A stretch of DNA of 17,754 bases from positions 1 through 17,754 of the forward strand of contig CAYVOC010000027.1 of NCBI GenBank assembly GCA_964453345.1, written 5' to 3'. A program made the translations under genes and the position numbers. The DNA is from an uncultured Aquificales bacterium. GTDB lineage: Bacteria > Thermosulfidibacterota > Thermosulfidibacteria > Thermosulfidibacterales > Thermosulfidibacteraceae. A model generated the notes under the pieces. The model searched no databases. It saw nothing but the letters and a program-made list of their open reading frames with translations, and was not told where the DNA came from. Shown here piece after piece: positions 1 through 17,754 of the stretch. The stretch's first letter is position 1, and every line of letters starts with the position of its first letter.

Positions 1-2
1 GG

Positions 3-11
3 TGTTATTTT
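3..11 (+). promoter_or_regulatory. Possible extended -10 element (TG-T-TATTTT) for the tRNA pair
   Basis: Matches TGnTAnnnT 16 nt upstream of tRNA-Val. The -35 region would lie outside the window. Confidence 0.25.
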
Positions 12-27
12 TTGCATCGCTTGTTGA

Positions 28-102
28 GGGCGGATAGCTCAGGGGGAGAGCACCGGCCTTACAAGCTGGGGGTCGCAGGTTCAAATCCTGCTCCGCCTAC
101 CA
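28..102 (+). tRNA. tRNA-Val (anticodon TAC), CCA encoded
   Basis: Cloverleaf read by eye: acceptor GGGCGGA/TCCGCCT + A-CCA; D arm GCTC..GAGC; anticodon arm CCGGC-CT-TAC-AA-GCTGG; T arm GCAGG-TTCAAAT-CCTGC. Confidence 0.97.
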
Positions 103-108
103 CTAAGC

Positions 109-185
<77 letters not shown>

Positions 186-191
186 CTTTTT

Positions 192-3100
192 TTATTTTCT
201 CAAAAGTTTCTTGGCTTCCTCCTCCGGTAGGGGTCTTGCTAAGTAGAAGCCCTGCAGGTAGTCACAGTTGATTTGTTTCAGCAGCTCCAGGTGCCTTTCC
301 GTTTCCACTCCCTCTGCAACGGCCTCCATATCGAGGGTGTGGGCCATTTCCACCATTATCCTGACTATGCCAAGCTCCCTTTCCCCTTTGACGATGTCCT
401 TGACGAACTGCATGTCTATTTTGAGAATGTCTGCGGGTAGTTCCCTTAAGTAAAGCAGCGAGCTGTATCCCGTGCCGAAGTCGTCTATTGCGATCTTTAT
501 CTTTGGCTTCATCTTCTCCATTATCCGTTTGCTTCTGTTGATGTCCTTGAGCATGATCCTTTCGGTTATTTCCACCACCATTTTGTCTGCGACGTCATCT
601 GGTATGGAGTTTATGGTCTCGATGAAGTCGTCCTCCATGAAGCTTCTTCCCGATATGTTTATGGAGATGCTTGTGTTCCATTCCCTTATCTTTTCCACAG
701 CCTTCTCTATGGCCCATTTCTGAAACTGTCTGTTGTATATGCTGTTTTCCAGATAGTCTATGAATTCGGAGGGCTGATGGATGGCTCCCTTTTTGTCAAC
801 GATCCTTACGAGCGCTTCAAAGCCGGCGAGGGATAGATCCTCCGCTTTGAAGTAGGGCTGATAGTAGAATACAAAAAGCCCGTTTTCCACGGCTTCCTTC
901 ACGAGCTGGCTTGCGCTTGTGAAGTGCTCCATTATCTGCTTGAGGTTTTTGTTGAAGAATTCCACCTGGGAATGTCTTCTGTCCTTGGCCATGTGAAGCG
1001 CAGCTAAGGCGTTTTTGTATAGGGTGTAGAAGTCGTCTCCATCGTCCGGATATATGGAAACCCCGATGCTGGGGATAAGGTGAATGGTGTCCCCGTTGTA
1101 GTTGAAGGGAAGCTCCATGGCGTCTACTATTCGCCTGATCACCTTTAACAGGTCCTGCTGCTCCTTTATGTCGGTTATGAGTATTCCGAATTTGCTTCCA
1201 TCCAGTCTCGCTATGATGTCCTTCTTCATAAGAATCTTTGCTAATCTTTCGGCGGCCTTTTTTAGCGCCGCATCGCCTGCGTTGAGCCCGTAGTTGAAGT
1301 TTATCTGGGGGAGTCCCTTCAGATGGAGGATGATCATTGCCGCCTTGCCTTCCATCTCCTTCAGTTTGCGGTTCACATTGATGGAGAAGGCGTTGGTGTT
1401 CGGTAGCCCTGTCACCGGATCCGTGTATTTGAGTTTTTCTATTTCGCGGCTCAGCACCGACTCCTTTGTTATGTCTCTTGCAATTACCAGCATCTTCGGG
1501 GATCCGTCTGAGAGCGTTATGTGGTGGCAGTCCACCTCTAAGTGTATGACCTTGCCCGTTGGGCTTCTTATGGCGCAGTAGGTGTGGATGCTTTTGCCGG
1601 GGTCCGGAAGGCGGCCCAAGGGCAGGAGATTGAGGATGTTCTCTTCCTTGTTGCCGTTGAGTCCGAAGGTGTCCTGCGCCTGGGGATTTGCGTAGATGAT
1701 CCTTCCGTCCGGCTCGCTTATTATGACGATTCCTCTTATTCTATCTATGGCTTCGTTGATGAGCTGGAGGTTCTTTTGAAGGCTTAATCTTTCTACGCCT
1801 ATGCTTAAATCCGCCTTGAACTCCTCAAGGGCCTCTATGTGTGTGCTGCTGAAGTAGTCGGGCTCGCGGGAATAGAGGGCCAGAACCCCCATGGGACTTC
1901 CCGATTTTACTATGGGTATGTAGGCGGAAGAGAGGAGTCCCAGCTCTAAGGCTCTTTCTATCCACGGGCTTTTTGGTTCTTCCTGTATGTTTTCCACTAT
2001 TACGACCTCGGCGTTTGCAAGCGCCTTAAATACCGGCTCGTCCTTTCCGAAGGGGACCTTTGCCTCTGGAAGCGTGTTGTGGAGGACCTTGAGTTCTGTT
2101 TCGTCCTTTATCCCTATCCATGCGAGATTGATGTCAAGGTGCCTGGTTATGGCCTCGCATATGAGGCTGAAAAGTTCATCCTCGGTTTTTGATTTCAGTA
2201 TGGCGCTGTTTATGGATTTTATGGCGTTGTTGAGCCTTTCCAGATAGACAAATTGAGTGACGTTTATTCCGAAGATCAGCCCTGCATAACTGCCTTGATA
2301 GACGATGGTGTCGGTCAGGGCGAGGAGGTAGAGGGAGCTTTTATTTTTGCGCTTCAGTTTCAGGTATTTGTATATCTTTTTGAAACGTTTTCCCTTGAGC
2401 CTCATCTCCATCACGGGCTTCAGCTGTTCCCGCAGGTCGTCGGCGATGATGTCGAGCAGGGACAGGTTTAACAGCTCCTTTTGGGAGTAGCCGGTGAGTT
2501 TGGCGGCCTCTTCGCTGGCGAAAACTATCTTATCCCTGTATATGATGACGAAGGTGTCCGGGAATTTGAGTATGTGTTCGGTTATGTATCTGTTTCTGTG
2601 GTATTTTTCTAAGAAGATTGATTGTGCGTGCAGCCTTTCAAGATCCCTTTCAAGATAGGGGGGTGCGGGCTTCAATTTGAGGGCGGGAGCGATCTTCTTT
2701 TCAGCAAGGGTTGATGCCTCGGGCTTCGCCATAAGGATGTGGGGACACAGGCAGGGGATCCTTTTCACAATCTCTACGGGGGTTTTGAGGTTTTTTGCTA
2801 TCTCTTTGGGAACGATTATGAGGTCAACAAGGCCCTCCTTTAGCTTTTCTTCGGCATCAGGACAGGTGGTGAACAGAAGCTCCGCCTCAAATATCTGTGG
2901 TTCCCTCAGGAAAAGGGTTATCAGAGCGCTTTTTCTGCCGCTTATGGCCACCTTAGGGTTGAGTGGAATCTTTGCTGAGGGAAGCTTCAGCAGCAGAAGC
3001 TCCTCATCTTCGGTGGTGCCGACAATCCTGTATCCGAGCTTCAAAAGCCTGTGGGCAGAATCGGGTGACGCCAGATATACATCGGCATCGGGTTTCTCCA

Positions 3101-3251
3101 GGTAAAGGTCCTCTTCCTGCCAGCTTTTGAAGATTACAGGATCAACGGGGATTTCTATTTTTCCGAAGATCTGATCTGCACTTTTGCTTTTACAGTGGCA
3201 TATGGCGAATTTTAACCTTTCCATTTTTGATATTTTTATCCTATTTGCCAT
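192..3251 (-). CDS. c-di-GMP phosphodiesterase: N-terminal PBP-like domain, PAS, GAF, PAS, degenerate GGDEF, intact EAL
   Basis: 1019 aa ORF. EAL motifs are intact (YYQP, GFEALVR, SINIS, VEITE, IDDFGTGYSSL, LKID, AEGVET, LQGFYLARP). The GGDEF fold is recognisable (DPVTGLPN, YGLNAGD, SIGVSIYPDDG) but the signature reads DGSKF. PAS (AAKLTGYSQKEL; IIYANPQA) and GAF (LAWIG, SSAYIPI, GVLALYS) motifs are present. An alternative ATG at 3224 is possible. Confidence 0.92.
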   Translation of the reverse strand: MANRIKISKMERLKFAICHCKSKSADQIFGKIEIPVDPVIFKSWQEEDLYLEKPDADVYLASPDSAHRLLKLGYRIVGTTEDEELLLLKLPSAKIPLNPKVAISGRKSALITLFLREPQIFEAELLFTTCPDAEEKLKEGLVDLIIVPKEIAKNLKTPVEIVKRIPCLCPHILMAKPEASTLAEKKIAPALKLKPAPPYLERDLERLHAQSIFLEKYHRNRYITEHILKFPDTFVIIYRDKIVFASEEAAKLTGYSQKELLNLSLLDIIADDLREQLKPVMEMRLKGKRFKKIYKYLKLKRKNKSSLYLLALTDTIVYQGSYAGLIFGINVTQFVYLERLNNAIKSINSAILKSKTEDELFSLICEAITRHLDINLAWIGIKDETELKVLHNTLPEAKVPFGKDEPVFKALANAEVVIVENIQEEPKSPWIERALELGLLSSAYIPIVKSGSPMGVLALYSREPDYFSSTHIEALEEFKADLSIGVERLSLQKNLQLINEAIDRIRGIVIISEPDGRIIYANPQAQDTFGLNGNKEENILNLLPLGRLPDPGKSIHTYCAIRSPTGKVIHLEVDCHHITLSDGSPKMLVIARDITKESVLSREIEKLKYTDPVTGLPNTNAFSINVNRKLKEMEGKAAMIILHLKGLPQINFNYGLNAGDAALKKAAERLAKILMKKDIIARLDGSKFGILITDIKEQQDLLKVIRRIVDAMELPFNYNGDTIHLIPSIGVSIYPDDGDDFYTLYKNALAALHMAKDRRHSQVEFFNKNLKQIMEHFTSASQLVKEAVENGLFVFYYQPYFKAEDLSLAGFEALVRIVDKKGAIHQPSEFIDYLENSIYNRQFQKWAIEKAVEKIREWNTSISINISGRSFMEDDFIETINSIPDDVADKMVVEITERIMLKDINRSKRIMEKMKPKIKIAIDDFGTGYSSLLYLRELPADILKIDMQFVKDIVKGERELGIVRIMVEMAHTLDMEAVAEGVETERHLELLKQINCDYLQGFYLARPLPEEEAKKLLRK

Positions 3252-3258
3252 GTTCTTT

Positions 3259-3696
3259 TCAAGATCTTCCCGTGGATCCGAAGCCCCCTTCTCCTCTCTC
3301 TGTTCGGGTAAGTTCCTCTGCTAATTCAAAGTCCGCCTTGTATACTTTGGCGAGGACGGCCTGCGCTATTCGCTCACCCGGTTTCACAGTGTAGGGTTCA
3401 TGGGAAAGGTTTATGAGTATCACCTTCACCTCGCCCCGGTAGTCTGAGTCGATGGTCCCCGGTGTGTTGAGCACGGTTATTCCCTTGGTGGCCAGCCCGC
3501 TTCTGGGCCTCACCTGGACTTCAAAGCCCTCCGGTATTTCCAGGTGTATCCCCGTTGGTATCAGGGCCCATCTGCCGGGATTTATTGTGACGGGCTTCTC
3601 TATCCATGCCTTTAGATCAAAGCCGGATGCGCCCGCGCTCATGTATTGCGGGAGCACCCTTCTGTCTTTGAGCAGGATTTTAACCTTTACCTTCAA
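3259..3696 (-). CDS. dut: dUTP diphosphatase (trimeric dUTPase)
   Basis: All five motifs present: [40 protein letters not shown] start overlaps the upstream gene. Confidence 0.97.
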
Positions 3697-4204
3697 TGGC
3701 CCTCAACCCCCTTTTTACGGTTTTCCAGATGAGCTTTTCCGGAACACCGGTTTTTTTGGTCAATATAAATTCCCTCAGCCAGGGTTCCTCCGGGAGGTAG
3801 CCCTCCCTGAACAAAACGCCTGCTGCAAACCAGAGGGCGTTTCTCTTTGCGGATTCCTCATCTGCGCTTTTTCTCAGGGCGTGCAGATACCTTCCAAAGG
3901 CGAAGGGCGATGGTTCGCCGTAGGGGTAATAGTCCAGAAGGGGGAGGCAGAAGAGGTGCAGCCTTATGTGGTGGGGTTCAAAGAAGGTTTCAAGGGCGGA
4001 GTAGGATTTTGCTGTGAATGTAATTCTGCTTTTGAACAGGCCCTCAAGGGCAAAGAGAGCCGGGGCGCCAATGGGCTTTGGCCTTTTGGACGGGGTGTGG
4101 ATGCAGATAAGTTTTCCCTCTGAGTGGGAGAAGACCTTTATCTTCAATCTTCCATCCGGGAGCACTTCCTTTGATAGAACTATTGCGGCTATGCTTCTGA
4201 ACAT
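3680..4204 (-). CDS. Short, divergent RecO-like DNA repair protein (otherwise hypothetical protein)
   Basis: 174 aa, overlapping both neighbours in the operon. N-terminal AIVLSK...[10 protein letters not shown] resembles the RecO OB-fold start. [17 protein letters not shown] and VLFREGYLP resemble the RecO helical bundle. No CxxC zinc finger. Confidence 0.6.
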
Positions 4205-5292
4205 TTCGCCGGTAGCGTGATGGTGAAGGTGGTCTCACCCGGTCTGCTTTTGAGGTGTATTCTGCCGGAGTGGGCTTCTACGATTCTGTGAACAATGGCA
4301 AGCCCAAGGCCCGTTCCCTTCTTCTTGGTGGTGAAGAAGGGGTCGAATATGCGCTTCTGGACCTCGACGGGGATTCCGCATCCGGTGTCGCTCACAGATA
4401 TGGAACATTCTCCGTTGCCCTTTTCTATCCTTATGGTCAGCTTGCCGCCCTCTTCCATGGCCTGCAGGGCGTTTATTATGAGGTTCAGCAGCGCCTGTTT
4501 TATCAGCTCGGGGTCCACCCAGGCGGTGCATTCTTCGCCCTCTATTTTCGCCTCCACTTCCTTCTCACGGATTGCGGCTGAGGCCATGTGCAGGCACTCC
4601 TCGGCGATCTCCCTGAGATCACAGGGCTTCGGTTCGGGGTGCAGGGGCCTTGTGAAGGTGAGCATGTTGGTTATGAGGGTGTTTATGCTTTTCACAACCC
4701 TTATTATGCCCTCCGCCCATCTCTTCTGTTCCTCGGGGGTTCCCCCCCGCCTGAGCAGCCCGGCGAACAGCTCTATGGAACCCAAGGGATTTCTTATTTC
4801 GTGGGCTATGGTGACCGCCATCTTTCCCATGGCAGAGAGCCTTTCTTTTCGCTTGTTCTCTTCTTCAAGCTCCCTCTCCCTGGTTATGTCCCTGAGAACT
4901 ATCACCTCGCCGATGTTCTTCCCCTCCTGGAGCAGGGGGAACCGCCTCACCTTAAGAACCTTTCTCTTCCCTTCGATAGTGTAAAATTCCATCTCCTCCT
5001 GGAGGTTGTGGATGAAGCTTTCCAGATTCTTCCCCTCCTCAATACCGAAGAGATCCTTGGCGGTTTGGTTTGCCAGCATGACCCTGTTCTTCTGATCCAC
5101 GGCCACCACCCCATCCCTTATGCTTTCTATTACGGCCTTGAGGAGGTTTTTCTGCTGGCTCAGCTCTTCGTTCAGCCTTTTGACTTCGGCCTTGAGGGCG
5201 TTGTAGGATCTGTTTAACTCTTCTGTGGCCTCTATAAAGTTTTTGAGCGCCTCTTTAAGGGCTTCCGTCTCCAGTAGCTCTTTTTGCCTCAT
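4189..5292 (-). CDS. Cytoplasmic PAS sensor histidine kinase, FlgS/FleS-like
   Basis: H-box AHEIRNPLGSI, N-box LLNLIINALQAM, G1 DTGCGI, F-box IFDPFFTTK, G2 GTGLGL. PAS (IRDGVVAVD...ANQTA) follows an N-terminal coiled coil; no TM helix. SD AAGGAG 7 nt before the ATG. Confidence 0.93.
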   Translation of the reverse strand: MRQKELLETEALKEALKNFIEATEELNRSYNALKAEVKRLNEELSQQKNLLKAVIESIRDGVVAVDQKNRVMLANQTAKDLFGIEEGKNLESFIHNLQEEMEFYTIEGKRKVLKVRRFPLLQEGKNIGEVIVLRDITRERELEEENKRKERLSAMGKMAVTIAHEIRNPLGSIELFAGLLRRGGTPEEQKRWAEGIIRVVKSINTLITNMLTFTRPLHPEPKPCDLREIAEECLHMASAAIREKEVEAKIEGEECTAWVDPELIKQALLNLIINALQAMEEGGKLTIRIEKGNGECSISVSDTGCGIPVEVQKRIFDPFFTTKKKGTGLGLAIVHRIVEAHSGRIHLKSRPGETTFTITLPAKCSEA

Positions 5293-7639
5293 GGAGTATC
5301 TCCTTCGCCAGTCTGTGTGCCCTTATCTCCTTGCTCCAGTGGCTCTGGGGGAATTTTTGGATGCAGGTGTTCCAGAAGTAGTCCTTCATTGTCCCGTTGT
5401 TAATGAGTCCCAGCATGAAGAGGGATTCCGCCGTGTATCTGCCGTTGGGGAAGGTGTTTGCATACCAGAGATAATAGTCGTAGGCTTTTTTTGGGTTGTT
5501 TCTGTTGTAGGCCATTCTGGCAAGAAGTATCTTGGCGTAGCCGAAGCGGTCCGGGTGGTGAAGCAGGGATCCCTTCATGGTCACAAACTTTTCGAGCTTC
5601 TTCACCCCTTCCGCCTCATCACCCCGATCCAGCAGGACCAAGGCCTTCAGAAACTGGATGTATTCAAGATCTTTTTCGTCGATCTTTTCCCTTTCCATCT
5701 TGTCCGCAAGCTTGAACATCTTGTCGTAAAGTCCTGCCGCGAAGTATAGCCTGAAAAGGAGCATGTGGATTCTGGGAAACTCAGGCGCCTTGGAGAGGGA
5801 TACGAGTTCCTCCGCCACTTCAGCAGCGCGGTCGTAATCTTCTATTCCGAAGTAATAATCGGCAAGGTATTTGAGGAGCTTTTTTCTTTCCGGAAAGGCC
5901 TTCCCGATGTTCTGTTTGATCCAGTTCATGGTGTCGATGGCTTCTTTGGTTCTGTTCTGCTTCAGCATGCACTGGGCTATATGAAACAGGACCAGTCCCT
6001 GCTTTGCTTTTCTGGGCAGAAAGTTCCTGTATAGATCCCAGAATACCATTATCCCGCCGCAGTCCTTGCGGCTGTATCTGTCCTCGATGATCCTTATAAG
6101 GGCTTTGCCCGCCATCTCAATGGCTTTGGGAGTATGGGGGTTGTTGGGGTATCTCGTGGCGAAGCGGGTGAGAAGCTTCAGCGCGTCCTCAAGCCGGTTT
6201 TCTTTATATTTCCTCTCGGCGATCCTGAACTCAGCTTCTTCTATGTATTTCTCCGCTTCCTGAATGAACTTGCTCTGGGGAACCTTGAGCATGAAGTCCT
6301 TGAAGGCCTGTATGGCATCCTCATACCTTCCAAGCCGCAGCAGCATGATCCCCTTTCTGTATAGGGCGACCTCCAGAACGTCGCTCATGTTCGGGTAGAG
6401 TATCTCAACCTCGGTGTATAGGTTGAGCGCGTCCCGGTATCTCTTTATCTCTTCGTAGTGCTCTGCAAGCTTGATCCGGGCTACGGCCGCCGCCCTTGTG
6501 TGGGGATACAGCCTCATACAAAGCCTGTAGAACCACTCGGCCACCTTCCAGTTGCCCTTTTCTGCGTATATGTTTCCCAAAAGCCCCAAGGATTTTGCGG
6601 CCTCAACCGTGTTGGGGTGCAGGTTCAGGGTTCTGAGCAGTATCCTTTTGGCCTTCTCCTTGAGTCCGATCCTGTAGGAGGAACTGCCATACATGAAGAG
6701 GGCTTCTCCGTCGGATTCCATTAGGGTCCTGTCCTTTTGATAAGCCTTGTCGAAGAGGAAGAAGGCGCCGACGAAGTTGTCCTTGAGGTAGTAGGCCTTT
6801 GCGAGTTCCTTATACATGTGGGCGAGGTAGGGCGAATCCGGATGCGCCTTTAGCATGGCCTTGAGCAGCAGGATGGCGTCGTTCTTTCTCTCCAGCCTTA
6901 TGAGGGCCTCGGCCATGTAGGAGGCCACCAGATCTGCGGTGTAGTCCTTATACTTCTGGATGAAGAGCTTGCCCTCCGCAAGGGCCTCGTCGTATCTCTT
7001 TTGCTTCAATAGTATCTCAACCTTTTTGGCCCAGAGAATCTTTTTCCTTTCGCCCTTGAGCAGGGGCATCAGCCTCTCTATGGAGGTGAGGACCACAACA
7101 GGGTTGTCCGCCTTCAGGGTGCAGTTATACTCCATCTCTATAAATTTTTCCCTCTCCTGTGGAGGGAGGGCGGAGAGGTTCAGGCGCGCTGCATTCGCAA
7201 GATAAAGGTTGCATTCCCCCTTTTGGTAGATGGACAGCAGCATCTTTTTCATGAGATGTATGGAGGTGAGCCTCTCCGGGGTCAGGGTCAGTTTGAAGGG
7301 TGGGTAGGTCTCTTCAAGCTTCAGATGGTAGGCCTTATCAAGTCGAATGCTGAGAACGGTGTCTCTTCCCCGGGAACGCACTTCTATGTCTTTGATTATT
7401 CTGTCCTTTATTGGGATTTTGCGCTTTCTTTTTACGGCAAGATTCTTGAGGATTAGCACGGAAAGCCCCGGCTGCGGTTCCTTGAACTGATATTTGAGCC
7501 TTTCGGGGGAGGTTATCACTATCTTGGTTCTTTGCTTCTCTTTGACCAGAAAGATCTCCGCAGAGCGGGCGCTGCCAAAGACGAGCAGTATCAGAAGCCA
7601 AGGTATAATCTGGCAAGCTCCTTTCCGTAGAAGGTGCAA
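5255..7639 (-). CDS. Exported tetratricopeptide-repeat protein with N-terminal AMIN-like beta domain
   Basis: 794 aa. Hydrophobic N-terminal segment (IIPWLLILLVFGSARSA), then a beta-rich ~100 aa domain, then many TPR/BamD-CpoB-like repeats (e.g. ALYRKGIMLLRLGRYEDAIQAFKDFMLKVPQS). The TTG start is uncertain. Confidence 0.85.
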   Translation of the reverse strand: MHLLRKGACQIIPWLLILLVFGSARSAEIFLVKEKQRTKIVITSPERLKYQFKEPQPGLSVLILKNLAVKRKRKIPIKDRIIKDIEVRSRGRDTVLSIRLDKAYHLKLEETYPPFKLTLTPERLTSIHLMKKMLLSIYQKGECNLYLANAARLNLSALPPQEREKFIEMEYNCTLKADNPVVVLTSIERLMPLLKGERKKILWAKKVEILLKQKRYDEALAEGKLFIQKYKDYTADLVASYMAEALIRLERKNDAILLLKAMLKAHPDSPYLAHMYKELAKAYYLKDNFVGAFFLFDKAYQKDRTLMESDGEALFMYGSSSYRIGLKEKAKRILLRTLNLHPNTVEAAKSLGLLGNIYAEKGNWKVAEWFYRLCMRLYPHTRAAAVARIKLAEHYEEIKRYRDALNLYTEVEILYPNMSDVLEVALYRKGIMLLRLGRYEDAIQAFKDFMLKVPQSKFIQEAEKYIEEAEFRIAERKYKENRLEDALKLLTRFATRYPNNPHTPKAIEMAGKALIRIIEDRYSRKDCGGIMVFWDLYRNFLPRKAKQGLVLFHIAQCMLKQNRTKEAIDTMNWIKQNIGKAFPERKKLLKYLADYYFGIEDYDRAAEVAEELVSLSKAPEFPRIHMLLFRLYFAAGLYDKMFKLADKMEREKIDEKDLEYIQFLKALVLLDRGDEAEGVKKLEKFVTMKGSLLHHPDRFGYAKILLARMAYNRNNPKKAYDYYLWYANTFPNGRYTAESLFMLGLINNGTMKDYFWNTCIQKFPQSHWSKEIRAHRLAKEILHEAKRATGDGSP

Positions 7640-8358
7640 GCGTAAGCCCCCAAAACCATAAATGGACCGAAGGGTATTCTATCCTTTCTTCCCTTCTTTC
7701 TCAACAGCATTAGAATCACGCCCACCGCCGCTCCCAGAAAGACGGATACGAAGAGGGCCGTTATCCCCACCTTGAGTCCCAGATTCGCTCCGAAGGATGC
7801 GGCAAGCTTCACATCGCCCAGACCCATGCCCCCTCTGCTGAGGACGGCTATGAGCAGAAAGATGCCTCCGCACACGGCTGCTCCTATAAGGGCGTCCTTA
7901 ATGGGGATGCCGGACATCCCGAGTAGGGATGCTGCGATTCCCCATGCTAAGGTTCCTATGGTAAAAACATCGGGCAGGATGAAGTGTTCGAGATCTATGA
8001 AGGCTGCTGGTATCAGAGGCATGAGGAAGAGGGCCGCCCACAGGGCCTTGCCGGATAGCCCCCATCTGAGCCAGATGGCGAGCAGGGTTGCGCCGCTTAT
8101 CACCTCCACAAGGGGATAGCGTATCCCTATGGGGGCCTTGCAGTGTCCGCATCTGCCTCCAAGAATCATGTATGAGATCACGGGGATGTTCTCCCGCCAC
8201 CTCAGTCTGGAGCCGCACTTGGGGCATCTGGATGGGGGATGGACTATGGATTCACCCCTCGGTAGCCGGTGTATGAGAACGTTGAAGAAGCTTCCCAGGA
8301 TGGTGCCCAGTATAGCAACATATATTCCCTCAAGTATCTTCATGCCGTTTCCCTTCAT
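7591..8358 (-). CDS. pilD: Prepilin peptidase / N-methyltransferase (A24A)
   Basis: GSFFNVLIHRLP, two CxxC (CPKC, CGHC), RYPLVE, catalytic Asp motifs FIDLEHFILPD and GMGLGDVKL, C-terminal IPFGPF. ATGA overlap with the upstream gene. Confidence 0.95.
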   Translation of the reverse strand: MKGNGMKILEGIYVAILGTILGSFFNVLIHRLPRGESIVHPPSRCPKCGSRLRWRENIPVISYMILGGRCGHCKAPIGIRYPLVEVISGATLLAIWLRWGLSGKALWAALFLMPLIPAAFIDLEHFILPDVFTIGTLAWGIAASLLGMSGIPIKDALIGAAVCGGIFLLIAVLSRGGMGLGDVKLAASFGANLGLKVGITALFVSVFLGAAVGVILMLLRKKGRKDRIPFGPFMVLGAYACTFYGKELARLYLGF

Positions 8359-9077
8359 CCTATTATGAGCCTTACTGCGACCACCATCAGGGCTGCAAGC
8401 ACGAATTTCCTTATGAATCCGTGCCCCTTCTGAACGGCTAAGTTAACCCCTATGTAGGCCCCCGTTGCGTTCCCTGCGGCAAGCACAACCCCCCATAAAG
8501 GATCAACCTTGCCTCTGTATGCAAAGATGGCGAGGGCAAATACAGTGAAGATGAGAATGACGAGCACCTTTACCGCGTTTGCCCTGACAAGATCCATTCC
8601 GTAGAGGCTGAGCGCCGCCAGGATGAAGAAGCCAACCCCTGCCTGTATAAATCCGCCGTATATTCCGATGAGGAAAAATATTGCGGGAAGCAGTTTTGGA
8701 CTGGGGCGCAGTCTTTCCGCCACCCTTTGGGGATCGTATAGGGTTATGAAGGAGATGAGGATCATGAGGGCACCAAAGATTCTTTTGAAGGTTGCATCGG
8801 GGATGGCGGAGGCCATGTAGGCTCCGGCAATTGCCCCCATGGCTGCAGGGATGAGTATGCCTTTTAGGTTTTCTGTGGGAACCAGATCAAAGTGCTTGAA
8901 CCTTTTTACCGCCATGATGTTTTGAAAAAGGATGGCTATTCTGTTGGTTCCGTTTGCGACCGTTGGCGGAAGCCCCATGAAGATCATGACCGCGACGGTG
9001 ATGAAGGATCCGCCCCCTGCTAAGGTGTTTATGATGCCCGCAACAAGTCCACATACAAAAAGCAGAAGAAACTTCAT
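8355..9077 (-). CDS. Sulfite exporter TauE/SafE (TSUP) family membrane protein
   Basis: 240 aa polytopic membrane protein with AGIINTLAGGGS, PPTVANGTN, GIYGGFIQAGVG and ANAVK motifs. ATGA overlaps at both ends. Confidence 0.92.
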   Translation of the reverse strand: MKFLLLFVCGLVAGIINTLAGGGSFITVAVMIFMGLPPTVANGTNRIAILFQNIMAVKRFKHFDLVPTENLKGILIPAAMGAIAGAYMASAIPDATFKRIFGALMILISFITLYDPQRVAERLRPSPKLLPAIFFLIGIYGGFIQAGVGFFILAALSLYGMDLVRANAVKVLVILIFTVFALAIFAYRGKVDPLWGVVLAAGNATGAYIGVNLAVQKGHGFIRKFVLAALMVVAVRLIIG

Positions 9078-9970
9078 CCCAACAGCTCCTCAAGATACGC
9101 TGCGTTTCTTCTGATCAGCTCATCCCGTGATACGCCCAGCAGCTCTTCGAGATACTCCATCCCCTCGGACAGGGTTATGGCCGATCCAAAAAGCCTTCCG
9201 TCTTCGGTGAAGCAGGCTCCATCTTTTCTGACAACCTTCTGGTCCCCAAAGCTCGCCTCTTCCAGCCGGGATGCGGAAAGAGGGGTTCCGTCGGATACGG
9301 GTATGATTCGCTCCCCCTTTATTCTGAACGCCAGCTCAATAGTTGCGGGATGCAGATGGTGGGGTTCCGGTATGATCTCGCAGTAGGCATCGCTTAGAAG
9401 GGCGGCTGCAGCAGGACCGGGGCTTCTGTGATGAAAGCCCCCCATGGCGTTGAAAAGATGTGTGAAGACAAGAACTCTATGCTTCTTGCAGTAATCTATG
9501 CACTCCTCATAGCTGGCCGTTGTGTGGCCCACGGCTATCTTTACCCCGTTCGCCTTGAGGATCTCCGCCACCTTCCCTTCAGGGTCCATTTCCGGCGCCA
9601 CCACAACAAGCCTTATGACGTCCGAAAAATCTTCAATGACGCCTTTGAACTCTTCCAGACTCCACGCGCCTATGGCACTCGGATCCATACCGCCCGCCTT
9701 TTGGGGATTTATAAATGGCCCCTCTATGTATGCTCCAAGGATGCCGGATTCCACCTTCATGGCTTCTCTGATGGCTTCCAGTATCCTGCGGGTCCTTGAG
9801 GGCGGAAGACAGATGAGGGTGGCCAGCAGATGGGTGGTCCCGGCTCCCTTCTGCGCCCTGTATGCCGCAAGTATCTTTTCCACTTTTGATGTGGCGAAGG
9901 GGTGTCCTCCCCCTCCGTGCACATGCGGATCAAAGACAGGCAGAGTCTTGCCTTTTTTCGCTTCCTTCAT
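9074..9970 (-). CDS. nagA: N-acetylglucosamine-6-phosphate deacetylase-like amidohydrolase (compact, 298 aa)
   Basis: DPHVHG, GTTHLLAT, EGPFIN, VAPE, VGHT, THLFNAM, HHRSPG, VSDG and GRLFGS match NagA motifs. Start taken as the ATG at 9970; the ORF-track extension to 10603 is antisense to prfB. Confidence 0.8.
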   Translation of the reverse strand: MKEAKKGKTLPVFDPHVHGGGGHPFATSKVEKILAAYRAQKGAGTTHLLATLICLPPSRTRRILEAIREAMKVESGILGAYIEGPFINPQKAGGMDPSAIGAWSLEEFKGVIEDFSDVIRLVVVAPEMDPEGKVAEILKANGVKIAVGHTTASYEECIDYCKKHRVLVFTHLFNAMGGFHHRSPGPAAAALLSDAYCEIIPEPHHLHPATIELAFRIKGERIIPVSDGTPLSASRLEEASFGDQKVVRKDGACFTEDGRLFGSAITLSEGMEYLEELLGVSRDELIRRNAAYLEELLG

Positions 9971-10011
9971 TTTTATATACCTGCTTCCACTTTTGACGGG
10001 AGGATTAAAGC

Positions 10012-11197
10012 ATGTTTGAGGTGGAAAGGGAAGTCTATGAGGAGCTAAAGGAGAGAGCAGAAAAGCTAAGGAGGTTTCTTTGACGTAGATGGGAAGAGGG
10101 AATACCTGGCTAAGCTGGAAGAAAAGGCCGCATCCCCTGAGATATGGAACGATCCCCAGAAGGCTGCGAAGGTTCTGAAGGAGAAGAAAAGGGTGGAGCT
10201 GCTTCTGGAGGAGTGGGATCAGCTTGAGGCGAAGCTTGAGGATCTGGAGGTTCTGATAGAACTTGCGGAAGAGGAGGAGGATCTCTCCCAGCGGGAGGAG
10301 ATAGAGAAGGAGATAGAGGCGCTGAAAAAACGTATAAAAAAGCTTGAGGTGAAGACGCTTCTTTCCGGGGAAAAGGATCCCAACAACGCCATCGTTGCCA
10401 TAAACCCGGGGGCTGGTGGAACCGAAGCCCAGGACTGGGCGGAGATGCTCTTTAGAATGTATACCCGCTGGGCCAAGGCCAAGGGGTTTGAGGTTGAGAT
10501 AATGGATTACCAGCCCGCCGAGGATGCGGGGATAAAGAGCGTCACCTTTCTGGTGAAGGGACCCTACGCCTACGGTTATCTTAAGGGGGAAAGTGGTGTT
10601 CACAGGCTTGTCAGGATTTCACCCTTTGATGCCAACAAGCGCAGACACACCTCCTTCGCATCGGTCTTTGTTTATCCCGAGATAGAGGAGGATATAGAGG
10701 TTGAGATAAGGCCTGAGGATCTGAAGATAGAGACCTTCAGGGCCTCCGGACCCGGTGGCCAGCACGTTAACGTTACCGATTCTGCGGTGAGAATAACCCA
10801 CATTCCCACGGGGATAGTTGTTCAGTGTCAAAACGAGCGCTCCCAGCACAGAAATAAGGAGATGGCCATGAAGATCCTCAGGGCCAGGCTCTACGAGCTT
10901 AAGAGAAAGGAGCTTGAGAAGGAGAAGGAGGAGCTTGAGAAGAGCAAAAAGGAGATCGCCTGGGGCAATCAGATACGCTCCTACGTTTTGCACCCCTTTA
11001 AGCTGGTGAAGGACTTGCGAACCGGTGTGGAAAAAAGTAATGTGGCAGCGATGGCCGTGCTTGACGGTGAGATAGACGATTTTATAGAGGCGTTTTTGTT
11101 CTCCCAAAAGGGGGATACAACACACGCCCTGGACTCTTCGGGGGGTGCCCGTTCGGGTTCCCGGGGGGATGAAGGGGCGGAGGATAAAACCAAATAG
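10012..11197 (+). CDS. prfB: Peptide chain release factor 2, programmed +1 frameshift (join 10012..10080, 10082..11197; 394 aa)
   Basis: SD GGGAGG then ATG 10012, 23 codons ([23 protein letters not shown]), then CTT TGA C. The +1 frame continues DVDGKREYL...EIWNDPQKA into the tracked ORF, which has [10 protein letters not shown], the SPF tripeptide, GGQ and WGNQIRSY. Confidence 0.98.
10069..10084 (+). promoter_or_regulatory. RF2 autoregulatory +1 frameshift cassette
   Basis: AGGAGG-TTT-CTT-TGA-C: internal SD, 3-nt spacer, slippery Leu codon and weak UGA-C stop, the canonical prfB layout. Confidence 0.97.
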
Positions 11198-11209
11198 GGA
11201 GGAGGTATT
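11118..11209 (+). ncRNA. rpsB 5' leader (t44 / S2 autoregulatory RNA-like)
   Basis: Directly upstream of rpsB with the recalled hallmarks of the E. coli rpsB leader: 5' CACAC, long stem (CGCCCT 11125-30 with GGGGCG 11174-79; CTCTTCGGG with CCCGGGGGG), GGGTGCCC-GTTC-GGG apical part, then GGAGG-ATAAAACC. Recognised by eye, not by covariance model. Confidence 0.8.
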
Positions 11210-12025
11210 ATGGCTGTAGTCACCATGAAGCAGTTGCTGGAAGCAGGTGTCCATTTCGGACACCAGACCAGGCGGTGGAATCCCAAGATGAAGCCCTACA
11301 TCTACACCGCCAGAAACGGCATCTACATCATCGACCTTCAGAAGACCCTTCAGCTTTTTGATAAGGCCTATCAGTTTGTCAGGGACAGGGTGGCCGACGG
11401 CGCCAAGGTTCTCTTTGTGGGAACCAAGAAGCAGGCCAAGGAGACCATTGAGGAGGAGGCCAAGCGCTGCGGCATGTATTACGTGAATCACCGCTGGATC
11501 GGCGGAACCCTCACCAACTTCAGGGTGATACGCCAGAGTATTGAGAAGCTCAAAGAGCTGAAGAGGATGAGGGACGAGGGATACTTTGAGAACTTCACCA
11601 AGAAGGAGCGCATGAAGCTTCTGAGAAAGATCGAGAAGCTTGAGCGCAACTACAAGGGCATTGAGGACATGGAGGAGCTTCCCGACATCATCTACATCGT
11701 GGACCCACGCAAGGAGAGGAACGCCGTCAGGGAGGCCCGCAAGATGGGTATTCCCATTGTTGCCATAGTGGACACCAACTGTGATCCCGATGAGATAGAT
11801 GTGATCATTCCCGGAAACGATGACGCCATAAGGGCGATAAGACTGATAACCTCAAAGATAGCCGATGCCGTGATAGAGGGGCAGCACATCTTTAGAGAGA
11901 AGATCGGGGCAGAGGAAGAGGTGGTGGAAGAGGCTGAGGTTTACACCATGGGGGAGGAAGAGGAGAAGACGCCCTTTGAGGAGGGCTATGAGGAGTATGA
12001 AGACATTTACGATGAGGAAGAATAG
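11210..12025 (+). CDS. rpsB: 30S ribosomal protein S2
   Basis: [56 protein letters not shown]. Strong SD GGAGGAGGT. Confidence 0.99.
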
Positions 12026-12037
12026 GGAGGTGATGGC

Positions 12038-13924
<1,887 letters not shown>

Positions 13925-13944
13925 TCAACAGTAGGAGGTGGATC

Positions 13945-14121
13945 ATGGCTTACAAAATCACCGACGAGTGTGTGGCCTGTGGATCCTGCAAGGATGTGTG
14001 CCCCGCAGATGCTATCATTGAGGGAGAGGAGAAGTATAGCATCGATCCCGACAAGTGCACCGACTGCGGATCCTGTGCCGAGGTGTGCCCCACAGGCGCC
14101 ATAGTGGGACCTGAGGAGTAA
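13945..14121 (+). CDS. 2[4Fe-4S] clostridial-type ferredoxin (58 aa; absent from the ORF track)
   Basis: SD AGGAGGTG, then [61 protein letters not shown], with two CxxCxxCxxxCP motifs. Confidence 0.97.
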
Positions 14122-14143
14122 CCTTTAAGCATTCGTTGCCTTT

Positions 14144-14181
14144 AAAAGGAGGGGGCTTGGATTTTGCCCCCTCCTTTTTTT
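14144..14181 (+). terminator. Intrinsic terminator, potentially bidirectional
   Basis: AAAA-GGAGGGGGC, 9-nt loop, GCCCCCTCC-TTTTTTT: a perfect 9-bp GC-rich stem flanked by an A-tract and a T7 tract. Confidence 0.9.
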
Positions 14182-14198
14182 ATGCGGGAGGTGTCTTT

Positions 14199-14909
14199 GT
14201 GGGGATCAGGGGAGAGATGCCCAAGCATGTTGCCATAATAATGGACGGAAACGGCAGATGGGCCGAGAAGAGGGGGCTGAGTCGCATAGAGGGGCACAAA
14301 AGGGGAGTTGAGAGGGTCGATGAGATTGTTGAGGAGGCTTCCCGTATAGGGATAAAGTATCTCACACTTTTTGCCTTTTCCACCGAGAACTGGAAGCGCC
14401 CCGAGTATGAGGTCAGTTTCCTTATGGATCTCTTAAAGCTGTATCTTGAGACGAAGAAAGAGAAGATGCTTAAAAACAACATTCGCTTCAACGTCATGGG
14501 GCGTATCGATGGGCTTCCCGCCGATGTAAGGGAGAAGATAGAGGAGGTCCTTGAGGCGACCAGAGGCTGTGACGGGCTGGTGCTGACCTTGGCGCTGAAC
14601 TATGGGGGCAGGGCCGAGATAGTTGATGCGGTTAGAAAGCTCATAAAGAGACTTTCCGATAACGGTTTGAAGCCTGAGGAGGTGGACGAGGAGATATTCT
14701 CAAGATTCCTCTACTGCCCGTGGTTGCCCGAGCCGGATCTTCTAATAAGAACCAGCGGTGAGCAGAGGATCAGCAACTTTATGTTGTGGCAGCTTGCCTA
14801 CACAGAGCTTTACTTCACGCCGGTTCTGTGGCCGGACTTCACCAAAGAAGAGTTCCTGAGAGCCATCGAGGACTATAAAAGAAGGGAGAGGCGCTTCGGG
14901 GGTCTGTAG
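14199..14909 (+). CDS. uppS: Undecaprenyl diphosphate synthase (isoprenyl transferase)
   Basis: PKHVAIIMDGNGRWA, FAFSTENWKRP, ALNYGGRAEI, PDLLIRTSGEQRISNFMLWQ, RRFGG. Start taken as GTG 14199 (SD GGAGGTG); ATG 14217 is an alternative. The ORF-track start at 14136 would cross the terminator. Confidence 0.96.
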   Translation: MGIRGEMPKHVAIIMDGNGRWAEKRGLSRIEGHKRGVERVDEIVEEASRIGIKYLTLFAFSTENWKRPEYEVSFLMDLLKLYLETKKEKMLKNNIRFNVMGRIDGLPADVREKIEEVLEATRGCDGLVLTLALNYGGRAEIVDAVRKLIKRLSDNGLKPEEVDEEIFSRFLYCPWLPEPDLLIRTSGEQRISNFMLWQLAYTELYFTPVLWPDFTKEEFLRAIEDYKRRERRFGGL

Positions 14910-14918
14910 CAGACCCTC

Positions 14919-16139
14919 TTATAGGTGGTGCCTCAGGATCTCTATGGGGTTTAGCAAAGCGGCTCTCTTTGCTGGATAGTAGGTTGAAACCAGGGTTATT
15001 ATCAGAGCCACCGCGCAGATCAGCAGCACATCCTGCGGGTTTATCTTGACCGGCAGATACTTTATGTAATACACGTTCTGGGGCAGCGATATAAGCCTGT
15101 ATCTTTTAAGGATCTCGCAGACCCCTATTCCCATCACCAGACCGGACAGGATCCCTATTATCCCCATGAAGAATCCCTGATAGAGAAAGATCTTCTGGAT
15201 ACGCTTAGGGGTCATCCCCATGGCCGAAAGTATGGCGATATCCCGGGCCTTTTCCATAACGGTCATGGATAGGGTGCTTACGATGTTGAAGGAGGCCACT
15301 ATCACTATCAGGGTCAACACTAAAAACATGGCGAACTTTTCCAGCTTCATGGCGGAAAACAGCGGCTTGTTCATTCTGATCCAGTCGTTGGTCCAGTAGG
15401 GATAACCGAGCTCCGCTGCTATGCGATCCGCTATCTCTGACGCCTTGTAAATATCGTCAACGGCCACCTCAAAGCCCGAAATCTTCGCCCTTGCCCCTTT
15501 GAGCTTCTGCACGGTCTCTATGGATGCCACAATAAGGCTGGTGTCTATTGTGTAGATGCCCGTGTCATACATGCCGCACACTTCAACCCTCAGTGTTCTC
15601 GGGATCACACCGAAGGGGGTTACGGTGAAGGACGTGGTTATCAGATCAACCTGGTTCCCCACAAACAGCCCCATCTCCTCCGCAAGTCCCTTTCCTATGA
15701 GGATGCCTCCCTCCTTTATGCAGTCCCACCTCCCGAGGATCACCTTTTCGGGAAGGTTGGTTATCTCCAGCTCCCTTTCGGGATCCACGCCCCTTACGGT
15801 CACCCCTGTTGCTGAGTCCCTGTATTTGAGCATGGCCTGGGCCATTATGAAGGGGGCTACGGCCCTGACGCCCTTTATCTCCCGTATCTTTCTATCAATG
15901 TAGGGGATTTTGCCTTCCTTAACCTCTCCCGTGTAGCTGAGCACGTATATGTGGGGGGTCGCATCGACTATGCTCTTTTTAACATGCTGGCTGAAGCCAC
16001 TCATCACGGAAAGGACGATTATGAGGGCGGCTACTCCCAGGGTTATGCCCAGAATGGAGATGAACCCCACAAGGGATATAAGCCCGCGCCCCTTTCTGGG
16101 GCGCAGATATCTTAAGGCTATCTTTGCCTCAAGGCTCAT
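14919..16139 (-). CDS. Lipoprotein-releasing ABC transporter permease, LolC/E family
   Basis: [25 protein letters not shown], large periplasmic loop, [45 protein letters not shown] overlap with lysS. Confidence 0.95.
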
Positions 16140-17623
16140 TGGGTTTCGGGACGCAGCGTGGGAAAGAGAATCACATCCCTTATGGAGGGTGAATCCGTAA
16201 GAAGCATAACAAGCCTGTCTATCCCTATTCCCTCGCCCGCGGTGGGGGGTAATCCATACTCCAAGGCCACAATGTAATCCTCGTCCATCCTGTGGGCTTC
16301 CTCGTCTCCGGATTCCCGCTCCTTCAGCTGCTGGATGAACCTTTCCCTCTGATCCCTGGGATCGTTCAGCTCGGTATAGGCGTTGGCGATTTCCCTTCCC
16401 GCTATCATCAGCTCAAATCTCTCCACCAGATCGGGGTTGTCCTCCCTGCTCTTGGCGAGGGGAGATATATCCTTCGGATAATCGTATATGAAGGTGGGTT
16501 GTATCAGCTTTTCCTCAACCGTCTTTTCAAACAGCTCCCCCAACACCTTTCCATGGCTCTTTATCTTGCTTGTGTCTATCTCCAGCTCCTCGGCGAGCCT
16601 GCGGGCCTTCTCTTCGTCCTCTATCACTTCCCTCGGTATTCCCCCTATCTCAACCAAGGCATCGTGAAAGCTTATCTTTCTCCAGGGGGGAGTGAAGTCT
16701 ATCTCCTGCCCCTGATAGGTTATCTTTGTGGTTCCGTGTATCTCCTTAACGAGTTGGGATAGCATATCTTCTGTGAGTTTCATCAGATCCCTGTAATCTG
16801 CGTAGGCCATGTAAAACTCAACCATGGTGAACTCAGGGTTGTGCATGGAGGAGATCCCCTCGTTTCTGAAGCACTTGCCCAGCTCAAAGACCCGATCAAA
16901 GCCTCCAACCACAAGCCTTTTGAGATAAAGCTCCGGTGCGATCCTCAAGTATAGATCTATATCGAGGGCGTTGTGGTGGGTTATGAAGGGCCTTGCAGCC
17001 GCACCTCCCGGTATGGGCTGCATCATGGGGGTTTCAACCTCTATAAAACCAAGATTGGTGAGATACTCCCTGATGAACCTTATCACCCTGCTTCTTATCT
17101 CAAAAACCCTTTTGGAGTCCTCGTTCATTATGAGATCGAGGTATCTCTGCCTGTATCTGGTTTCTATGTCCTTGAGGCCGTGCCACTTTTCGGGTAGTGG
17201 GCGCAAGACTTTAGACAACAGTTTAACTTCCCTGCAGTTTACCGTCAGCTCGCCGGTCTTCGTTCTGAACAGGGTCCCTCTTACCCCGATTATGTCTCCC
17301 ACATCCAGTTTCTTGAACACGTTCCTGTAAAAGTCGGCTCCAACGGCGTCCCTCTGGACAAAGATCTGAATCTTTCCCGTCTGATCCTTTATGTGGGCGA
17401 AGGAGATTTTGCCGTGAAGTCTCAAGGACATCATCCTTCCAGCAAGGGAGACCTCACCGAAGGATTCCAGCTTTTCCTGATCGTATTCATCCTTGAACCT
17501 TTCCACGATTTCGCCGATTCTGTGGGTGATCTTGTATCGGTTGGGATAGGGGTTTATCCCCATGCTTTCAAAGCGCTCAAGCTTTTCCTTAAGGTCCTTC
17601 AGAATCTTGCTTTCCACTTCCAT
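16136..17623 (-). CDS. lysS: Lysine--tRNA ligase (class II)
   Basis: OB anticodon-binding domain, [65 protein letters not shown]. Confidence 0.99.
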
Positions 17624-17657
17624 GGGCTTTCCTCCAGGATCTGGGCAAAAATAAAAA

Positions 17658-17729
17658 AGCCGGCGGGCGGATTTGAACCGCCGACCTGCTGATTACGAGT
17701 CAGCTGCTCTACCGCTGAGCTACGCCGGC
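17658..17729 (-). tRNA. tRNA-Thr (anticodon CGT), CCA not encoded
   Basis: Reverse complement reads GCCGGCG-TA-GCTC-AGCGGTA-GAGC-A-GCTGA-CT-CGT-AA-TCAGC-AGGTC-GGCGG-TTCAAAT-CCGCC-CGCCGGC-T, followed by a T-tract. Confidence 0.97.
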
Positions 17730-17754
17730 ATCCGAGAGAATATTTAGTTGATGT

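Follow-up and report, generated by a model that had tools for sequence, protein, structure and literature searches.

The leaders through which ribosomal proteins repress their own operons are normally treated as untranslated RNA. In E. coli, the leader of the rpsB-tsf operon (sRNA t44, RF00127; the rpsB motif of Meyer et al. 2009; Fu et al. 2013) is located directly 5' of these genes, is untranslated and has its own promoter. The element described here likewise lies directly 5' of rpsB-tsf, but the whole of it is contained in the coding sequence of the upstream gene, prfB, which encodes RF2. According to the outlines of the E. coli leader given in PMC3616713, PMC2704228 and PMC10931766, the two RNAs share a CACAC box, a long P1 helix and, in an internal loop, GGU(G) with a short hairpin next to it; both also have a GGAGG-like box past P1 and a ribosome-binding site outside the structure, and the pseudoknot partner that lies 3' of P1 in E. 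coli has a candidate counterpart here. Unlike E. coli t44, the present element scores below the Rfam threshold, and its binding of S2 is a prediction.

The closest precedent is the L20 operator of the E. coli infC-rpmI-rplT operon, in which the gene of an upstream translation factor contributes coding sequence to an autoregulatory ribosomal-protein pseudoknot. This gene, infC, is also under translational autoregulation. Residues of the L20 operator are numbered within infC in the operator description of PMC1888825 (for example, infC318-354 and infC542-543). In that system the protein is L20, the factor is IF3 and the RNA is a different one; moreover, infC holds no more than a portion of the operator, with an intergenic sequence following, whereas here the complete operator is coding and, unlike in infC, the stop codon of the factor gene sits on the Shine-Dalgarno (SD) sequence of the ribosomal protein gene. 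Bacterial operons are also known to use termination-reinitiation coupling, in which the upstream ribosome unfolds a structure before the downstream start. The present gene pair resembles such cases in that the stop precedes the next AUG by 12 nt with an SD sequence between them, but the structure to be unfolded is a predicted protein-binding autoregulatory operator and not a simple hairpin that masks an RBS, a frameshift determines how many upstream ribosomes arrive, and the coupling is a prediction. As in the known RF2 systems autoregulated by +1 frameshifting (CUU UGA C with an upstream SD-like element), the cassette is canonical; the frameshift site is thus ordinary, and the novelty is found where the ORF ends. 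Literature searches returned, by title, nothing relevant on an overlap of prfB and rpsB.

The window, i.e., the whole analysed stretch of 17,754 nucleotides, carries prfB on the + strand. Frame 0 (10012..10083) starts at ATG 10012 and comprises 23 sense codons followed by an in-frame TGA at 10081-83. The programmed +1 frameshift cassette (10069..10084, + strand), read directly, consists of the SD-like AGGAGG (10069-74), a 3-nt spacer and CTT TGA C (10078-84), and it is kept in all 14 phylum loci in which the 5' region of the gene is assembled. The +1 frame, 10082-11194, encodes 371 residues and ends at TAG 11195-97. Residues 1-339 (10082..11098, + strand) are homologous to RF2 and contain the PCRF and RF-1 domains with the GGQ motif (in the context SGPGGQ) and the SPF motif; both PF03462 and PF00472 match the product, and NCBIfam TIGR00020 covers residues 1-339 of 371 with 534.1 bits (cut-off 370). 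Solved RF2 chains match it with an E-value of 6e-120, and the best of them end 2-5 residues past the aligned end (query residue 339-342). Consequently, 32 codons extend beyond the last residue matched by the RF2 family models or the solved RF2 structures. In outgroup RF2, 4-17 residues follow the FIEAYL-like motif (47 genes measurable by regular expression among the 75 whose 3' end is complete). The statement in the initial annotation that RF2 normally ends soon after FIEA is in agreement with the family model, the solved chains and these 47 tails. A longer antisense version of the upstream nagA-like gene was also checked and rejected.

The stop codon TAG (11195..11197, + strand) lies 12 nt 5' of the rpsB ATG and touches the rpsB SD sequence GGAGGAGGT (11198..11206, + strand, read directly), as had been described at the outset; all sequence statements on the 32-codon run to this TAG hold. 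The rpsB gene itself (11210..12025, + strand) encodes ribosomal protein S2 of 271 aa (TIGR01011, 363 bits, cut-off 76.3), and the prfB stop is in frame with it (11210-11195 = 15). Over 11099-11215, the prfB frame contains TAG 11195 only, the second frame contains no stop and the third contains TGA 11170 and TAA 11185; this frame-by-frame list agrees with the earlier claim that no + strand frame has a stop within 11099-11169. A GGAGG equivalent to that of GGAGGAGGT precedes the rpsB start in 17 of 17 phylum loci. Stop, SD sequence and ATG thus fall within a few nucleotides of each other, a spacing compatible with translational coupling. A stop adjoining GGAGG fits the extended SD consensus, so the position of the stop may reflect the SD context.

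The first part of the RF2 tail, FSQKGDT (11099..11119, + strand), is a variable linker, with approximately 19 of 21 positions variable among seven close relatives, and by this comparison it is unconstrained. The remainder is occupied by a homologue of the t44/rpsB-motif leader, an S2-type operator at 11120..11191 (+ strand), which is wholly within the prfB ORF. It comprises helices P1 (11125-30 with 11174-79), P2 (11134-42 with 11160-68) and P3 (11148-50 with 11155-57), the internal loop GGGUG (11143-47), the conserved GAGG (11180-83) and a candidate pseudoknot between GGU 11144-46 and ACC 11189-91, the latter ending 3 nt before the prfB stop; an ACACAC box is also present. The published rpsB motif, as presented in PMC3616713 and PMC2704228, has the internal-loop GGU pseudoknotted to the 3' extension after P1. 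The initial annotation had taken the extra codons to cover a structured t44-like RNA and had proposed an Infernal comparison with the Rfam model. A search of the whole window at the gathering score (44 bits) gave no t44 match; an E-value search of 401 bases did give one, at 11103-11189 (30.2 bits, E 1.3e-4), so that the likeness stands but at a score below the gathering threshold. Of the 17 phylum loci, 12 had this same model as their top Rfam match where prfB meets rpsB (25.9-35.6 bits), the other five gave no t44 match at E <= 10, and the gathering score was reached in none. According to the account in PMC3616713, the Rfam t44 model is reportedly of gammaproteobacterial origin.

These low scores, the five loci without a match and an unexceptional single-sequence fold (z = -1.43) would suit the view that the element is not an S2 operator and that its likeness to t44 arose by chance in a G-rich coding tail. 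Against that view, the three proposed helices covary. Among 17 leaders, P1 was canonical in 102/102 cells with 3/6 pairs changed on both sides, and P3 in 51/51 cells with 1/3 pairs changed on both sides; P2, scored in families f1 and f2, was canonical in 99/108 cells with 7/9 pairs changed on both sides. Together, 11/18 pairs were changed on both sides, although these counts overstate independence, since the helices were hand-anchored (by script) to fit the proposed structure and the genomes share ancestry. When the 3' partner was slid by 1-3 columns as a register control, the canonical fraction ranged from 0.16 to 0.76. GGU and ACC are invariant in 17/17 leaders, with ACC 9-11 nt past P1, and this invariance precludes covariation within the candidate pseudoknot. 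MAFFT with RNAalifold recovered P1 alone from the 17 leaders because P2 and P3 covary and misalign; the alignment fitted to R1, an RNA model built from seven of the leaders, misplaces P2 and P3 of family f3, and the hand-anchored helices were therefore used. Searched in outgroup genomes, R1 matched in 19 of 133, with one site per genome, and all 14 sites inspected, which belong to other phyla, are located directly 5' of an S2 homologue. The leader itself is immediately 5' of rpsB in 17/17 phylum loci. Considering also the conservation of the RNA boxes across reading frames and past stop codons, and that of third codon positions (see below), a chance resemblance is extremely improbable. Comparison among genomes thus establishes the last 32 codons of prfB as a short variable linker followed by a bona fide S2-type rpsB leader, predicted to bind S2 and to be autoregulatory, and the expectation of a structured S2 leader is borne out by the t44 match, the covariation and the R1 sites.

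The phylum is small, with 18 species; 17 genomes were informative, and prfB abuts rpsB in every one of these. In 16 of the 17, prfB ends within or past the leader and is never parted from it by a free spacer. The position of the stop varies: it lies before the leader in one genome, just past the P1 5' strand in three, in the P3 loop in four, immediately 5' of the SD sequence in six and within or after the SD sequence in three, so that the whole operator is traversed by the ORF in 9/17. The stop codon is TAG in six, TGA in seven and TAA in four genomes and differs even within a genus. Hence, the comparison of adjacency and stop position in relatives that had been suggested earlier gave a constant gene order with a labile stop; the original emphasis on UAG as a codon read by RF1 does not survive this comparison, and neither does complete read-through as a conserved feature. 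As the position of the stop is labile, termination on the rpsB SD sequence is, as far as these genomes indicate, lineage-specific and not a phylum-wide requirement.

It could also be supposed that an assembly or sequencing error, or a very recent point mutation, removed a true stop near 11105, as the initial annotation itself had considered for a recent loss: CAA 11105 and AAG 11108 are in-frame prfB codons one substitution from a stop, and the source genome assembly consists of 64 contigs. The same full read-through is present, however, in six other species from independent assemblies and three genera (prfB identity 81-90%) and in two further species of another family, and with prfB and rpsB arranged alike in 17/17 informative genomes, such an event has a practically negligible probability. 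A metagenome scan added a single close relative, L111; its RF2 is identical over residues 1-337, and its contig ends at FIEA, ahead of the tail. Outside the phylum, no S2 gene was found downstream of RF2 in 80 + 79 loci (128 with at least 400 nt downstream), the scanned outgroup genome contigs containing no member of the phylum. On this distribution, the prfB-leader-rpsB arrangement is judged ancient, and the prfB stop drifts to wherever the RNA tolerates one.

The mode of selection on the tail was assessed by codon position. In seven collinear relatives, variable sites at first, second and third positions numbered 31/16/205 of 230 in the prfB body and 4/6/9 of 24 in the leader core, the third positions differing between the two with p = 3.5e-8 (Fisher). 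The CACACG box is read in different frames by different families, and the leader motif is still conserved 3' of the stop in genomes that stop early. That the tail works as a C-terminal extension of RF2 and is under selection as a protein is very unlikely. In family f1, the peptide blocks THA.D and EGAE(D/E)K do recur, but it is the conserved RNA boxes ACACACGC and GGGGCGGAGG that encode them; third positions of the core are as conserved as first and second positions and far more so than in the prfB body; other families use another frame or stop 13-20 residues past FIEAYL; no counterpart exists in any solved RF2 or outgroup RF2 examined; and a protein search with the tail region found four database proteins sharing it. 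The in-frame length changes of f1 would be expected of a selected peptide: the distance from the RF2 end to the CACACG box is 24, 18, 21 or 27 nt in this family, all changes being multiples of three. The insertion in the P3 loop of one locus (L004) is also a multiple of three. Together, these changes weakly hint at a constraint on the frame (approximately (1/3)^3 to (1/3)^4 if the events were independent). AlphaFold2 modelling of RF2 with the tail from a 13-row alignment yielded a model of low quality throughout (mean pLDDT 51.4, pTM 0.32), with values below 50 for the conserved RF domains as well, and it is therefore uninformative on the tail. Since the tail evolves as RNA and not as protein, these comparisons show the RNA to be the element under selection and the RF2 tail peptide to be its passenger, a result equally compatible with neutrality and with selection of the overlap.

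Downstream of rpsB, the genes tsf (12038..12637), pyrH (12643..13377) and frr (13367..13924) follow on the + strand, with a 12-nt spacer after rpsB, a 5-nt spacer after tsf and an 11-nt overlap of frr with pyrH. A scan found no terminator-like site between prfB and rpsB on the + strand. With 12 nt between the prfB stop and the rpsB AUG, there is no room for a terminator, and every complete prfB mRNA almost certainly doubles as an rpsB mRNA. Because the ORF holds the whole operator and its stop is separated from the rpsB AUG by 12 nt, it follows from the anatomy that frameshifted ribosomes which complete RF2 have to open the leader and, in this genus, terminate on the rpsB SD sequence; the proposal in the initial annotation that ribosomes would unfold the leader and terminate at the rpsB initiation site is mechanically sound in this respect. 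We consider it reasonably probable that the RF2 tail is a translated S2 leader whose unfolding by ribosomes completing RF2 gives rpsB a coupled, S2-insensitive component of translation. A ribosome crossing the operator would displace any bound S2, and on long transcripts the coupled component would be proportional to the flux of RF2-completing ribosomes; given the tight packing of the genes, it would extend to tsf-pyrH-frr. S2 would repress in the ordinary way whenever no ribosome is passing, and also on transcripts started at an internal promoter, if there are any.

A further step, for which our support is tentative and which we regard as rather doubtful, is that the overlap is a selected device linking termination capacity with the supply of ribosomes and translation factors in both directions. 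No ribosome would get to the S2 operator without having shifted frame at the site that senses RF2. A shortage of RF2 would therefore raise the number crossing the operator, S2 would be evicted, and coupled synthesis of S2 and EF-Ts, perhaps together with UMP kinase and RRF, would increase. In the opposite direction, S2 present in excess and clamped on the pseudoknot could hinder ribosomes from finishing RF2, or it could make the whole prfB-rpsB-tsf-pyrH-frr mRNA unstable. Such a two-way link would be hard-wired in one dual-coding sequence across the phylum. If the coupling is true, it joins two classic feedback loops of translation, namely frameshifting in RF2 and autorepression by S2. Apart from this, a complete S2 operator including its predicted pseudoknot doubles phylum-wide as coding sequence of an essential translation factor, which offers a natural experiment on the behaviour of a protein-binding regulatory RNA under regular translation and an example of RNA-level constraint shaping a "free-rider" protein tail. 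It should be noted that gene callers will annotate such RF2 proteins with an unexplained 30-residue tail and that scans at the Rfam threshold will miss the leader.

The overlap may instead be neutral: compaction would have deleted the spacer and the old stop, rpsB would be transcribed mainly from a promoter in the last codons of prfB, and the few ribosomes crossing the leader would have no meaningful effect on S2 and EF-Ts. This is possible, though we hold it to be unlikely. The drift of the stop in position and identity, the unconstrained linker and the tail not conserved as a protein are all in keeping with it, as are the small genomes of the phylum (1.2-2.0 Mb), the 5-12 nt spacers and the absence of a stop in any frame up to 11169; as stop triplets are scarce or absent in every frame of the G-rich leader, read-through would be a passive outcome once no stop precedes it. 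The promoter-like hexamers read by eye just 5' of the outgroup leaders point the same way. An internal rpsB promoter may supply most rpsB mRNA. A weak candidate, TTGACG-16 nt-TATAGA (11061..11088, + strand), was read by eye inside prfB codons; however, it is absent from the output of the consensus scan, which no + strand promoter near the leader passes, and its hexamers vary among relatives and are largely dictated by the conserved LDG...FIE peptide. Synonymous sites over the last 690 nt of prfB form no conserved block (0-3 conserved third positions per 10 codons). The neutral account is further opposed by the ORF ending inside or after the leader, without free spacer, in nearly all the phylum genomes, and by the weak hint from length changes in multiples of three in f1 and L004. 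Whatever promoter is used, ribosomes translating prfB must melt the operator. In outgroups, the sigma-70-like hexamers seemingly lie 11-20 nt 5' of the CACAC box (read by eye rather than scanned).

The prfB gene opens on the forward strand with 23 sense codons in frame 0, from the ATG at 10012 to a TGA at 10081–83, where CTT TGA C (10078–84), preceded at three bases by the SD-like box AGGAGG (10069–74), forms the textbook RF2 +1 frameshift cassette; translation of the +1 frame (10082–11194) gives 371 residues. Residues 1–339 of the product match NCBIfam TIGR00020 (prfB; 534 bits, cut-off 370), the PCRF and RF-1 domains (Pfam) are present, and the best solved RF2 chains, aligned to query residues 1–339/342, end 2–5 residues further on. 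The 32-codon extension described in the initial annotation was confirmed, with codons 11099–11194 having no counterpart in RF2 family models or solved structures. The stop TAG (11195–97) indeed touches the rpsB Shine-Dalgarno sequence (SD) GGAGGAGGT (11198–11206), which is followed by the rpsB ATG at 11210, and the claimed absence of forward-frame stops between 11099 and 11169 proved exact in a three-frame count; up to 11215, the sole stop of the prfB frame is TAG 11195, the second frame contains none and the third contains TGA 11170 and TAA 11185. The TAG and the rpsB ATG are in frame, 15 nt apart, with no stop between them (11195–11212), so that UAG read-through would yield an RF2–S2 fusion; the same spacing was found in two related loci, L002 and L004, and is absent from the remaining relatives. 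A metagenome contig of 2230 nt (L111) encodes RF2 residues 1–337 identical to those of the window and terminates exactly at ...DDFIEA, just short of the linker (11099–11119) and the rpsB leader.

At Rfam gathering scores, three tRNA genes (28–99 and 109–182, forward strand; 17658–17729, reverse strand) were the only matches in the whole window, t44 not being among them. A permissive Rfam search of 10950–11350 returned t44 (RF00127) at 11103–11189 (30.2 bits, E = 1.3e-4), below the gathering score of 44; the t44 likeness claimed earlier was therefore recovered, but the element is not a t44 member by Rfam's own criterion. Nevertheless, four lines of comparative evidence identify it as an S2-type leader. 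Of 16 related loci, 11 also have sub-threshold t44 as the top match at this junction (25.9–35.6 bits); the other five gave no t44 match at E ≤ 10. A common order of elements, ACACACG...GGUGCC-hairpin...GGGGCGGAGG...ACC...GGAGG-AUG, recurs in all 17 leaders of the phylum. When the leaders were aligned on these boxes, canonical cells numbered 102/102 in helix P1 and 51/51 in P3, with both sides changed in 3/6 and 1/3 pairs, respectively; in P2 (families f1 and f2), the values were 99/108 and 7/9. When the 3' partner was slid by 1–3 columns as a register control, the canonical fraction fell to 0.16–0.76; since the proposed structure guided the hand anchoring of the alignment and the genomes are related, the pair counts are supportive and do not represent a probability. 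The single-sequence fold is unremarkable alone (−45.3 kcal/mol, z = −1.43). GGU (11144–46, in the internal loop) and ACC (11189–91, 9–11 nt 3' of P1) are invariant in 17/17 leaders, while their flanks vary. According to the available text of PMC2704228 and PMC3616713, the junction of the published rpsB motif is pseudoknotted with a 3' extension after P1, and regulation in E. coli is lost when the GGU loop is deleted; the two invariant triplets match this motif.

A covariance model built from seven family f1 leaders (R1) was run against 30 RF loci, where its matches were confined to the 17 junctions, and against 151 genomes, where it detected a single site in each of 17 of the 18 genomes of the phylum and 19 of the 133 outgroup genomes. 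For 14 outgroup sites the surrounding locus was retrieved, and in every case an S2 homologue (50–65% identity) follows immediately downstream. Several of the outgroup rpsB leaders L200, L204, L206, L209, L215, L219 and L220 have R1 scores above those of family f3 of the phylum.

The GTDB phylum of this genome comprises 18 species genomes (one order, three families, seven genera), in 17 of which prfB is directly followed by rpsB with an S2 leader; G012 was left out as uninformative (rpsB at a contig edge, RF2 match absent). In one genome (L012), prfB terminates 5 nt ahead of the CACAC box; its stop otherwise falls just 3' of the P1 5' strand in three (L015, L016, L028), in the P3 loop in four (L007, L008, L010, L011), three bases after ACC and directly 5' of the SD in six (L001–L005, L009), and within or after the SD in three (L006, L013, L014). 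Consequently, the ORF ends inside or after the leader in 16/17 genomes and crosses it entirely in 9/17; this recurrence rules out both an assembly error and the recent loss of a stop that had been offered as an alternative, and the observation that prfB runs through the rpsB leader is confirmed. The emphasis placed on UAG and its reading by RF1 was not borne out as a conserved role, since the stop is TAG in 6, TGA in 7 and TAA in 4 genomes and alternates within the genus. Outside the phylum, no S2 gene was found 3' of RF2 in 80 genome loci (RF2 52–63% identical) and 79 metagenome loci, of which 128 had at least 400 nt downstream, 15 had less and 16 lacked a complete RF2 3' end. Among the 14 outgroup leaders, neither an upstream RF2 nor a credible upstream ORF overlapping the leader core was found; the upstream frame of L209 stops 5 nt before the R1 match, and in L214 a stop-to-stop frame of 89 codons, which overlaps an S9-like gene, looks spurious. 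In L207 and L214, the gene 5' of the leader ends in ...QFSKR, presumably the C-terminus of ribosomal protein S9, and rplM-rpsI may precede rpsB there.

Variability was compared in seven collinear relatives (genera g1, g3 and g4; 7/17). Over the final 690 nt of the RF2-homologous region, 31, 16 and 205 of 230 sites varied at codon positions 1, 2 and 3, against 4, 6 and 9 of 24 in the leader core (11120–11191); third positions of the core are thus much better conserved than those of the gene body (Fisher p = 3.5e-8), whereas conservation at the first two positions is slightly weaker. In the linker, about 19 of 21 positions vary, as does its length. The box is read as CAC GCC in f1 and as ACA CGC in f2 and f3, and in early-stop genomes the remaining motif, though non-coding, is equally conserved. 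Because third positions are conserved, box frames differ and the motif persists past early stops, the tail peptide is a passenger of the RNA; its recurring blocks THA, GGA and EGAEEK are only translated RNA boxes, and only four proteins in a large protein collection share the tail. In f1, the CACACG box lies 18, 21, 24 or 27 nt beyond the RF2 end, always a multiple of three, and the P3-loop insertion of L004 is +3; in L012, with its stop before the leader, this spacing falls out of phase. Together these give a weak hint of a reading-frame constraint.

The interpretation of the overlap in the initial annotation is partly supported. Since the prfB ORF contains the entire S2 operator and runs to within 12 nt of the rpsB AUG, and no terminator-like site was found between the genes, a complete prfB mRNA is almost certainly also an rpsB mRNA. 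By the anatomy of the locus, a ribosome completing RF2 must unwind P1–P3 and the putative pseudoknot. Given the usual ribosome footprint, a ribosome whose A site is at TAG 11195 would keep the 3' strands of P1 and of the pseudoknot within it, with the SD covered as well. Such ribosomes would evict S2 and could pass to rpsB by termination–reinitiation; part of S2/EF-Ts synthesis would then be insensitive to S2 and scale with the number of ribosomes that pass the RF2 frameshift; between passages, classic S2 repression (reviewed in PMC10931766, as far as its available text goes) would act on the folded operator. We consider this coupled operator the somewhat more probable reading, and its demonstration would increase the interest of the overlap. 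The rival reading, under which the overlap arose neutrally when these compact genomes lost the spacer, is rather less probable and yet serious, because the prfB stop drifts across the phylum, the leader is almost without stop triplets in every frame, and a stop adjoining GGAGG fits an extended SD context.

The weak candidate promoter TTGACG-16-TATAGA (11061–88, forward strand) failed a consensus promoter scan; its hexamers are not constant among relatives and are mostly dictated by the conserved LDG..FIE codons, and no conserved block was seen at synonymous sites. In outgroup leaders, apparent sigma-70-like −35/−10 hexamers, read by eye, lie 11–20 nt before the CACAC box, which suggests that the leader ancestrally began near a transcript 5' end.

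The S2-interacting leader is widely distributed according to the available text of PMC3616713 and PMC2704228; the RNA described here is of the same kind, the new feature being that the leader is entirely coding. The nearest precedent is the E. coli L20 operator (rpmI-rplT), where a translation-factor gene (infC, IF3) likewise precedes a ribosomal protein operon and where, in the part of PMC1888825 available, the pseudoknot and second site include infC-numbered residues. No description of the prfB/rpsB overlap was found in the literature by title; supplementary alignments of the S2 motif could include cases.

Upstream, a nagA-like amidohydrolase gene (9074–9973, reverse strand; 190 bits, cut-off 225.65), whose product lacks the first ~57 profile positions, is divergent from prfB and starts only 38 nt (9974–10011) from its ATG; the prfB promoter must therefore lie in or overlap this gene. 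A 509-codon antisense ORF (9074–10603) was rejected as a spurious extension of the nagA-like gene. Downstream, rpsB is followed by tsf, pyrH, frr and uppS, with tsf, pyrH and frr tightly packed (12-nt spacer, 5-nt spacer, 11-nt overlap). TIGR01011 covers residues 3–226 of 271 in S2, and the C-terminus (11885–12022) forms a very acidic extension of ~45 residues beyond the bacterial S2 profile.
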